Shown here: positions 1 through 64,000 of the stretch, in pieces
How positions within the stretch are numbered: the stretch's first letter is position 1
Layout: each line of letters begins with the position of its first letter
NCBI GenBank assembly: GCA_965262725.1
Contig: OZ253555.1
Span: 2,624,001 to 2,688,000 of the forward strand
Source of the DNA: Dehalococcoidia bacterium
GTDB taxonomy: Bacteria; Chloroflexota; Dehalococcoidia; UBA2979
Length of the DNA stretch: 64,000 bases
Direction: 5' to 3'
Translations under genes and position numbers: made by a program
Notes under the pieces: model-generated
Databases searched by the model: none
Told to the model about the DNA's origin: nothing
The model's input: the letters and a program-made list of their open reading frames with translations, nothing else

Positions 1-1
1 C

Positions 2-1618
2 CTGAACACCGCCGAGCTCGCCGGCCTCTGGCACCTGCCCGACCAGGCGGGCGCCCCGGCCGGGATCCGCCGTACCACCGCGCAGCGGCTCCCGCCGGTG
101 CCCGGCCACGCGGCGCGCGGCGCGCGCGTCGGCGCCTCAGATGCGGACGGCGGCGTCGCTCCCGTCCACCTGCCCGCGCCGCTCCTGCACCGCAACCAGC
201 TCATCGTCGCGAAGACGCGACGCGGCAAGTCGACGCTGCTCAGGCACCTCGCCGCCCGGGTGATGGAGGGGGCAGCCGGGGGCTCGGACGGGACGGCGCT
301 GGTGGTGGTCGACCCGCACCAGGACCTCGCCGAGGCGGTGCTGGACGCCGTGCCGTCGGACCTCGAGGACCGCACGACCTACCTCGACTTTGCGAACCTG
401 GAGCGGCCGGTCGGCCTCAACCTGCTCGACGTCTCGCTCTTCCCGGACCGCGACCGGACGACCGAGCACATCGTCACGATGATGAACCGCCTCTGGCCGG
501 ACAACTGGGGGCCGCGCATGGAGGGCGCGCTGCGGGCCTCGCTGCTGGCGCTGCTCGACGCGAACCGCCACTACGAGCGCGAGGCGCAGTTCACGCTGCT
601 CGACGTCGCGCCGATGCTCACCGACCGGGAGCTGCGCGAGCGCGTGCTCGACCAGGTGCAGGACCCGGCGGTGCGCGCCTGGTGGCGCGACAACTACGAC
701 CGCGCGGGGCGCGTGCTGCAGCAGCAGACCGCGAACCCCGTCACCTCGAAGATCGGCCGTTTCACGGTCACCGAGGCATCGCGCCTGGTCTTCGGGCAGG
801 CGCGCTCCACCTTCGATCCGCGCGCGATCGTGCGTGACGGCGGCGTGCTCGTCGTCAACACCGCCGTCGGCGCGCTCGGCGAGGGCGCCGCCTCGCTCGT
901 CGGCGCGACGCTGCTCAACCTGCTCGGCCTCCTGATCGAGGAGCAGGTGGCGCTGCCGCCTCAGCACCGGCGGAAGGTGATCGGGCTCATCGACGAGTCG
1001 AGCACGCTCGGCGCCGTCGACTACACGCGCATGCTCTCCGAGCTCGGCAAGTACGGCGCGAGCTTCGTGCTGGTCACGCAGTCGCTCGCGAAGCTCGACG
1101 CCATCGACCGCAACCTCGCCCCGACGATCTTCGCCAACTCCGACGGCCTCACCGTCTTCGGGGTGAGCGCCGAGGATGCCCGCCGGCTCACGCCGGAGCT
1201 GGGAGGCGCGATCGAGGTCCCCGACCTGGTCTCGCTCGACGACTTCACCTGCTACGCGCGCTGGTGGGACGGCCGCACCCGCCCGCCGGCCTTCTCGTTC
1301 CGGGTGGACCCGCCGCCGCCGACCGTCCCGGGACGGGCCCGGGCGATCGCGGCGAGCTCCGCCGAGCGCGTCGGCCGGCCGCGCGAGCAGGTGGTCGAGG
1401 AGATCACGCGGGCGCTCTGGGAGCGCTCGCCGTCACAGGCAGCGGGCCGCCGAGAACGGAAGTCTCAGGAGGAGGTGGCCGGGGCAGGGCCGGGGAGTGC
1501 CGCCGGGACGAGCGGCGCTGACGCGAAGTCAGCGAGCGGAGCGGAGCGGCCCGAGAGTCGGAGGGCCGCGAGGCCGCCGAGCCGCGGCAACGGTCACCGA
1601 GGCCACCATGCGCGATGA
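2..1618 (+). CDS. VirD4/TraG-like type IV secretion coupling ATPase (5' end outside window)
   Basis: Frame open from base 2 (LNTAELAGLWHLP); Walker A-like AKTRRGKST, VVDPHQD, WGPRME, Walker B LIDES, LVTQSLAKL. Confidence 0.8.
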   Translation: MNTAELAGLWHLPDQAGAPAGIRRTTAQRLPPVPGHAARGARVGASDADGGVAPVHLPAPLLHRNQLIVAKTRRGKSTLLRHLAARVMEGAAGGSDGTALVVVDPHQDLAEAVLDAVPSDLEDRTTYLDFANLERPVGLNLLDVSLFPDRDRTTEHIVTMMNRLWPDNWGPRMEGALRASLLALLDANRHYEREAQFTLLDVAPMLTDRELRERVLDQVQDPAVRAWWRDNYDRAGRVLQQQTANPVTSKIGRFTVTEASRLVFGQARSTFDPRAIVRDGGVLVVNTAVGALGEGAASLVGATLLNLLGLLIEEQVALPPQHRRKVIGLIDESSTLGAVDYTRMLSELGKYGASFVLVTQSLAKLDAIDRNLAPTIFANSDGLTVFGVSAEDARRLTPELGGAIEVPDLVSLDDFTCYARWWDGRTRPPAFSFRVDPPPPTVPGRARAIAASSAERVGRPREQVVEEITRALWERSPSQAAGRRERKSQEEVAGAGPGSAAGTSGADAKSASGAERPESRRAARPPSRGNGHRGHHAR

Positions 1619-3545
1619 AGCGGCGCGTCTCGCGCGGTCCCTGGAGTGGATCGCACGGCTCCCGCTCTGCGGCGAGCCGGAACTGGCCGGGCTGCTCGGC
1701 GTGGACGAGCATGACGCCCGCCGGCTCATCCACCTGCTTGCCGCGCAGGGGTGGGTCGAGACCGTCGCGGCCGCCTCGCCGGAGCTGGAACCGCGGCGAC
1801 TCGCCGTCCTGCGGGACGAGGCGGTGCCGGCCCTGGCGGCCGCCTGCGGACGGGATCTCGCCTCGCTCGCGGGCGCCGTCCCGGTCCGCCCGCGCGATCT
1901 CTCAAGCCGGGTGGCCCGCCTTGAGATCACCGCCTGCCTGAATCGCTTCGCCGCCGACCTCGCCGACGATCTCGAGAGCTCGGGTATCGCTCAACTCGCC
2001 GACGCGCGGTCGCTCCCGCTCGCCCTGCCCCGGGCCGGGCGCTGGTGGCTCCCGGACGTAGATGCATACGGCTGCCTTCGCTCGGGTCCGATCCACGCGC
2101 CGTTCCTGGTGGCATGGGACCGCGCGGCGGCGCCGGACGTCCATCGCCGCAGGAGGCTGGCCGGGTGGTTCGCGGCGAGCGCCCGTGTCGACCGGCTCTG
2201 GGGTACCGAAGGACTCCCCCCCGTGCTCGTGATCTGCCCCTCCGCCCGGGAGTGGCGGGTGTGGAAGGAAGCGCTGGCGAAGCGGGACGGCGTAGGGCCC
2301 GGGTCTCCGGACCTGCTCTTCACCACCCGCGAGGAGCTGCGCGCAGCCGGCGCGGGTGACGCGCGGTGGTGGCGGCCCGACCGCGCGCCGGCGCCGCTCG
2401 TCGAGCAGGTCGGATGGGGGGAGGCGCCGACCCTGGACGCGCTCCGGACCGAACGGGCGCTTGACGACTGCACGCCTCCGCCCCGCCGCGCCGGCACATC
2501 GCATGGCAGGCGCGCGTTCGATCAGGCGACGAGCGGGCAGGTGGGACCGGACCGGCAACGTCTTGCCGGCCTCGCGCTCGCGACAAGCCCCGCCGAGAAG
2601 ACCCTCACCGAGTGGGTGGCGCGGCACCCGCTCATGGGCGCCGCCGAGCTCGCGGCGCTTACCCGCGAACCTGCGGGACTGATCACGCGCCGCCTGGAGC
2701 GACTCACTCGGTGCGGCGCGATCGATGCCGACGCTGAACCGCGGGAGAGAGCCGGAGCCCGCCAGGTGAACGACGTCGACGAGCCCCGCTACCTGCTGAC
2801 GGAACTGGGGATGCGATCGATCGCCGCTCGGGCCGGCGTGCCTCCGGCCATCTTCGCGCGGCACGGGGGAGTGACGTTCGTCTCCGCGCAGCCGTCACCC
2901 AGTCGGCAAGTCGTCCGGCACCGCGAGCACACGCTCGGCGTGAACCGCTTCGCCGCTCGCCTGGCCCTCGATGCCCGGGCCGCGGGCTGGCGCCTCGCGG
3001 AATGGCGAAACGAGGCGGAGTCGACGCATCGCTTCGTGGCGGAGGACGGGCGGATCGCCTGGATCCGTCCAGACGCTTCGGGCGTGCTCGCGCGTGGCGG
3101 GGACGCGCGACCGTTCCTCCTCGAGTACGACCGCGGAACGCTCGACTCGGGCGACTACCGCGCGAAGTTCGAGGGGTACCGGCGGTACTACGCCGCCGCG
3201 GAGTGGGAAGACCACTTCCCCCGCGAGCCCGCGTTGCTCTTCGTCTGCAGCGACCACCGCGCGGAAGCCCGCGTCAGGCGAGTTGTGAACGAGTGGACGG
3301 GCCAGGCATACGTGCTCGTGACGACGGAAATGGCGAACCGGGTGACGGGCACGACACATGTGTGCTTGGTCGGCGCGGAAGGCGGACGCACCAGGGCGGC
3401 GCAGGCGATCGCCGGGGCTGGTCATCAGCCGGACGCGGCGAACAGGGACGGACGGCCGGGGGACCGATCTGCAAGACGAACGAGACATCCTGAGGTTCCC
3501 AACGTGGCGGTTCACGGGCGGTCTCGCGATGGGGCCGGCGCGTGA
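1608..3545 (+). CDS. Replication-relaxation family protein (Replic_Relax/MOBC-like), two tandem wHTH+PD-(D/E)xK modules
   Basis: ATG 1608 overlaps the upstream stop region; C-terminal module HTLGVN...IRPDASG...FLLEYDRGT...KFEGY; N-terminal module PDVDAYG...FLVAWDR. Confidence 0.75.
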   Translation: MRDEAARLARSLEWIARLPLCGEPELAGLLGVDEHDARRLIHLLAAQGWVETVAAASPELEPRRLAVLRDEAVPALAAACGRDLASLAGAVPVRPRDLSSRVARLEITACLNRFAADLADDLESSGIAQLADARSLPLALPRAGRWWLPDVDAYGCLRSGPIHAPFLVAWDRAAAPDVHRRRRLAGWFAASARVDRLWGTEGLPPVLVICPSAREWRVWKEALAKRDGVGPGSPDLLFTTREELRAAGAGDARWWRPDRAPAPLVEQVGWGEAPTLDALRTERALDDCTPPPRRAGTSHGRRAFDQATSGQVGPDRQRLAGLALATSPAEKTLTEWVARHPLMGAAELAALTREPAGLITRRLERLTRCGAIDADAEPRERAGARQVNDVDEPRYLLTELGMRSIAARAGVPPAIFARHGGVTFVSAQPSPSRQVVRHREHTLGVNRFAARLALDARAAGWRLAEWRNEAESTHRFVAEDGRIAWIRPDASGVLARGGDARPFLLEYDRGTLDSGDYRAKFEGYRRYYAAAEWEDHFPREPALLFVCSDHRAEARVRRVVNEWTGQAYVLVTTEMANRVTGTTHVCLVGAEGGRTRAAQAIAGAGHQPDAANRDGRPGDRSARRTRHPEVPNVAVHGRSRDGAGA

Positions 3546-3618
3546 ACCAATCCAGAGAAGGCCGGATGGCCCAGTTCGGCTTCGCGCACCGCGCGGGGTC
3601 GCTCGCCGGAGGTGACGG

Positions 3619-3828
3619 ATGAACGATGGCCCAATGCTGCTGACCGTCCCCGAGACCGCGAGGCTGCTCCGAATCTCGCGCAATCTCGCCTACGAGCTGG
3701 TGGCGCGCGGAGAACTGCCGGCCGTCAGGCTCGGCAGGGTGATCCGGATACCGAGGAGCGAACTCGACGACTGGCTGGAGAGGTCGGTTGCGAAGCCTGA
3801 GCGACCCGTAACAGCACTAAAGTTCTGA
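3619..3828 (+). CDS. Excisionase-family helix-turn-helix DNA-binding protein
   Basis: LLTVPETARLLRISRNLAYELVARGELPAVRLGRVIRIP is a typical HTH_17/Xis sequence; GGAGG RBS; next to integrase. Confidence 0.9.
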   Translation: MNDGPMLLTVPETARLLRISRNLAYELVARGELPAVRLGRVIRIPRSELDDWLERSVAKPERPVTALKF

Positions 3829-3919
3829 TACGATGCCCCTGGAGTGGCGGGAGCGGTCGGGGCAGAGAGGACGCGACAGAGAGCGCGCGCGCCCGAACGC
3901 GAGACCGCGGAGGCGACTG

Positions 3920-5071
3920 ATGGCGAGACGCGACTACGGCTCGGGCTCAATTGAGCAGCGCTCCAGGCGCAGCTGGCGGGTCACCGTCGCGCTGCCGCGC
4001 GATGCTGGCACCGGCAGGCGACGGCGCCGCCGGTTCTCGGTCGAGGGCACCAAGCGCGACGCGCAGCGCGCTCTCCGAGAGGCGCTGGGCGAGCGCGATC
4101 ACGGCGGCGTGGACCCGAGCCAGATCACGGTCGGCGAGTGGCTGGCGCTGTGGCTCGACCGGCGCACGGTCGATCAGGCGATCGGCCCGCGCGTTGCCGA
4201 GAACTACCGCACGATCGTCAGGCTCCACCTGGCTCCCGCAATCGGGAGCCTGCGCCTCCAGGAACTCCGTCCCGACCACATTCTCGACCTGAAGGACGGC
4301 CTGTCGAAGTCACGAGCGCCCGCGACGGTCAGGAAGATCCTGGGTCTGCTCCGCCAGGCTCTCGAGGCCGCCGTCGCCGGGCAGCTGCTCGTCCGCAACC
4401 CGGCCTCCGCTGTACCGGGCCCGTCGCTGGCGGGGAGAATGCGCGAACGCCGCGCGCTGGATGAGAGCGAGATCGCGAAGCTGCTCGGGGCCGTCCAGGA
4501 CACAGACGACGACGTCCCGATCCGCTTCGCGCTCGCCACCGGCGCGCGGCAGGCGGAGTTGCTCGGTGCGACATGGGCATCGATCGACCTGGAACGCGCG
4601 AGCTTTCTCGTGCGGCAGACACTGCAGAACGTCGCCGGTGAGTTCCGCTTGCTGCCCCCGAAGACGCGCAACTCTCGCCGTACCATCGAACTCTCGGGCG
4701 CAACCGTGGCCCTGCTGCGTCAACATCGCGCCGAACAAAACGCCGTGCGGCTTCGGCTGGGTGCCGCCTGGGAGAACCATGATCTCGTGTTCCCCGACCC
4801 GTCTGGCCGGTACCAGCACCGACAGGCCTTCTATACCGGCTTTCGCCGCCTGCTCCGTTCGAGCGGGATCGATGACCCCGATACGGTGAACTTCCACTCG
4901 CTGCGCCACACGGCGGCGAGCCAGTGGATCAAGGCTGGCGTCGACCTGCTGACGGTCTCGCGACGGCTTGGCCACGGCTCTGCGGCGTTCACCATGGATG
5001 TCTACGGGCATCTCCTGAGTGGGCAGCAGAGCGCCGCGGCGACTGCGCTCGACCATCTGATCGCGAAGTAA
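3920..5071 (+). CDS. Tyrosine recombinase/integrase
   Basis: N-terminal GSGSIEQR arm-binding motif; catalytic R (TGARQAEL), K (PKTRNS), HSLRH, LGH, Y (DVYGH); GGAGG RBS. Confidence 0.95.
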   Translation: MARRDYGSGSIEQRSRRSWRVTVALPRDAGTGRRRRRRFSVEGTKRDAQRALREALGERDHGGVDPSQITVGEWLALWLDRRTVDQAIGPRVAENYRTIVRLHLAPAIGSLRLQELRPDHILDLKDGLSKSRAPATVRKILGLLRQALEAAVAGQLLVRNPASAVPGPSLAGRMRERRALDESEIAKLLGAVQDTDDDVPIRFALATGARQAELLGATWASIDLERASFLVRQTLQNVAGEFRLLPPKTRNSRRTIELSGATVALLRQHRAEQNAVRLRLGAAWENHDLVFPDPSGRYQHRQAFYTGFRRLLRSSGIDDPDTVNFHSLRHTAASQWIKAGVDLLTVSRRLGHGSAAFTMDVYGHLLSGQQSAAATALDHLIAK

Positions 5072-5309
5072 CGGGACCACCAGCGCTGTGTCGGCGTCGA
5101 TGAGCAGCGCATGCACACGGTGCCGATGGAGCAGCTCTTCAGCGACGCCGATAGTGACATGGGAGCCATCGGTGATCACGTGGACGCGTACTACAGAACT
5201 CACGCCATGGAGATCGTGCGGGATGTCGCACCGGCCCGCGCTGAGCTTGGATGCCATGGACATCCCCGAAGTTCCAGACTTCGACTTCACCGAGGCGCCC
5301 GTGCCATGA
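5072..5309 (+). pseudogene. Probable frameshifted 3' remnant of an unknown gene
   Basis: Coding-like text switches frame (…EIVRDVAP / ALSLDAMDIPEVPDFDFTEAPVP*) and ends in an ATGA overlap with the hsdR-like start copy. Confidence 0.35.
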
Positions 5310-5331
5310 CGTCCCCCGCCAGGCTCAACGA
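5307..5331 (+). repeat. Direct repeat copy 1, TGACGTCCCCCGCCAGGCTCAACGA (encodes MTSPARLNE)
   Basis: 24/25 identical to 6032-6056. Confidence 0.9.
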
Positions 5332-5353
5332 GCGCGAGGCGTAGGATAGCCAC

Positions 5354-5653
5354 ATGGGCCGCATGACTCGCGACGAGGTCATCGACACGCTGCGGGAGCA
5401 CCGCGAGATGCTCGCCGAGCGCTTCGGCGTGCGGAGCCTCGCGTTGTTCGGCTCGTACGCGCGAGGTACGGCCATCGACACGAGCGACGTCGATATCCTC
5501 GCCGAGTTCGACTCGGCCCCGGACTGGCGGCAGTACTTCGGCGCGCAAGCCTACCTCGAAGAGATCCTGGGGCGGCCGGTTGACCTCGCGATGATCGGTG
5601 AGGTCCGGGAGGAGCTTCGCGGCTACGTGGAGAAGGACGCCATCAGTGTCTGA
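5354..5653 (+). CDS. Minimal nucleotidyltransferase (MNT) antitoxin
   Basis: LFGSYARG...SDVDIL (GSx10DxD) motif, 99 aa; TAGGAT 6 nt before ATG. Confidence 0.9.
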   Translation: MGRMTRDEVIDTLREHREMLAERFGVRSLALFGSYARGTAIDTSDVDILAEFDSAPDWRQYFGAQAYLEEILGRPVDLAMIGEVREELRGYVEKDAISV

Positions 5654-6026
5654 TCTGCCGGGCGAGAGCCGGGAGTGGCGCTTCTACATCGGAGACATGC
5701 TGGAGTTCGCCGAGAAGGCGCTCGCCTACACGGAAGGCCTCGATCAAGCCGCCTTCGTTGCCGACGAGCGGACGTACGACGCCACGCTGCGCAACATCGA
5801 ACTGATCGGCGAGGCCGCAACGCACGTCCCGGCAGAGGTCCAGGAGGCGCACCCCGGCGTCCCCTGGCACGCGATCGTCGGCGCTCGCAACCGCTTGGCT
5901 CACGGCTATCTGCACATCAGCGACAGCGTGATCTGGTCTATCGTCGAAGACGCGATCCCGGCCCTGTTGCCCGAGCTGAGGAACATGCTCGGCACCGCGG
6001 CGGACCCGACCGGTCCGAGCGAGTGA
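5646..6026 (+). CDS. HEPN (DUF86/HepT-like) RNase toxin
   Basis: IGEAA and RNRLAHGY (Rx4HxY) motifs; overlaps the MNT stop. Confidence 0.9.
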   Translation: MSDLPGESREWRFYIGDMLEFAEKALAYTEGLDQAAFVADERTYDATLRNIELIGEAATHVPAEVQEAHPGVPWHAIVGARNRLAHGYLHISDSVIWSIVEDAIPALLPELRNMLGTAADPTGPSE

Positions 6027-6030
6027 TCCC

Positions 6031-6204
6031 CTGACGTCCCCCGCCAAGCTCAACGAACTCAACTTCCCCGAGAACCCCGCTCGCGAACTCCGCGAGCGGC
6101 TCGGGTGCGCGTACGTGCCGCGCGAGGAACTCGCGGCGGAGCGCGAGGGCGAGCGCGAAGTGCTGCTCACGGCGCGCCTGACCGGCGCCCTGCGACGGGC
6201 GAAT
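6031..6204 (+). pseudogene. Truncated N-terminus of a type I restriction endonuclease subunit R (HsdR-like)
   Basis: Translates as LTSPAKLNELNFPENPARELRERLGCAYVPREELAAEREGEREVLLTARLTGALRRAN, resembling HSDR_N; CTG where copy 1 has ATG; runs into tandem repeats. Confidence 0.6.
6032..6056 (+). repeat. Direct repeat copy 2, TGACGTCCCCCGCCAAGCTCAACGA
   Basis: 24/25 identical to 5307-5331. Confidence 0.9.
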
Positions 6205-6243
6205 GTCCCCAAGATGTCCCCAAATGTCCCCAAGATGTCCCCA
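6203..6243 (+). repeat. Four tandem ATGTCCCCA units; candidate integrase arm-type sites
   Basis: Copies at 6203, 6214, 6224 and 6235, about 60 bp from the tRNA 3' end. Confidence 0.75.
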
Positions 6244-6302
6244 GCAGGGGGCGGATCCGACCCCTCCGATCGCAAAAAACGCCAGATTTGAACCTGCAGT
6301 GC

Positions 6303-6378
6303 TGGTGCCCCCAGGGGGACTCGAACCCCCGTTTCCACCTTGAGAGGGTGGCGTCCTAGGCCGCTAGACCATGGGGGC
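6303..6378 (-). tRNA. tRNA-Glu(CTC)
   Basis: GCCCCCA...CCACC CTCTCAA GGTGG...GGTTCGAGTCCC...GGGGGCACCA cloverleaf with CCA. Confidence 0.97.
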
Positions 6379-6486
6379 ACGGCTCCGCTCCCCGGCGACA
6401 GCATCGGATCCTAGCTTATCGCCCCGCTCCGGGAGCGTCACCGCCCCGCGCCCCGATCCCCGCTCAGTGCGCCGGGCCGTCCGCAC

Positions 6487-7887
6487 TCAGTCCAGCGGCG
6501 GCCGCCGCGAGGTCCAGCCGGTCGCCTGCTCGTAGGCGTACGCCGTCCGGTAGACGGTCGCCTCGTCGAACGCCCGTCCGGCTACCTGCATCGAGAGCGG
6601 CAGGCCGCTCCGCGTGAAGCCGACGGGGAGTGCCAGCGCCGGGACGCCGACCACGTTGAAGGGCTGGCGCGCCTGCCGGGGATAGGTCCTGGCGATCTCC
6701 TCCGCGTCCTCGATGGGCGGGGGCGGATCCATGCTGGAGACCGTCACCGCGACGTCGAGGTCGCCCATCGCGTCGTTGAAGTGCTCGACAAGCCGCCGCC
6801 GCAGCCGCGTGGCGTGCACGTAGTCCACCGCGCGGACGAAAGCGCCGGGGAGCAGGCGCTGCCTCAGCGAGGCGCCGTAGTCGCCCGGCCGCTCCGTGAG
6901 CCACTTCTCATGAACGGCGTAGGCCTCCGACATGATGATCGTGCGGCTGCACGCGGCGTAGAGCTCGAGCGGCTCAAGCCGCAGCTCCCGCACACGCGCA
7001 CCCAGTCCCTCCAGGACGCCGACCGCATCCTCGACGGCACCCGAGACCTCCGGATCGGCCTCCATGTCGTTCGTGTAGAAATGCCGGATGACCCCGACCC
7101 GGAGCCCCCGGACGCCGGCGCGGAGGTCGGCGGCGAAGTCCGGGACCGGCGCCCGCGCGCTGCCGGGATCGCCCGGGTCGTGGCCCGCCATCGCGGTGAG
7201 CAGGAGGGCATTGTCCTCGACCGTTCGCGTGAGCGGGCCGACGGTGTCGAGGCTGAACGCCAGCGGGAGGACCCCCCGGCGGCTGACCCGCCCGTAGGTC
7301 GGCTTCATGCCGACGAGACCGCACAGGGACGCGGGCCCGCGAACCGAGCCGCCCGTGTCCGTGCCGAGCGCTGCCGGCATGAAACCGGCGGCGACCGCCG
7401 CCGCCGACCCGCTGGACGAGCCCCCGGTGAAGTGGTCGGTGTTCCACGGGTTGCGGGGCGGCGGCCAGGGCAGGTCGAACGAGGGGCCGCCGAGCGCAAA
7501 CTCGTGCGTCGCCATCTTGCCGAGCAGCACGCAGCCTGCCTCCGTCAACTTCGCCGTGACCGCAGCGTCTGCATCCGGGACGTTCCCCTGAAGGAGCCGC
7601 GAGTGCGCGGTGGTGGGAACGCCCGCGCGGTCGATGATGTCCTTGAGGCCGTACGGGATTCCGTGGAGGGTGCCCCGGTACGCGCCGGCGACGATCTCCG
7701 CCTCGGCCTCTGTTGCCGCACGCAGCGCGATCTCGCGGGTGGGGTGGATGTAGGCGTGGAGCGTGGCATCGAGAGCGTCGGAGCGCGCGTAGAGCGCCCC
7801 GACGTACTCCACCGGCGAGAGCCGCCTCTCGCGGATCAGTGACGCGGCCTCGGCGATCCCCATCCATGCGAGCTCGGTCACGCTCAC
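6487..7887 (-). CDS. Amidase signature family enzyme (GatA/AtzE-like)
   Basis: [22 protein letters not shown] catalytic Lys-Ser-Ser motifs. Confidence 0.92.
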
Positions 7888-8084
7888 GCCTCCTCGCGGG
7901 CGCGGAAGACGTGCGCCGGCTCCTCGGCCGCGGCGAACTCGCGCGGGAGCCCCGCGATGAGGTCTCCCATGTACCGTCCCGCCTGGACGAACTCCTCCAC
8001 CTGCTCCGGCGTCAGCCTCGTCAGGCCCGTCCGCCGGGCGAACGCCTCGATCTCCTCGCGCGTGGTCAGGTAGCCACCTGGCAT
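7884..8084 (-). CDS. Small protein, probable amidase partner (AtzG/GatC-like)
   Basis: 66 aa, MPGGYLTTREEIEAFARRTGL...EEPAHVF; 4-nt overlap with the amidase start. Confidence 0.6.
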   Translation of the reverse strand: MPGGYLTTREEIEAFARRTGLTRLTPEQVEEFVQAGRYMGDLIAGLPREFAAAEEPAHVFRAREEA

Positions 8085-8283
8085 CGATCCCCCCCTGCTC
8101 ACCCCGTCCCGGAGACTATCCGAACACGGCGGGCGCGGCCCACGCCCGGAGGGCGTGTCGGCATCTCTCGCCCTACTCCCCCGCGCGCTCGCGTCCGAAC
8201 CCGAGGGGATGGTCGCGCACTCCCCGCCGCGAGCAGTCGCGCGGGCGGTATGCTCGGCCCGTACCAGCGTCCGGAGACGATGC

Positions 8284-9321
8284 GTGAGCGCGCGCGTAAC
8301 CAATCTCACGATTCTCGCGTTGCTGCTGCTCGAACTCGTGTCGGGCCTCGGCAGCCTGCTCGTCGGCAGCCCGGGGGGACGCTGGGTCTTCTGGCTGCAC
8401 GCAGCCGGCGGGGTCAGCCTCGTCGTGCTGGTGATCTGGAAGTGGCGGATCGTGGCGCGCTCGTTGGCGCGGCGACGCGCGGGGCCGTGGGCGATCGCGC
8501 CGCTCCTGCTGGGCGCGCTCTTCGTGGGGACGCTCGCGACCGGACTGTGGTGGGCGGCGGCCGGCCGCGGGAGCGTGCCGATCCCGATCTACGGGTCGAT
8601 GCGGCCGCTGGTGCTGCACACCCTGCTCGCCCTCGTCCTGATCCCGCCCTTCATCGTCCACGTCGCGGTGCGCTGGCCTCGCGCCCGCGCGGCCGACTTC
8701 GCGAGCAGGCGGGCCGCCATCCGGCTGCTGGGCGTGGGCGCTGGGGGGGTCGTCCTCTCGCGGGGCCTGGTCGGCGTATCCGCGTTCACCGGGCCCGCCC
8801 GCCGCTTCACGGGATCGCGCGAGGAGGCGAGCTTCGCCGGTAACGCTCATCCCGTCACCAACTGGCTGACGGATACGCGCCAGCGGGTCGACTCGTCGAC
8901 ATGGCGTCTGAGCGTCCGGGGCGAGGTCGACGCACCCCTCGAGATTGACTACGGGGAGATCTCGGCCATGCCGACGCGCAACCAGCGCGAAGTCCTGGAC
9001 TGCACCGGCGGCTGGTACACGCGACAGGACTGGGGCGGCGTGCCGCTCGGGGCGGTGATCGCGCGGGCACGTGCGGCGCCCGGCGCTCGGAGCGTCGTGA
9101 TCCGCTCCGCCACCGGGTATCACCGCCGTTACTCCCTCGACGCGGTGGGGCCCCTGCTCCTCGCGACGCACGTGGGAGGGGATCCACTCAGCGCCGGCCA
9201 CGGCTTCCCGGTGCGGCTGGTCGCTCCGGGCCGCCGGGGCTACCACTGGGTGAAGTGGGTGGAGGGAGTCGAGATCAGCGCGCTCCCCGCGTGGTGGCAG
9301 CCGCCCCTGCCGACGCAGTAG
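8284..9321 (+). CDS. Membrane-anchored molybdopterin-dependent oxidoreductase (sulfite oxidase family)
   Basis: N-terminal TM helices with His; LDCTGGW, HGFPVRLVAPGRRGYHWVKWV; start codon uncertain. Confidence 0.85.
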   Translation: MSARVTNLTILALLLLELVSGLGSLLVGSPGGRWVFWLHAAGGVSLVVLVIWKWRIVARSLARRRAGPWAIAPLLLGALFVGTLATGLWWAAAGRGSVPIPIYGSMRPLVLHTLLALVLIPPFIVHVAVRWPRARAADFASRRAAIRLLGVGAGGVVLSRGLVGVSAFTGPARRFTGSREEASFAGNAHPVTNWLTDTRQRVDSSTWRLSVRGEVDAPLEIDYGEISAMPTRNQREVLDCTGGWYTRQDWGGVPLGAVIARARAAPGARSVVIRSATGYHRRYSLDAVGPLLLATHVGGDPLSAGHGFPVRLVAPGRRGYHWVKWVEGVEISALPAWWQPPLPTQ

Positions 9322-9365
9322 CCGCCAGGCGCCCGGCCATCTCGGCGCCGTGCGAGGATCCGGCG

Positions 9366-10112
9366 ATGGACCCCAACCGAGGCTACGCGCCCGGGACCTA
9401 CGGCGACCGGATCGCCGCCGCGTACGACGACCTCCACGCCCACCTGGATCCGGCGCCCGCCGTCAAGGCGCTGGCGAACCTCGCCGGTGGCGGCCGTGTG
9501 CTAGAACTCGCCATCGGCACGGGCCGGGTGGCGCTCCCGCTGGCGGAGCGCGGCGTCGAGCTGCACGGCATCGACTCGTCCGAGGGGATGGTCGCCCAGC
9601 TCCGAGCGAAGCCGGGTGGCGGCGCGCTCCCGGTCACGATGGGCGACTTCGCCGATGTCGGCGTCGACGGAGAGTTCGGGCTGATCTTCGTCGTCTTCAA
9701 CACGTTCTTCGCGCTCCTCTCCCAGGAGGAACAGGTGCGCTGCTTCCGCAACGTGGCCGCACACCTCGGTCCCGCCGGGACGTTCGTCATCGAGGCCTTC
9801 GTGCCGGACCTGTCACGCTTCAACGAGCGGGGACAGTCGCTGCGGGCATCCCACCGCGGCGAACGTGTGAGCTTCGACGTCTCGCAACTCGATGCCGTGC
9901 GCCAGCGCGTCTCCACCAGCCTCGTCGTCATCGACGGGGAGCAGGTCGCGCGGTACCCGATCGAGATCCGGTACGCATGGCCCGCGGAGCTGGATCTCAT
10001 GGCGCGCCTCGCCGGGCTGCGCCTGCGGGAGAGGTGGAGTGACTGGACGGGCGCTTCCTTCACGCCGGCCAGCGGGTCTCACATCTCCATATACGAGAGT
10101 GCCCGGGACTGA
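9366..10112 (+). CDS. Class I SAM-dependent methyltransferase
   Basis: VLELAIGTGR motif I; PAELDLMARLAGL. Confidence 0.9.
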   Translation: MDPNRGYAPGTYGDRIAAAYDDLHAHLDPAPAVKALANLAGGGRVLELAIGTGRVALPLAERGVELHGIDSSEGMVAQLRAKPGGGALPVTMGDFADVGVDGEFGLIFVVFNTFFALLSQEEQVRCFRNVAAHLGPAGTFVIEAFVPDLSRFNERGQSLRASHRGERVSFDVSQLDAVRQRVSTSLVVIDGEQVARYPIEIRYAWPAELDLMARLAGLRLRERWSDWTGASFTPASGSHISIYESARD

Positions 10113-10186
10113 GATCCGACGGCCCCGGCCGTGATCTGGCCGGCCCGCGATGCCGCCCCGCACGTCACAGTTGGTGCCAACGAGCC

Positions 10187-10262
10187 TGGTGCCCCCAGGG
10201 GGAATCGAACCCCCGTTTCCACCTTGAAAGGGTGGCGTCCTAGGCCACTAGACGATGGGGGC
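10187..10262 (-). tRNA. tRNA-Glu(TTC)
   Basis: Cloverleaf with anticodon loop CTTTCAA, GGTTCGATTCCC, CCA end. Confidence 0.97.
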
Positions 10263-10540
10263 CGCTGGCCGCTCGAGCATATCAGCGTGGTGGCCGGGCG
10301 GAAGGCCGCAACCGCGCCGGCGGGCGAAGCACGCACCCGCCGCGGCAGTCCGGCGCTCGACACGCGGGCAGCGACGGCCGCGAGTCGCGGCCGCTCCCGG
10401 CGGGGGGAACGCACGCACGCGCGATGGTACAGTGCACGTTCCGTTCACGTGAGAGTGTCCGCGCCTCGCCACGAAGGCGGGTCGAGCGGTCCGGGAGGCG
10501 ACGGGCGAGGCCCGTCGCGCTGTCGAGGAGAGATCCGCCG

Positions 10541-12010
10541 ATGACGACCGACGCGCGGCCGACCAGCGACGACAAGCTCGCCTACCAGGGGCCGGTGACG
10601 GGGTACCAGCTATCGCTGCAGCTGAGCATCGCGAACAAGCCGGGAATGCTCGGCCAGGTGACGACGCTCATCGGCCGGCACGGCGCCGACATCCACAACA
10701 TCGACATCGCTCTGGCGGAGCCTGACTTCATCCTTCGCGAGTTCAGCATCTTCTGCCCCGACGAGACCCGGGCGAACGCGCTCGTCGCCGCCCTCGCCGA
10801 GACGGCGGGTGTCGAGGTACAGCACGCCTCCGACCGCACGTTCCAGCTGCACCGACACGGCAAGATCGAGATCCAAAACAAGGTCCCGGTCACGACGCAC
10901 GCGGACCTCTCCCACGTCTATACGCCCGGCGTCGGCCGCGTCTCGATGGCGATCCACGCGAACCCGGAGGCGGCCTGGTCGCTCACGGTGAAGTCCAACA
11001 CCGTTGCCGTCGTCACCGACGGCACGGCGGTGCTGGGGCTGGGCGACATCGGGCCGGAGGCTGCGATGCCGGTCATGGAGGGCAAGGCGATGCTCTTCAA
11101 GTCCTTCGGCGCGATCGACGCCTGGCCGTTATGTCTCGACACGAAGGACCCCGACGAGATCGTGCGGATCGTGAAGGCGATCGCTCCGGGCTTCGGCGGG
11201 ATCCTGCTCGAGGACATCTCGGCGCCCCGCTGCTTCGAGATCGAGGAGCGACTCAAGGCCGAGCTCGACATCCCGGTCTTTCACGACGACCAGCACGGCA
11301 CTGCCGTCGTGGTGCTCGCCGCCCTCATCAACGCGCTCAAGATCGTGCGGAAGCGCCCCGAGGACCTGAAGGTCGTGCTGATCGGCGTCGGGGCGTCGGG
11401 GGTGGCCTGCTCCAAGATCATGATGAACTTCGGCGTCCCGAACATCATCGGCTTCGACCGCTCGGGCGCCGTCTACCGGGGGCGGGACAACCTCAACGTC
11501 GCCAAGGAGTGGTTCGCGGAGCACACCAACCCGGAGAATTTCCAGGGCGCGATGGCGGACGCTCTCGTCGGCGCGGACATGTTCCTGGGCCTCTCAGGGC
11601 CGCGCATGGTCACCGGCGAGCAGCTGAGCCGGATGAACGACAACGCCATCGTCTTCGCGCTCGCCAATCCGGAGCCGGAGATCCGTCCCGAGCTCATCCC
11701 GAGCGACGGCCCGGTGCGCGTGATCGCGACCGGCCGCTCCGACTACCCCAACCAGGTCAACAACGTGCTCTGCTTCCCGGGCCTCTTCCGCGGCGCGCTT
11801 GACGCGCGCGCGCGCAACATCACCGAGGAGATGAAGCTCGCCGCCGCGCGCGCGATCGCCAACGCAATCCCCGACGAGCAGCTCTCGGAGGACTACATCC
11901 TCCCGTCGGTCTTCAACGAGTCGGTCGGAGAGGGCGTCGCCCAGGCCGTTCGCGACGAGGCAATCCGCACCGGAGACTCGCGCGTGCGCGGCTCGCGCAT
12001 CTTCATCTAG
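10541..12010 (+). CDS. NAD(P)-dependent malic enzyme with N-terminal ACT domain
   Basis: VYTPGV, VMEGK, FHDDQHGT, ALANP, TGRSDYPNQVNN; N-terminal NKPGML. Confidence 0.95.
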   Translation: MTTDARPTSDDKLAYQGPVTGYQLSLQLSIANKPGMLGQVTTLIGRHGADIHNIDIALAEPDFILREFSIFCPDETRANALVAALAETAGVEVQHASDRTFQLHRHGKIEIQNKVPVTTHADLSHVYTPGVGRVSMAIHANPEAAWSLTVKSNTVAVVTDGTAVLGLGDIGPEAAMPVMEGKAMLFKSFGAIDAWPLCLDTKDPDEIVRIVKAIAPGFGGILLEDISAPRCFEIEERLKAELDIPVFHDDQHGTAVVVLAALINALKIVRKRPEDLKVVLIGVGASGVACSKIMMNFGVPNIIGFDRSGAVYRGRDNLNVAKEWFAEHTNPENFQGAMADALVGADMFLGLSGPRMVTGEQLSRMNDNAIVFALANPEPEIRPELIPSDGPVRVIATGRSDYPNQVNNVLCFPGLFRGALDARARNITEEMKLAAARAIANAIPDEQLSEDYILPSVFNESVGEGVAQAVRDEAIRTGDSRVRGSRIFI

Positions 12011-12148
12011 ATCCGGCGCCCGCTCGCGCCGCGCGATCGGCACGCCCCTCCGCGTTCCTCGCGCGGAGAGCCGGCGTGCGTGGTGCTCACCGGCTGGCGG
12101 GTCCGGTGCCAGTATCCAGGACGACTCCAGGACGCTGGTCCTAACCCC

Positions 12149-12703
12149 TTAGCCGTACCGCTCCTCGGTCCAGGGATCGCCGTGCATGTGATAGCCGTAC
12201 ATCTCCCAGAAGCCGGGGCGCTCATCGGGCACCAGTTCCACCGCACGCACCCACTTCGCGCTCTTCCAGAAATAGAGGTGCGGGATCACGCCGCGGAGCG
12301 GCCCCCCGTGCTCGGCGCTGAGCGGAGCGCCGTCGTGCGAGTGCGCGAAGAGAACGTCGTCACCGCCCAGCTCGTCGAGGGGCACGTTGGTGGTGTATCC
12401 GCCGAAGCAGTGGAAGACCGCATGGCTCGCCCGGGGGAGAGGCGCGGCCCTCGCCAGCAGCTCGCTCATGAGCACGCCTTCCCAGGCGTTGTCGTAGCGG
12501 CTCCACGTCGTCACGCAGTGGATGTCCGTCGTCACGCGCGTCTGCGGCAGCGCCAGGAGCTCGTCCCACGAGAGGCTGAGCTCGTGCTCCACGAGGCCGA
12601 AGACGCGGAGCCTCCAGTCCGCGCGATCGATGGAGGGGATGCCACCGTAATGGAGCACCGGCCAGTTCGTGACCAGGCGCTGACCCGGCGGCAGGCGTCC
12701 CAT
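12149..12703 (-). CDS. Sulfite oxidase-like molybdopterin oxidoreductase (YuiH-like)
   Basis: RLPPGQ, DIHCVTTWS, HGGPLR, YFWKSAKW, GDPWTEERY. Confidence 0.9.
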   Translation of the reverse strand: MGRLPPGQRLVTNWPVLHYGGIPSIDRADWRLRVFGLVEHELSLSWDELLALPQTRVTTDIHCVTTWSRYDNAWEGVLMSELLARAAPLPRASHAVFHCFGGYTTNVPLDELGGDDVLFAHSHDGAPLSAEHGGPLRGVIPHLYFWKSAKWVRAVELVPDERPGFWEMYGYHMHGDPWTEERYG

Positions 12704-12855
12704 TCCGGACGCGCTCTCTCCAACCACGGCTAACCCCCTCGCACGCGACCAGGCGATCGTAGGGCCGGAGTCACGCTCCCTCAACCGCGCCCCGCGCCCC
12801 CGCCGTCGTCGTCTCTCGCGCTGTCCACTCAGGCGAAGTCCCGTACGATGGGGGT

Positions 12856-13407
12856 GTGAGGCTCCCATCCCCGCTGCGCGCCGCTCCCGATCCCCCGACC
12901 CGCCACGCACGCGGGGCGCGTCTCACCGTCTTCGCGGCGATTGCGGCGGTGGTGGTCGCTCTCGATCAAGCCACGAAGGTCGGGGTGCGCGCGTGGCTCG
13001 ACGAGGGGGAGCGCTGGCCGCCAGGCGCCGAGCTGATCCGCATCACCCACGTCGAGAACTCGGGCGCCGCCTTTGGAATCCTGGAGGGCGCCGGAGGGAT
13101 CCTCCTGCTCGCCTCGGCGGTGGCGGCGATCCTGGTGATCGCCTACCTGTGGGTAGCGCCCCGCGACGAGCCGCTCACCGGCCTCGCCCTGACGCTCGTG
13201 CTCGGTGGCACGGTGGGCAATCTCATCGACCGCGCCGGCCGCGGCACCGTCACGGACTTCATCGACCCCAGCCACTACCCTGCCTTCAACGTGGCGGACT
13301 CCGCGATCGTCGTGGGGGTCGTCGCACTCGTCGTCCTCAACCTGTTCGCCGCTCGCCGGGATCCACCGCGCTCCGGCCGAGACGACGAGACCGTGGAGCG
13401 CCTGTGA
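12856..13407 (+). CDS. lspA: Lipoprotein signal peptidase II
   Basis: DQATK, NSGAAFG, GNLIDR, VTDFI, FNVADS. Confidence 0.95.
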   Translation: MRLPSPLRAAPDPPTRHARGARLTVFAAIAAVVVALDQATKVGVRAWLDEGERWPPGAELIRITHVENSGAAFGILEGAGGILLLASAVAAILVIAYLWVAPRDEPLTGLALTLVLGGTVGNLIDRAGRGTVTDFIDPSHYPAFNVADSAIVVGVVALVVLNLFAARRDPPRSGRDDETVERL

Positions 13408-14396
13408 GCGAGACCGCAGGATCCGAATGCCGCAGCGCGGCGCCCTCGGGAGGTGTGCGCCGTTTCCAGGCGCCACGCGCGGGGCGACTGGATCGCCTCG
13501 TCGCGACGGAGGTGCCGGAGCTCGCGCGGGCCCAGGCGAGGCATCTCGTTGAGGAGGGCGCAGTGTCGGTCTCCGGCGTCGTCCAGCGCCTCCCCTCGCA
13601 CCGCGTGCGGGAGGGCGACCTCGTCGAGGTCGAGCTTCCCGTGCGGCGTGATCCGCTCGAGCGCGATGTCGATCGCCTCGCGGAAGACGTGCCCCTGGCC
13701 GTCCTGTACGAGGACGAGGAGACGCTCGTCATCGACAAGCCAGCGGGCCTCGTCGTCCACCCCCGTGACGGCGTCATGGGCGTGACGCTCGTCAACGTCG
13801 TGCGCGCGCGCTACCCGGAGGTGCGCCGGATCGGCGACGGCAACCGTCCCGGAGTCGTGCACCGGCTCGATCGCGACACGTCGGGGGTGATGGCGTACGC
13901 GAAGTCACTGGCGGCGCAGGAGGCGCTGAAGGCGCAGTGGAAGGCGCGCGAGACCCTGAAGCTCTACGTGGCGGTCGTGGCGGGTGCGATCGACCCCCCG
14001 GCCGGCATCATCGACGCGCCGATCGGCCCCGACCCGGCGGACCCATCGCGGCGCGCCGTCGTCGAGGACGGATCCTCGGCCCTCTCCGAATACCACACAC
14101 GGGAGCGCTACGGGAGCGAGGCGACGCTGCTTTCGGTGCGCATCCAGACCGGGCGGACGCACCAGATCCGCGTGCATCTCTCCGCCGTCGGGCACCCGGT
14201 GTGGGGAGACGAGCTCTACGGATCCCCGTCGTCGCTTATCGGTCGGCAGGCCCTGCACGCATCGAGGCTGGGATTCGTCCTGCCGTCGACGGGCGAGTGG
14301 CGCGAGTTCGAGGCGCCTCTTCCGGAGGATATGCGGACGCTGGTCGACGGGATGAGGAGCCGCCACGGAGTGTCTGCCGAGGCGTCGACGCGATGA
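13404..14396 (+). CDS. rluD: RluA/RluD-family pseudouridine synthase with S4 domain
   Basis: RLDR S4 start, DKPAGLVVHP, HRLDRDTSG, TGRTHQIRVH, QALHA; follows lspA. Confidence 0.9.
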   Translation: MSETAGSECRSAAPSGGVRRFQAPRAGRLDRLVATEVPELARAQARHLVEEGAVSVSGVVQRLPSHRVREGDLVEVELPVRRDPLERDVDRLAEDVPLAVLYEDEETLVIDKPAGLVVHPRDGVMGVTLVNVVRARYPEVRRIGDGNRPGVVHRLDRDTSGVMAYAKSLAAQEALKAQWKARETLKLYVAVVAGAIDPPAGIIDAPIGPDPADPSRRAVVEDGSSALSEYHTRERYGSEATLLSVRIQTGRTHQIRVHLSAVGHPVWGDELYGSPSSLIGRQALHASRLGFVLPSTGEWREFEAPLPEDMRTLVDGMRSRHGVSAEASTR

Positions 14397-15901
14397 GCGG
14401 TCTCCCGCAGTCCGAGCAGGCGCGAGACGGCAGCCCCCCGAGGCTGCGCTACGCGCCGAGCCCGACCGGCGACCCGCACGTCGGGAACATCCGGACCGCG
14501 CTCTGGAGCTGGCTCCACGCGCGGCGATACGGCGGCTCCTTCATCGTGCGCATCGAGGACACCGATCAGGCGCGCGCCATCGCCGGCGCCGACGAGCGCA
14601 TCATGGACTCGCTCCGCTGGCTCGGGATCGACTGGGATGAGGGGCCGGGCGCTGGCGGGCCGCACGCTCCCTACGTGCAGTCGCAACGACTTCCCCTCTA
14701 CCGAGACGCGGCGGCGCGGCTGATGGCGGCCGGGCTGGCCTACCGTTGCTTCGACACGCCCGAGGAGCTGGCCGCGATGCGCGCGGAGCAGCGGGCGGAG
14801 AGCCGCCCCATCGGCTACGACGGCCGCTGCCGCTCCATTCCCCGCGCCACCTCCGACGCGCGTGCCTCGGCAGGGGAGGGCTTCGTGGTGCGCTTCCGCA
14901 TGCCCGACGACGGCGTGACGGTCTTTCGCGACGCGATCCGCGGCGACATCCAGGTGGAGAACGCCACGCTCGACGACTTCGTGATCCTGAAGTCGGACGG
15001 CTTCCCCACCTACCACCTTGCGCACGTGGTCGACGACCACGAGATGGAGATCACGCACGTCACGCGCGGCGACGAGTGGATCCCCTCCACGCCACGTCAC
15101 GTGCGGCTGATCGAGGCCCTGGGCTGGGAACCACCCGCCTACGTCCACACGCCCGTGATCCTCGGCCCCGACGGCGGCAAGCTGTCCAAGCGCCACGGCG
15201 CGCGCTCCGTCCTGGAGTACGCCGAGGAGGGGTTCCTCCCGGAGGCTCTCGTGAACTTCCTCGCGATTACCGGCTGGGCCCTCGACGACCACACCGAGAT
15301 ACTCTCGCGGGAGGAGCTCACCCGGAGCTTCGACATCGGCGACCTCGTGCCGAACCCGGCGGTCTTCGACACGCAGAAGCTCGAGTGGATGAACGGCGCC
15401 TACCTGCGTCGTCTCGACGCGAGCCGGCTCGCCGATCTGTTCGAGGAGCGGCTGACGCGCGATCTCGCGGGCAGGGCCGGACTGCCTCTCGATCGCTCGC
15501 TGGTCGAAGCCACCGTGCCGCTCGTCCGGGAGCGCATCAAGCGGCTCTCCGAGCTGGCCCCGATGGTCGATTTCCTCTTCACCGGTGAGATCGCGGCCCC
15601 GGACGCGGGGACGCTGCTCGCGAAGGCATATCGCGGCCGACGGTCGGACGCCGAGGATGCGCTCGGCGTCTGCCACGAGGCGCTCGACGCGCTCGAGGGC
15701 TGGGCGCACGAGGCCATCGAAGCGGCTCTGCGCGCAACCGCCGCGGAGATCGGGGAGCGCGCCGGGTCGCTGTTCATGCTCTGCCGCGTCGCACTCACCG
15801 GCCGCGCCGTGACGCCGCCGCTCTTCGAGACCATGGAACTGGTCGGCCGTGACCCCACGCTGGCACGGCTTCGCTCGGCACAGGAGATGCTCCGCCCGTA
15901 G
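14393..15901 (+). CDS. gltX: Glutamate--tRNA ligase
   Basis: RYAPSPTG, HVGN, RIEDTD, KLSKR. Confidence 0.97.
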   Translation: MSGLPQSEQARDGSPPRLRYAPSPTGDPHVGNIRTALWSWLHARRYGGSFIVRIEDTDQARAIAGADERIMDSLRWLGIDWDEGPGAGGPHAPYVQSQRLPLYRDAAARLMAAGLAYRCFDTPEELAAMRAEQRAESRPIGYDGRCRSIPRATSDARASAGEGFVVRFRMPDDGVTVFRDAIRGDIQVENATLDDFVILKSDGFPTYHLAHVVDDHEMEITHVTRGDEWIPSTPRHVRLIEALGWEPPAYVHTPVILGPDGGKLSKRHGARSVLEYAEEGFLPEALVNFLAITGWALDDHTEILSREELTRSFDIGDLVPNPAVFDTQKLEWMNGAYLRRLDASRLADLFEERLTRDLAGRAGLPLDRSLVEATVPLVRERIKRLSELAPMVDFLFTGEIAAPDAGTLLAKAYRGRRSDAEDALGVCHEALDALEGWAHEAIEAALRATAAEIGERAGSLFMLCRVALTGRAVTPPLFETMELVGRDPTLARLRSAQEMLRP

Positions 15902-15966
15902 ATGTGGCTTCCGGGTCGGTGCCGGTGACGTCCCGCGCGCATGGCCTGACCCTGAGCACGGACAGG

Positions 15967-17442
15967 CTATACGAGTCTCGGGCGAAGGGCCTCGGCTTCT
16001 TCGACCTCTTCCACTTCCATGAGCAGGGCCGGGAGAATCGCAACGAGGGCGAGGACACCTGCGATCGCAAAGAGGTTCTGGAAGACCGTTACCCCTGCTT
16101 CGATCAGGGGGGCCTGCGTCTCTTCGAACGTCTCTCCAATCGTCGCGTGCGCGGTCAGGCTGTAGAAGCGCTCTATCCCCCAGGCGGACAGCGCCGCGAG
16201 CCCGAGCGCCATCCCCACCATTCGCGACGCGGTGACCAACGAGGCCGCAGCGCCCCAGTAGTGACTCGGTGCTGCGCTCAAGGCGCTCACGGCAATGGGC
16301 GGGATGACCAGTCCAAACCCCAGGCCCGCAGTGACCAACGGGACCGTGAGCCTCAGCTGGTCCACCTCCGTCTCCCAGCCACTCATGAACAGGAGGCCGA
16401 CGCCAATAAACGCCAGGCCGGTTGCGCACACGGTCCTCACGCCTGTCCAGCGCAGGATGTAGCCTCCGACCACCGCCCCCACCGGAATGACGGCTGTCAG
16501 GCGGACGAGGTGGAGGGCGCTCTCCCACGCTGGCTTCTCCATGACGGTGGCGGCCATCAGGGGAACGGCGACGAGAGAGATGATCAGGGCGATTCCCACC
16601 AGGAACTGGGTCACGTTGGACGATAAGAACGCCTTCGACCTGTACAGGAAGGACGCCAGCAATGGCTGGACCGCCCGTCTCTCGATCGCGATCAGGACGA
16701 GGACCAGGACGACTGCCACGCTGAGCAAGAGATAGGGGACCACGGAATCCCCCGAGAAGATGCTCCTTTGGGACAGAGCCACGGTGAGAACGGTGAGTGC
16801 CCCGCCCAGCGTGAGCGCCCCGACGTAGTCCATCTTGGCCTGAGGATGGGCACGATTCGACAGGATGGCAAGAAGCGCTATCAGGACGAGGCTCTGGGGT
16901 ACGTCCAGCCAGAATATCCACCGCCAGCCGATCAATTCGATGATCGCCCCTCCATAGATGGGACCCAGGACGGACCCGGCTTCAGCCGCGGCCGCCACGA
17001 GTCCCAGTGCGACCCCCCTCTTCTCCGGCGCTACCGCTCCCACCGCCATGGCCAGACCGATGGGGACCGTGGCGCCGCCTCCGAAGGCCTGGATCACCCT
17101 GGCGAACACGATCCAGTGGAAGTTCGGCGCGACCGCCACCAACGCCGAACCGATGGCGAACAAGAGGAGCGCCGCCTGGAACACCCTGACGCGGCCGTAG
17201 ACGTCGGACAGGCGCCCTGCCAGTGGCATCGCCACGGTGTAGCTGACCAGATACGCGGTCACGATCCATGACGCCCTGTCGAGGTCCGTCAGGGGGATTT
17301 CCAGGTCCACCATCACGCTGGGCAGCGCGGCAACCACCACCGTCTGGTCCAGGGCGGTCGAGAATACGCCCAGGCAGAGAATCCCCAGGACCACCGGCGG
17401 GGAAGAACCGAGTGCCGAGAGGCCAGACCGAGCGGAGTTCAC
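15967..17442 (-). CDS. MFS transporter (DHA2-like, resembles P55/Rv1410c)
   Basis: LDQTVVVAALP, GRLSDVYGR, WRWIFW, RMVGMALGLAALSAWG; many TM segments. Confidence 0.9.
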   Translation of the reverse strand: MNSARSGLSALGSSPPVVLGILCLGVFSTALDQTVVVAALPSVMVDLEIPLTDLDRASWIVTAYLVSYTVAMPLAGRLSDVYGRVRVFQAALLLFAIGSALVAVAPNFHWIVFARVIQAFGGGATVPIGLAMAVGAVAPEKRGVALGLVAAAAEAGSVLGPIYGGAIIELIGWRWIFWLDVPQSLVLIALLAILSNRAHPQAKMDYVGALTLGGALTVLTVALSQRSIFSGDSVVPYLLLSVAVVLVLVLIAIERRAVQPLLASFLYRSKAFLSSNVTQFLVGIALIISLVAVPLMAATVMEKPAWESALHLVRLTAVIPVGAVVGGYILRWTGVRTVCATGLAFIGVGLLFMSGWETEVDQLRLTVPLVTAGLGFGLVIPPIAVSALSAAPSHYWGAAASLVTASRMVGMALGLAALSAWGIERFYSLTAHATIGETFEETQAPLIEAGVTVFQNLFAIAGVLALVAILPALLMEVEEVEEAEALRPRLV

Positions 17443-18194
17443 GGTCCGGAGGCTACGTCGGGAAGTTGGATGTCAACGGGGCCGTTGATGCCCGAGATGA
17501 TCAGGAGGCGCGTCGTCTCCGCCGCGTCGTCATCGAAGACCCGGCCGGCGATTCTCATCTGTCGCAACGTGTGCTCGGCCTCATCAATCCACAGGGTCAA
17601 TGCGATGGCGTGACCCGAGCCCACCCCCGTGATCAGGCTCGAGAGATCTTCGGACATGATGGTCCCATCCACGCGGATGGCCTGGGCACCCTGTACCGCC
17701 TCTCGACCGGTGATCGCCGCGTCCGTGATGACCGGCAGCAGGTCGCGCAAGATTTCGCCGACGCCCCCGAAATTGAAGGGCACCTGCTCCAGGGGCAGGG
17801 GGAGCCACGGCGCGTCCGCGGCGAACTTCATGTACGCCTGTTCGCCGACGGCCAGCATTTCGACTTCCGCGAATCCCAGACCCGGGGCCACAACATCCAC
17901 CAGCATTCTGAAGCTATCGGGGGATCTGATTTCCCCCTCCATGCTCTTGAAAGTCGTCCCGAAGAACTTTGCTCCCGTTTCCAATTCGTCGACCATCTGG
18001 AACTGTGCCGTCGACATCGTGGCGAGCTTCTGCCCGGCACTCGCAAGCAAGTCATCCACCGAGACAGCACCCGGCGTGGGACTCGGCTCAGCGGTGGACG
18101 TTGAGTCCGATCCACACGCGGCTCCTACGAACAGGACGCCGAAGGCCAACACGGTGAGGGCGAGACTGCGGAGTGATGTCGCGGACCGGTTCAT
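17439..18194 (-). CDS. LppX/LprAFG-family lipoprotein
   Basis: Lipobox GAAC; beta-rich LolA-like pattern; C-terminal INGPVDIQLP; overlaps the MFS start. Confidence 0.75.
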   Translation of the reverse strand: MNRSATSLRSLALTVLAFGVLFVGAACGSDSTSTAEPSPTPGAVSVDDLLASAGQKLATMSTAQFQMVDELETGAKFFGTTFKSMEGEIRSPDSFRMLVDVVAPGLGFAEVEMLAVGEQAYMKFAADAPWLPLPLEQVPFNFGGVGEILRDLLPVITDAAITGREAVQGAQAIRVDGTIMSEDLSSLITGVGSGHAIALTLWIDEAEHTLRQMRIAGRVFDDDAAETTRLLIISGINGPVDIQLPDVASGP

Positions 18195-18582
18195 CCACTA
18201 GCTCCACGACCCCGTGGCTGGCGGAGTGACAGTCGTCTCACCACGAGAGGCGCTCTCCTCCACGTGAATCACCTGCACATGGTCTCCGCGCGGGCGGCGA
18301 TCCGATCCCATGCCCCCTGCTGCGGCCGAAAGGGCGGCCGCGAGCGACGCGGCAGTGGACGGTGCGCGTCATCGCTGCACGATAGTACCGGATTGCCGGC
18401 CCACGGAGCGGGATGCGGGAAGCTACCGGCCAACGGTCGGTCATCCGTTCCCAGCGGCTGCGAAGCAACGGCACCTTCGAGGCCGAGCGAGCACCGGAAC
18501 CGCGGCGGCTGGCCACCCCCCGGATTCTGAACTATAGAATGGCCTGCCATGAACCACGTGCTTCCCAGGCTGAGCTGGCTGA

Positions 18583-19054
18583 TCACCACTCCGACTCCTC
18601 AGTCCTTCCCGACAACGAGGTGAAGCCTTTGACGACGCGAAGCAATCATATCGAGCAGTACGGCGCGAGTCCGGACTACTATGAGATCACGTACATCATG
18701 CACAACCAGCAACCGTGGGCCAAGCAGTCTGACAAGCCTTGTCTCGTGACCTATAACCCCATTAGTCCCATCGATGAACGCTCGATCATCAAGAGATCGT
18801 GGTTCCAGCACATCGTCCATGACGTGCGGCACGTCGTAGTGTTTGTCAACCTATTCCGCTTCATTCAGGGTAAGAGGCGGACATGGCACTGCGGTGCACA
18901 TACCCTCATTAACAGTCAGGAGACCTGTCTCGTCACCGGGCTTGTCGCCGCGAGACAGATGGGTGCCGCCTACCCCTTCCAGGATCCCGCCGCGAAGCGG
19001 TCATTCAGCCACTACGGAAGCATCATGTACGGCTCGAGGTTCAGGAAGGCGTAG
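18583..19054 (+). pseudogene. C-terminal fragment of an FAD/NAD-binding oxidoreductase (COG2907/amine oxidase-like)
   Basis: HSDSSVLP...VTYNP...IQGKRRTWHCGA...QETCLVTGL..A...GAAYPF; no N-terminal GxGxxG domain upstream. Confidence 0.55.
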
Positions 19055-19386
19055 GCCGAACGACGGGCTCTTGCGCTGCGGTGCGCCAGGCAGCAGATCT
19101 GACGAGAGCCGGGCCCCTTCCAGCAAAACGTCGGTCGACGCGGCGCGGCTTGCACGGGCCGAGACGGCATCCTCGGTGAGCCGACAGGATTGGGCGTCGC
19201 AGCGACAGTGCAGCGCGGCAGGAACCTCTGGCGCCGGCGTCGGCGTCGGCGACCCGGACGGAATGTGGAGTGCGGCGAGAGCACACCCCCTGAGTGCGAT
19301 TGGCAAGGGGTTCCCGTATCCTAGGTGTGCACTTTGGCCGGGAAGGAAGCCGCCTGCACCAGGTTCCGGGTCAGGAGTATCGACTG

Positions 19387-20433
19387 ATGCCAACCCGACA
19401 TGGGGAGCCCGCGATTGCCCCGTTGCCCCCGTTTCCGGAGGGCTGGTACTTCATCGCAAGCCGTCAGGCAATGCAGCAGGCCAAGCTCATCCAGAAGACA
19501 TGGATGGGCGTGAACATCGTCGCCTGGTGTGACGAGGACGGGCAGGTCTGTGTCGCCGAAGCTGTGTGCCCGCACCTGGGCTCCGCGCTCGGCCCGGACG
19601 CGGGCGGGCGCATCTGCGCCGGCCGGCTCGTCTGCCCGTTCCATGGCTTTGAGTTCGATACAACCGGACAGTGCGTCGCCACTCCCTATGCCGCACCAGC
19701 CCGGTCCGCGAGGTTGCGGACCTTCGTGACACGGGAGATTCTCGGTCTGGTCTTCGCCTGGTGGGGGATCGCCGGACGTGCGCCGCAGTGGAGCCTTCCC
19801 GAGGATCAGTCGGAGCAGGACCGCTGGAGCAATCACAATATCTCGACGATCCGCTTTCCCGGTCATCCCCAGGAGACGACCGAGAACGTCGTGGACCTGG
19901 CCCACCTGCGCTACGTCCACGGCTACGACAGCGTGGATCGCACCGAGCCGGTGACGGTGGACGGCGCCTGTCTCGAGAGCCGCTGGGACTTCAGGAGCGT
20001 CCGGAAGGTCGCGAAGATCGCGACCCTCACCCTTGAGCTCTCCGCCTGCACTCGTGCCTTTGGGCTGGGCTACTCGTTTGTGGAGGTCCACGAGCGCTCG
20101 ATCGGCATGGATCTGCGTCTGTGGGTGCTGGCGACGCCTGTCGACGGCACGCTCATCGACCTGTCGCTGGTCTCGCAGGTCCGGGAGATACGGAAGCCGA
20201 AGCGGCGGATCATAGGGCTGGGGTTTCTCCCGCTGAGGCTGCGCGCGCCTGTGATGAACAGGTTCATCGCGTCTCAGCAGCAGAGCGACGTTCAGCAGGA
20301 CGTGGTGGTCTGGAGCCGCAAGCAGTACGTGTCCCCACCCCGCCTCACCCGCTCGGACGGTGAGATCACGGCCTTCCGAGAGTACTGCGCGCAGTTTTAT
20401 CCCGATCCGAGCGATGACGGCTTACCTGCCTGA
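19387..20433 (+). CDS. Rieske non-heme iron oxygenase (KshA/Neverland-like)
   Basis: CPHLG...CPFHG Rieske ligands; ENVVDLAHLRYVH iron motif; FPEGWY; QDVVVW; AGGAG RBS. Confidence 0.9.
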   Translation: MPTRHGEPAIAPLPPFPEGWYFIASRQAMQQAKLIQKTWMGVNIVAWCDEDGQVCVAEAVCPHLGSALGPDAGGRICAGRLVCPFHGFEFDTTGQCVATPYAAPARSARLRTFVTREILGLVFAWWGIAGRAPQWSLPEDQSEQDRWSNHNISTIRFPGHPQETTENVVDLAHLRYVHGYDSVDRTEPVTVDGACLESRWDFRSVRKVAKIATLTLELSACTRAFGLGYSFVEVHERSIGMDLRLWVLATPVDGTLIDLSLVSQVREIRKPKRRIIGLGFLPLRLRAPVMNRFIASQQQSDVQQDVVVWSRKQYVSPPRLTRSDGEITAFREYCAQFYPDPSDDGLPA

Positions 20434-20679
20434 GGCTCGCTGTCGGCTGCCGCCGATCGGGCTTGCACGAGGCCGGTAGCCCTCACTTACCGGAGGGCGG
20501 ATGAGAGGATCAGACTCTCGGGGAGGGGCACGCCAAACCGCAGTCGCCAGACCTCGAAAGGCGCTGTTCGACGAGCACGGCCGTCGCGAGGCCGCGGTGA
20601 AGTTTCTCGAGACCGACTCACACCGCACGGTCGGCGGCGCCCTGTACCAGGTCGACCGGAACCTAACGAAGCGCGCTCG

Positions 20680-20856
20680 ATGATGACACGCCGGACGCGG
20701 CTGATGGTGACGCTGGAGTTCGTGCTCGATCTGGCGCACGGCGACCCCATGCTCTCCATGCCGGACTCTGAGCTCGAGGCCGAGCTGCTGCGGCCGGTGA
20801 GGGAGGAGGACTGCCCGGTCACGCTAATGACGGCCGAGGGTGAGCCGATCGATTGA
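20680..20856 (+). CDS. Hypothetical 58-aa protein
   Basis: ATGA overlap with ORF 20501-20683; strong G/C third-position bias. Confidence 0.4.
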   Translation: MMTRRTRLMVTLEFVLDLAHGDPMLSMPDSELEAELLRPVREEDCPVTLMTAEGEPID

Positions 20857-20965
20857 CGGAACCGGCGCGACGTGGGCGCCGTCAAGCGCATGGCTTCCCC
20901 TACTGAGCGCCACCTGGCACCACCCCCGGAGAGCTGGTCCAGTTCGATTGCTTCCATGTCGGGCG

Positions 20966-22382
20966 GGTCATGTCCCCGCAAGTGGTGTCGCTGCGCACCA
21001 TCCTTATCAATTGTTAGCCGGCAGCCTGCAGCAGCACCTCCTCGCCTGAGTTAAGTTCACTCCCCGGCGGGGAGAGCAGCGTCATCATCGTCATGTAGCG
21101 TCTCCCCACGGCCCACTCGTCGTGCTGCTCAGCGAGCACCGCACCGATGAGCCGGATGACCGCTGAGCGGTTGGGGAAGATGCCGACCACGTTGGTGCGC
21201 CGGCGGATCTCCTTGTTGAGCCGCTCGAGGGGGTTGTTCGACCAGACCTGACGCCAGTGCGCCACCGGGAAGGCCGTGAACGCCAGGATCTCCTCCGCGG
21301 CGTCGGCGAGCATCGCCGCGGCCTCCGGGAAGCGCGCTCCGAGCTGCTCCACGACCCGCGCGTGCTGGGCGTGCACCTCGGAGGCCGAGGGCTGCTGGTA
21401 GATCGTGCGCACGGTCGTCGCCACCAGCGCCTCCGCGCTCTTCGGCACGCGCGTGAGCAGGTTCCGCATGAAGTGGGTACGACAGCGCTGCCAGGAGGCG
21501 CCGCCGAAGACGGTGGCGATCGCTTCCCTCAGGCCCTGGTGTGCGTCGGAGGTCACCAGCTCCACGCCGGAGAGCCCTCGTGCTACGAGGCCGCGCAGAA
21601 ATGCCAGCCAGAAGGCCCCGTCCTCGCTGGTACCAACGTCGATGCCCAGCACCTCGCGCTTCCCCTCGGCGTTCACCGCGGTGGCGACGACGACGCTCAC
21701 CTGAGCGATGCGGCCCTCCTTGCGTACGCGCTGGGTAAGCGCGTCGAGCCAGAGGTAGCGATAGGGGCCGGAGTCGAGGGGCCGGCCCAGGAAACTCGTG
21801 ACGACCGTGTCGAGCTCCGAGCAGATACGCGAGACCTGGCTCTTCGAGATGCCCTCGCAGCCGAGCGAGCGCACGAGGTCGTCGACGCGGCGAGTGGAGA
21901 CGCCCTCCACGTACGCCTGCTGGACGACGGCCAGCAGGGCGCGCTCTGAGCGGCGCCTGGGCTCGAGCAGCGCCGGGAAGTAGGACCCCTGGCGGAGCTT
22001 CGGGATCTGCAGGTCGATGCTGCCCACCCGCGTGTCCCAGCGTCTCGGCCTGTAGCCGTTGCGCCGGGTGGTGCGCATCTCGCTGCGCTCGCCGTAGCCG
22101 GCGCCGACCTGCGCCGAGACCTCCTGGTCCATCACCGCCTCGGCGAGCACGGCCACCGCTTCGCGCAGGAAATCGAGGTCAGCTCCCGATGCCTGCTTGC
22201 GGAGCAGCTCCAACACGTCCACGCTCTCTCTGACCACCGTTGTCCTCCTCCACGTTCGTCAGACCTTCGTGAAGGATGATGCGGTGGTCTCTTACGTCCA
22301 CCTGCATGGGGACCGTGTCGGTAGTAGGTCCCCCTGTGGAGACCGTCTCCCCGCCTGTGACACCACTTCCTGGGACGCTACT
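20966..22382 (-). mobile_element. IS256-family insertion sequence (~1.42 kb)
   Basis: 24-bp imperfect terminal inverted repeats (GGTCATGTCCCCGCAAGTGGTGTC vs AGTAGCGTCCCAGGAAGTGGTGTC, 18/24); no target duplication seen. Confidence 0.85.
21014..22237 (-). CDS. IS256-family (mutator) transposase
   Basis: RNGYR, IPKLR, GVSTR, WLDA, SDAHQGL, WQRCRTHF, NPLERLNKEIRRR. Confidence 0.97.
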   Translation of the reverse strand: MVRESVDVLELLRKQASGADLDFLREAVAVLAEAVMDQEVSAQVGAGYGERSEMRTTRRNGYRPRRWDTRVGSIDLQIPKLRQGSYFPALLEPRRRSERALLAVVQQAYVEGVSTRRVDDLVRSLGCEGISKSQVSRICSELDTVVTSFLGRPLDSGPYRYLWLDALTQRVRKEGRIAQVSVVVATAVNAEGKREVLGIDVGTSEDGAFWLAFLRGLVARGLSGVELVTSDAHQGLREAIATVFGGASWQRCRTHFMRNLLTRVPKSAEALVATTVRTIYQQPSASEVHAQHARVVEQLGARFPEAAAMLADAAEEILAFTAFPVAHWRQVWSNNPLERLNKEIRRRTNVVGIFPNRSAVIRLIGAVLAEQHDEWAVGRRYMTMMTLLSPPGSELNSGEEVLLQAAG

Positions 22383-22721
22383 GCGTAGCACAGGCAACTA
22401 CGCCATAGCTCCCGTACCTGAGACGCTCCCCAACGATGCCTTGCATGAGGGTGGCGGTGGAACACAGGCCATGTGTTCCATGGAGGTGCTCACTGACCAA
22501 CCTAAGGCGCCTCTGGCAACACTTGGACGTTTCGCGTCTTGGCTGTATCCGCGCGCGGGGTGAGAGCCCTTGCACCGTCCCGGCTGCATCCTGGCTAGCC
22601 ATGGTTGCGAAGGAGTCAGGCACTGATCGCCGCTACGTAACTGGACTTTACGGCGAACGTTACAACTGGCCGTGGGGGCGACCGGCGCCACTTCCACCGC
22701 TTGCTCGGTAGAATGCAAGCC

Positions 22722-25199
22722 ATGGACCGCATCCTACGTGGACTGAGTTGGCTGGTTACGGCCCGCCCGTACGTCACTATCGCGGTCCTCCTCCTCGTTA
22801 CCTTCGGGCTTGCCGCGGGGACGACCCTCCGCGCGCCGATAGACGAGACTGATGGGTTCCTTCCCCCCGGAAGCGCCATCGTGGAGGCGTTGGACGACAT
22901 CGACACGCTCTTCGGGGAGTCGGGCGCGGTCAGTCTCGTCACGTTGATATTCCGCGGGGAGGCGATCACGCCCGACGGGCTCTCCCAGATGGACGGCTTG
23001 GTCGAAGCGATCGGCAGCGATCGGGGAGTGGTGGAGCTGCTGGCGCATGACGATCCGGTCATCGCTCCCTCGGCGCTGGTCAAGACCGTACTCCGACTGG
23101 ATGGGTTCGAGTCGGTCACGCAAGCGGAGATCGATTCCGCCCGCAGTATCCCCGAGGTCGGGGGGGCGCTTGCCGCGATGACCGGGACCGACACCGACGG
23201 CACGCCGGTCGCCATCGCCACGATCCGTCTGCTCGACACAGGCGACGACCGGATTCGAGATGCCGAACGCCGGATTCAGGAACTGACTCGTGCGAACGTC
23301 GGCTCGCTGCGGGTGACCAGCGTGTCGCCCGTGGTGATCGAGGACGAGTACCAAGAGGCGTCGCGGACGGGGATGCTGCCGTTCTACGCGACGGCGCTGG
23401 TGTTGATCGCGGGTCTGATACTGCTCTTCCTGCGCTCGCTTTCGGATCTGCTGCTGACGTTGGCGGGCCTCCTGATGTCGCTCATCTGGGTCGTCGGCGC
23501 GGAGGGCTGGCTGGGGCCAAATGGCGTGGGACTCCTGGGCCGTCCGAGCGGGATCTCGGCCATGATCCCGATCATCATCATCAGCCTCACGGTGGACTAT
23601 GCGATCCAGAGCACCTCGCACTACCGGGAGCAGCGAACGGCCGGCACGCCGGTGCTGACCGCCGTGCGGTCGGGATTGCACGCCGTGGTCGTCCCTCTGG
23701 CGCTTGCGGCCGCTACGACGATCGTGAGCTTCCTCGTGGGACTTCTCTCTCCTATCCCCGCGATCGGTGACTTCGGCATCGTAGCCGGGTTGGGCGTGGG
23801 GATGAGCTTGATCGTGATGCTGACGCTGATTCCCGCCACACGCGTCATTCTCGATCAGAGGAGCGAGAGACGCGGCACGCTGACGGCGCCGCGAGCGGTC
23901 TCGGAGGCGCTGCCCGGCATCGAGCGGCTGGCAGAGGTACTAGGGAGGTCGGTCACACGCAGGCCCGCCCCCTACATCATTGCCGTGTTGGCGGTAACGG
24001 TCGGGCTGGGGTTCGCAGCCACGGGGCTGGAGTCGAGGTTCAGTATTCGCGACGTCTTGCCAAAGGGCGGGGGCGTGCTGGAGGACATGAACACGCTCGA
24101 CGCGGCGGTCGGCGGCTCGACGGAGATCGTCAGCGTGCTGGTGGAGGCCGAGGCCACTGAGACCCGCACGCTCCTGAACCTGTACGACCTCACGGACTCC
24201 TTTGAGGACAATCAGCGACGCCCGAGCGCGGCAGCGGCCCCGATCCAGGCGTCGTACGATCTGCTCGTCGACGACTGGATCGACGACAGCGGCGAGCCCG
24301 GTGACAAGTTCGACCCGGAGCTCGCGGCGCTTTTCCGGGAATCCTCCATGGGACTGGAACTCGATGCAGGGCTGATGCAGGAGTTTCTCAACAAGCTCGA
24401 GGCGAAGGATCGCGCCATTCCGCGCCTTCTGGTCAACAACCCGGATGGCATCGACTTCATGCTGCTCCAGTTTCCGGCCTTCACGGATGATCCCGACGCC
24501 ACGAAGCGGATCCAAGAGGACCTCGAGGCGCTCTGGCTCGGCGACGACCGTGCCATCACGGCGACCTCCGGGGGTATCATGTCGGTGACCGTCACGGAAG
24601 AGATCACGAGCCGCCAGACAGAAGCGATCACGACGACGATCGCGGTGGCGCTCGGCATCCTGATGCTGTTCTTCTGGGCGACGCTCCGCCAGCCGGTACT
24701 GGCCTTCGCCGCCGTGATGCCAATCGTACTCGCCTTGATCTGGGTGCTGGGTACGATGGCGCTGCTGGGGATTCCCTACACGCTGGTCACGTCAATCATC
24801 ACGGCGCTCTCGATCGGGATCGGCGTGGACTACACGATCCACGTCATCCACCGCTACCGGGAAGAGTACTACCGCCGGCGCGAGCCCGAGGCGGCCGCGA
24901 TTCGCACACTCGCGACCACCGGCTCCGCGCTGCTCGGTTCCGCGCTGACCACGGCGCTCGGACTCGGCGTCTTGATCTTCTCGCCCGTGCTCGCGTTGCA
25001 GCAATTCGGGATCACGGTGGTGATCACGATCGTGTATGCGTTGATCGTCTCCATCCTACTGGTGCCACCGGCGATGACCATCTGGGGCGCGTACCAGAAC
25101 ATGCGGCTGCGCTCGATGGTGAGTCGGATGGCAGACGAGCTCGACCTAGCGATCGAGCAGGTGCACCAGCGTTACGAGCAGGAGCAGCCGTCGCACTAG
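22722..25199 (+). CDS. MMPL/RND-family transporter
   Basis: Two repeats of TM1-extracellular domain-5TM; LTVDYAIQ and GIGVDYTIH motifs. Confidence 0.9.
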   Translation: MDRILRGLSWLVTARPYVTIAVLLLVTFGLAAGTTLRAPIDETDGFLPPGSAIVEALDDIDTLFGESGAVSLVTLIFRGEAITPDGLSQMDGLVEAIGSDRGVVELLAHDDPVIAPSALVKTVLRLDGFESVTQAEIDSARSIPEVGGALAAMTGTDTDGTPVAIATIRLLDTGDDRIRDAERRIQELTRANVGSLRVTSVSPVVIEDEYQEASRTGMLPFYATALVLIAGLILLFLRSLSDLLLTLAGLLMSLIWVVGAEGWLGPNGVGLLGRPSGISAMIPIIIISLTVDYAIQSTSHYREQRTAGTPVLTAVRSGLHAVVVPLALAAATTIVSFLVGLLSPIPAIGDFGIVAGLGVGMSLIVMLTLIPATRVILDQRSERRGTLTAPRAVSEALPGIERLAEVLGRSVTRRPAPYIIAVLAVTVGLGFAATGLESRFSIRDVLPKGGGVLEDMNTLDAAVGGSTEIVSVLVEAEATETRTLLNLYDLTDSFEDNQRRPSAAAAPIQASYDLLVDDWIDDSGEPGDKFDPELAALFRESSMGLELDAGLMQEFLNKLEAKDRAIPRLLVNNPDGIDFMLLQFPAFTDDPDATKRIQEDLEALWLGDDRAITATSGGIMSVTVTEEITSRQTEAITTTIAVALGILMLFFWATLRQPVLAFAAVMPIVLALIWVLGTMALLGIPYTLVTSIITALSIGIGVDYTIHVIHRYREEYYRRREPEAAAIRTLATTGSALLGSALTTALGLGVLIFSPVLALQQFGITVVITIVYALIVSILLVPPAMTIWGAYQNMRLRSMVSRMADELDLAIEQVHQRYEQEQPSH

Positions 25200-25248
25200 A
25201 GGTGAGGTGGGGAAGGATGCGGCCGCCCTCGTCGATGCTAGTCAGGCG

Positions 25249-27273
25249 TCAGAGGGGGAGTTCGTGCCTCTGCTCTGCGACCAGAAATCGAAGCTTCTTG
25301 GTTGGCGACATCGACGGGAAGCTGCTGATCGGCAGCTTCTGATCCCGGGGCAACTCCAGCCTGAAGTAGTGGGCGAGCATCAGCAGGTTGAGCGCCAGGT
25401 GCAATTCGGCCCAGCGACGGCCGAGGCATGTGTGCGTACCCAGCCCGAATGGAGCGTAGCCAGGGCCGACATGCTCGCCACGCGGGGACAGGTAGCGGTC
25501 GATGTCGAACTTGAAGGGCTCAGGGAACACGTCCTCCATGTAGTGCGAAGCCGCCTGGGCATAGTAGACGCGCGACCCCACGGGCAGCTCGTAGCCCTCG
25601 ACGACGCACGTGTTCATGACGTTGCGCATCGACATCGCCGCGATCGGTGTCATGCGCAAGGTCTCCATAACCAGGCGCCGGGTGACGTCGAAGCTATCCG
25701 GGGCGAGGTCCGCTGCACTCGGATCCCCGTTGGCAAACAGTGCGTCGGCTTCTGCCCTGACCCTCTCGTGGACTTCAGGGTGGGACACCATGGCGTACAT
25801 GGCGAAGCCGAGCTGATCGCCAAGGTACATGCTCGCGAGCAGCATCGTCGCGAGCGGGAAGTTCAGGTCCGACTCCGGCAGAAATTGAGGGTCGCTCGCG
25901 TGCAGGCTAAGGAAGTCATCCGCCAGATCCCGGGGGCAGCCGGCCCTCTGGCCAGGCGTATGAGAGTTCTGAATGCTTGACGCCAGCTCTTCGATCATCT
26001 TCGCCCGGCGTCGCATCGCTGGCGTGTGCAGCAGGAACCTGGGCAAGGTGCCCGCAACGTGGATATTCAGCGCTCGCTCCTTGTACTTGATGATGTCCTC
26101 GATCAGGGCCTGCGTTTCCGCACTAATCATGAGCGGTGATAGCTGCGCGTTCATGTACAGTCGGAGCATCGTTCCTGCGGAGATATTGTCTCCGACTGCC
26201 CACGTCGCCATGTGCGTCCGCGCATTCCCCAAGACCTCATCGAGGCGCCTCAGCACACTCGCCCGCGAGTAGGACGACTGCATGGCTTTGCGAAAGCGAA
26301 AGTGGTCGGCACCGTCGAGAGAGTGGATGGTTCGGGAGGCGCCGTACACTTTCTCCATGCCCTCAAAGTAGTCCTTGGACCGCAGGTACATCCGTCCGTG
26401 GCGGTGCACCCACTGGTTCGTCCGCGGGCCGGCGAGGACGATCATGCGCTCCCGAAATGGGAACTTGATGTCGAATATGGGACCGTACTCCTTCGCGAGG
26501 TCTGCGAAGAGCGCCGGCAGGTTGCCTCCGCGGGCATGCGGGTTGAGCACGAGCCGGAGCAAGGACACCCGCGGGATCGGCTTGGTCAGAGCGGCGTGCC
26601 GGAGTGCCGGGCCGGCAAGGTTGTGGGCGACCGCATCAACGATGGAACGGCCGATCAGATCCAACCTGCAGATGAGCTCAATGCGTTCCTCTGATTCCTC
26701 ATCAAGCGGGAATATGAAGCGCAAGACGTCGCAGGTATTGATGAGGGCGATGATGATGACATCTCGCGGTTCAGGAATCTCATTGTCGAAGATGACATGC
26801 CTGATCCGTGTCTTGACGAACTCAGCCGCGGTCCCATCCTGGGAACCGCTGAACATGTCCGACTTCCAGCCGGAGCGAGCGAGCGTCCAGAATTCGCCCT
26901 CATGGTGCTCCAGGAGCTTCAGTTCAACCAGGCGATCCAGGGTCAAATCAATGATCGACTCCGCATGAGGAGCGAGTCGTTCGATCCAGTACTGAGTGTT
27001 GCGCTGTACTGGCTCGTTTGCAATCTCCTTCAGGATGGGGTCGAGAATGGGGTCGCCCGTTGCGGTCTGATCTAGCAGAATCAGGGATTCCACGTCCGTA
27101 TCGATGCGGGACATCGAAGATAGTTCTGCGAGTGCGGCGCCGACAACGGCACAGTTGAGGTCCCAGCCGGGTACTTGGTGAAAGTAACCAGTCTCCTCGT
27201 TGAGGAGCATCAAGATGAGTTCTTCGGGCAAACTCAGCCGCTGAACCACCACTTCTTCCGTAGAGAGCGTCAT
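25249..27273 (-). CDS. GPP34 (GOLPH3/Vps74-like) domain - cytochrome P450 fusion protein
   Basis: N-terminal LSLPEELILMLL...GAALAEL...TGDPILD...LDRLVE...PEPRD (GPP34-like); C-terminal ETLR, FDIDRY, PFGLGTHTCLG; one continuous 674-aa frame. Confidence 0.85.
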   Translation of the reverse strand: MTLSTEEVVVQRLSLPEELILMLLNEETGYFHQVPGWDLNCAVVGAALAELSSMSRIDTDVESLILLDQTATGDPILDPILKEIANEPVQRNTQYWIERLAPHAESIIDLTLDRLVELKLLEHHEGEFWTLARSGWKSDMFSGSQDGTAAEFVKTRIRHVIFDNEIPEPRDVIIIALINTCDVLRFIFPLDEESEERIELICRLDLIGRSIVDAVAHNLAGPALRHAALTKPIPRVSLLRLVLNPHARGGNLPALFADLAKEYGPIFDIKFPFRERMIVLAGPRTNQWVHRHGRMYLRSKDYFEGMEKVYGASRTIHSLDGADHFRFRKAMQSSYSRASVLRRLDEVLGNARTHMATWAVGDNISAGTMLRLYMNAQLSPLMISAETQALIEDIIKYKERALNIHVAGTLPRFLLHTPAMRRRAKMIEELASSIQNSHTPGQRAGCPRDLADDFLSLHASDPQFLPESDLNFPLATMLLASMYLGDQLGFAMYAMVSHPEVHERVRAEADALFANGDPSAADLAPDSFDVTRRLVMETLRMTPIAAMSMRNVMNTCVVEGYELPVGSRVYYAQAASHYMEDVFPEPFKFDIDRYLSPRGEHVGPGYAPFGLGTHTCLGRRWAELHLALNLLMLAHYFRLELPRDQKLPISSFPSMSPTKKLRFLVAEQRHELPL

Positions 27274-27304
27274 GCGTCCTGCTCCGTGTGCATCGTCCCG
27301 AAAG

Positions 27305-27325
27305 TGCAAGCCACGGTGACTTGCA
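27305..27325. promoter_or_regulatory. Operator-like inverted repeat TGCAAGCCAC-G-GTGACTTGCA upstream of the P450 fusion
   Basis: 9/10 matching arms; lies between a minus-strand TACACT (27335-27340) and the RBS. Confidence 0.4.
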
Positions 27326-27622
27326 ACCAACGACAGTGTAGCCCCCCGGGCGGAGGACCGGGCAAACGAGGCGACCTGAGCGGGCATAGCAGCGTGCGTG
27401 TGTCCGGGTGGTACAGACAGGCGCTTCTCGTATGTTGGCTGGGAGTAGTGACCGGGTTAGCCACCCCATGGTCGTAACGGGTCAAGAGGGGAGCCACTCG
27501 TCTCGTCACGGGCCCCGTCAGGCGGCGAGTTCGGTGTCTCCGTCGCTTCGACTTCCCCACGCGGTCGCCTCGTCGCAGAGCCAGCGTGAGCGCAGGCAGT
27601 CGTGCTGGTAGGCGACCAGAGG

Positions 27623-27639
27623 CTTCCTGGGACGCTACT
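27623..27639 (-). mobile_element. Solo IS256 terminal repeat
   Basis: CTTCCTGGGACGCTACT identical to 22366-22382, the outer 17 bp of the IS end. Confidence 0.7.
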
Positions 27640-27640
27640 T

Positions 27641-27739
27641 ATCCGTCTGGCAAATCTACTGCTGGCAGCGGGAGTCGTGGCGCTCGCTGCGGCGGGAATC
27701 GTGACCGTCCGCCGGCGCTCGGAGAACCCGCGGCCTTGA
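27641..27739 (+). pseudogene. C-terminal membrane-anchor remnant of a disrupted surface protein gene
   Basis: IRLANLLLAAGVVALAAAGIVTVRRRSENPRP* begins right after the solo IS end; no start codon. Confidence 0.45.
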
Positions 27740-27849
27740 TTCTGCGACCGGTGCGTCGCTTCTGCGCGCCCCTGCTCCGTAATGGCCCGCTCAGTGGACC
27801 GGAGTGCGTCCGGCAGCACCTGGTAGCCAGCAATCCGTATCTGGCGGAT

Positions 27850-27923
27850 TGGCTGGGGACCGAGGATTCGAACCTCGACTTACTGATCCAGAGTCAGCTG
27901 TCCTACCATTAGACGAGTCCCCA
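27850..27923 (-). tRNA. tRNA-Gln(CTG)
   Basis: TGGGGAC...GCTGA CTCTGGA TCAGT...GGTTCGAATCC...GTCCCCAGCCA. Confidence 0.97.
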
Positions 27924-28011
27924 GCGCCCGTCTGAAGCCTAGCAGTACGTCTGACGTCGGTCATCCGCGCGGACGCTTGCCGCCCCCGTTTGCTCACCGC
28001 AGGCTGTCTCG

Positions 28012-28656
28012 ATGCTCGAGGCACTCCACGACTGGCTGACGGCGTGGGCCGATAGCCCGGCCGGGCCCGCTGCGCTCGGCCTCCTCTCCGCGGCCGAGGC
28101 CATCTTTTTCCCGCTGCCACCCGATCCGTTGCTGATAGCGCTGGCCCTTGCCCATCCCGAACGCGCGCTTCTCTACGGAGCGCTAACGACCTCGGCATCG
28201 GTTGCCGGCGGCCTGATCGGACACTGGGTCGGGATGCGGTTCGGGCGGCCCCTACTGCAGCGCCATCAACGACGGAGCACCGAGCGAGTCGAGCAGCTCT
28301 TCCGGAGACACGGCGTCTGGGCCGTCGTGCTCGCGGGCTTCACGCCGCTCCCTTTCAAGCTGTTCACGATCTCGGCCGGAGTGCTCGGCATGCCGCGAGC
28401 GCCCTTCCTGCTCGCATCTGCCGTCGGGCGCGCGGGGCGCTTCATGCTGATCAGCGTGCTGATCTTCCTCTGGGGCGACAACTTCCGGGACTTCCTCGAT
28501 GATCGCTTCGACCTCATGATGTGGGCAATCGGCCTATCGATGCTCGGCGTTCTGGCGGTCTGGGTGGTGGTATCACGGCGCCGAAAGGCCCGTCGCCCTC
28601 CCGAGAACACAACCGAGGGCGCGGGCGACGACCTCGAGCGGAAGAGAGGCGAATGA
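28012..28656 (+). CDS. YqaA/DedA (VTT domain) membrane protein
   Basis: AEAIFFPLPPD, FTPLPFKLFTISAG, GRAGRF. Confidence 0.9.
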   Translation: MLEALHDWLTAWADSPAGPAALGLLSAAEAIFFPLPPDPLLIALALAHPERALLYGALTTSASVAGGLIGHWVGMRFGRPLLQRHQRRSTERVEQLFRRHGVWAVVLAGFTPLPFKLFTISAGVLGMPRAPFLLASAVGRAGRFMLISVLIFLWGDNFRDFLDDRFDLMMWAIGLSMLGVLAVWVVVSRRRKARRPPENTTEGAGDDLERKRGE

Positions 28657-28812
28657 GAGTACCCTGATGAGCGGGCGGCCGGAGGCCCGGCCGTGTCCGG
28701 CGACCCCCCGCCGCCGCCGCCACGATCCGCCAGTGGGCCCCTCCGTGTTCCTGATTTCCGCCATGGTCGTTACCATCACTCTCTGGCAACGCCGCGGGAC
28801 GGGAGAACACAC

Positions 28813-29799
28813 ATGGCTGACAGCCCCGGTACCGTCCCCGACAGTTCCCCTCCGAACGACTCGTCGGGCACAGACCGGCCTCATGATGCTCCCCACCCCG
28901 CGCTTCGCGCGCACGCGGAGATCGGCGAGCTGCGCGACCCGCTGTTCCTCGCCGCATTCGGCGGCTTCAGCGATCCGCAGGGAGCCGCGGCCGCAGCCAT
29001 CGACTACTTCGCGGAGCAATGGGACGCGCGGCCCCTCGCCGACATCGATCCCGAATCGTTCTACGACTTCACCGTCCAGAGACCCCGGGTCCGCCTCGAG
29101 GAGGGACTGCGCGTCATCGACTGGCCGCAGAACCGGTTCCTCGTTGCCTCCCCCGACGGCGCCGGACGCGACGTGGTCCTGCTCCGCGGTGCGGAGCCCC
29201 ACCTGCGCTGGCGCACCTTCGCGGAGGCTGTGGGCGCGCTGCTGGAGGCAGTCGGCAGTACGGAGAGCCTGACCCTGGGCGCCCAGCCGGCAGCCGTCCC
29301 GCACACCCGGCCGCTCCCTGTGACGCTCTCGGCCTCCGACCCGGCCTTCGAGGAGCGATTCGGGCTGAAGGCGCCCGGCTCCCGTTACCAGGGGCAGACC
29401 GGGATCGTCGGCGTGCTCAACCTGCACCTGCGGGCACGAGGTTGGCGCAATGCCAGCCTGTGGGCGCTGGCCCCTCACTACCTGACGATCGGTCCGAACC
29501 CCGCCGTGAGCCTCGCATTGGCGTCGCTCGTCGATCGGGGATACGGCACCTCCACCGGTCGCGACCCGCTCGAGAAGCAAATGGCCGAGTTTGACGAACA
29601 GGTGCAGCAGGCGCTCGCGCAGTCGAGCGAGGCCGCGGCTTATGTCAGCCAGCTGGAAGAGCAGTACGACGCCAACCGGCCGGCCGGCGCGCTTACACCT
29701 GAGACGGAGGCGACGGAGGGCAGCTCGGAGCTGCCCTCGACGTCTGACCTGCTCGACGACCTTGAGAGCTTCCTGCGCCAGCGCCGGGATAGCGGCTAG
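28813..29799 (+). CDS. PAC2 family (proteasome assembly chaperone-like) protein
   Basis: AFGGFSD, FYDFTVQRP, EPHLRWR, PHTRP, YVSQLE. Confidence 0.88.
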   Translation: MADSPGTVPDSSPPNDSSGTDRPHDAPHPALRAHAEIGELRDPLFLAAFGGFSDPQGAAAAAIDYFAEQWDARPLADIDPESFYDFTVQRPRVRLEEGLRVIDWPQNRFLVASPDGAGRDVVLLRGAEPHLRWRTFAEAVGALLEAVGSTESLTLGAQPAAVPHTRPLPVTLSASDPAFEERFGLKAPGSRYQGQTGIVGVLNLHLRARGWRNASLWALAPHYLTIGPNPAVSLALASLVDRGYGTSTGRDPLEKQMAEFDEQVQQALAQSSEAAAYVSQLEEQYDANRPAGALTPETEATEGSSELPSTSDLLDDLESFLRQRRDSG

Positions 29800-29849
29800 C
29801 CCGGCGCCCGCGCGCGTGCTCTTTCCGCAGTCGGCCTGGACGGATACTC

Positions 29850-31049
29850 CTATGCGGCGGTGAGCGGCAGCGTCGTGAGACCGCGCAGCAGAAGAGTCCC
29901 GCCACGTTCCGCGGCTCCCGCTCCGGCACCGATCGATGCATAGCGGTCGAGCAGCGCCGTGAACGCGATCTCCGCCTCGAGCCGGGCGAGCGGCGCCCCG
30001 AGGCAGAAATGCGGGCCCAGTCCGAAGGAGAGATGCCGGTTCGGCTGCCGCGCGGCCACGAACTCGGCCGGCCTGTCGAACTGCTCCGGGTCATGGTTGG
30101 CAGCGCCGAGCATGACGAGGAGCAGTTCGCCCCGCTCTACCGGCCGTTCCCCGACGCGCGTCCCCGCGGTCGCGACCCGCACCACCGCCTGCACGGGGGA
30201 GTCGAAGCGCAGCATCTCCTCCACGACGAGCGACGTGATCGACGGATCGACACGCATGCGGTTCGCTACCTCCGGACGATCCACCAGCGCGAGCATCCCG
30301 TTGCCAATCCAGTTCGTTGTCGTCTCCTGCCCCGCCACGAGCAGCAGGATGGCGAACGCGAGGATCTCATCGGTGGTGAGCTCCTCGGCCTCCCGCGCCG
30401 CGACCAGGGCGGAGATCAGATCGGCGCGTGGCGCGGTCCGGCGCTCCTCGACGAATCCCCGGAAGTAGTCCACCAGCTCGAGCGTCGTCGCACGCGCCGC
30501 TGCAATGGCCGCCTCGGAGTTCACGAGCTCGGTGGTCGCTGCGATGGCGCTCGACCAGTGCGCGAAGCGGTCGCGATCGTCGGGCGGCACACCCAGCAGC
30601 TCGGCGATGACGATCACCGGCAGCGGGCGCGCGAAGGCGGCCATCAGGTCGAACTCACCGCGCTCCGGAGCGGAGGCGAGCAGCTCGCACGCGACCTCCT
30701 CGATCCGCGGCCGCAACGCCGCGACACGGCGGGGCGTGAACGCGCGACTGAGGATTCCGCGCATCCGCGTGTGTGCCGGCGGATCGACGGTGAGCAGCGT
30801 GCGCACGTCGCCGAGAGGCGACGCGGCTCTCTGCTCGCGAACCAGCGCGCCGACCCGCCCGCCGGCCTGCTGCGTGTCCGACGAGAAGGTCGCCGGATCG
30901 CGCAGAACCGCCAGGCAGTCCTCGTAGCGAGTCAGGATCCAGGCCTGCAGGGCGCCGCTGCGATGGACGGGCTCCTCGCCGCGCAGCCTGCCGTACTGGA
31001 TATAGGGATTCCTCTTGAAGGACTCTACGAACGGGTTGAAGACGACCAT
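29850..31049 (-). CDS. Cytochrome P450
   Basis: DPPAHTR, AGQETT, EMLR, HLSFGLGPHFCLG. Confidence 0.96.
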   Translation of the reverse strand: MVVFNPFVESFKRNPYIQYGRLRGEEPVHRSGALQAWILTRYEDCLAVLRDPATFSSDTQQAGGRVGALVREQRAASPLGDVRTLLTVDPPAHTRMRGILSRAFTPRRVAALRPRIEEVACELLASAPERGEFDLMAAFARPLPVIVIAELLGVPPDDRDRFAHWSSAIAATTELVNSEAAIAAARATTLELVDYFRGFVEERRTAPRADLISALVAAREAEELTTDEILAFAILLLVAGQETTTNWIGNGMLALVDRPEVANRMRVDPSITSLVVEEMLRFDSPVQAVVRVATAGTRVGERPVERGELLLVMLGAANHDPEQFDRPAEFVAARQPNRHLSFGLGPHFCLGAPLARLEAEIAFTALLDRYASIGAGAGAAERGGTLLLRGLTTLPLTAA

Positions 31050-31159
31050 CAGCACGATCGTACCGTGACGCCGAGGCGGAGCGCAGGCCCACAACGGAGA
31101 TCCGCCCCCCTGATATCGTTCGAAGGACAGCAGCGAGAGCTCCACGATCGGCTGGTGCA

Positions 31160-32515
31160 GTGGCTACCGCCTACGACCTCGAACGGGCGCCACGGCCGCC
31201 TGCGGGGCAGTGGCAACGCACGCTACCGCTCGCCGGAACCATGGCCGGCCTCTGGCTGCGCTGGCGCTGGCTGCGCATTCAGCGTCGCCTCCTCGGGCAC
31301 GAGCGGATGGACGGAGCAACGCGCCGCTTCCACCAGGCAGCGGCACTGGCCGTGGTGCGGCGGGCCCTCAAGCAGCAGGGGCTCGTCGTCAAGATTTGCC
31401 AGTTCCTGGGGAGTCGCGCGGACATCCTGATGGACGAGTACGTGCGCACGCTCTCGCTCGTCCATGACCAGGTTCCGCCGCGGCCGTGGCCCGAGATGCG
31501 GCCGCTGATCGAGCGTGAGCTGGGGGGCTCGATCGCGGAGCTCTACGGGGAATTCGACCCCCGGCCGGTCGCCGCGGCCTCGCTCGCGCAGGTCTACCGC
31601 GCCAGGCTCCACGACGGAACCGCGGTTGCCGTCAAGGTCCAGTACCCGGGAATCGACCAGATCGTGCAGGACGACCTCAGGGCGCTGCGCATGCTGGTCG
31701 ACCTCTGGGCACGCATCGAGAAGATCATCGACTTCCGCCCCGTCGTGGACGAGATGGAGCGAACCGCGCCCGAGGAGGTCGACTTCATCCACGAGGGACG
31801 GTCGGCAGAGCGGATTGGTGCGCTGCTAGCGGACCGCGACGACGTGATAGTGCCGGGCATCTACTGGGAGCGCACGTCGCGCCGGGTGCTGACGATGGAC
31901 TACATCGACGGCATCCGGATCGCTGACGTCGAGGCGCAGCGGGCGGCCAGCGTCCACACTCCACAGGTCGCCGCGTCGCTGATCGATCTCTACAACACCA
32001 TGATCCTGAAGCACGGGGTCTTCCATGCTGACCCGCATCCGGGCAACCTCTTCGTCGTGCCGGGCGAGGAGCGGGGCGAAAAGGCGAAGATCGGGATCGT
32101 CGACTTCGGCCTCACCAAGTTCCTCCCCGAGGAGTTCCGCGAACAGCTGATCGTGCTCACCAGCGCGATCGTGAGTGAGCAGCCCGAGGCGATCACGGGA
32201 ACGATGGAGGGGATGGGCTTCCGCACGAGGGAGCGCGACCAGCAGACGTACGCCGCTCTCGGCGAGGCCTTCCTCGGCGACGTCCTCCGCTCGGGGAAGG
32301 CGTACGCCGATCAGGAGATGGTCGCCGACATCAATGCTCGGCTCGGGAGGGTGCTGCGCGCGAACCCGCTGGTCGAAGTTCCCGGCGACGTGATCCTGAT
32401 CGCGCGAGTGATGGGTTTGCTCTCCGGTCTCGGCAAGATGCTCGACTCCGCAACCGACCTGCTCGAGGCGCTGATGCCCTACCTCGACCCCGACATCGAG
32501 CCCGCCGCGGGGTAG
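31160..32515 (+). CDS. AarF/UbiB/ABC1 atypical kinase
   Basis: KICQ, AAASLAQVY, AVKVQYP, HADPHPGN, DFG. Confidence 0.93.
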   Translation: MATAYDLERAPRPPAGQWQRTLPLAGTMAGLWLRWRWLRIQRRLLGHERMDGATRRFHQAAALAVVRRALKQQGLVVKICQFLGSRADILMDEYVRTLSLVHDQVPPRPWPEMRPLIERELGGSIAELYGEFDPRPVAAASLAQVYRARLHDGTAVAVKVQYPGIDQIVQDDLRALRMLVDLWARIEKIIDFRPVVDEMERTAPEEVDFIHEGRSAERIGALLADRDDVIVPGIYWERTSRRVLTMDYIDGIRIADVEAQRAASVHTPQVAASLIDLYNTMILKHGVFHADPHPGNLFVVPGEERGEKAKIGIVDFGLTKFLPEEFREQLIVLTSAIVSEQPEAITGTMEGMGFRTRERDQQTYAALGEAFLGDVLRSGKAYADQEMVADINARLGRVLRANPLVEVPGDVILIARVMGLLSGLGKMLDSATDLLEALMPYLDPDIEPAAG

Positions 32516-32690
32516 CCTCCGGGGTGAGCCGTGGTTCAGGTCTCCCGATTGCGCGGCGCCTCGGAGCGGCGCACGCGCCGTGAGAGAGCCGCTCCCTCCG
32601 CCGGTCGCCGGCCAGTCTCCGGCGGGCGCGCCCCGCCCCGACGGCTTCCCCGCACGCCTCCGGCGTTGCTAGACTTGATGCGAGAGGCGC

Positions 32691-32766
32691 AGGAGTGTAG
32701 CTCAGCTGGCAGAGCAGCGGTCTCCAAAACCGCCGGTCGGGGGTTCGAGTCCCTCCACTCCTGCCA
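32691..32766 (+). tRNA. tRNA-Trp(CCA)
   Basis: AGGAGTG...GCGGT CTCCAAA ACCGC...GGTTCGAGTCC...CACTCCTGCCA. Confidence 0.97.
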
Positions 32767-32786
32767 GCTGGTTTAACTCGTGCCTT

Positions 32787-32873
32787 GCCCAGGTGGTGGA
32801 ATTGGCAGACACGCCGTCTTGAGGGGGCGGTGTCCGAAAGGGCGTATGCGTTCGAGTCGCATCCTGGGCACCA
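32787..32873 (+). tRNA. tRNA-Leu(GAG)
   Basis: GCCCAGG...CCGTC TTGAGGG GGCGG, long variable arm, CCTGGGCACCA. Confidence 0.96.
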
Positions 32874-32984
32874 CCGCACCCAACGCACAGCCCCGGTGAC
32901 GCGGCGCCGCCTGCTCGCGGCGACACGTCCCGGGGCTTGCTCATTCGCGGCCGGAGGCGGCCCGATTGCGCCGCCCCCGTCGTG

Positions 32985-33755
32985 CTAGCCGCCGCGGCGC
33001 CTCCTGACGACCCAGACGCCACCGGCCGCAGCCGCCAGGACCACCACGGCAGCCACCACGACGAGTGCCGGAGAGAGGCCTTCCCCGCCACCCAGCTCGG
33101 TGCGCGCCATCAGTGGTCGGGCGCCGGGATCCAGGATGTCGAGATCCCAGATGAGCTCGTCGCCCTCGACCCGGTCGGCATTGTGTTCGACAACGGTGCC
33201 CGGGAGCGCGATACGAATCGTGAAGGCCGCCTCGCCCAGCAGCGGGGCGAGGAGCGCCGGGTCGAGCGCCGCTCCGCCCTCGGCGCCGACGGCCGCTGCC
33301 GCCATGTCGCGGGGGAATTGCGCCTCGAAGATCCAGCCGTCGCCGTCGCTCTCGAGCACGAGGCTCTCGAATAGCCCGTCGGCTCCGACGAGCGAACCGG
33401 CGTCGCCAGCGTTCCCCATGAGCGCGCCGAGGGTAGCCGAGACATCGTCCGTGGAGGCGAACGGGACCGTCGCCCGCGCCCCGACGAACGTGCCGTCCTG
33501 GTAGGGCTCCGCCGACGCCCCCGGCGGGAGCCTCGACGCGTCGGGGGCCGTGAACATCGAAGCGAGGTCGGGGGCGCCCGCGCCACCGCCCAGAGCCCCC
33601 AGTGCTGCCATCGCCGAACCATCGATCGCCGAGAGGATGGAGACCGTCCCCGATCCGTCCTCGGCGACTCTCATGGCGATATCGATCCGGAGGCACCCGG
33701 TCAGGAGAATCGCCGCCAGAGGCGCCAGTAGCAGGAGGGGTAGCCGTCTCACCAT
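32985..33755 (-). CDS. LppM/DUF3153-like lipoprotein with C-terminal TM anchor
   Basis: Lipobox LTGC, DGSG, LPGTVVEHNAD...LIW, hydrophobic tail + RRRR. Confidence 0.75.
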   Translation of the reverse strand: MVRRLPLLLLAPLAAILLTGCLRIDIAMRVAEDGSGTVSILSAIDGSAMAALGALGGGAGAPDLASMFTAPDASRLPPGASAEPYQDGTFVGARATVPFASTDDVSATLGALMGNAGDAGSLVGADGLFESLVLESDGDGWIFEAQFPRDMAAAAVGAEGGAALDPALLAPLLGEAAFTIRIALPGTVVEHNADRVEGDELIWDLDILDPGARPLMARTELGGGEGLSPALVVVAAVVVLAAAAGGVWVVRRRRGG

Positions 33756-33983
33756 GACGTCTCCGTGCGCGGACGTGTGCCGACCGGTCCCGCCGCCCGC
33801 TCCGCAGGATCCCGTTCCCGTGTACATCGCTCCGTGCGGCTGAGCCCCAGGAGACGAGAAACGCACTCTACCATCGGAGTGTCGCTCAGCGTCCGCGTTG
33901 ACGTGCACACGCTCCGGGGATCCAATACGCTGGCAGCCAGCCGTCGGGCGGTCCGAGCACGGAGCAGCGCAGAGCAGCGCAGA

Positions 33984-34058
<75 letters not shown>

Positions 34059-34422
34059 ATCTCACGCCGTCGTCCCTGTCATCGTCGTTCGCACCATCCA
34101 TCGTCCCGCGGGCGATCGCACCATCGTGTCACGGGCCCGAGCGAGAGCGGTGCCCAGCGGGTCTGAAGGAGGTCTGAGGGCGGCGAGGCACCGCGGCATC
34201 CGGCGGCCTCGATCCCCGGCGCCAACTGCGTTGGTGCCCGAGCGGCTCGGGGCTACCATCGCCGACACGGGCAATCCACTGTGCCGCGTCCGACCACTCG
34301 CCTTGGCGCCGCGAACGGGGGGCGTGGTGTAGTAGCCGCGGCCGCGGTATGCGGGTAATCTTGCCGGGCTTGATAGTGTCGATCCCTGCAGCGTGCGGGG
34401 GCGATGAGGTGGGAGAGCGAAT

Positions 34423-35520
34423 ATGAGGATACGTCTTGGTGTGGCCGCTGCCGTGCTGGTGGCGGTGGTGTCGCTCGTCGCCGTCTCGTGCGGCGGGGAC
34501 GACGACGGCGGTGAAGGGGCGAGCGAGCGCGGGAACACGGTGCAGACCATCGAGGACCGCGACGAGCTGAACTGCGGCGTGAAGCAGACGCAGCCGGGCT
34601 TCGGCTTCAAGAAGCCGGACGGCAGCGTGGTCGGGTTCGACGTCGAGTTCTGCAAGGCGCTGGCGGCGGCGGTTCTGGGCGACGCGAGCAAGGTCAACTT
34701 CGTGGACGCCTCGAACGCGGCGACGCGCTTCGAGCTTCTGGCGTCGGAGGAGATCGACGTGCTCATCCGCACCACGACGGTGACGGCAGAGCGCGATGCG
34801 TCTCGCGCGGTGGACTTCGCGCAGACGACGTTCTTCACGGGCCAGGGCTTCGCGGTGCAGGGGGACTCCGACATCCAGTCCACGTTGGACATGGGCGGGG
34901 CGACGATCTGCGTGCAGTCGGGGACGACGACGGAGCAGAACCTGTCTGACCACTTCGCGGAGCTGGGTCTTGATTACACGCCTCTCGGCGGTGAGGACGC
35001 GGAGACGCAGGACGCATTCGTGGCGGGTCGCTGCGATGTGTGGACGGCGGACCAGAGCAACCTGGCATCGCGGATCTCGGCGTTCGACGACCCGTCGGCG
35101 TACCGGGTGCTGGGCCAGATCATTTCGAAGGAGCCACTCGCGCCGGGCGTGCGCGACTACGACAGCGAGTGGAAGGACGTGGTGAACTGGGTCGTGTACG
35201 GCCTGATCTTCGCCGAGGAGCTCGGTGTGACGTCGGGCAACGTGGCGCAGCAGGCGGCGAACCCGCCGAGCACGGCAGTGGCGCGTCTGCTGGGCGTCTC
35301 GTTTGGCGGCGGTGAGGTTGCGGACCTGGGCTTCGCGGTGGACCCGCAGTTCCTGCAGCGGGCGCTCGCGGCGGTGGGGAACTACGGCGAGATCTACGAC
35401 CGCACGATCGTGCCGGTGGGGATCGATCGCGCGTGCACGCTGAACGCCCTCTACACCGAGGACAAGAGTGGGTGCCCGCCCGGTAGCGGGGGCATCCTCT
35501 ACGCGATGCCGTACCGCTAG
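34423..35520 (+). CDS. aapJ: General L-amino acid ABC transporter substrate-binding lipoprotein (AapJ/BztA-like)
   Basis: GFDVEFCKALAAA, GTTTE, ISKEPLAP, VGNYGEIY, ILYAMPYR. Confidence 0.9.
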   Translation: MRIRLGVAAAVLVAVVSLVAVSCGGDDDGGEGASERGNTVQTIEDRDELNCGVKQTQPGFGFKKPDGSVVGFDVEFCKALAAAVLGDASKVNFVDASNAATRFELLASEEIDVLIRTTTVTAERDASRAVDFAQTTFFTGQGFAVQGDSDIQSTLDMGGATICVQSGTTTEQNLSDHFAELGLDYTPLGGEDAETQDAFVAGRCDVWTADQSNLASRISAFDDPSAYRVLGQIISKEPLAPGVRDYDSEWKDVVNWVVYGLIFAEELGVTSGNVAQQAANPPSTAVARLLGVSFGGGEVADLGFAVDPQFLQRALAAVGNYGEIYDRTIVPVGIDRACTLNALYTEDKSGCPPGSGGILYAMPYR

Positions 35521-35557
35521 CCTCTAGCGGAGTACGGTGCGCACGCACCGACCGATA

Positions 35558-35591
35558 CGAGGGGGGAGCGCCCGCGGGCGCTCCCCCCTCG
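35558..35591. other. Perfect 34-bp palindrome (intergenic stem-loop)
   Basis: CGAGGGGGGAGCGCCCG-CGGGCGCTCCCCCCTCG between binding-protein and permease genes; no U-tract. Confidence 0.7.
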
Positions 35592-35661
35592 ACCTATCCG
35601 GCCTCTTTCCCGCTATTATGCCGTCGACCGGTAGGCGAGTCGCGGAGGGGGTGACCGCGAG

Positions 35662-36873
35662 ATGGCTCAGCAGGCGGTGAGCGCCCCCGGGCAATCCCCG
35701 GCTGCGGCGCGCGTCCCCCTCCTCTATCAGCGCCGCGCCCGCAGGTGGTTCGTCCAGCTCGTCTACGTGGCGATCACGGCGCTCGCCGCCATCTACGTCG
35801 TCTCGACCCTCGGGCAACGCGAGTACGGGTTCGGCTTCCTGCCGCAGCCCGCCGCGTTCGACATCGGCAACCAGTGGTTGGTCGATTTCGACGGGACGAC
35901 CAGTTCCCGCCTCACGATCTACCTCGTCGGTGTGTGGTCGACGATACGAGTCGTCGTGGTCGCGATCGGTCTTGCGACGGTGGTGGGTGTCCTGATCGGC
36001 GTGGCGCGACTCTCGCAGAACTGGCTGGTGGCGAAGTCGGCGATGCTGTTCGTCGAGACCTTCCGCAACACGCCCCTCTACGTGCAGGCCGTGATCTGGT
36101 ACGCGATCTTGCTCTTCGGGCTGCCCGGAATCGCGCAGGTCATCAACGTCGGCGACTCGCTCCTTCTCTCGAACCGGGGCGTGGCGATCCCGTGGCCCGA
36201 CCAGCGTGGCGGTCTCTGGGGCGAGGCGGTGTGGGTCCCGGCAGCGTGGCTCGCCGTGCTCGCCGTCGGAGCCGCGATCGCACTTCGGATACGTGCCGTC
36301 CGGCAGCATCAGGAGCGCGACACCGGCGCGTTCCGCTATCCGAACCGCACCGCACTGACCACGTTCGCGGCGATCGCCGTTGCGAGCTACCTGCTACTGG
36401 GGATGCCGTTCGGGATCGACCGGCCGATCGTGGAGGGGACGACGTACGCCGGGGGCATGACGGTCCGCCCCGAGTTCGCCGCCCTGGCGCTCGCGCTCAC
36501 CGTCTACACCGGCGCCTTCATCGCGGAGATCGTGCGGGCGAGCATTCAGGCCCTGCCCGTCGGGCAGGCGGAGGCGGCGAAAGCGATCGGGCTGAGCGGG
36601 TACCAGCGGCTCACCCTCGTCATTCTCCCGCAAGCGCTGCGGCAGATGATTCCGTCGGTCACGAATCAGTACCTCAACGCAAACAAGAACTCGAGCATCG
36701 CGCTGGGCGTCTCCTACTTCGACCTGTTCTTCGTCGCGAGCATCATCTCGAACAAGATCGGACACGCCGTTGAGGTGTTCTTCATGATTATCGTGACGTA
36801 CATGATCCTGTCGCTGATCATCTCGGGCGTGATGAGCATCCTTAACTCACGCGTCACTCTGCACCAGGTTTAG
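35662..36873 (+). CDS. aapQ: Amino acid ABC transporter permease (AapQ/BztB-like)
   Basis: ARLSQNWL, FRNTPL, AEIVR, GQAEAA, KNSS. Confidence 0.88.
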   Translation: MAQQAVSAPGQSPAAARVPLLYQRRARRWFVQLVYVAITALAAIYVVSTLGQREYGFGFLPQPAAFDIGNQWLVDFDGTTSSRLTIYLVGVWSTIRVVVVAIGLATVVGVLIGVARLSQNWLVAKSAMLFVETFRNTPLYVQAVIWYAILLFGLPGIAQVINVGDSLLLSNRGVAIPWPDQRGGLWGEAVWVPAAWLAVLAVGAAIALRIRAVRQHQERDTGAFRYPNRTALTTFAAIAVASYLLLGMPFGIDRPIVEGTTYAGGMTVRPEFAALALALTVYTGAFIAEIVRASIQALPVGQAEAAKAIGLSGYQRLTLVILPQALRQMIPSVTNQYLNANKNSSIALGVSYFDLFFVASIISNKIGHAVEVFFMIIVTYMILSLIISGVMSILNSRVTLHQV

Positions 36874-36882
36874 GCGGACGCG

Positions 36883-38151
36883 ATGACCAACGAGCTGCCG
36901 CCTCTGGACCCCGCGGGAGGGGCGTTCGCGGCGCCGCGGCCGCGGCGCGTGGTGCTGCCGCCCCAGCGACAGCGCGCGGCCCGACCACCATCGGTGCGCG
37001 CCCGCGAGTGGATGCGCGAGAACCTCGTCCCGTCGCGGCGCGGAGCGCTGCTGACCGTCGTGACCTTCGGGAGCCTCCTCACACTGCTCGGGATAGTGGC
37101 CTGGTTCACGTTCTCATACGCGAACTGGCGCGTCGTGACCGACAACCGCTGGCTGCTCTTCGCTGGCGGCTTCCCGCACGACCAGGAGTGGCGGCTGTGG
37201 CTCGGCCTCGGATTCGTCTTCACGCTGATCGGCGCGGCCTACGGGATGTGGTCGAGCATCGGGCGACGCGACATCCTCTTCATGGTGCTCGCACTGATCT
37301 TCGGTGTGTTCATGCTCGCGCACGGGGACGCTGCACTCTGGTCGGCGCTCTGGTTCGTGATATCCGCGGCCCTGCTCGTGGCCGCGTACGCCGTCTGTCG
37401 CCGGGTCTCGAGGGAGCCCGGGCCCGGGCGGACGCTCGCGGTGAGGGCACTGAGCGCGGTTCTCGTGCTGTCGGTGCCGATCGTCTTCCTGCTGCTCATG
37501 GCCGGCGGCGGAGCCGACTCGAGCCAACTCTCGGGCTACCTCCTCAACCTGCTGCTGGCCCCCGCCGGAATCGTCGGTGGCCTGTTCGTGGGCATCCCGC
37601 TCGCCGTGGGCCGCGCATCGAAGATGAGGGCGATCTCGTGGACCTGCACGTTCTACATCGAGGCAGTGCGCGGCGCGCCGCTGATCGGCTGGCTCTTCGT
37701 CGCACTCTTCATCCTGGGCGACATCATCGGTGGCGACCTGATCGTCCGCACGATGGTCGTGCTCGCGGTGTTCACCGCCGCCTACATGGCGGAATACATC
37801 CGTGGCGGCCTGCAGGCGCTCCCCCGCGGCCAGTACGAGGCCGGTCATGCCATCGGGTTGCCCTACTGGAGAACTCTGCAGCTCATCATCCTGCCGCAGG
37901 CCCTGCGAATCTCGATCCCGCCCATCGTCGGGCAGGCGATCGCGCTGTGGAAGGACACCGCCCTCATCTCCATCATCCTGCCGCTGCGTGAGCTCATCGG
38001 CAGTTCACGTTCGGCCATTGCGCAGGGCGAGTTCATCACCAACCGGATCGAGGTCTACGTCTTCGCCGCGGTTATGTTCTGGATCGTCGCGTTCGTCATG
38101 TCGCGTGTCTCGCAGCGGCTCGAGCGCTCGCTCGGCGTCGGAGAGCGGTAG
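36883..38151 (+). CDS. aapM: Amino acid ABC transporter permease (AapM/BztC-like)
   Basis: [29 protein letters not shown]. Confidence 0.88.
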
Positions 38152-38171
38152 TAGCCACGAAGGAGCAGCTG

Positions 38172-38954
38172 ATGACCACGGAGCAAGCGGCGAGCGCGGC
38201 CCCCGCGGTGGCGACGAGCACGTCCGATGACATGATCGTCGTCGAGAACGTCAACAAGTGGTTTGGCGACTTCCAGGCGCTCTATGACGTCTCGCTCACC
38301 ATCAGGGAGCATGAGATCGTCGTCGTCCTGGGTCCGTCCGGTTCGGGCAAGTCGACCTTCATCCGTTGCCTCAACCGCCTCGAGGAGCATGACTCCGGGC
38401 GCATCCTCGTCGACGGCATCGAGCTCAACGACGACGTGCGGAACCTGAACGCCATCCGCTCCGAGGTCGGCATGGTCTTCCAGCAGTTCAACCTGTTCCC
38501 GCACCTCACGGTGAGGCACAACATCACGCTCGGGCCGCAGAAGGTCCGGCGCATGTCGCGGCGGGAAGCCGACGAGCTCGCGATGCAACTCCTCGAGCGC
38601 GTCGGGATCCCCGAGCAGGCCGACAAGTACCCGGCGCAGCTCTCCGGCGGGCAGCAGCAGCGCGTGGCGATCGCGCGCGCGCTAGCGATGCAACCGAAGA
38701 TCATGCTGTTCGACGAGCCGACGTCGGCCCTCGACCCCGAGATGATCAAGGAAGTCCTGGACGTGATGCGAGAACTCGCGGAGTCCGGGATGACGATGAT
38801 CGTGGTGACCCACGAGATGGGCTTCGCCCGGGAGGTCGCGGACCGCCTCGTCTTCTTCGACGAGGGGGCGGTGGTCGAACAGGGGACGCCGACGCACTTC
38901 TTCGAGAATCCCCAGGAAGAACGTACGAAGCTGTTCCTCTCCCAGATTCTCTGA
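38172..38954 (+). CDS. aapP: Amino acid ABC transporter ATP-binding protein (AapP/BztD-like)
   Basis: [27 protein letters not shown]. Confidence 0.93.
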
Positions 38955-39159
38955 GCCGGCGCCGCTGGCCGCCCGCACTCGCGTCGCGGCAGGCCCCGTG
39001 GCGCGGCCGCCCGGGCGCTCGCGCGAGCCGGCATTCCGCCACCTGCCGGGCGCCGTCCGGGTGGTAAGATCGGCACGCTCTCGCCGGCGCGCGTCGACCG
39101 CTGCGCGCCACGCGTGTATCTGGCGACGGGTGTCGTCAGCGAGCGCGACCACGACCCGG

Positions 39160-39233
39160 GGCCACGTAGCCAAGTGGCAAGGCAGGGGTCTGCAAAACCC
39201 TTATCGCGGGTTCGATTCCCGCCGTGGCCTCCA
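39160..39233 (+). tRNA. tRNA-Cys(GCA)
   Basis: GGCCACG...GGGGT CTGCAAA ACCCT...GGTTCGATTCC...CGTGGCCTCCA. Confidence 0.97.
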
Positions 39234-39469
39234 AGTCGAACCCGGAATGGGCCCCCGACACGATCAGTAGCCTGCGCACTTGGCACCCGATAGCACCACG
39301 AATCGGACCAGAACGGGTGGGCTCGTGCGCGTCCGCGGCACCGTCTCGCGGTGGAGTTCGCCTCGTATTCGGCCGGCGGCACGCACTAGATCGTGCTGAA
39401 GAGCGCCGGTGTCTGTATCAGCCGGACACACGTCAGGGCCTCCGGCAGCGGCTTCGGTCGACGCCGCGA

Positions 39470-39796
39470 CTACCCCGCCGGCGAGGCCGCGGTCGACTTC
39501 CAGTTCCACGCGTCGGCCTCCTCCCGGTGGAGGAGGCCGACCGGGATGGCGGGGAGCGTCGTGATGTGGGCGCCGGCCCGGACACCGAGCTCGAGCGAGA
39601 AGCTCGCGGCGGACTCATTATCGGGCGCCTCGAGGATGCTGACGAAGTCGAACGCTCCCAGTACGGCGTAGAGACCCAGGCACTGCACCCCGGAGACCTC
39701 AGTTGCGTTCTCGGCGCGCAGGAGGCTGTCGGGATCCTCGAGCATCTTCTCCCGGCCGTCGGTGTTGAGCGTCAGCAGCAGAATGTAGGTGGACAT
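39470..39796 (-). CDS. GYD domain-containing protein
   Basis: MSTYILLL...YAVLGAFDFVSILEAPD...TTLPA; GGAGG RBS. Confidence 0.8.
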   Translation of the reverse strand: MSTYILLLTLNTDGREKMLEDPDSLLRAENATEVSGVQCLGLYAVLGAFDFVSILEAPDNESAASFSLELGVRAGAHITTLPAIPVGLLHREEADAWNWKSTAASPAG

Positions 39797-39915
39797 GGTC
39801 GCCTCCCGGAGCATGAGTCACGATCTCGGCCACGGCATGATGGCACGTCCGTCGGGGCGGCGGGGTCGGGCGACATCCCCGCCGGGCGCACGGGAGCACC
39901 CCGCCGGAGCAGGCG

Positions 39916-40764
39916 CTACCGGGAGAGGGGCGAGGGCGGCGGCGGCGTCCCGGTCGCCTCCTTTTGGAGCGCTATCAGGGACGACCACAGCTCGGCGTAG
40001 CGGATCCCCTCCTCCGTCTCTTGCTGGGCCGCCGCACCGACGACCGCCTTCGAAGCGGCGATGGCGAACGGCGACATAGCGGCGATCTCGCGCCCCATCT
40101 CCCTCGCGCGCTCAAGCAGCTCCCCGGAGGGGTGCACCGCGTTGGCGAGCCCGATGCGCACGGCCTCCTCCGCGCCGACGGGACGACCCGTCCAGAGCAT
40201 CTCCTTGGCGCGTGCCGCACCGACCAGCTTAGGCAGCCGGGTGGTGACGCCGGCTCCCCCGATCGCCGCCAGGTTCTTCGTGTGCCAGTCGGAGATCTGC
40301 GCCGCCTCACCAACCAGCCTCAGGTCGCAGGCGAGGATCAACTCGAGCCCGCCGGTCGTGCAGATCCCGTCGACGACGGCGATCGAGGGCGTCGACATCC
40401 GCTCCAGGTATCCGAAGACGCTGTTGAAGCGGGACTGATACTCCGGGCCGATGCCCTGTGCCATCTCGCGCGCCGCCACGAGCGTGTGCGCCAGCGGCTC
40501 GCCCGGCGGCGACGCGGACGGCCCGCCCGACGCCTTGATATCGGCCCCCGCCGAGAAGTTGGGTCGGCCGGAGCCCCGCGGAGCGCCGGTGATGAGCACC
40601 ACGCGCGTCTGCAGGTCCGCCTCGGCCTCGCGGAGGGCAGCCTCAAGCTCCTCCAGGAGCACAGGGGACATCGCGTTGAGCACCTCGGGCCGGTTCAGCG
40701 TCAGCGTGAGTATCGGTGGCTCGCGCTCCACGAGGATCGTCGACGGGGTGGTGTCCGCGGACAT
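39916..40764 (-). CDS. Enoyl-CoA hydratase/isomerase (crotonase) family protein
   Basis: LNRPEVLNA, FSAGADI, GGLELILACD. Confidence 0.9.
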   Translation of the reverse strand: MSADTTPSTILVEREPPILTLTLNRPEVLNAMSPVLLEELEAALREAEADLQTRVVLITGAPRGSGRPNFSAGADIKASGGPSASPPGEPLAHTLVAAREMAQGIGPEYQSRFNSVFGYLERMSTPSIAVVDGICTTGGLELILACDLRLVGEAAQISDWHTKNLAAIGGAGVTTRLPKLVGAARAKEMLWTGRPVGAEEAVRIGLANAVHPSGELLERAREMGREIAAMSPFAIAASKAVVGAAAQQETEEGIRYAELWSSLIALQKEATGTPPPPSPLSR

Positions 40765-40962
40765 CGTGCGCTCCCTTCGCGTCGCCGCGGGCTCCCGCCC
40801 ACCGCGTCCGGTGCGAGCTTAACCCGTCCGCAGCGGAGCGCGTCACATCCACCGCGCATTGCTAGACGGGAGCGCGGCCCCTCCGTAGACTCCGCCGCGG
40901 CGCACACCCGGCGGCGCCACGGAACACGGCGACAGCGGGGCGGCCGCGCGGGAACGAGCGAG

Positions 40963-42192
40963 ATGACGACGGCACCCGCAGACGGAGCACCCGAGGCCGG
41001 CCCGCTCTCCGGCGTGCGCGTCCTCGATCTCGCGCAGGGGATCGCCGGACCGTACGCCGCGAAGTGGCTCGGTGGCCTCGGCGCCGACGTCATCAAGGTC
41101 GAGCCGCCCTCAGGCGATCCCGCGCGGCACGCCGGGCCCTTCCCGGGCGACGAGAGCGACCCCGAGGCGAGCGGCCTCTACGTCTACCTCAACACGAGCA
41201 AGCGCGGCGTCACGCTCGACCTCGAGGCCAACGGGGGACGCGAGCTGCTGCGAGACTTGGCGGCCACGGCCGACATCGTCATCGAGTCCTTCGTGCCCGG
41301 CTACCTCACCGAGCGCGGCCTCGGCTACGAGGCGCTCCGCGAGCAGAACCCGGGGCTGGTGCTGGTCTCGATCACCCCCTTCGGGCAGGACGGCCCCTAC
41401 GCCGGTATGCCGGCTGACGAGATCACCCTCTACGCGCTCTCCGGCCACATGTGGCTGACCGGCGATCCCAACCAACCGCCTCTGAAGAACGGCGGATCGC
41501 AGCCCTCCTACCAGGCGGGGCTGAACGCGCTCGCGGCGGCGATCATTGCCTACTTCGGCGCGTTGATGCACGGCGAGGGGACACACATCGACCTCTCCGC
41601 GCAGGAGACGCTCGCCGGCATGCTGGAGCTCTACGGTCCGTTCGCGTCGCAGGCGGGGATCCGGCCCAGGCGGCGAGGCAACACGGTCAGCGCCATCTAC
41701 GGGACGTATCAGTGCGCGGACGGCTACGCCGGCGTCTACTGCCTCCCCCGCAACTACGCGAACATGGCGGACGCCGTCGGGATCCCCGAGCTGCTGCAAC
41801 CGCCGTTCATCGATGCCGACGAGCGACTGCGCTCCAACGACGTGCTGGAGGCGCTCCTCTCCGGGTGGTTCTTCGAGCACTCCGGCAAGGAGATCTTCGA
41901 GCTGGGGAAGTCGCACCGCTTCCCGGCGGGCTACGTCGCGACGGTTGAGGATCTTCTTGAGTCGGAGCAGCTGCGCGAGCGCCGCTTCTTCGCCGAGGAC
42001 GAGCACCCGCGCGCCGGCCATGTCCGCTTCCCTGGACACCTCTGGCTCTCCTCGGAGCACGGCTGGCGCACCCAGCGCGCGCCCACGCTCGGCCAGCACA
42101 CCGACGAGGTTCTCGGCGAGCTCGGGATCTCCAACGAGCGCCGCGAGCAGCTGCGCACCGCCGGGGCCCTGGGCGGGGGGAGCGAGTCATGA
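40963..42192 (+). CDS. Family III CoA transferase (CaiB/BaiF), subunit 1
   Basis: GVRVLDL, LGADVIKVE, NTSKRG, APTLGQHT. Confidence 0.92.
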   Translation: MTTAPADGAPEAGPLSGVRVLDLAQGIAGPYAAKWLGGLGADVIKVEPPSGDPARHAGPFPGDESDPEASGLYVYLNTSKRGVTLDLEANGGRELLRDLAATADIVIESFVPGYLTERGLGYEALREQNPGLVLVSITPFGQDGPYAGMPADEITLYALSGHMWLTGDPNQPPLKNGGSQPSYQAGLNALAAAIIAYFGALMHGEGTHIDLSAQETLAGMLELYGPFASQAGIRPRRRGNTVSAIYGTYQCADGYAGVYCLPRNYANMADAVGIPELLQPPFIDADERLRSNDVLEALLSGWFFEHSGKEIFELGKSHRFPAGYVATVEDLLESEQLRERRFFAEDEHPRAGHVRFPGHLWLSSEHGWRTQRAPTLGQHTDEVLGELGISNERREQLRTAGALGGGSES

Positions 42193-43466
42193 GTCCCGCC
42201 AGACGGCCGCTCGACGGCATCCGCATCGCCGACCTCACCGCGATGTGGGCTGGTCCCTACGCGACGATGGTGCTCGCCGACTTCGGCGCCGATGTCATCA
42301 AGGTGGAGGCTCCGCGCGCCTGGGACAATTTGCGCACGCTGATCCGGCCTCCCCTCGCGCTGGGCGAGCACTGGTGGAACTCCAACGCCTACTTCCAGGA
42401 ATACAACCGCAACAAGCGCTCGCTAACCCTCGACCTGACGAACGAGCGAGGCAAGGAGCTGTTCGGCCGGCTCGTCGCGCAGAGCGACGTCGTCATCGAG
42501 AACTTCCGGGCCGACGTCATGGACCGGCTCGGCATCGGCCCCGACTGGCTTCGCGAGCAGTGCGAGGACATCATCGTGGTCGGGATGGCGAGCTTCGGGA
42601 AGACCGGTCCCGACGCGAGCGCCATGGCCTACGGCCCCGTCGTCGAGCAGCTCTCGGGACTCGCATCGCTCACCGGCTACGGCGACGGCATCCCGTTCAA
42701 GACTGGCGTCTCCTACGGCGATCCGGTCGCCGGTGTCGCGGCGGCCGCCGCCGTCGTCACGGCACTGATCCAGCGCCGGCGCACCGGCCGCGGGCAGGTC
42801 ATCGATCTCGCGCAGCGCGAGCCTATGACGACGCTGATCGGCGAGGCCTTCATGGAGTGGGCGATGAACGGGCGCCTCGTGCCGCACCGCGGAAACGAGA
42901 GCGAGAGCATGGCACCCCACAACGCCTACGCGTGCGCGGGCGAAGACGAGTGGATCGCCATCGCCGTGCGGAGCGACAAGGAATGGACGGGTCTGCGTTC
43001 CGCGATGGGCGACCCGGAGGAGGCCAGAGACGACCGCTTCGCCGCGGCGGCCTCTCGCCCCGAGCACCGCGAGGACCTCGATCGCATCGTCGGGGCGTGG
43101 ACCGCGACGCTCAGCAAGCAGGAGGCCTTCGAGCGCTGCCACCAGCACGGCGTGCCCGCGGGGCCCGTGTGGACGGTGCCCGAGCTGCTCGGTGACCCGC
43201 ACCTCGCCGAGCGGGGTTACTACGAAGACGCCGAGCACCCCGAGGTGGGCACGTGGGCGATGCACGGCTGGCTCTGGCGCACCGCCGGCGCCGGCCCGTG
43301 CATCCTGGCTCCGGCGCCCGACCTCGGCAGCGACAACCGCGAGATCCTCGGCGGCCTGCTGGGCGTCAGCGCCGAGGAGATAGACGCCCTCGAAGCGATC
43401 GGCGTGATCGGCGACACGCCGATCGGCGAGCGCCCCCGATCCGAGATCGTCGGCTCCCGGAGATAG
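42189..43466 (+). CDS. Family III CoA transferase (CaiB/BaiF), subunit 2
   Basis: GADVIKVE, NRNKRS, YGDPVAG, RRTGRGQ. Confidence 0.93.
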   Translation: MSPARRPLDGIRIADLTAMWAGPYATMVLADFGADVIKVEAPRAWDNLRTLIRPPLALGEHWWNSNAYFQEYNRNKRSLTLDLTNERGKELFGRLVAQSDVVIENFRADVMDRLGIGPDWLREQCEDIIVVGMASFGKTGPDASAMAYGPVVEQLSGLASLTGYGDGIPFKTGVSYGDPVAGVAAAAAVVTALIQRRRTGRGQVIDLAQREPMTTLIGEAFMEWAMNGRLVPHRGNESESMAPHNAYACAGEDEWIAIAVRSDKEWTGLRSAMGDPEEARDDRFAAAASRPEHREDLDRIVGAWTATLSKQEAFERCHQHGVPAGPVWTVPELLGDPHLAERGYYEDAEHPEVGTWAMHGWLWRTAGAGPCILAPAPDLGSDNREILGGLLGVSAEEIDALEAIGVIGDTPIGERPRSEIVGSRR

Positions 43467-43476
43467 GCGGCCAGCC

Positions 43477-45012
43477 GTGACCGCAGGCGACGCCGCCCGC
43501 TCGGCCGCGGGGGGGCCGAGCGTCCCGTCCCTCGAATGGCTCTTTCACCCGCGCTCGATCGCCGTGGTCGGCGTCCCCTCCGGCGACCCGCGGGGCGGCA
43601 ACTTCCTCCGAGCGCTCCGTGCTCTCGGCTACGACCGTGAGCGCGCGCTCTACCCGGTGAACCCGAGGCTCCGCGAGGCGGCCGGGATCCGCTGCTACCC
43701 CTCCCTCCTCGACTGCCCCGGACCCGTTGATCACGTCATCTCCCGCGTGCCGGCGGCGGCGGTCCCGGAGCTCGTCGAACACTGCGTTGCGCGGGGAGTG
43801 CGCTCGCTCCAGCTTTTCACGGCCGGCTTCTCCGAGACCGGCGACCCGGGCCGTGCCGGGATCGAGGAGCGCGCCGTCGCGCGCGCACTCGGAGCCGGCA
43901 TTCGCGTGATCGGCCCGAACTGCATGGGCCTCTACGTCCCCGACGAGCGGATCGCCTTCACCGGCAGCCCGCCGGTCGACTCGGGAAACGTCTTCCTGCT
44001 GTCGCAGTCCGGCGTGCACGCGGCCGACCTGATCTTCCGCCTGGCCGCCGTGGGGATGCGGTTCTCCAAGGTCGTCTCGTACGGGAACGGAGCCGATCTC
44101 GCGGCCCACGACTTCATGGACTATGCCGCCGACGACGCTCAGACAGCGGTCGTCGGCGCCTACATCGAGGGCGTGCCGGACGGGCCGGCCTTCGCCCGAG
44201 CACTCCGGCGCTGCGCGGCGACGAAGCCGACCGTGATCCTCAAGGCCGGGACCTCCGATGCCGGCGCACGGGCGGTTCGCTCGCACACGGGGTCGCTCGC
44301 CGGATCCGGGAGGGTCTTCGAGGCGCTCTGCCGCCAGGCGGGGGCCCAGCTCGTCGGAAACATGGCGGAGCTGCGCGAGACGCTCATCGCGCTGACGAGC
44401 TCCGCGGGGCGCGTGGCGGGGCCGCGCATCGCGATGCTGAGCTCGGGTGGCGGGGTCGGGGTTCTGGCCACGGACGCCTTCGCGCGCGCCGGTCTCGACG
44501 TGCCGGAACTGCCGCCACAGACCCGCGAGGAGCTCGCGGCCTTTATTCCCGTCGCAGGGACCAGTGCCCGCAATCCCATCGACGCGGAAGCCTTCGGCGG
44601 CCGGGGTCTCGGCCACGGAGACCGCGAGCGGCGGCGAGGGATCCTGAGCGCCGTTGCCCGCTCGGGCGTCGCCGACGCGATTGTCGTCTCGCCCGGGATC
44701 GTCCAGGGCGCGCACGGGAGCCGCGTTCCCTGGAACGACGAGGCGCCCGCCGCCTCCTCGCTCGACGAGGCGAGCTCGGAGGCGAGGGAGCTCGCCTCCG
44801 AGCTCACCGTGGCGCAGGAGGAGGCTGGCTGCCCGCTTCTCTACGTCGGGCGCGCCCGGGTCTGGGGAGATCTCGGCCGCGACCTCGAGGTGGAGCGGGC
44901 GCTCTACAGCTCCGGAATCGCGAGCTACGACTCTATCGAGAGCGCCGCCTCAACCCTCAGGCGCATGCTCGACTGGCGATGCCGGCGCGAGGGGCTGCCG
45001 GTGATCTTCTAG
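43477..45012 (+). CDS. CoA-binding acyl-CoA synthetase (NDP-forming) alpha-like protein
   Basis: PRSIAVVG, GPNCMG, SQSG, YIEG, SHTGSLAG, NPID; no ATP-grasp. Confidence 0.85.
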   Translation: MTAGDAARSAAGGPSVPSLEWLFHPRSIAVVGVPSGDPRGGNFLRALRALGYDRERALYPVNPRLREAAGIRCYPSLLDCPGPVDHVISRVPAAAVPELVEHCVARGVRSLQLFTAGFSETGDPGRAGIEERAVARALGAGIRVIGPNCMGLYVPDERIAFTGSPPVDSGNVFLLSQSGVHAADLIFRLAAVGMRFSKVVSYGNGADLAAHDFMDYAADDAQTAVVGAYIEGVPDGPAFARALRRCAATKPTVILKAGTSDAGARAVRSHTGSLAGSGRVFEALCRQAGAQLVGNMAELRETLIALTSSAGRVAGPRIAMLSSGGGVGVLATDAFARAGLDVPELPPQTREELAAFIPVAGTSARNPIDAEAFGGRGLGHGDRERRRGILSAVARSGVADAIVVSPGIVQGAHGSRVPWNDEAPAASSLDEASSEARELASELTVAQEEAGCPLLYVGRARVWGDLGRDLEVERALYSSGIASYDSIESAASTLRRMLDWRCRREGLPVIF

Positions 45013-45054
45013 CGCGCGGGCTTGCGCAGCCCGCAGCCCGCGCGCATCCGGTCC

Positions 45055-46245
45055 CTAGACAGCCTCGAAGAGCGACGCGAAGCCCTGTCCGCCGCCCACG
45101 CACATCGTCACGACGCCGTAGCGCCCGCCCCGGCGTCCGAGCTCGCGCAGGAGGTGGCCGACCTGCCGCGAGCCCGTCACCCCGTAGGGATGCCCTATCG
45201 AGATCGCCCCGCCGTTCACGTTCAGCGACTCGTCCGGGATGTCGAGCATCTTCTGCACCTGCACCACCTGCACGGCGAAGGCCTCGTTCAGCTCCCACAG
45301 ATCGATGTCGCCCGGGGAGACGCCGCTCCTCTCGAGCAGGCGCGGGGCCGCCTTCGCGGGGCCGATGCCCATCTCGTCGGGATCGACCCCGGCGATGGAA
45401 GTGCCGCGGTAGATTCCCATAGGCTCCAGGCCCAGCTGCGCCGCGCGCTCCGCCGACATCACCAGGGTCGCCGAGGCGCCGTCGGAGAACTGGGAGGAAT
45501 TCCCCGCCGTCACCGAGCCGGAGCCGTCCCGGGTAAAGACCGAGGGGAGGTTCGCCAGCGCCTCTATCGTCGTGTCGGGGCGGTTGCACTCGTCGCGCTC
45601 GAGCACCGCCTCCTCCTCGTACGGCTCGCCGTCCCTCGGGCTGACCCGCCGCACGGTGGAGACGGGGACGATCTCGTGGGCGAAGATCCCCTCCCGCTGC
45701 GCCCGGGCGGTGCGTTGCTGGCTGCGCAGCGCATAGGAGTCCTGCTCCTCGCGGCTCACGCCGTAGCGTTCGGCCACGACCTCGGCCGTCCGCCCCATGA
45801 CCCAGTAGACGGCCGGCCAGTCGGCGCGCACCTTCGGGTTCACGAGGTGATTCATATTGCGACTGCCGTCATCGATCATCGAAATCGTCTCGACGCCGCC
45901 GGCCACCACGATGTCGAGCCCGTCCTGGATCACCTGGTTCGCCGCCGTCGCCACCGCCTGCGCCCCGGAGGCGCAGAACCGGTTGATGGTCTGGCCGGGC
46001 ACCGACGTCGGCAGCCCCGCGAGCACGCCCGCGATCCTCGCGACGTTGAGACCCTGCGCCCCCTCCGGGAAGCCGCAACCGATCGTGACGTCCTGCACCT
46101 CGGCCTTGTCGAGCTCGGGGTGGCGCGTGAAGAGCTCGTCGATGACCTGGGCGAGCAGGTCATCGGGGCGCGTGATGTTCAGTGAGCCCCGGAACGACTT
46201 CCCCAGCGGCGTCCGGACGCTGTCGACGATCACAGCCTCGCGCAT
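45055..46245 (-). CDS. Acetyl-CoA C-acyltransferase (thiolase)
   Basis: NRFCASG, NEAFA, GHPYG, MCVGGG. Confidence 0.95.
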   Translation of the reverse strand: MREAVIVDSVRTPLGKSFRGSLNITRPDDLLAQVIDELFTRHPELDKAEVQDVTIGCGFPEGAQGLNVARIAGVLAGLPTSVPGQTINRFCASGAQAVATAANQVIQDGLDIVVAGGVETISMIDDGSRNMNHLVNPKVRADWPAVYWVMGRTAEVVAERYGVSREEQDSYALRSQQRTARAQREGIFAHEIVPVSTVRRVSPRDGEPYEEEAVLERDECNRPDTTIEALANLPSVFTRDGSGSVTAGNSSQFSDGASATLVMSAERAAQLGLEPMGIYRGTSIAGVDPDEMGIGPAKAAPRLLERSGVSPGDIDLWELNEAFAVQVVQVQKMLDIPDESLNVNGGAISIGHPYGVTGSRQVGHLLRELGRRGGRYGVVTMCVGGGQGFASLFEAV

Positions 46246-46351
46246 CTCGACTCCCCTCGTGACCTCACCTGGTGGCGACTCTCGCCTGAACGGCGTCCCG
46301 ATCATACTGTCGGCTGCGTAGGCGGGGGACCAGAGGAAACGGAGTCAGACG

Positions 46352-47152
46352 ATGACGGAGAACGGGACGCCGGGATACGAGACGATCGTCGTCGAGGAGC
46401 GAGAGCGCACGCTCTGGGTCGGCATGAACCGCCCAGAGGTCCTGAACGCGACGAACCAGACCATGCTCGATGAGCTCCACGACGCCTTCACCCGCCTCGA
46501 TGAGGATCCCGGTATCGGCGTCGGCGTGCTCTACGGCATCGGTCGCGCCTTCTCGGCCGGCGGCGACATCCGCGCGATGATGGCTCTCAACGAGCAGACC
46601 GGGCACGTCTGGAACAACAAGATGCGCCGTCTCTGCATGCAGCTGCGCAACTGCGGAAAGCCGACCGTCGCCATGGTGCGCGGCTGGTGCATCGGGGGAG
46701 GCAACGAGTTCCAGCTCTACTGCGACCTCGTGGTCGCGAGCGAGAACGCGGTGTTTGGACAGTCCGGCGCGCGGGTCGGCGCGCTCCCCGTCGTCGGTGC
46801 CACGCAGTACCTGCCACTGCTGATGGGGGACCGCCGCGCGCGCGAGATGCTCTTCCTCGCTCGCCGTTACGGCGCCGCCGAGGCGAAGCAGGTGGGCCTC
46901 ATCAACGAGGTCGTGCCCGACGACCAGCTCGAGCGGACCACCGAGGAGTGGTGCGCCACCATCAACGGCCACGCACCGCTCACGCTCCGCTTCCTCAAGA
47001 CCAGCCTGAACTACCTCGGCGATCTCCACTACCCCTCGTGGATCCACGGGAGCGAGCTCCTGAACGCTGTCTGGAACCGCGAGCAGTCCACGGAGGGTAT
47101 GAGCGCCTTCCTGGAGAACCGCGACCCGGACTACACACGCTTCGACCGCTGA
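46352..47152 (+). CDS. Crotonase-family enzyme (MenB/BadI-like)
   Basis: NRPEVLNA, FSAGGD, IGGGNE, FGQSGARVG, EGMSAFLE. Confidence 0.88.
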   Translation: MTENGTPGYETIVVEERERTLWVGMNRPEVLNATNQTMLDELHDAFTRLDEDPGIGVGVLYGIGRAFSAGGDIRAMMALNEQTGHVWNNKMRRLCMQLRNCGKPTVAMVRGWCIGGGNEFQLYCDLVVASENAVFGQSGARVGALPVVGATQYLPLLMGDRRAREMLFLARRYGAAEAKQVGLINEVVPDDQLERTTEEWCATINGHAPLTLRFLKTSLNYLGDLHYPSWIHGSELLNAVWNREQSTEGMSAFLENRDPDYTRFDR

Positions 47153-47173
47153 GCCGGTCGCGCCGCGCCCGGG

Positions 47174-47500
47174 CTAGTCGGACCGGGCGGCGAGGCGAAC
47201 CGCCGTGCCGTAGACGAGGATCTCGGCGGCTCCCTGCGCGACCGAGGACGTCGTCATCCTCAGGGCGACGATGGCGTCGGCGCCGCGGCCCGCGGCCTCC
47301 TGCTCGATCTCGGCCAGCGCCTGCTCGCGCGACTCGAGCAGCAGCTGCCGGTATGCGCCGATCTCGCCGCCCACGATGTTCTTGAGCGCCGCGAGGATGT
47401 CGCGCCCGATGTGCCGCGCCCGGACGGTGTTCGCCTGCACCAGCCCCAGCGACTCCTCGATCTCGCGACCCGGCACCGTGTCGGACGTCACCACAATCAT
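47174..47500 (-). CDS. YbjQ (UPF0145) family protein
   Basis: KNIVGGEI, GADAIV, EILVYGTAV. Confidence 0.92.
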   Translation of the reverse strand: MIVVTSDTVPGREIEESLGLVQANTVRARHIGRDILAALKNIVGGEIGAYRQLLLESREQALAEIEQEAAGRGADAIVALRMTTSSVAQGAAEILVYGTAVRLAARSD

Positions 47501-47625
47501 CGCACTCCCCTTCAGCACCCCAGCGCCGCGCCGGGACGACACCTACGGTACGCCGAGGGGGACGCACGCACATGTCCGAGCGCCAGGCGTGGGCGCCTCC
47601 GTGCGCGCCCGGCTACGATGGGCCG

Positions 47626-47838
47626 ATGAGCGTGCTCGAGCGCTGCGCCTTTTGCCAGAACCGCCCCCGCGAGGAGTCGGCCGTGCTGCGGTGGGTGGGG
47701 CCGGCCGACCGCGCGGGCGCGGAAGAGGAGGAGCGCGTCACGCTCCCGCTCTGCACGCGCCACCTCGACCGGCTGCGACGCGCCGGCGGCTCCGGGTGGG
47801 AGCACCGCGGACGGCGCCACAAGCTCGGCTGGTGGTAG
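47626..47838 (+). CDS. Small putative zinc-binding protein
   Basis: CAFC...CTRH; TACGAT 6 nt upstream of ATG. Confidence 0.6.
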   Translation: MSVLERCAFCQNRPREESAVLRWVGPADRAGAEEEERVTLPLCTRHLDRLRRAGGSGWEHRGRRHKLGWW

Positions 47839-47854
47839 CGCCGCCGGAACCTCG

Positions 47855-48382
47855 CTAGACGCCGGTCGGCGCGGCGATGCCCGGGAAGTCGGCATACACC
47901 ACCGGACTGCGAGCGCCACTGAAGCCCTCGGCGCGCAGATAGAGCGGTGTGGTCCGGATCAGGTAGGGCACGTAGTCGTCGCCGGGGTTGTTCTCGCCTG
48001 TGTGCGTGACTTCCTCGCGCCAGCGCAGGAAGGGCCGCACCACGTCCTGATCCTCGATCAGCTCCGCGACCCCCTCCACCCAGATCGAGATCGGGTCGTT
48101 GCCGCGGTGCCGCGGGAGCATTCCCGAGAAGAGGTAGCCGACGCGCGGGTCGCGGCGGACGTGCCCGGTCTTGAAGTGAAGATCCTGTGTCACCGTCTGG
48201 ATGTGCCAGCCGTCCACCATGTAGGCGTTGACCGGCCTCACCCGCGGCCGGCCGTCGCGCCGGTAGGTGAGCAGGTACTTCGCCACGTGGGTCCAGTCCG
48301 ACATGAACGCGAGGATCTCATCTCTGTAACGCTCGCCTTCCTCGGCTCTCACCGCCCGCTCGGCGTCGTACTTCTTGCCCAC
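47855..48382 (-). CDS. Pyridoxamine 5'-phosphate oxidase (split-barrel FDOR) family protein
   Basis: TYRRDGRPRVRPV, KTGHVRRDPRV, VEGVAE. Confidence 0.8.
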   Translation of the reverse strand: MGKKYDAERAVRAEEGERYRDEILAFMSDWTHVAKYLLTYRRDGRPRVRPVNAYMVDGWHIQTVTQDLHFKTGHVRRDPRVGYLFSGMLPRHRGNDPISIWVEGVAELIEDQDVVRPFLRWREEVTHTGENNPGDDYVPYLIRTTPLYLRAEGFSGARSPVVYADFPGIAAPTGV

Positions 48383-48503
48383 GGCTCCCCCTCTCGCCCG
48401 CCCCAACGGCCGGGGCCACGATAGCGCGGGCGCACACGCTGCGTAATGGGCCCGGCCGATCGGCAGGGCGAGAGGGGGCGGCCGCCCGCACCGGAACAGG
48501 TTG

Positions 48504-50003
48504 CTAGTCCCCGAGGAGGAGCGTCCTCGGGTAGAACGAAAACCAGCCGAACCAGTAGGCGAGATGGCCGGGGAGCCGCCCCAGCGAGGCGCCGCCCGGC
48601 CCCGCGAGAGTCTCCTCCGTCACACGCCACGTCGCGCCCGAGCCGTCCAGGAGGAGACCCGGTTCCGGTCCCGCGTCGAAGCTCCGCGCGCCGCGCTCGA
48701 AGGCGCGGACCGTCCGCGACGCGGGCTCCGTCACGATCACGAGCGGCAGCCCCGCAAGCTCGTCGTTGAGGACCGGCTGCTCCTGCAGATCGCGAAGCGC
48801 ATAGGCCTTCGGCCTCCCCTCCACCAGGAGGCCGAAGACGAAAGACTTCTCCGGGAGCGCCTGGCTGCGCTGGAACACCGGGAAGAGCGTGCCCGGGGAC
48901 GCGAAGTAGTCGCCGTAGGCGGCGCCGGGCCGGTAGTCGCGTTCGTATCCCGTGTCAATGTCGAGGACGAGCGTTCCCGGATGCGCCTCGAACCAGCTCC
49001 CCCAGTCCGACACCACGATCGGCAGGCGCGTGAGCTCGACGCCGCTCCCCACCCGTGGTCCCATCACGGGCTGCCCGGTGAGCTGATTCCACAGCGTGTC
49101 GCTCGAGCGGTCGTACATGAGCTTGTTGCTCTCGTAGAGCAGCCCCGAGCTGCCGAACTCCAGCACCTCGTCGCCGACGCGCGCGTCGTAGAGCACGCCC
49201 GCTCCGCACAGGGTGCAGTAGGCGAGGGCGACCGGGACACCCCCCACCACGTCGTTCGCCATCTCGTGCCAGTCGAGAATGCGCAGCGGGTAAGCGCGGG
49301 CGTCGCCCGCGATCTCGACGCCGAAGACGAGCTCGTCGGGCACGAGGTACGCAGCGTCGGTGCCCGCGACGAACGCGGGGTTCACCAGAGCGGGGATGCC
49401 GTCAACGGCGACGCCGCCCCACTGCACGAGCTCCACCCGGATGGTCGACGGGATGCCCTCTCCGATGAAGCGGCGCAGCGCGGGGTCGACGCGCGTCGCG
49501 TAGAGCTCCGCCTTCCACTCGGCGAAGCCCGGCGGAATCGGAGTCTCGGGATGTCCTCCGAGCCACTCGACGGCCGCGCCCCAGTCGCCGCCGAGATCCT
49601 CCCCCGTCAGGACCCAGAGCCCCCAGTCCATCGTCTCCTGGAGCTCGAAGGCGACCCAGAAGCGCTGGAGCTCCGTCAGCACCGGGATCAGCGCGAGCTC
49701 ATCGTCCCGCGCGGCGGCCTCGATGGCCGCCCGGATCTCGTCGGTGTCCCAGCCGGCCATCGTCTCAAGAACCTCGGCCCATCTCGCGTCGTCCCAGCCC
49801 GCGCGCTCCGCCGGGCTGGCCGCCGCCGGTGCTGCCGCGCCGGTCGGCGAGGCGGTGACGGCGGTCGGGGCGTCCGAAGCAGCAGCGGTGGGGGGCGCCG
49901 GCGCGGTCGGCGGCGCGTCGGAGCCGCACGCCGCGAGCACCGCGGTGCTGAGCGCACAGACGAGGGCCGGCACGAACCCCGGGACGTTTCGTCGCGATCG
50001 CAT
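48504..50003 (-). CDS. DUF3179-domain lipoprotein
   Basis: Lipobox LAAC, DGIPAL, RAYP..IL.WHE, YCTLCG, SGLLYESN, YWFGW. Confidence 0.85.
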   Translation of the reverse strand: MRSRRNVPGFVPALVCALSTAVLAACGSDAPPTAPAPPTAAASDAPTAVTASPTGAAAPAAASPAERAGWDDARWAEVLETMAGWDTDEIRAAIEAAARDDELALIPVLTELQRFWVAFELQETMDWGLWVLTGEDLGGDWGAAVEWLGGHPETPIPPGFAEWKAELYATRVDPALRRFIGEGIPSTIRVELVQWGGVAVDGIPALVNPAFVAGTDAAYLVPDELVFGVEIAGDARAYPLRILDWHEMANDVVGGVPVALAYCTLCGAGVLYDARVGDEVLEFGSSGLLYESNKLMYDRSSDTLWNQLTGQPVMGPRVGSGVELTRLPIVVSDWGSWFEAHPGTLVLDIDTGYERDYRPGAAYGDYFASPGTLFPVFQRSQALPEKSFVFGLLVEGRPKAYALRDLQEQPVLNDELAGLPLVIVTEPASRTVRAFERGARSFDAGPEPGLLLDGSGATWRVTEETLAGPGGASLGRLPGHLAYWFGWFSFYPRTLLLGD

Positions 50004-50130
50004 GGCACTCCAGACTCCCGGGCGGCTCTGTCCGATCGTACGCGCGCCCGGCGCGTCGGGCGTGACGAAGGTGACGCGCCCCGGGCCCGGCTATCGCCGC
50101 GGGGGGCGCGAGCGCGTAGGATCCCACGCC

Positions 50131-50880
50131 GTGGAACTCCGCGCGCCCGGCGACGACCCCCGCATCCACCGCCTCCTCGCGGAGGGGCCGCGTGCCACCT
50201 GCTTCGTCGAGCTTCCGGGAGGAACGGTGCGGATGGGTTCGACGCTTCGCGCCGACGAGCAGCCCATCATCGAGATTGGCGTGGAGAGCCTCTCCTGCGC
50301 GCTCACGCCCGTGACCAACCGCGAGTGGTCGTGCTTCCTCGCCGACACCGGCCGCGAGCCGCCGCCGTTCTGGGGGGATGAGCGTTTCTCGGCTCCGGCC
50401 CAGCCGGTTGTCGGCGTCAGCTGGGAGGACGCCGTCACCTACTGCGGCTGGCTCTCGGCGCTGCTCGGCCGGCGCTGCCGTCTCCCCACCGAGCCGGAGC
50501 GCGAGTACGCGGCGCGCGGCGGCGCCGGGACGCTCTACCCCTGGGGCGACGAGCCGTGGATGGAGGGGCCGTTCGCGCGAGGCTCACGTGGGACCGATCG
50601 GCCTCTCGCCGTCGGCACGACCGAGCCCAATGGCTTCGGCCTCTACCACATGGCCGAGAACGTCCACGAGTGGTGCCAGGACTGGTACGACGCACGCGCC
50701 TACGCGAGCGTCGCCACCCGCGCCGACCTCTGCTGGCGCGAGGCCGCCGACGGCAGCGGCCGCCGCGCCTCGCGCGGCGGCTCGTGGCGCCACCACGTCA
50801 AGGTGAGTCGCGTCGCGGCCCGCTCCTCCCTCAGCCCGACGGCGCACTACAACGACTACGGCATGCGCGTCTATGCCTGA
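50131..50880 (+). CDS. Formylglycine-generating enzyme (SUMF1/EgtB/PvdO) domain protein
   Basis: PVVGVSWEDA, RLPTEPEREYAARGG, NGFGLYHMAENVHEW, RGGSW. Confidence 0.88.
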   Translation: MELRAPGDDPRIHRLLAEGPRATCFVELPGGTVRMGSTLRADEQPIIEIGVESLSCALTPVTNREWSCFLADTGREPPPFWGDERFSAPAQPVVGVSWEDAVTYCGWLSALLGRRCRLPTEPEREYAARGGAGTLYPWGDEPWMEGPFARGSRGTDRPLAVGTTEPNGFGLYHMAENVHEWCQDWYDARAYASVATRADLCWREAADGSGRRASRGGSWRHHVKVSRVAARSSLSPTAHYNDYGMRVYA

Positions 50881-51523
50881 ACCCCTCCCCCCTCGCCCCG
50901 CGCGCGCCACTCAGCGACCGCGGCGCAGCGCGGCGCGGACTGCGATCGCCGGCGCCCTCGCGTTCCTCGCGGTGGCGTGCGGCGGCGGATCGGATGCGGG
51001 GGAAGGCGCGCCCGGCCCGGCGCCGACCGCGTCCGTCGCGGCGGCCGAGCCGACAGCTCAACCCACCGCTCAGGCGGCGCAGCCGAGTACCGTCACGGCC
51101 CCGGGAGGGGAGCCGCGCGTGGCCGGCCCGGGCGACACGGTCAAGGTCCACTACCACGGGACGCTCGACTCCGGCGAGGTCTTCGACTCCTCGCTGCAGC
51201 GCGCCCCGATCACGTTCACGGTCGGGAGCGGCCAGATCATCGCGGGCTTCAACGCCGCCGTGACCGGTCTCGCCGTCGGCGACTCCGTCACGGTGAGACT
51301 CGAGCCCGACCAGGCCTACGGGGAGCGCGATCCAACCGCCGTGCTCAGCCTCGCGCGCGAGGGAGCGCCCGAAGGGCTCGCGGTCGGCGACCGACTGCAG
51401 CTCGACAACGGGCTCGTGGTCACGGTGATCGGCCTGTCGGAGACCGAGATCCACCTTGACGTGAACCACCCGCTCGCGGGGATGGCGCTCACCTTCGAGA
51501 TCGAGCTCGTCTCCATCGAGTAG
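50873..51523 (+). CDS. FKBP-type peptidyl-prolyl isomerase (SlyD-like) with lipoprotein signal
   Basis: LAVAC lipobox; VHYHGTL..GEVFDSS, AYG, DVNHPLAG. Confidence 0.88.
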   Translation: MPEPLPPRPARATQRPRRSAARTAIAGALAFLAVACGGGSDAGEGAPGPAPTASVAAAEPTAQPTAQAAQPSTVTAPGGEPRVAGPGDTVKVHYHGTLDSGEVFDSSLQRAPITFTVGSGQIIAGFNAAVTGLAVGDSVTVRLEPDQAYGERDPTAVLSLAREGAPEGLAVGDRLQLDNGLVVTVIGLSETEIHLDVNHPLAGMALTFEIELVSIE

Positions 51524-51598
51524 GCGCCGTGCCGGCCGTGCCCCGTTTGCACCCGCGCCCGTTGCCGCCGCCGACAGGGCGTGTCACCGTGACGGGCG

Positions 51599-51967
51599 AT
51601 GCAGGTGCTCGCGGTCGGGGTCGGCGGCGCGGTGGGCGCGCTCTTGCGCTACGCCCTCCGCGAGCTGATGCCCCCGCTCGCCGACGGGCGCATCCCGTTC
51701 GCGACCCTCGCCGCCAACGTCGCCGGCTCTTTCCTGCTCGGCTTTCTTGCCGGGGTGATGCTCCAGCGCGCGAGCGTGTCCGCCGAGATTCGTCTCGGCC
51801 TCACCGTCGGGCTGCTCGGAGCCTTCACGACGTTTTCCACCTTCTCGCTGGAGACGGTCGACCTGATGCGCGAGGGGCACTGGCCGTTCGCGATACTGAA
51901 CGTCGTGCTCTCGGTCTCGGGCGCCCTGCTCGCGCTGTGGGCGGGCCAGGAGCTCGCCCGGGGGTAG
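51599..51967 (+). CDS. crcB: Fluoride efflux channel CrcB/FluC
   Basis: GGAVGALLRY, TLAANVAGSF, GLLGAFTTFSTF. Confidence 0.93.
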   Translation: MQVLAVGVGGAVGALLRYALRELMPPLADGRIPFATLAANVAGSFLLGFLAGVMLQRASVSAEIRLGLTVGLLGAFTTFSTFSLETVDLMREGHWPFAILNVVLSVSGALLALWAGQELARG

Positions 51968-51983
51968 CTGCCGGCGACCGGCG

Positions 51984-52445
51984 CTACCCCCGGGGCTCCA
52001 CCTCCCAGCGCGTCTGCGTCCCGGGGAACGAGCCCTCGAGCCACGCGTGACCCACCTCGATGCGGAGCATGTACAGCCAGGCCCCGTCAGCAGCCGAGGG
52101 CTCCCCCGCGAGTTCGAACGGGCGGCCGGTGGTGGGGTCGATGTACTTGTCGCGAAACGCGGCCACCACGGCGTCCGGAGCGTCCGCGAGCGGGTGTCTC
52201 TCGACGACTCCCTCGACGATGGCGACATCGTCGGCGCTCTCGTGGTGCACGATCGCGTACGGCTGGTGGCGCAGGTTGTGCACCTTTTGCCCCGCCGTGC
52301 CGAACCAGAACTCGTCGCCGATGAGAACGCCCCACACCGGCATCGCGTGAGGCCGCCCGTCGGGGCGCGTCGTCGACAGCCAGTAGGACGTGGCGGCGCG
52401 AAGCCGCGAGCGCGCACGCTCCCGCATGTGATCGGCAGTCGCCAT
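51984..52445 (-). CDS. Pyridoxamine 5'-phosphate oxidase family protein
   Basis: YWLSTTRPDGRPHAMPVWG, KVHNL. Confidence 0.85.
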   Translation of the reverse strand: MATADHMRERARSRLRAATSYWLSTTRPDGRPHAMPVWGVLIGDEFWFGTAGQKVHNLRHQPYAIVHHESADDVAIVEGVVERHPLADAPDAVVAAFRDKYIDPTTGRPFELAGEPSAADGAWLYMLRIEVGHAWLEGSFPGTQTRWEVEPRG

Positions 52446-52607
52446 GGCCGCTCCCCGGGCGATGCGCTGCGGTCCCGCGGGCCCCCGATCAGGTGCGGCG
52501 ATGATCACGCACCGCATCCCGAGGCTGCAAGCCCGGTCCGCCTCCGCCGCCGGCGAGGTGCCGAACCCGGCGCGCTATAGTGACCGGCAGCGCGAGAGGC
52601 GGGATCG

Positions 52608-53528
52608 ATGGCTTCCGACACGCAGGCCCCGGCGGCGAGCGGAGCCGCGCTCCGCGCGCTCCCGGTCGTCACCTACAAGTACCCGCAGCAGGGCCTGCCG
52701 CCCATCTCGTTCAGCGACTTCGAGATCGGGCCGCTGCCCGACGGCCCGTGGCAGCTTACCGTCGCTCCCTCCGACGTCGAGAGGTGGGCGCGCCTCTTCG
52801 ACGACGACCCCGCCGAGGCGCTCGCCGCCGGGACGGCACCGCCCGACATCCTCTACTACCCCGGGATGAACCTCCCCGCACCGAAGCGGGACTACGGCGG
52901 CCCGATGTCCCGCTACTGGGCCGAGTACGTCGGCCCGCTCCCCATCGGTGAACCGATCGAGCTCGCCGGAGCCGTCACCGAGAAGTTCCTGCGCCGCGGC
53001 CGTGGCGGCATGACCTTCGAGCTCGTCGCTCGCGTCGGGGGCGTGGTGGCGCAGCGCCATTGGCGGCGCTTCGCCCTGCGCCTCGCAGACGGGGAGGCCG
53101 ACGGATGGGCCGAGCGCGGATCCGATCCGCGCCCGCCGGAGCCGGCCCCGGATGCCGTGGCCTTCGGGCCGCGGCTGATGCGCTGCACGCAGGATCGGTA
53201 CGACGACTTCGAGGGGCCGGGCGAGGTGACCGGCCACACCAGCCTCGAGGCGGCGCGGGCGGGTGGGCACCCGACCACGACCGCACAGGGCGCGCTCTCG
53301 TTCGGGCTCCTGACGCGACTGATGCGCGATCGCTTCGGGGAGCGCTTCACCCAGGACGGCACCATCGACGTGCGCCTCGTGCGCCCCACCGATGAAGGGG
53401 AACTGCTCACCGCGCGCGGCTACTTTCTCGGCCACAAGGGCGGCCGCCTGCACTGTCGCATCTGGGCCGAGAACCGGGCCGGCGAGCCGGTCACGACCGG
53501 CGTCGCGAGCGTGCCGGGCGAGAGCTAG
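52608..53528 (+). CDS. Double hot-dog (MaoC-like) dehydratase
   Basis: KFLRRGR in first fold; HTSLEAARAGG...AQG in second. Confidence 0.75.
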   Translation: MASDTQAPAASGAALRALPVVTYKYPQQGLPPISFSDFEIGPLPDGPWQLTVAPSDVERWARLFDDDPAEALAAGTAPPDILYYPGMNLPAPKRDYGGPMSRYWAEYVGPLPIGEPIELAGAVTEKFLRRGRGGMTFELVARVGGVVAQRHWRRFALRLADGEADGWAERGSDPRPPEPAPDAVAFGPRLMRCTQDRYDDFEGPGEVTGHTSLEAARAGGHPTTTAQGALSFGLLTRLMRDRFGERFTQDGTIDVRLVRPTDEGELLTARGYFLGHKGGRLHCRIWAENRAGEPVTTGVASVPGES

Positions 53529-53591
53529 CGAGGTCACCGGGGGAGTGCGCGGGCGCGAAGCGCTCCGCGCCGGGAGCGGAAGGAGGTCCCG

Positions 53592-54491
53592 TTGCAGTGG
53601 GAACTGGTCGAGATCGCGACCTCGGACGGACTCGCGCTACCCGGCGCCTACCTGGCGCCGGCCGGCGGCGCTCGGAGCGGCGAGCGCGCCGTCGACGCCG
53701 TGGTGCTCAACCCGGGCACCGGCGGCTCCTTCTACCACCGCGTCCTGCTCGGCATCGCCGCCGCCCTCGCTGAGGCCGGCTACGGCGCTCTGGCGATGAG
53801 CACGCGCGGACACAACATCGCGTGGCGTGACGCGGCCGGCGGGCGCTACCTCGGCTCCGCCTTCGAGAGCATCGCCGACTGCGGGCTCGATTTCCGGGGC
53901 GCGTTCGACCTCCTCGCGGAGCGCGGGCATGAGCGCCTCGCCGTGCTCGGCCACTCACTCGGGGGCACCAAGGCGCTCTACCACGCCGCACACGACCCCG
54001 ACCCGCGGCTCGCCGCCGCGATCTCCTGCTCCGGGCCTCGCTGGTCCGCGTCGTTCTACGAGGCCTCCGAGCGCCGGAACGACTTCCTCCGGAACCGCAC
54101 CCGGGCGCAGTCGCTCGTCGAGGCCGGGCGAGCCGAGGAGCTGATGGAGTACGACTTCCCGATCGGGCCGAGTCTGATGCGCGCCGGCGGCTGGATGGAG
54201 AAGTACGACGGTGAGACCTACAACATCGCCACCTGGTGCGATCGCATCACGGTCCCGCTGCTCCGCGTCGAGGGCGAGCTCGAACAGGGCGTCGTGCAGC
54301 GCGGTGTCGCCGACCTCCTGATGGAGCGCGCGACCGCGAGCCCGCACCGCCGGAGCGTGGTCATCCCCGGCGGCGATCACCCCTACTCCCGGGTGCTCGA
54401 CGATGTCGCTGTGGCCGTCGTCGACTGGCTCGACAGGCTTCCGCTCCCGGAGGCCGCCGGCGCGCCATCCCGGCCGGCCCCGGCGGGCTGA
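53592..54491 (+). CDS. Alpha/beta hydrolase (DUF1749-like)
   Basis: GHSLG nucleophile, GGDH; TTG start with AGGAGG. Confidence 0.82.
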   Translation: MQWELVEIATSDGLALPGAYLAPAGGARSGERAVDAVVLNPGTGGSFYHRVLLGIAAALAEAGYGALAMSTRGHNIAWRDAAGGRYLGSAFESIADCGLDFRGAFDLLAERGHERLAVLGHSLGGTKALYHAAHDPDPRLAAAISCSGPRWSASFYEASERRNDFLRNRTRAQSLVEAGRAEELMEYDFPIGPSLMRAGGWMEKYDGETYNIATWCDRITVPLLRVEGELEQGVVQRGVADLLMERATASPHRRSVVIPGGDHPYSRVLDDVAVAVVDWLDRLPLPEAAGAPSRPAPAG

Positions 54492-54494
54492 GCC

Positions 54495-55292
54495 GTGCCG
54501 CTCCCGGAGTACGACCTCACCGGACGCGCCGCCCTCGTCACGGGAGCGGGCCGCGGCATCGCCGGCGGCGTCGCTCAGGTCCTCGCCGAGGCGGGCTGCG
54601 ACGTCGCGCTCAACGCGCTGACCCCCACCCATGTCACGCCGCTCGCCGCCGCCATCGCCGGGGAGTCCGGCACACGCACAGTCGCCCTCATCGGCGACAT
54701 GACCGACCCGGAGGGCGCCTCCGACGTGGTCGAGCGTGCGCTCTCGGGGCTCGGGCGCATCGACATCATGGTCTGTGGCGTCGGTGATGCGATCGCCAAG
54801 CCGCTCGTTCCACTGCCCGGCCGCCCCAGCCGACACAGCACGCCCGTCACCGACGAGGAGCTCGAGCGCACCGTCGCCCTCAACCTGACGTCGGCCCTTC
54901 TCTGCGCGCGCGCCGTCGGACCGCACATGCTGGAGCGGCGCTCGGGGAGCATCATCACCATCGGCTCGTTCGCCGGGCGCCGCGGGGGAGCGGGCACCAC
55001 CCTGTACGCGGCGGGGAAGTCGGGAACCGAGGGCTTCACGCGGGCGCTCGCGCTCGAATGGGCGCCCTACGGCGTGCGCGTGAACGGGATCGCGCCGGGG
55101 AGCTTCCCGGATGCGGTCACCTCGGGCGAGGCGGGATACCGGCGACTCGTCGAGCGCGCGGAGCAGAGCGTCCCGCTCGGCCGCGTCGGGAGGCTCCGCG
55201 AGGTCGGCCTGCTCGCGGCCTATCTGGCCTCTGACGCCGCGGCGTACATGACCGGCCAGACCATCTACCTCGACGGCGGGATGACGCTCTGA
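54495..55292 (+). CDS. Short-chain dehydrogenase/reductase
   Basis: TGAGRGIA, YAAGK, VRVNGIAPG, TGQTIYLDGG. Confidence 0.93.
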   Translation: MPLPEYDLTGRAALVTGAGRGIAGGVAQVLAEAGCDVALNALTPTHVTPLAAAIAGESGTRTVALIGDMTDPEGASDVVERALSGLGRIDIMVCGVGDAIAKPLVPLPGRPSRHSTPVTDEELERTVALNLTSALLCARAVGPHMLERRSGSIITIGSFAGRRGGAGTTLYAAGKSGTEGFTRALALEWAPYGVRVNGIAPGSFPDAVTSGEAGYRRLVERAEQSVPLGRVGRLREVGLLAAYLASDAAAYMTGQTIYLDGGMTL

Positions 55293-55332
55293 GCCGCGGC
55301 GGCGCGACCGCCCTGCCGCGCAGCCTTCCGGG

Positions 55333-56442
55333 CTAGGTGTAGACCTCGGGGCGCGTCCGCATCCCGCTCACCGCCACCAGCTGCGGAAGCAGGTGTCGGT
55401 CGGCCTCCACCTCCTGCAGGCGCGGCGCGACGTCCGCCGCGAAGCGCTCGAGGCTGCCGCGGATCCGCTCGTCGCTGTTGTGCCCGAACGCCATCCAGCA
55501 CATCAGGTTGCTGATCCCGAGCTCGGCGAAGGGCCGCAGCATCTCGAAGACCTCATCGGCGGTCCCCGCGTGCAGCCAGCCGCCCGTCATGTACTGGGTG
55601 CGGCGGCGGTCGTAGTCCTGCAGGTCGAGGTCGTCGATCCCGGAGTTGGCGCGGGCGCTCTTGCGCACGTAGGTGTCGATCACGTCGTCCATCGTCTCGC
55701 GCCAGTCCTCGCCGGGCGCGGCGACGTAGATCTGCCGCAGGACGCTCGTGTTCCGCCAGGCGAGCTCGCGCTGCTCCTCGGTGAGCGCCGCTTCGTCCAT
55801 CCCCTCGAAGAAGTGGTGGAGCCTGGCGGCGAGGATCTCCGGCTTCTGCGGACCCAGAAGCAGCGACCAGCCCCGCCGCCCGGCCATCGCGAGGCGCTCC
55901 GGCGTCGACGATGCGTACGCGATCAGGGGCCGCGGTTGCTGAACCGGCTCCGGGATGATGCGCCCGCGCACCACGACGTCCCAGTACTTCCCGTGGTGCT
56001 CGAAGCCGTTGCCGCGCGGCGTATCCCATGCGAGGTCGCAGACCTCGAGGAACTCCATCATGATCTCGTGCCGGGACTCCACGTCGACCCCGTAGCCGGC
56101 GAACTCATCGGGCGAGTTGCCGGGTCCGATCCCGACGATGACCTTTCCGTTCGTGAGCTGGTCCAGCAGGTTGCACTGTGTCACGAAGCGGATTGGATGC
56201 ATCAGCGGCACGACGTTGACGGCGAAGCCGATGTTGAGCGAGGGGTTGCGCTGGCTGATCGCCCCAGCGAGCGTCAGCGCGTCCGAGTAGGTGTTGTAGC
56301 CCGTGAAGTGGTGCTCCGTCAGCCAGACATCGGAAAAGCCGAGCTCCTCCGCACGGTCGACCTGGCCGAGCACCTCGTAGAGCACACGCCGGTCGTCATC
56401 CGGACCCGGCGTCTGCGGGTTGAGGTAGTAGCTGAAGCGCAT
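55333..56442 (-). CDS. LLM-class (luciferase-like) flavin-dependent oxidoreductase
   Basis: WLTEHHF, HPIR, LDQLTNG, GIGPG. Confidence 0.92.
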   Translation of the reverse strand: MRFSYYLNPQTPGPDDDRRVLYEVLGQVDRAEELGFSDVWLTEHHFTGYNTYSDALTLAGAISQRNPSLNIGFAVNVVPLMHPIRFVTQCNLLDQLTNGKVIVGIGPGNSPDEFAGYGVDVESRHEIMMEFLEVCDLAWDTPRGNGFEHHGKYWDVVVRGRIIPEPVQQPRPLIAYASSTPERLAMAGRRGWSLLLGPQKPEILAARLHHFFEGMDEAALTEEQRELAWRNTSVLRQIYVAAPGEDWRETMDDVIDTYVRKSARANSGIDDLDLQDYDRRRTQYMTGGWLHAGTADEVFEMLRPFAELGISNLMCWMAFGHNSDERIRGSLERFAADVAPRLQEVEADRHLLPQLVAVSGMRTRPEVYT

Positions 56443-56620
56443 CGAAGCCTCCCTGAGGATGGGCGCGGCCGACATCGTGACCACGACCCGCTGCCGGGAG
56501 CCTACCGGCGCCGCCCGGCGGCGTCTAGAGATGGGTCGGCGCGCCTCGTTGCGAGGGCGCCCCGGCGGCCGTAGCCTCAGGCAGCCTGAGCATTCGGAAG
56601 CCACGGGCGAGGAGGCTGCG

Positions 56621-57490
56621 ATGACCACCGGCGGGACGCTGCGTTTGCTCCGTGGCTTCGCCCAGACGCCGCACGGCTCGATCGAGTGGCGAGGGATGGG
56701 CGAGTCCGGCCACCCCCTCGTTATGTTCCACCCCACGCCGAGCTCCGCCTACCACTTCGAGCCGCACTTCCCGCGGCTCGCCGGTCGGGCGCGCGTGATC
56801 GCGATGAGCACTCCCGGGTACGGGGACTCCGACGATCCCCCCGAGCCCTACACGTCGATCGCGGAGTTCGCTCAGACCGCGTTCTGGTTCCTCGACGCGA
56901 TGGAGCTGCAGCGGGTGGACCTCTACGGCGCCTGGACGGGCGCGCAGGTGGCGGTGGAACTCGCCGCCACGCATCCGGAACGCGTGCGGCGCATCGTCCT
57001 CGAGGAGCCGTGGGACTACGGCAACCCGGAGGGCCGCGCGCTCCACGAGACGATCCACCGCTACATCCCCGAGCAGGAGGACGGCTCGCATCTGGTCGAG
57101 CTCTGGAAGAAGTACGGCGGCGACCGGCCGGGCGTCGATCTCGAGCTCTTCTCCCGTCGCTTCATCGACTTCCTGCGCGCGAACGGCGAGGAGCCGACCT
57201 ACGGCGCGATGGGCCTCGAGGGGGCCGCTCCCTACTGCTTCACGCGCTACCCCTTCCTGGCGCGGCTTCGCGACGTGGAGGCACCGACGCTGGTCATCCA
57301 CGGCTCCGGCAGCAAGCTCATGCCCACCCACCAGGCATGCCTCGACGCCCTGCCGCACGGCGAGGGGCGGATCCTCCCCTCGGCCTGGATTTTCACTCCC
57401 AACGACGCGCCCGAGCAGTGGGCCGAGACCGTTCTCTCCTTCCTCGGCGCCGCCGACGGCGACACCCAGAGGCCGGCCGCCCGCGGATAG
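56621..57490 (+). CDS. Alpha/beta hydrolase fold protein with atypical nucleophile elbow
   Basis: FHPTP, PGYGDSD, YGAWTGA, HPERV, PTLVIHG. Confidence 0.8.
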   Translation: MTTGGTLRLLRGFAQTPHGSIEWRGMGESGHPLVMFHPTPSSAYHFEPHFPRLAGRARVIAMSTPGYGDSDDPPEPYTSIAEFAQTAFWFLDAMELQRVDLYGAWTGAQVAVELAATHPERVRRIVLEEPWDYGNPEGRALHETIHRYIPEQEDGSHLVELWKKYGGDRPGVDLELFSRRFIDFLRANGEEPTYGAMGLEGAAPYCFTRYPFLARLRDVEAPTLVIHGSGSKLMPTHQACLDALPHGEGRILPSAWIFTPNDAPEQWAETVLSFLGAADGDTQRPAARG

Positions 57491-57552
57491 ACGCCCGCAG
57501 GGGCCGCCGCTACGATCGCGGCGGCCGGCCCGGCCCGGATGGAGGCTTCACC

Positions 57553-58248
57553 GTGACGTTCGTCATCACGCAGCCCTGCATCGACACGATGGACCAGTCC
57601 TGCGTCGAGGTCTGTCCCGTCGACTGCATCCACTTCGACGAGGGCCCGGACCGCATGCTCTACATCAGCCCCGTCGAGTGCATCGACTGCGGCGCCTGCC
57701 AGCCCGCCTGCCCGGTCACGGCGATCTTCCCCGAGGAGGATGTCCCCGCCGATCAGGCCTTCTTCACCGAGATCAACTCGCTCTGGTTCGAGGACGCCGC
57801 AGCCGCGCGCGCGAAGGTGCCGGGCAACGGTGCCGCAGCGCCTCCGGCGGCGGCGGCCGCGGTCGCGGAGGCTGAGCCAGAGCCGACCGAGGCCGCGCCG
57901 GAGCCGGCCCCGGTGGCGGCCGCCGAGCCAGCGGCACCGGCCCCCGCCGCCGCAGCAGCCGTACCGACGGCACCGGCGGCGGCCGCGCCGGTCGTGGCGA
58001 CGCCGCCGCGGATCAGGCCGCATGCCCGCAAGCAGGACTACCAGCGCGCCTTCGCCGGATTCCACTTTCCGATCTCACGCGACGCGGTGATCCGGGGCGC
58101 CCGCGACAAGGGAGGTCTCGACCGCGAAGTCGCCGCGATCGTCGGGCGGCTACCGTCGTCCCGCTTCCGATCGCTGGAGGAGCTGCACCAGAGCGTGCGC
58201 GATGTCTACCTCGCGCTCGGCGTCGACGGCGAGCAGCTCCCGATCTAG
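57553..58248 (+). CDS. Dicluster ferredoxin fused via Pro/Ala linker to a DUF2795-like domain
   Basis: CIDTMDQSCVEVCPVDCI...CIDCGACQPACPV; C-terminal GFHFPISRDAVI...LPSSRFRS; GGAGG RBS. Confidence 0.85.
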   Translation: MTFVITQPCIDTMDQSCVEVCPVDCIHFDEGPDRMLYISPVECIDCGACQPACPVTAIFPEEDVPADQAFFTEINSLWFEDAAAARAKVPGNGAAAPPAAAAAVAEAEPEPTEAAPEPAPVAAAEPAAPAPAAAAAVPTAPAAAAPVVATPPRIRPHARKQDYQRAFAGFHFPISRDAVIRGARDKGGLDREVAAIVGRLPSSRFRSLEELHQSVRDVYLALGVDGEQLPI

Positions 58249-58292
58249 TGGGGCGCGGCTACGCGCTGCCCGGAGAGGCGGCGGGAGCGCTC

Positions 58293-58994
58293 ATGGCGAC
58301 CTTCGTCCTCGTGCATGGTGCGGGCCACGGCGGATGGGCATGGCAGCGCCTCACGCCGCTGCTGCGAGCCGCCGGGCACGAGGTGCACGCCCCCACGTTG
58401 ACCGGCCTGGGCGAGCGCTCCCATCTCGCCTCCGACACCATCGACCTGGACACACACGTCACCGACCTCCTGAGCGTGCTCTTCTTCGAGGATGTGCGCG
58501 ACGCGGTGCTCGTCGGGCACAGCTATGGTGGCGTCGTCATCGCCGCCGCGGCGCACCGCGATCCCTCGCGCGTCGGGCGCCTGGTCTACCTCGACGCGCC
58601 GGTGCCGGCCGACGGCGGGCGCAGCGTCGACCTGCTGGCGCCGGAACACCGCGACGAGCGCGGACAGCGACCGCCCCCGCCGCCGGAGGAGCGCATGGCC
58701 CGCCTCGGCATCACCGACGCCGCCGACCAGGCCTGGGTCGGCGAGCGGCTGCGGCCTCAGCCCCCGGGTCCCCAGCTCCAGTCGCTCCGGCTCTCCAACC
58801 CGCAGGCTGCCGCGCTCCCGCGCACGCTCATCTTCTTCGAACGCACCCCCGAGAACTTCCCGGCCGCGCTCTACCGGCGGCGCCTCGACGCCGGCGGCGA
58901 CGACGACTACGTCGTGCTCGACGAGGGACACGACGCGATGCTGACCGCGCCGGAGCGTGTTTCCGAGCTGCTGTTGCCGCTCGCCGATAGCTAG
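58293..58994 (+). CDS. Alpha/beta hydrolase (esterase)
   Basis: FVLVHGAGHGGW, GHSYGG, GHDAM. Confidence 0.9.
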   Translation: MATFVLVHGAGHGGWAWQRLTPLLRAAGHEVHAPTLTGLGERSHLASDTIDLDTHVTDLLSVLFFEDVRDAVLVGHSYGGVVIAAAAHRDPSRVGRLVYLDAPVPADGGRSVDLLAPEHRDERGQRPPPPPEERMARLGITDAADQAWVGERLRPQPPGPQLQSLRLSNPQAAALPRTLIFFERTPENFPAALYRRRLDAGGDDDYVVLDEGHDAMLTAPERVSELLLPLADS

Positions 58995-59035
58995 CCCCGG
59001 CGAACCGGCCCGGGGAACGCGAGGAAGGAAGAACG

Positions 59036-59365
59036 ATGCAGGTCGTAGTCAGCCAGGCGCACGCGCTCGACGCCGGGGAGCACGCCGACGAGTACGTGCG
59101 GCTCTCCGGGGAGTTCACCGCGTTCATGCGCCGACACCCAGGATTCCTCGGCCGGCGGCTGCTGCGCTCCCTCGAGGATCCCACGCATTTCACGCATCTG
59201 CGGCTCTTCGACTCCATCGCCTCCTACGAGGAGCTCACGGAGACGCCGGGCTACCACGAGCGGATCGCGGAGATGGCGGCACACGTGCACCAGCCGGAGG
59301 GCGGTCCGCCCCGCGAATACTTCGAGGTCGCGATCGACGAGGACCCGCTTCCGCCGCCCCGGTAG
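59036..59365 (+). CDS. Antibiotic biosynthesis monooxygenase-like (ABM) protein
   Basis: HPGFLGRRLLRS pattern, 109 aa. Confidence 0.75.
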   Translation: MQVVVSQAHALDAGEHADEYVRLSGEFTAFMRRHPGFLGRRLLRSLEDPTHFTHLRLFDSIASYEELTETPGYHERIAEMAAHVHQPEGGPPREYFEVAIDEDPLPPPR

Positions 59366-59423
59366 GACGACGCCGATGGCGCGCCCGTCGCTCCCGCGCC
59401 GTACTCGCCACGCGGGCGGTCTG

Positions 59424-59822
59424 TTAGCCGCCGCCCATGATCCGCTCCACGGCGATCTCGATCGCGATGCGTCCCTCACGCTCGCCGGGGGTGCCGAAGC
59501 GCGCGCTGTACGCCTCGACCGCGCGGGCCACGCCAGCGGGATCGCGCACGACCCGGCCGCGCCCCTCCAGCGTGAGCCACCGCCCCCCGTCGACCTGGCA
59601 GAGCACGGCCCGACCGGCGCCACCCGCCTCCTCCAGGTTCCGCGCCCTGCGGGCCCCCTCGAAGGTGATGATGCGCGCGGTCCGGCTCGCAGCGTCGTAG
59701 CCGAATCCGACAGGAGCCACGTGCAGGCTGCCGTCGGGCCGCTGCGTGCTGAGCGTTGCGACGTGCCTCTCCGCGAGGAAGGTCAGCACCGCCTCCGGCA
59801 GCCTCTCGATGTCCAGCGCCAT
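59424..59822 (-). CDS. PPOX-class (putative F420-dependent) oxidoreductase
   Basis: ATLSTQRPDGSLHVAPVGF, CQVDGGRWLTLEG. Confidence 0.85.
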   Translation of the reverse strand: MALDIERLPEAVLTFLAERHVATLSTQRPDGSLHVAPVGFGYDAASRTARIITFEGARRARNLEEAGGAGRAVLCQVDGGRWLTLEGRGRVVRDPAGVARAVEAYSARFGTPGEREGRIAIEIAVERIMGGG

Positions 59823-59974
59823 CAGACCCTCCATCAGTCCGTGCCGCCCGCGCCGCGCCGGCGGCGGGGCGTTCCCCGCCCCGCGGCGGCCCGGCCTCGC
59901 ACGCCGGCGTGCTCCTGCTACCATCCTCCGGGCCGGACACCGGCCCGGAAGCGGGAGCATAGGGGGCCCCTCGC

Positions 59975-60874
59975 ATGCGCGCAGGAATCCAGGGCCTCGG
60001 ATGGCTCGTGCGGCGCACCGCCGACCCCCAGGGCCTCGGCGCCTTCTACCGCGACGTAGTCGGACTTCCCGTCCTGCGCACGCACGGCGCGACCACCGTG
60101 TTCTGGTGCGGGGAGACGGTGGTGATGGGGATCAACGAGGGCGGCCGGCCGCAGCGGCGCTACCGCGACCGCAGCGAGGCGCCGTTCATGCCCGTCTTCC
60201 GCGTGCGATCGATGGAGCGCGCGACCACGCTGCTCCGCGAGCGCGGCGTGGAGTTCGTCAACGACCCATTTCCGATCGGGGGCGGGGAGGGCATCCTCGC
60301 CTACTTCCGGGATCCCGGCGGCCACATCACCGGCCTCCAGGAGCGGAACGAAGTGAGCGGGCGGCCCAAGGATGTGGAGTGGCGCAGGCGGCGCGACTCG
60401 GGCGAGCTCGCCGTGCACGACGCGCCCGATCTCGACGGGGAGATCGACGGGCTCGGATGGATCGTCGTGCGCTGCACCGACCTTCCCCGGCAGGTCGCCT
60501 TCTACCGCGACATCCTGGGCTTCGACCTGCTGATGCAGGGCGAGCGCGCCGCCCTGCTCGACATCGGGGGAACGATGACGCTCGAGGTCGCGCTCGGCTG
60601 CCCGCCCGAACCCCTCCCCACCGATCGCGGTGAGGTCCCGGACACCTTCGTGCTGCGTGTCGACGACGCCACGGCGCTGGGGGCCGAGCTCGAGGCGGTC
60701 GGCGTGCGCCGCGTCGGCCCGACCCACCGCACCGAGGACGGCGGGGGCTCCATCCACTACTACCTGGACCCGGAGAACCACCTCGTCGGCATCCAGACCC
60801 GCTCCGCAGAGAGCACACGCATGGAGGACATCGAGGCCAGACGCCGCCGGGCGCTCGGGCCCGTCGTGACCTAG
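59975..60874 (+). CDS. Two-domain VOC/glyoxalase family protein
   Basis: Repeated AFYRD..G and YFRDPGGH/YYLDPENH modules. Confidence 0.85.
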   Translation: MRAGIQGLGWLVRRTADPQGLGAFYRDVVGLPVLRTHGATTVFWCGETVVMGINEGGRPQRRYRDRSEAPFMPVFRVRSMERATTLLRERGVEFVNDPFPIGGGEGILAYFRDPGGHITGLQERNEVSGRPKDVEWRRRRDSGELAVHDAPDLDGEIDGLGWIVVRCTDLPRQVAFYRDILGFDLLMQGERAALLDIGGTMTLEVALGCPPEPLPTDRGEVPDTFVLRVDDATALGAELEAVGVRRVGPTHRTEDGGGSIHYYLDPENHLVGIQTRSAESTRMEDIEARRRRALGPVVT

Positions 60875-60909
60875 GGCCGGAGCGGGCGCGAGCCGGAGGG
60901 GGGAGATCC

Positions 60910-61860
60910 GTGGCGGACGTGCAGACGGCGACGGGACCGGTCGATGCCAGCGAGCTGGGCGTCACGCTCTCCCACGAGCACCTCTTCATCCACTCGACGG
61001 GCCTCCAGCACCAGTACCCCTGGCTCTACGACCGGGAGGCCGCCATCGAGCACGTGGCGCTCGAGCTGAAGGATGCGGCCGACGCGGGAGTCGGTACGCT
61101 CATCGACGTCACGACGCCGGATCTTGGCCGCGACGTCGAGATGCTCGCCGAGGTATCGCGCCGCTCGGGTGTCCGGGTGATCGTCGCGACGGGGATCTGG
61201 CTTGAGATCCCACGCCTCTTCCAGCAGCGCTGGGACGGGCGGAATGGCGCCGACGCCGACGAGACGGCCGAGATCTTCGCGCGCGAGATCGAGCGCGGCG
61301 CGGCCGGCACGTCGGTGCGCGCCGGCGTCATCAAGGTGGCGAACAACCGACCGCCCGGGATCGGCGAGCCGGAGGAGACGATCCTGCGGGGCGCGGCGCG
61401 CGCCGCGCGCCGCACGAACGTGCCGATCTCAACGCACACGAGCCCCTACGACATCGGGCGCGACCAGATGCGCGTCTTCGCCGACGAGGAGGTGCCGCCT
61501 CATCTCGTCGCCATCGGCCACGCCTTCACCGACGACCTCGACTATCTGCGCGCCGTGCTGTCCGCCGGCCACTACCTCTCGATCGACCACTTCGGGCGCG
61601 ACCGGGAGGAGGAGCCGGCAGTGCTCGACGCCGTCGCGGCGCTCTGCGCCGAGGGCCACGCCCCGCGGCTGATGCTGGGCCACGACTGGGGCGGCGAGAT
61701 GGACTGGCGCCCGCACGGAGCGCACGAGCCGCCCTCCACCTGGCGCTATGTGCCGGAGCGCGGTCGCGCGGAGCTCGAGCGCCGGGGCGTCTCCCAGGAC
61801 GACATCGAGGCGACGCTCATCCGCGGTCCCGCGGCATTCCTCAGCGGGGACGCCCCGTGA
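60910..61860 (+). CDS. Phosphotriesterase-family amidohydrolase
   Basis: TLSHEH, GRD, GVIKVA, STHT, IGH, GHD metal ligands. Confidence 0.92.
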   Translation: MADVQTATGPVDASELGVTLSHEHLFIHSTGLQHQYPWLYDREAAIEHVALELKDAADAGVGTLIDVTTPDLGRDVEMLAEVSRRSGVRVIVATGIWLEIPRLFQQRWDGRNGADADETAEIFAREIERGAAGTSVRAGVIKVANNRPPGIGEPEETILRGAARAARRTNVPISTHTSPYDIGRDQMRVFADEEVPPHLVAIGHAFTDDLDYLRAVLSAGHYLSIDHFGRDREEEPAVLDAVAALCAEGHAPRLMLGHDWGGEMDWRPHGAHEPPSTWRYVPERGRAELERRGVSQDDIEATLIRGPAAFLSGDAP

Positions 61861-62375
61861 GCGGGCCGGAGAGGGAGCCACTCTCCGCGGCCGCGATCCG
61901 CGAGCAGATCGCCCGGGCGGGGGTGCGCTTCGTCGCCGCCCTCCCCGATATCACGACGAGCGAGCACGTGCTGAAGCCGATGCTCACCGACCCCTCCCTC
62001 CGCGTGGTGCAGGTGTGCAAGGAGGACGAGGGGCTGTCGATCTGCGCCGGGCTCTATGCGGGCGGCGAGCGCGCCGTTCTGATGATGCAGCACACGGGGC
62101 TGCTCGACTCGATCAACTGCCTCCGCGCCGTCGGCGTCGAGGGGGAGAATCCCGTCTGCATGCTCGTCGGCCTGCTGAGGAACGAGCCCGGCGTGCCGCC
62201 TTCGCAGTCGCCGCGCTACGGGCTCCGCATCGTGCAGCCAATCCTGGGCGCCATGGGCATCGAGAACGAGTTACTCGAGTTCGGGGGCGACGAGGAACGC
62301 ATCGGACCCGCCATCGACCGGGCCTACGAGCGCAGGCGCCCCGTCGTCCTGCTGATCGGAGGGGAGCCGGTCTGA
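61857..62375 (+). CDS. ThDP-dependent decarboxylase alpha subunit (ComD-like)
   Basis: ALPD, KEDEGLSICAG, MMQHTGL..SIN. Confidence 0.8.
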   Translation: MSGPEREPLSAAAIREQIARAGVRFVAALPDITTSEHVLKPMLTDPSLRVVQVCKEDEGLSICAGLYAGGERAVLMMQHTGLLDSINCLRAVGVEGENPVCMLVGLLRNEPGVPPSQSPRYGLRIVQPILGAMGIENELLEFGGDEERIGPAIDRAYERRRPVVLLIGGEPV

Positions 62376-62977
62376 TGACGATGAAACGCGACCAGATGCT
62401 GCGCGCCCTTGCACGGCACCGCACGGACGAGGTGGTGGTCGCTGTCTACCGCGCGGCCACCGAGCTCATTCACATCGATCCCTCAGAGCTGAACTACACC
62501 TTCAACGCCGCGATGGGGCAGGCCTCCTCGGCGGCTCTCGGCATCGCGCTGGCGCGACCTGATCGCAAGGTCGTGGTGCTCGATGGCGACGGGAGCTTGC
62601 TGATGAACCTCGGCACGCTCGTGACGATCGCCGATGCAGAGCCGGCGAACCTGCTGCACTGCGTCTGCTCCAACGGCACCTACGAGACGAACGGCGCGGT
62701 TCCCGTGCCGGGGTGGGGGCGAGCCTCGTTCCCCGATCTCGCGCTCGCCGCCGGCTACCGCGACGCGCGCCGCATCGACAGCGTCGAGGAGTGGGATCAG
62801 GCGCTGCCGGAGCTCCTCGCTGCGGAGGGGCCCGTGCTCGTCGACGTCGTCGTCGAGCCCGGCGAGGAGACCTGGCCCGACGACTTCCGCACGCTGCACT
62901 CCACCGAGAGGCGTGATCGCTTCATCGAAGCACTCGCCGCGGGCGCGCGACCGGCAACCGCCTCGGAGCGCCCGTGA
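62375..62977 (+). CDS. ThDP-dependent decarboxylase beta subunit (ComE-like)
   Basis: AMG, DGDGSLLMNLG...NGTYE ThDP-binding motif. Confidence 0.85.
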   Translation: MTMKRDQMLRALARHRTDEVVVAVYRAATELIHIDPSELNYTFNAAMGQASSAALGIALARPDRKVVVLDGDGSLLMNLGTLVTIADAEPANLLHCVCSNGTYETNGAVPVPGWGRASFPDLALAAGYRDARRIDSVEEWDQALPELLAAEGPVLVDVVVEPGEETWPDDFRTLHSTERRDRFIEALAAGARPATASERP

Positions 62978-62999
62978 CTCCCACCTCCTCGGCCGTCGC

Positions 63000-63953
63000 G
63001 TGTCCGGGGTGAGCGGGGCGGCGCTCCCGATCCGGGACCACGACCCCACTCGCGGATCCGCGCCTCTGGACGGGGTGCTGACCGCGATTGCGAGCGCGGT
63101 CTCCGAGGTCGACTCCCTTCTGCGCGCCGGCGCCCGGGATTCGGCCCGCACTGCGGCCCCCGGCTCGCGCAACGCCTTCGGCGATGAGCAGGTCGCCGAG
63201 GACCTCGAGGCCGACGAGATCTTCGCGAGGCATCTGGCAGGGGCGTCGGTGCGCGAGATCTTCTCCGAGGAGTCGCACCGCGTGCTCGCGACAGGTGCGC
63301 GCGGCGAGGCGTACCGGGTCGTTCTCGACCCGCTGGACGGCTCCTCCAACGTCGAGGTCGACGAGACCGTCGGGAGCATCTTCGGCGTGTACCCGGCAAC
63401 CGGTCCGTGGCCGGCGCCGGGTACGTCCCAGATCGCTGCGGGGTACGCCCTGTACGGGCTCCGAACGCTGCTGGTCATTGCGACGGGCGACGAGTACTAC
63501 GAACTGGCGCTGGATCTCACCGAGAGGTGCTACACGCTCACGGCGACGAGCCCTCCCGCGGCACTGCGAAGCGAGGGGGCGGTGTACAGCGTGAACGAGA
63601 GCCGGAGCTCCGGGTGGTCCGATGCGACACGGGAGGTCGCCCGCCGGCTCGGCCACGGCCGAAGCCTGAGATACGCCGGCTGCCTCGTAGCGGATTTCCA
63701 CCGCATTCTCCACAAGGGCGGGATCTTCGCGTACCCGTCCAACCGCGAACACCCGGACGGAAAGCTCCGGTTGCTCTACGAAGCGGCTCCTCTGGCGCTC
63801 ATCGCGCGTCGAGCCGGCGGCGGCGCGACGACGGGCTGCGAGGAGATCCTGGCCGTGAGGCCGCGAACTGTTGACGACCTCGTCCCTCTGTACATCGGCG
63901 GGGCGAGGGAGATCGGAATCGTGAGCGAGATGCTCGGAGGGCGGTCATCGTGA
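63000..63953 (+). CDS. fbp: Class I fructose-1,6-bisphosphatase
   Basis: NAFGDEQ, SEE, DPLDGSSN, RYAGCLVADFHR, GKLRLLYE; start uncertain (63000 or 63009). Confidence 0.88.
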   Translation: MSGVSGAALPIRDHDPTRGSAPLDGVLTAIASAVSEVDSLLRAGARDSARTAAPGSRNAFGDEQVAEDLEADEIFARHLAGASVREIFSEESHRVLATGARGEAYRVVLDPLDGSSNVEVDETVGSIFGVYPATGPWPAPGTSQIAAGYALYGLRTLLVIATGDEYYELALDLTERCYTLTATSPPAALRSEGAVYSVNESRSSGWSDATREVARRLGHGRSLRYAGCLVADFHRILHKGGIFAYPSNREHPDGKLRLLYEAAPLALIARRAGGGATTGCEEILAVRPRTVDDLVPLYIGGAREIGIVSEMLGGRSS

Positions 63954-64000
63954 GCACTCCAACGTCCGGCGTCGCCGTGAGGCTCGGGAGATTGCGCTCG

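Follow-up and report, generated by a model that had tools for sequence, protein, structure and literature searches.

The window analysed here, a 64,000-nucleotide stretch of Dehalococcoidia contig OZ253555.1, carries a single gene that encodes a two-domain protein, a GPP34 domain followed by a cytochrome P450. The gene is accompanied by a transporter of the MMPL/RND type, a pairing that is conserved in related loci. Given this pairing and the presence of both domains on one chain, a lipid-oxidising system at the membrane is the best reading of the locus. More specifically, I lean towards a cytoplasmic, membrane-docked P450 that tailors a sterol-like lipid together with the neighbouring pump, as part of a mobile module of sponge bacteria; this proposal I consider somewhat probable.

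A single gene encodes both domains

The longest minus-strand open reading frame at the locus (25249..27387) would encode 712 residues. An ATG at 27273, with an RBS-like GGAG 8 nt upstream, starts a 674-residue frame that contains no internal stop on translation and shows a third-position G+C bias throughout. Both PF05719 (GPP34; 103.8 bits against a cut-off of 29.1, profile positions 1-196 of 201) and PF00067 (p450; 130.6 bits against a cut-off of 22.8, profile positions 19-458 of 462) match this chain. A preliminary description of the DNA had proposed one uninterrupted frame in which GPP34-like sequence precedes a full P450 endowed with the ExxR motif and the cysteine loop, and all of this is confirmed. 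Only these two domains were found on the chain by Pfam, with no fused flavodoxin, FAD or ferredoxin domain, and none of the NCBIfam models reached its cut-off on the fusion.

The same description had left room for a one-off read-through or an assembly artefact, and this possibility was rejected. The fused frame, junction included, is covered at 25093-27530 by a 2438-nt contig of run X2 and, over the same interval and across the junction, by two contigs of run X1, all with 0 differences; the two runs come from two studies, one of which is possibly the source of the window itself. The 120 best of 2344 homologues are all about 675 residues long and have both domains, and a relative of the fusion is encoded in 261 stretches of species-representative genomes. 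Every column that is invariant in 45 aligned sequences is kept by the protein of the window.

The predicted structure of the whole chain, modelled from 86 sequences, is confident across both domains (mean pLDDT 87.8; pTM 0.86, an indirect sign of packing). A previous model, based on 45 close sequences, was of low quality (pLDDT 69), and its Foldseek result gave way to that of the later model. A scan of 25100-27700 for promoters and terminators found none, and the 49-nt spacer that separates the stop codons of the fusion and MMPL genes has no unusual structure (z 0.71).

Table 1. Features of the fusion gene and its surroundings in the window
Feature	Position	Strand	Basis and remarks
MFS (DHA2) transporter and LprG/LppX-like lipoprotein pair	15967..18194	-	Pfam, tblastn, NCBIfam EmrB-like
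FAD amine-oxidase-like gene remnant	18566..19051	+	tblastn, 76% identity over 165 aa
Rieske [2Fe-2S] oxygenase, KshA-type C-terminal domain	19294..20433	+	Pfam Rieske, KshA_C; module member
IS element, Mutator/IS256 transposase family	20972..22376	-	Between Rieske and MMPL genes
MMPL/HAE3-type RND transporter	22701..25199	+	Pfam MMPL, Patched, Sterol-sensing; convergent on fusion
GPP34-P450 fusion gene	25249..27273	-	674 aa; stop codon 25249-25251; ORF, Pfam, homologues, contigs
Cytochrome P450 domain	25291..26529	-	aa 249-661; Pfam E 9.4e-38, PDB sequence hits, Foldseek
Heme-ligand loop FGLGTHTCLG, Cys616	25420..25449	-	Translation, column counts
Atypical I-helix motif A480-S481-M-Y483-L-G485-D486	25816..25836	-	Alignment to CYP51 AGHHTS
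GPP34 domain	26635..27231	-	aa 15-213; Pfam E 1.6e-29; family profile against GOLPH3 3kn1; positions aligned to the PI4P pocket P35/W37, V44, E105, I108

The N-terminal domain is a GOLPH3 homologue with an altered pocket

A single-sequence PDB search with the N-terminal domain retrieved GOLPH3 at an E value of 0.023 only, and a profile search was needed: the family profile matches GOLPH3 (3kn1) with an E value of 6.1e-8 over residues 7-204. All of the 30 atlas look-alikes carry the GPP34 family, the three listed being stand-alone bacterial GPP34 clusters. The projecting beta3/beta4 hairpin is kept (residues 121-131, with strands 121-124 and 128-131 in both models), and its L121, H124, G126 and F128 columns are invariant.

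In GOLPH3 and Vps74, PI4P binding requires W81, R90, R171 and R174 (Wood et al. 2009). These residues align to P35, V44, E105 and I108 of the fusion in a remote profile alignment to 9qpq and 3kn1 (E 6e-8), which is not a structural superposition, and a 10-residue deletion adjoins the aligned positions. Among 45 sequences, position 44 is V, A or I, while E105 is found in 44 and I108 in 43. Arginines at positions 37 and 108, kept by many other bacterial GPP34 domains, are lost in the clade of the window (W37, I108). Since the pocket residues do not appear to be kept, a PI4P-type lipid anchor is not indicated, as far as the alignment goes.

The fusion thus has in common with GOLPH3 and Vps74 (PDB 3kn1, 2zii) a homologous domain, the hairpin and the concept of an adaptor that places an enzyme at a membrane. 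It differs from them in its four pocket positions, in that the client enzyme is fused to the adaptor instead of being bound by its tail, and in being a bacterial, probably cytoplasmic protein with no Golgi or COPI context. Ferreira et al. 2025 (PMC11706023) also report GPP34 domains joined to a Rieske domain in 2 genomes and to an ABC ATPase in 5, and such fusions fit an adaptor for enzymes of the cytoplasmic face.

The genome of the window has a GPP34_S gene of its own as well, which lies among housekeeping genes and has no P450 nearby; the pattern of a P450 near GPP34_S given by Ferreira et al. 2025 fails here.

The P450 domain lacks the acid-alcohol pair

The ExxR motif is present and conserved (E537, R540), and G610, G612, H614, C616 and G618 of the heme-ligand loop are invariant in 45/45 sequences. 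The canonical acid-alcohol pair of the I-helix (A/G-G-x-D/E-T) is absent: a tyrosine occupies the threonine position, next to a one-residue deletion. S481, Y483, G485 and D486 are invariant in 45/45 sequences. All 45 close relatives have the tyrosine, as do 50 of the 86 fused proteins, of which 31 keep the threonine.

The best sequence matches of this domain in the PDB are CYP184A1 (E 2.5e-19) and CYP51 (E 1.1e-17, about 20% identity). The protein does not qualify as a CYP51, however, as the AGHHTS motif of the Methylococcus enzyme aligns to LASMYL. With Foldseek, target-normalised TM-scores were about 0.8 for CYP184A1, BM3 and CYP120 and 0.79 for a CYP51; among solved structures, CYP184A1 (crystallised with oleic acid), the BM3 heme domain, CYP3A4 and CYP120 come closest. 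By itself, the comparison of P450 sequence and structure gives no pointer to sterols.

P450 BM3 (CYP102) and the CYP51-ferredoxin of Methylococcus capsulatus have the same broad P450 fold and likewise bear an extra domain on the heme domain. In the fusion, by contrast, this domain sits at the N-terminus, has no known cofactor and does not serve as a redox partner; GPP34 would replace a membrane anchor rather than an electron donor.

The window holds a reduced copy of a gene module

In its full form, the module that surrounds the fusion comprises the fusion gene, an RND/MMPL transporter gene and genes for a Rieske oxygenase, a sterol methyltransferase and an FAD oxidase. The first three are present and intact in the window. 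The transporter gene converges on the fusion gene, as the preliminary description had it, their stop codons lying 49 nt apart. Its likely true start is Met8, at 22722, as judged from N-terminal alignment and hydropathy, and the cytoplasmic C-terminal tail of the protein is conserved (W795-D815). The protein carries the signature of a sterol-sensing domain. Among NCBIfam models, the protein matches HAE3, an HpnN-like model (118 bits) and, weakly, BstA (52 bits). The Rieske protein has KshA, a steroid 9-alpha-hydroxylase, as its best PDB match (E 6.8e-24) and, scoring 38 bits with the SdmA model, whose cut-off is 600, is no equivalog of SdmA. KshA on the one hand, HpnN (a hopanoid RND transporter) and BstA (a bacterial sterol transporter) on the other, are the nearest characterised relatives of the two neighbours, at family level only, as all scores fall well short of the equivalog cut-offs (751 to 1400 bits).

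What remains of the FAD oxidase gene matches only residues 296-460 of a 462-residue protein whose full-length form carries Amino_oxidase and NAD_binding_8. An IS element with 18-nt terminal inverted repeats, whose transposase gene (21014-22237) matches Transposase_mut with an E value of 3.7e-132, occurs in the genome in 9 near-full copies, counting this one, at 96-100% identity; having inserted between the Rieske and MMPL genes, it may have switched off part of the module. The MFS-LprG pair adjoins the module in two other loci too (L006, L075), with 78% identity for the MFS protein and 55-59% for LprG. No redox partner is encoded in the cluster. Lacking the methyltransferase and the reductase, holding only part of the FAD oxidase and interrupted by an IS, the module is present in the window in reduced form.

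Elsewhere in the genome, the methyltransferase and the ERG4/24 reductase of the module were not found by tblastn, on which the absence of the former rests, as the Sterol_MT_C profile search did not detect its control. No squalene/oxidosqualene cyclase domain was found in this genome by a search whose control was detected in 2 genomes, and the cyclase was likewise absent from 3 of 5 other fusion-bearing chromosome-level genomes searched.

The association with an RND transporter is conserved

Open reading frames within 10 kb of the fusion were clustered for 79 loci, namely the window and 78 related loci, all of them MAGs and several named after sponge-symbiont taxa; since the loci are relatives of one mobile cassette, the counts that follow are not independent. 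In 66/79 loci the fusion gene has an RND-type gene at 10 kb or less; in 57 the distance is at most 1.5 kb, and in 39 at most 300 bp. The pairing expected from the window alone thus extends to its relatives, and the convergent MMPL arrangement of the window is its commonest form (39 loci). The transporter is of the MMPL type of the window in 40/79 loci, of a second MMPL type in 9 and of the AcrB type in 17. A Rieske protein with KshA_C is encoded in 57/79 loci, a sterol methyltransferase (Methyltransf_11 and Sterol_MT_C, the latter with an E value of 4.7e-16) in 33, an FAD amine-oxidase-like protein also in 33 and an ERG4/ERG24 reductase (family match E 1.3e-39) in 9; the methyltransferase is thus missing from 46 loci and the reductase from 70. 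With AcrB left out, at least one recurrent neighbour family is found in 72/79 loci and at least two in 61/79. Gene order is shuffled among the loci and the proteins are only 57-66% identical, so the association has been kept despite rearrangement.

In a divergent subfamily from Vicinamibacterales (35% identity), which has a canonical I-helix, the fusion gene is followed by AcrB and OEP genes with a 1-nt gap, and there is a second fusion copy followed by a TonB-dependent receptor gene. Six clusters of short ORFs (u211, u254, u135, u164, u287 and u345) opposing methyltransferase, MMPL, Rieske and AcrB genes were discarded as apparent antisense shadow ORFs; u254, u287 and u345 overlap real genes, and antisense overlap was deduced for the other three.

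The architecture is known and widely spread

The preliminary description regarded the locus as a candidate for an undescribed system. This did not hold, as the architecture is already in print: under the name GPP34_L, it is described by Ferreira et al. 2025 (PMC11706023, Microbiome 13:4) from sponge symbionts of many phyla, makes up 656 of 663 long GPP34 proteins and is proposed as a hallmark 'symbiosis factor' of bacteria that live in sponges. With GPP34 and then P450 on one chain and a place inside the tree of long forms, the gene of the window is, by sequence, a GPP34_L member; it shares architecture, length class and many-phyla spread with the published group, with no difference in kind. 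Its product shares 63-88% identity with over 100 of these proteins. On the fusion tree, nine phylum labels are intermixed and the gene of the window groups with Dehalococcoidia copies. An actinobacterial host, to which the LprG, PAC2 and MMPL genes might have pointed, was rejected on account of this grouping and of the GltX relatives, which are from Dehalococcoidia (49-54% identity). The G+C content of the fusion gene is below that of its flanks in 68/71 loci (0.604 against 0.697 in the window).

The reading differs from the published one, in which GPP34_L is proposed to be a secreted PI4P-binding effector. The words 'sterol', 'MMPL' and 'methyltransferase' do not occur in the main text of Ferreira et al. 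2025, and the neighbourhood context was therefore not weighed there. No publication was found on a sponge-symbiont module made of the fusion and RND/MMPL, Rieske, methyltransferase and FAD oxidase genes.

The nearest published counterparts are the sterol clusters of sponge symbionts, which according to Kelly et al. 2022 (PMC9531527) and Brown et al. 2023 (PMC10070321) serve de novo synthesis and comprise an oxidosqualene cyclase, a true CYP51, sdmA and sdmB. The set of host phyla, horizontal transfer and the presence of sterol methyltransferase and ERG24-type genes are common to both. The module differs from these clusters in its P450, in its KshA-like rather than SdmA Rieske protein, in the accompanying transporter and in having no cyclase among its recurrent neighbour clusters, which were not directly searched for it. 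The words P450, Rieske and GPP34 are absent from the main text and searched supplements of Brown et al. 2023 and from a 2025 preprint.

Proposed role

A P450 with a built-in GPP34 adaptor domain would work in the cytoplasm, where putative docking through GPP34 would hold the otherwise soluble enzyme at the membrane or at the transporter, much as the N-terminal anchor does for microsomal P450s and GOLPH3 for Golgi enzymes. With the RND/MMPL lipid transporter and the KshA-like Rieske oxygenase, it would form the core of a module that moves horizontally among sponge-associated bacteria. A sterol C-24 methyltransferase frequently joins this core, as do an FAD oxidase and an ERG4/24-type sterol reductase. 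The proposed task is to tailor a sterol or sterol-like membrane lipid oxidatively on the inner side of the cytoplasmic membrane, coupled to transport by the neighbouring pump; I infer the direction of transport, as well as the substrate class and the docking role. In this genome, devoid of the cyclase, the host would be the external source of the substrate.

If this proposal is right, two published signatures of sponge symbionts, GPP34_L and bacterial sterol genes, merge into one system, and the model of a host-manipulating effector needs revision. It would also provide a concrete, expressible gene set for the question of which organisms produce or remodel the unusual sponge sterols that serve as biomarkers of early animals; the window itself contributes only a reduced copy. 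The fusion would moreover be the first P450 with a fused non-redox membrane adaptor, and would include a clade without the acid-alcohol pair.

The substrate might instead be a hydrophobic compound other than a sterol (such as a fatty acid, another terpenoid or a host or sponge metabolite) that is detoxified and exported or taken up, the sterol-type genes being passengers. I regard this alternative as unlikely, though deserving of attention. The best structural neighbours of the P450 bind fatty acids (CYP184A1 with oleic acid, BM3), more than half of the loci (46/79) lack a methyltransferase gene at 10 kb or less, the divergent subfamily has AcrB-OEP and TonB-receptor partners that resemble general envelope transport, and a lipid-transport pair, MFS-LprG, adjoins the module in the window. 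However, in several phyla the fusion is repeatedly accompanied by four families with a sterol connection: a methyltransferase with a Sterol_MT_C domain, a reductase of the ERG4/ERG24 family, a Rieske protein whose best solved relative is a steroid hydroxylase and a transporter that matches sterol-sensing and Patched models. Related symbiont methyltransferases, possibly of another lineage, methylate sterols in vitro, as reported by Brown et al. 2023.

A bolder version of the sterol proposal, which I hold to be doubtful, concerns the clade with the I-helix tyrosine. There, both domains would have changed together: the GPP34 pocket went from R37 to W and from R108 to I, and the P450 lost its acid-alcohol pair. 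The N-terminal domain might receive a sterol, or a different neutral lipid, from the RND pump and hold it, and the heme domain, no longer an ordinary O2-activating monooxygenase, might for example turn to sterol peroxides or to substrate-assisted chemistry. Host sterols would then be remodelled by symbionts that have no cyclase and returned to the host, which would contribute to the unusual sterols of sponges and to their fossil record.

Secretion into sponge cells, where GPP34 would bind host PI4P on phagosomes and block their maturation with the P450 as an accessory, is improbable. It would account for the true GPP34 homology of the domain and for the restriction of GPP34_L to sponge symbionts and its absence from free-living sister lineages, both reported by Ferreira et al. 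2025, with which the exclusive origin of the related loci from MAGs (78/78), several bearing the names of sponge-symbiont taxa, agrees. Several observations point away from it and towards intracellular lipid tailoring. The residues of the PI4P pocket are replaced next to a deletion and the two arginines are lost. A Tat motif is found in 0 of 86 fusion sequences and no signal-like N-terminal segment was seen; VirB4, TssC and FHIPEP, markers of type IV, VI and III secretion, were absent from the one-contig genome, while their controls were detected. The gene lies among cofactor-dependent cytoplasmic enzymes and inner-membrane pumps, a neighbourhood not weighed in the main text of that paper, and a P450 requires heme and a bacterial electron-transfer chain.

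Decay of the module in this genome that leaves the fusion without a present role would agree with an FAD oxidase reduced to its last 165 residues, a multicopy IS between the Rieske and MMPL genes, the missing methyltransferase and reductase, and in-frame stops in some relatives (L050 and the second copy in G003), but is quite unlikely given that none of the fusion, MMPL and Rieske frames is truncated, that the fusion keeps all columns invariant in 45 sequences, and that these three genes alone, which may be the minimal working set, are also found in other loci such as L033, L036, L042 and L058.

A single chain with two domains

Translation from an ATG at 27273, with GGAG 8 nt upstream, gives the single protein of 674 aa of the preliminary description, and both domains were recovered on that one chain with Pfam scores far over the cut-offs: GPP34 (E 1.6e-29) covers aa 15-213, and p450 (E 9.4e-38) covers aa 249-661. 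No NCBIfam model matched the protein at its cut-off. Codon-position G+C bias is unbroken along the entire fusion frame, whose G+C is 0.604 vs 0.697 for the window (third position: 0.69 in the GPP34 part, 0.82 in the P450 part). An assembly artefact, which had been considered at the outset, is excluded because contigs of sequencing runs X1 and X2, from two studies of which one may be the source of the window, span the fusion without differences: 25093-27530 is covered by a single contig in X2 and by two, domain junction included, in X1, with 0 differences in either run. The fusion is confirmed. An AlphaFold2 model of the full chain, obtained with 86 sequences (mean pLDDT 87.8, pTM 0.86; low confidence at residues 1-10, 135-151 and 222-227 only), suggests that the two domains are held in a fixed mutual orientation.

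Coordinates of the features discussed (window positions unless a genome, G, or locus, L, is given; G000 is the window's own genome)
Feature	Position	Strand	Remark
Open frame of the fusion	25249..27387	-	ORF call
FAD oxidase remnant	18566-19051		matches aa 296-460
Rieske oxygenase	19294-20433	+	
Mutator-family IS	about 20972-22376		between Rieske and MMPL; 18-nt terminal inverted repeats
MMPL transporter	22701-25199	+	
MMPL C-terminal tail	25085-25199		aa 795-832, cytoplasmic
Other P450	29850-31145	-	2.6 kb from fusion
ABC1 atypical kinase	31160-32515	+	adjoins other P450
Stand-alone GPP34	G000:C1:2211118-2211735 (= L081:8118-8735)		205 aa, outside window
Fusion relative	L050:10001-10690		in-frame stop
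Fusion relative	G003:C1:1282355-1284331		in-frame stop
Thr-type fusion	within L169:400-5616		
Thr-type fusion	within L169:10001-16878		7.6 kb from the other L169 fusion gene

Distribution and earlier descriptions

A word-indexed search scored 7999 proteins, 2344 of them at E <= 0.001, and the best 120 of these 2344 homologues are all 654-687 aa long, 63-100% identical and equipped with both Pfam domains. Relatives are encoded in 261 stretches of one-genome-per-species contigs; all 78 loci retained come from MAGs. The fusion tree, built from 77 of 81 cluster members after removal of rows below 600 aa, spans nine phyla by label: Chloroflexota 35, Gemmatimonadota 9, Pseudomonadota 8, Actinomycetota 6, Latescibacterota 4, Binatota 4, Nitrospirota 3, Rhodothermota 1 and Thermodesulfobacteriota 1, with 6 rows unlabelled. 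Fusion G+C is below that of the rest of the locus in 68 of the 71 loci of at least 15 kb (median difference 0.036), and stays at about 0.59 even where the host flanks range from 0.56 to 0.70. The two relatives with an in-frame stop, TGA in one of them, are possibly pseudogenes or sequencing errors.

What the preliminary description put forward as an undescribed system is in print as far as its architecture goes: the main text of Ferreira et al. 2025 (PMC11706023) names GPP34+P450 proteins GPP34_L (656 of the 663 long forms) and places them solely in sponge symbionts. That main text has 0 occurrences of 'sterol', 'MMPL' or 'methyltransferase', and no paper tying GPP34-P450 to sterol genes or RND pumps was found in a literature search covering material other than PDF supplements.

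Gene neighbourhood and the P450 domain

ORFs of at least 90 aa from the 78 loci and the reoriented window were clustered by all-against-all BLASTP, and one representative of each recurrent cluster was scanned with Pfam. Among the 79 loci, the recurrent neighbours are Rieske + KshA_C (57/79), MMPL with sterol-sensing/Patched signatures (40/79) or of a second type (9/79), AcrB (17/79), Methyltransf_11 + Sterol_MT_C (33/79), FAD amine-oxidase-like (33/79), MpaB/Lcp (10/79) and ERG4/ERG24 (9/79). Counting the Rieske, methyltransferase, ERG4/24, MMPL and FAD oxidase families, 72 loci have one or more of them, 61 have two or more, and 7 have none, one of these 7 being just 2.9 kb long. Of the 79 loci, 66 have an RND-type gene no more than 10 kb from the fusion; the distance is at most 1.5 kb in 57 and at most 300 bp in 39. 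Order and orientation of the module genes differ among loci, and the convergent MMPL neighbour pointed out in the window proved to be the commonest RND arrangement (39 loci). The Rieske protein has KshA as its closest solved relative (6.8e-24) and is not an equivalog of SdmA (38 bits vs 600 needed). The MMPL is HAE3-type, with HpnN-like similarity and weak similarity to BstA; its C-terminal tail is strongly conserved in 25 homologues (W795, G796, Q799, N800, R802-S805, R809, L814, D815) and is a candidate docking site.

In a 45-sequence alignment the heme loop and ExxR of the P450 are intact. The I-helix reads A480-S481-M-Y483-L-G485-D486, and alignment of AGHHTS of Methylococcus CYP51 to LASMYL of the fusion puts a Tyr where the catalytic Thr stands. 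Most fused forms have the canonical AG(L/I)(D/E)T in a joint alignment, whereas one residue is missing from the window's group, which carries Tyr (Asn in two); over 86 fused sequences the Thr position holds Tyr in 50, Thr in 31 and another residue in 5, and the non-Thr rows form a single split (SH-aLRT 100) in a P450-domain tree whose root is not known. A P450-domain scan of 1.84 billion representatives gave 20184 matches at E <= 0.001, of which 276 reach E <= 1e-30; among the 150 matches listed, the 48 of at least 598 aa were Pfam-scanned, yielding GPP34+p450 in 42, p450+cNMP_binding in 4 and p450 alone in 2. In one of the 42 (872 aa) the P450 is preceded by two GPP34 domains, and the cyclic-nucleotide-binding domains of four representatives are C-terminal (P0255, P0257, P0263, P0271 and P0196 together).

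For the substrate, docking and transport direction of the module, all of which I infer, the reading I lean towards, by a modest margin of belief, is that the fusion would be a cytoplasmic, membrane- or pump-docked, lipid-tailoring P450, probably acting on sterols, of a mobile symbiont module. A non-sterol substrate is the better of the alternatives, at what I would call a minority chance. The neighbouring families are those counted above; the closest solved folds (CYP184A1, BM3 heme domain, CYP120, CYP3A4 and CYP51; target-normalised TM-scores 0.74-0.83) give neither a family assignment nor a sterol signal in these model comparisons. No squalene/oxidosqualene cyclase domain was found in the genome, and in five other fusion-bearing chromosome-level genomes a cyclase is far from the fusion in 2 and absent in 3. 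By contrast, the clusters in the texts of Kelly et al. 2022 (PMC9531527) and Brown et al. 2023 (PMC10070321), from the phyla seen here too, serve de novo sterol synthesis and hold cyclase, true CYP51, ERG24, sdmA, sdmB and methyltransferases. P450, Rieske, GPP34 and MMPL appear neither in the text of Brown et al. 2023 (PMC10070321), searched together with three supplement sheets, nor in that of the 2025 Brown and Welander preprint.

The GPP34 domain and secretion

The main text of Ferreira et al. 2025 (PMC11706023) proposes that the protein is secreted, binds PI4P and, as an effector, stops phagosomes from maturing; that the fusion acts on the host in this way seems improbable to me. A profile built from 28 fusion N-domains and the genome's own short GPP34, drawing on 27 of the 78 loci (L050 was dropped for its in-frame stop), does match GOLPH3 (3kn1, 9qpq; E about 1e-7) and Vps74, and the GPP34 beta-hairpin is kept. 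The PI4P pocket of GOLPH3, as reported in the text of Wood et al. 2009 (PMC2806290) with variants W81A/R90A and R171A/R174A made to probe it, consists of W81, R90, R171 and R174, which align to P35, V44, E105 and I108 of the fusion, next to a 10-residue deletion. Across 45 sequences position 35 is P in 43, position 44 V in 19, A in 14, I in 11 and M in 1, position 105 E in 44 and position 108 I in 43. Arg is found at position 108 in 20 and at position 37 in 15 of 41 divergent fused proteins, W37 in 45/45 of the window's clade; basic residues kept by other bacterial GPP34 domains have therefore disappeared from this clade. An R90 equivalent is kept in no bacterial form examined. As to secretion, a Tat motif occurs in 0 of 86 sequences, no signal-like segment was seen at the acidic N-terminus, and residues 172-190, the 19-residue stretch of highest hydrophobicity, form a helix in the core of the GPP34 fold; VirB4, TssC and FHIPEP, the three markers searched, were not found in the genome, with positive controls.

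The module copy in this genome

A single contig of 3,674,403 bp makes up the genome, which is 91.55% complete and has a G+C of 0.706. Relatives of its GltX belong to Dehalococcoidia (49-54% identity), and six Dehalococcoidia copies form the sister group of its fusion (SH-like support 95), which places the organism in the Chloroflexota. An actinobacterial host, suggested by LprG, PAC2 and MMPL genes, is ruled out by the same two results. The MFS-LprG pair adjoining the module recurs in loci L006 and L075.

The module copy is reduced: the FAD oxidase is a remnant, and neither methyltransferase nor ERG4/24 was found anywhere in the genome by tblastn. The Mutator-family IS has 9 near-full genome copies of 96-100% identity, the window's included, and many fragments, and so looks recently active. 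Outright decay of the module here is nevertheless a long shot, the fusion, MMPL and Rieske genes all being intact.

Among 40 relatives, a full-length fusion is present in 3 of 4 same-genus genomes, at just 63-65% identity; 5 of 24 same-family genomes have a match at E <= 1e-20, full-length in 4. The genome has two P450 genes in all. The second does not belong to the conserved module, and its relatives occur close to the fusion in just 2 of 78 loci (33-34% identity). The stand-alone GPP34 gene (third-position G+C 0.94, native codon usage) is surrounded by housekeeping genes and has no P450 in its vicinity; two oligopeptide-type ABC ATPase genes adjoin it, as do ThrRS and LepA. A comparable ABC permease-ATPase-ATPase set stands immediately upstream of the fusion module in Acidimicrobiia loci, and GPP34-ABC ATPase fusions are reported in the main text of Ferreira et al. 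2025 (PMC11706023).

A Thr-type subfamily

Fusions with a canonical I-helix are represented by P0148 of Vicinamibacterales MAGs, 35% identical to the window's protein. There AcrB comes 1 nt after the fusion, with an outer-membrane factor next in line, and a second Thr-type copy stands before a TonB-dependent receptor. Envelope transporters thus also accompany Thr-type fusions, so that the link between fusion and transporter is older than the sterol-flavoured module. Two Thr-type genes share one Vicinamibacterales MAG (locus L169), one of them preceding the TonB-dependent receptor and the other AcrB with the outer-membrane factor; near the fusions there are also an MFS gene and an APH gene of ecdysteroid-kinase-like type.
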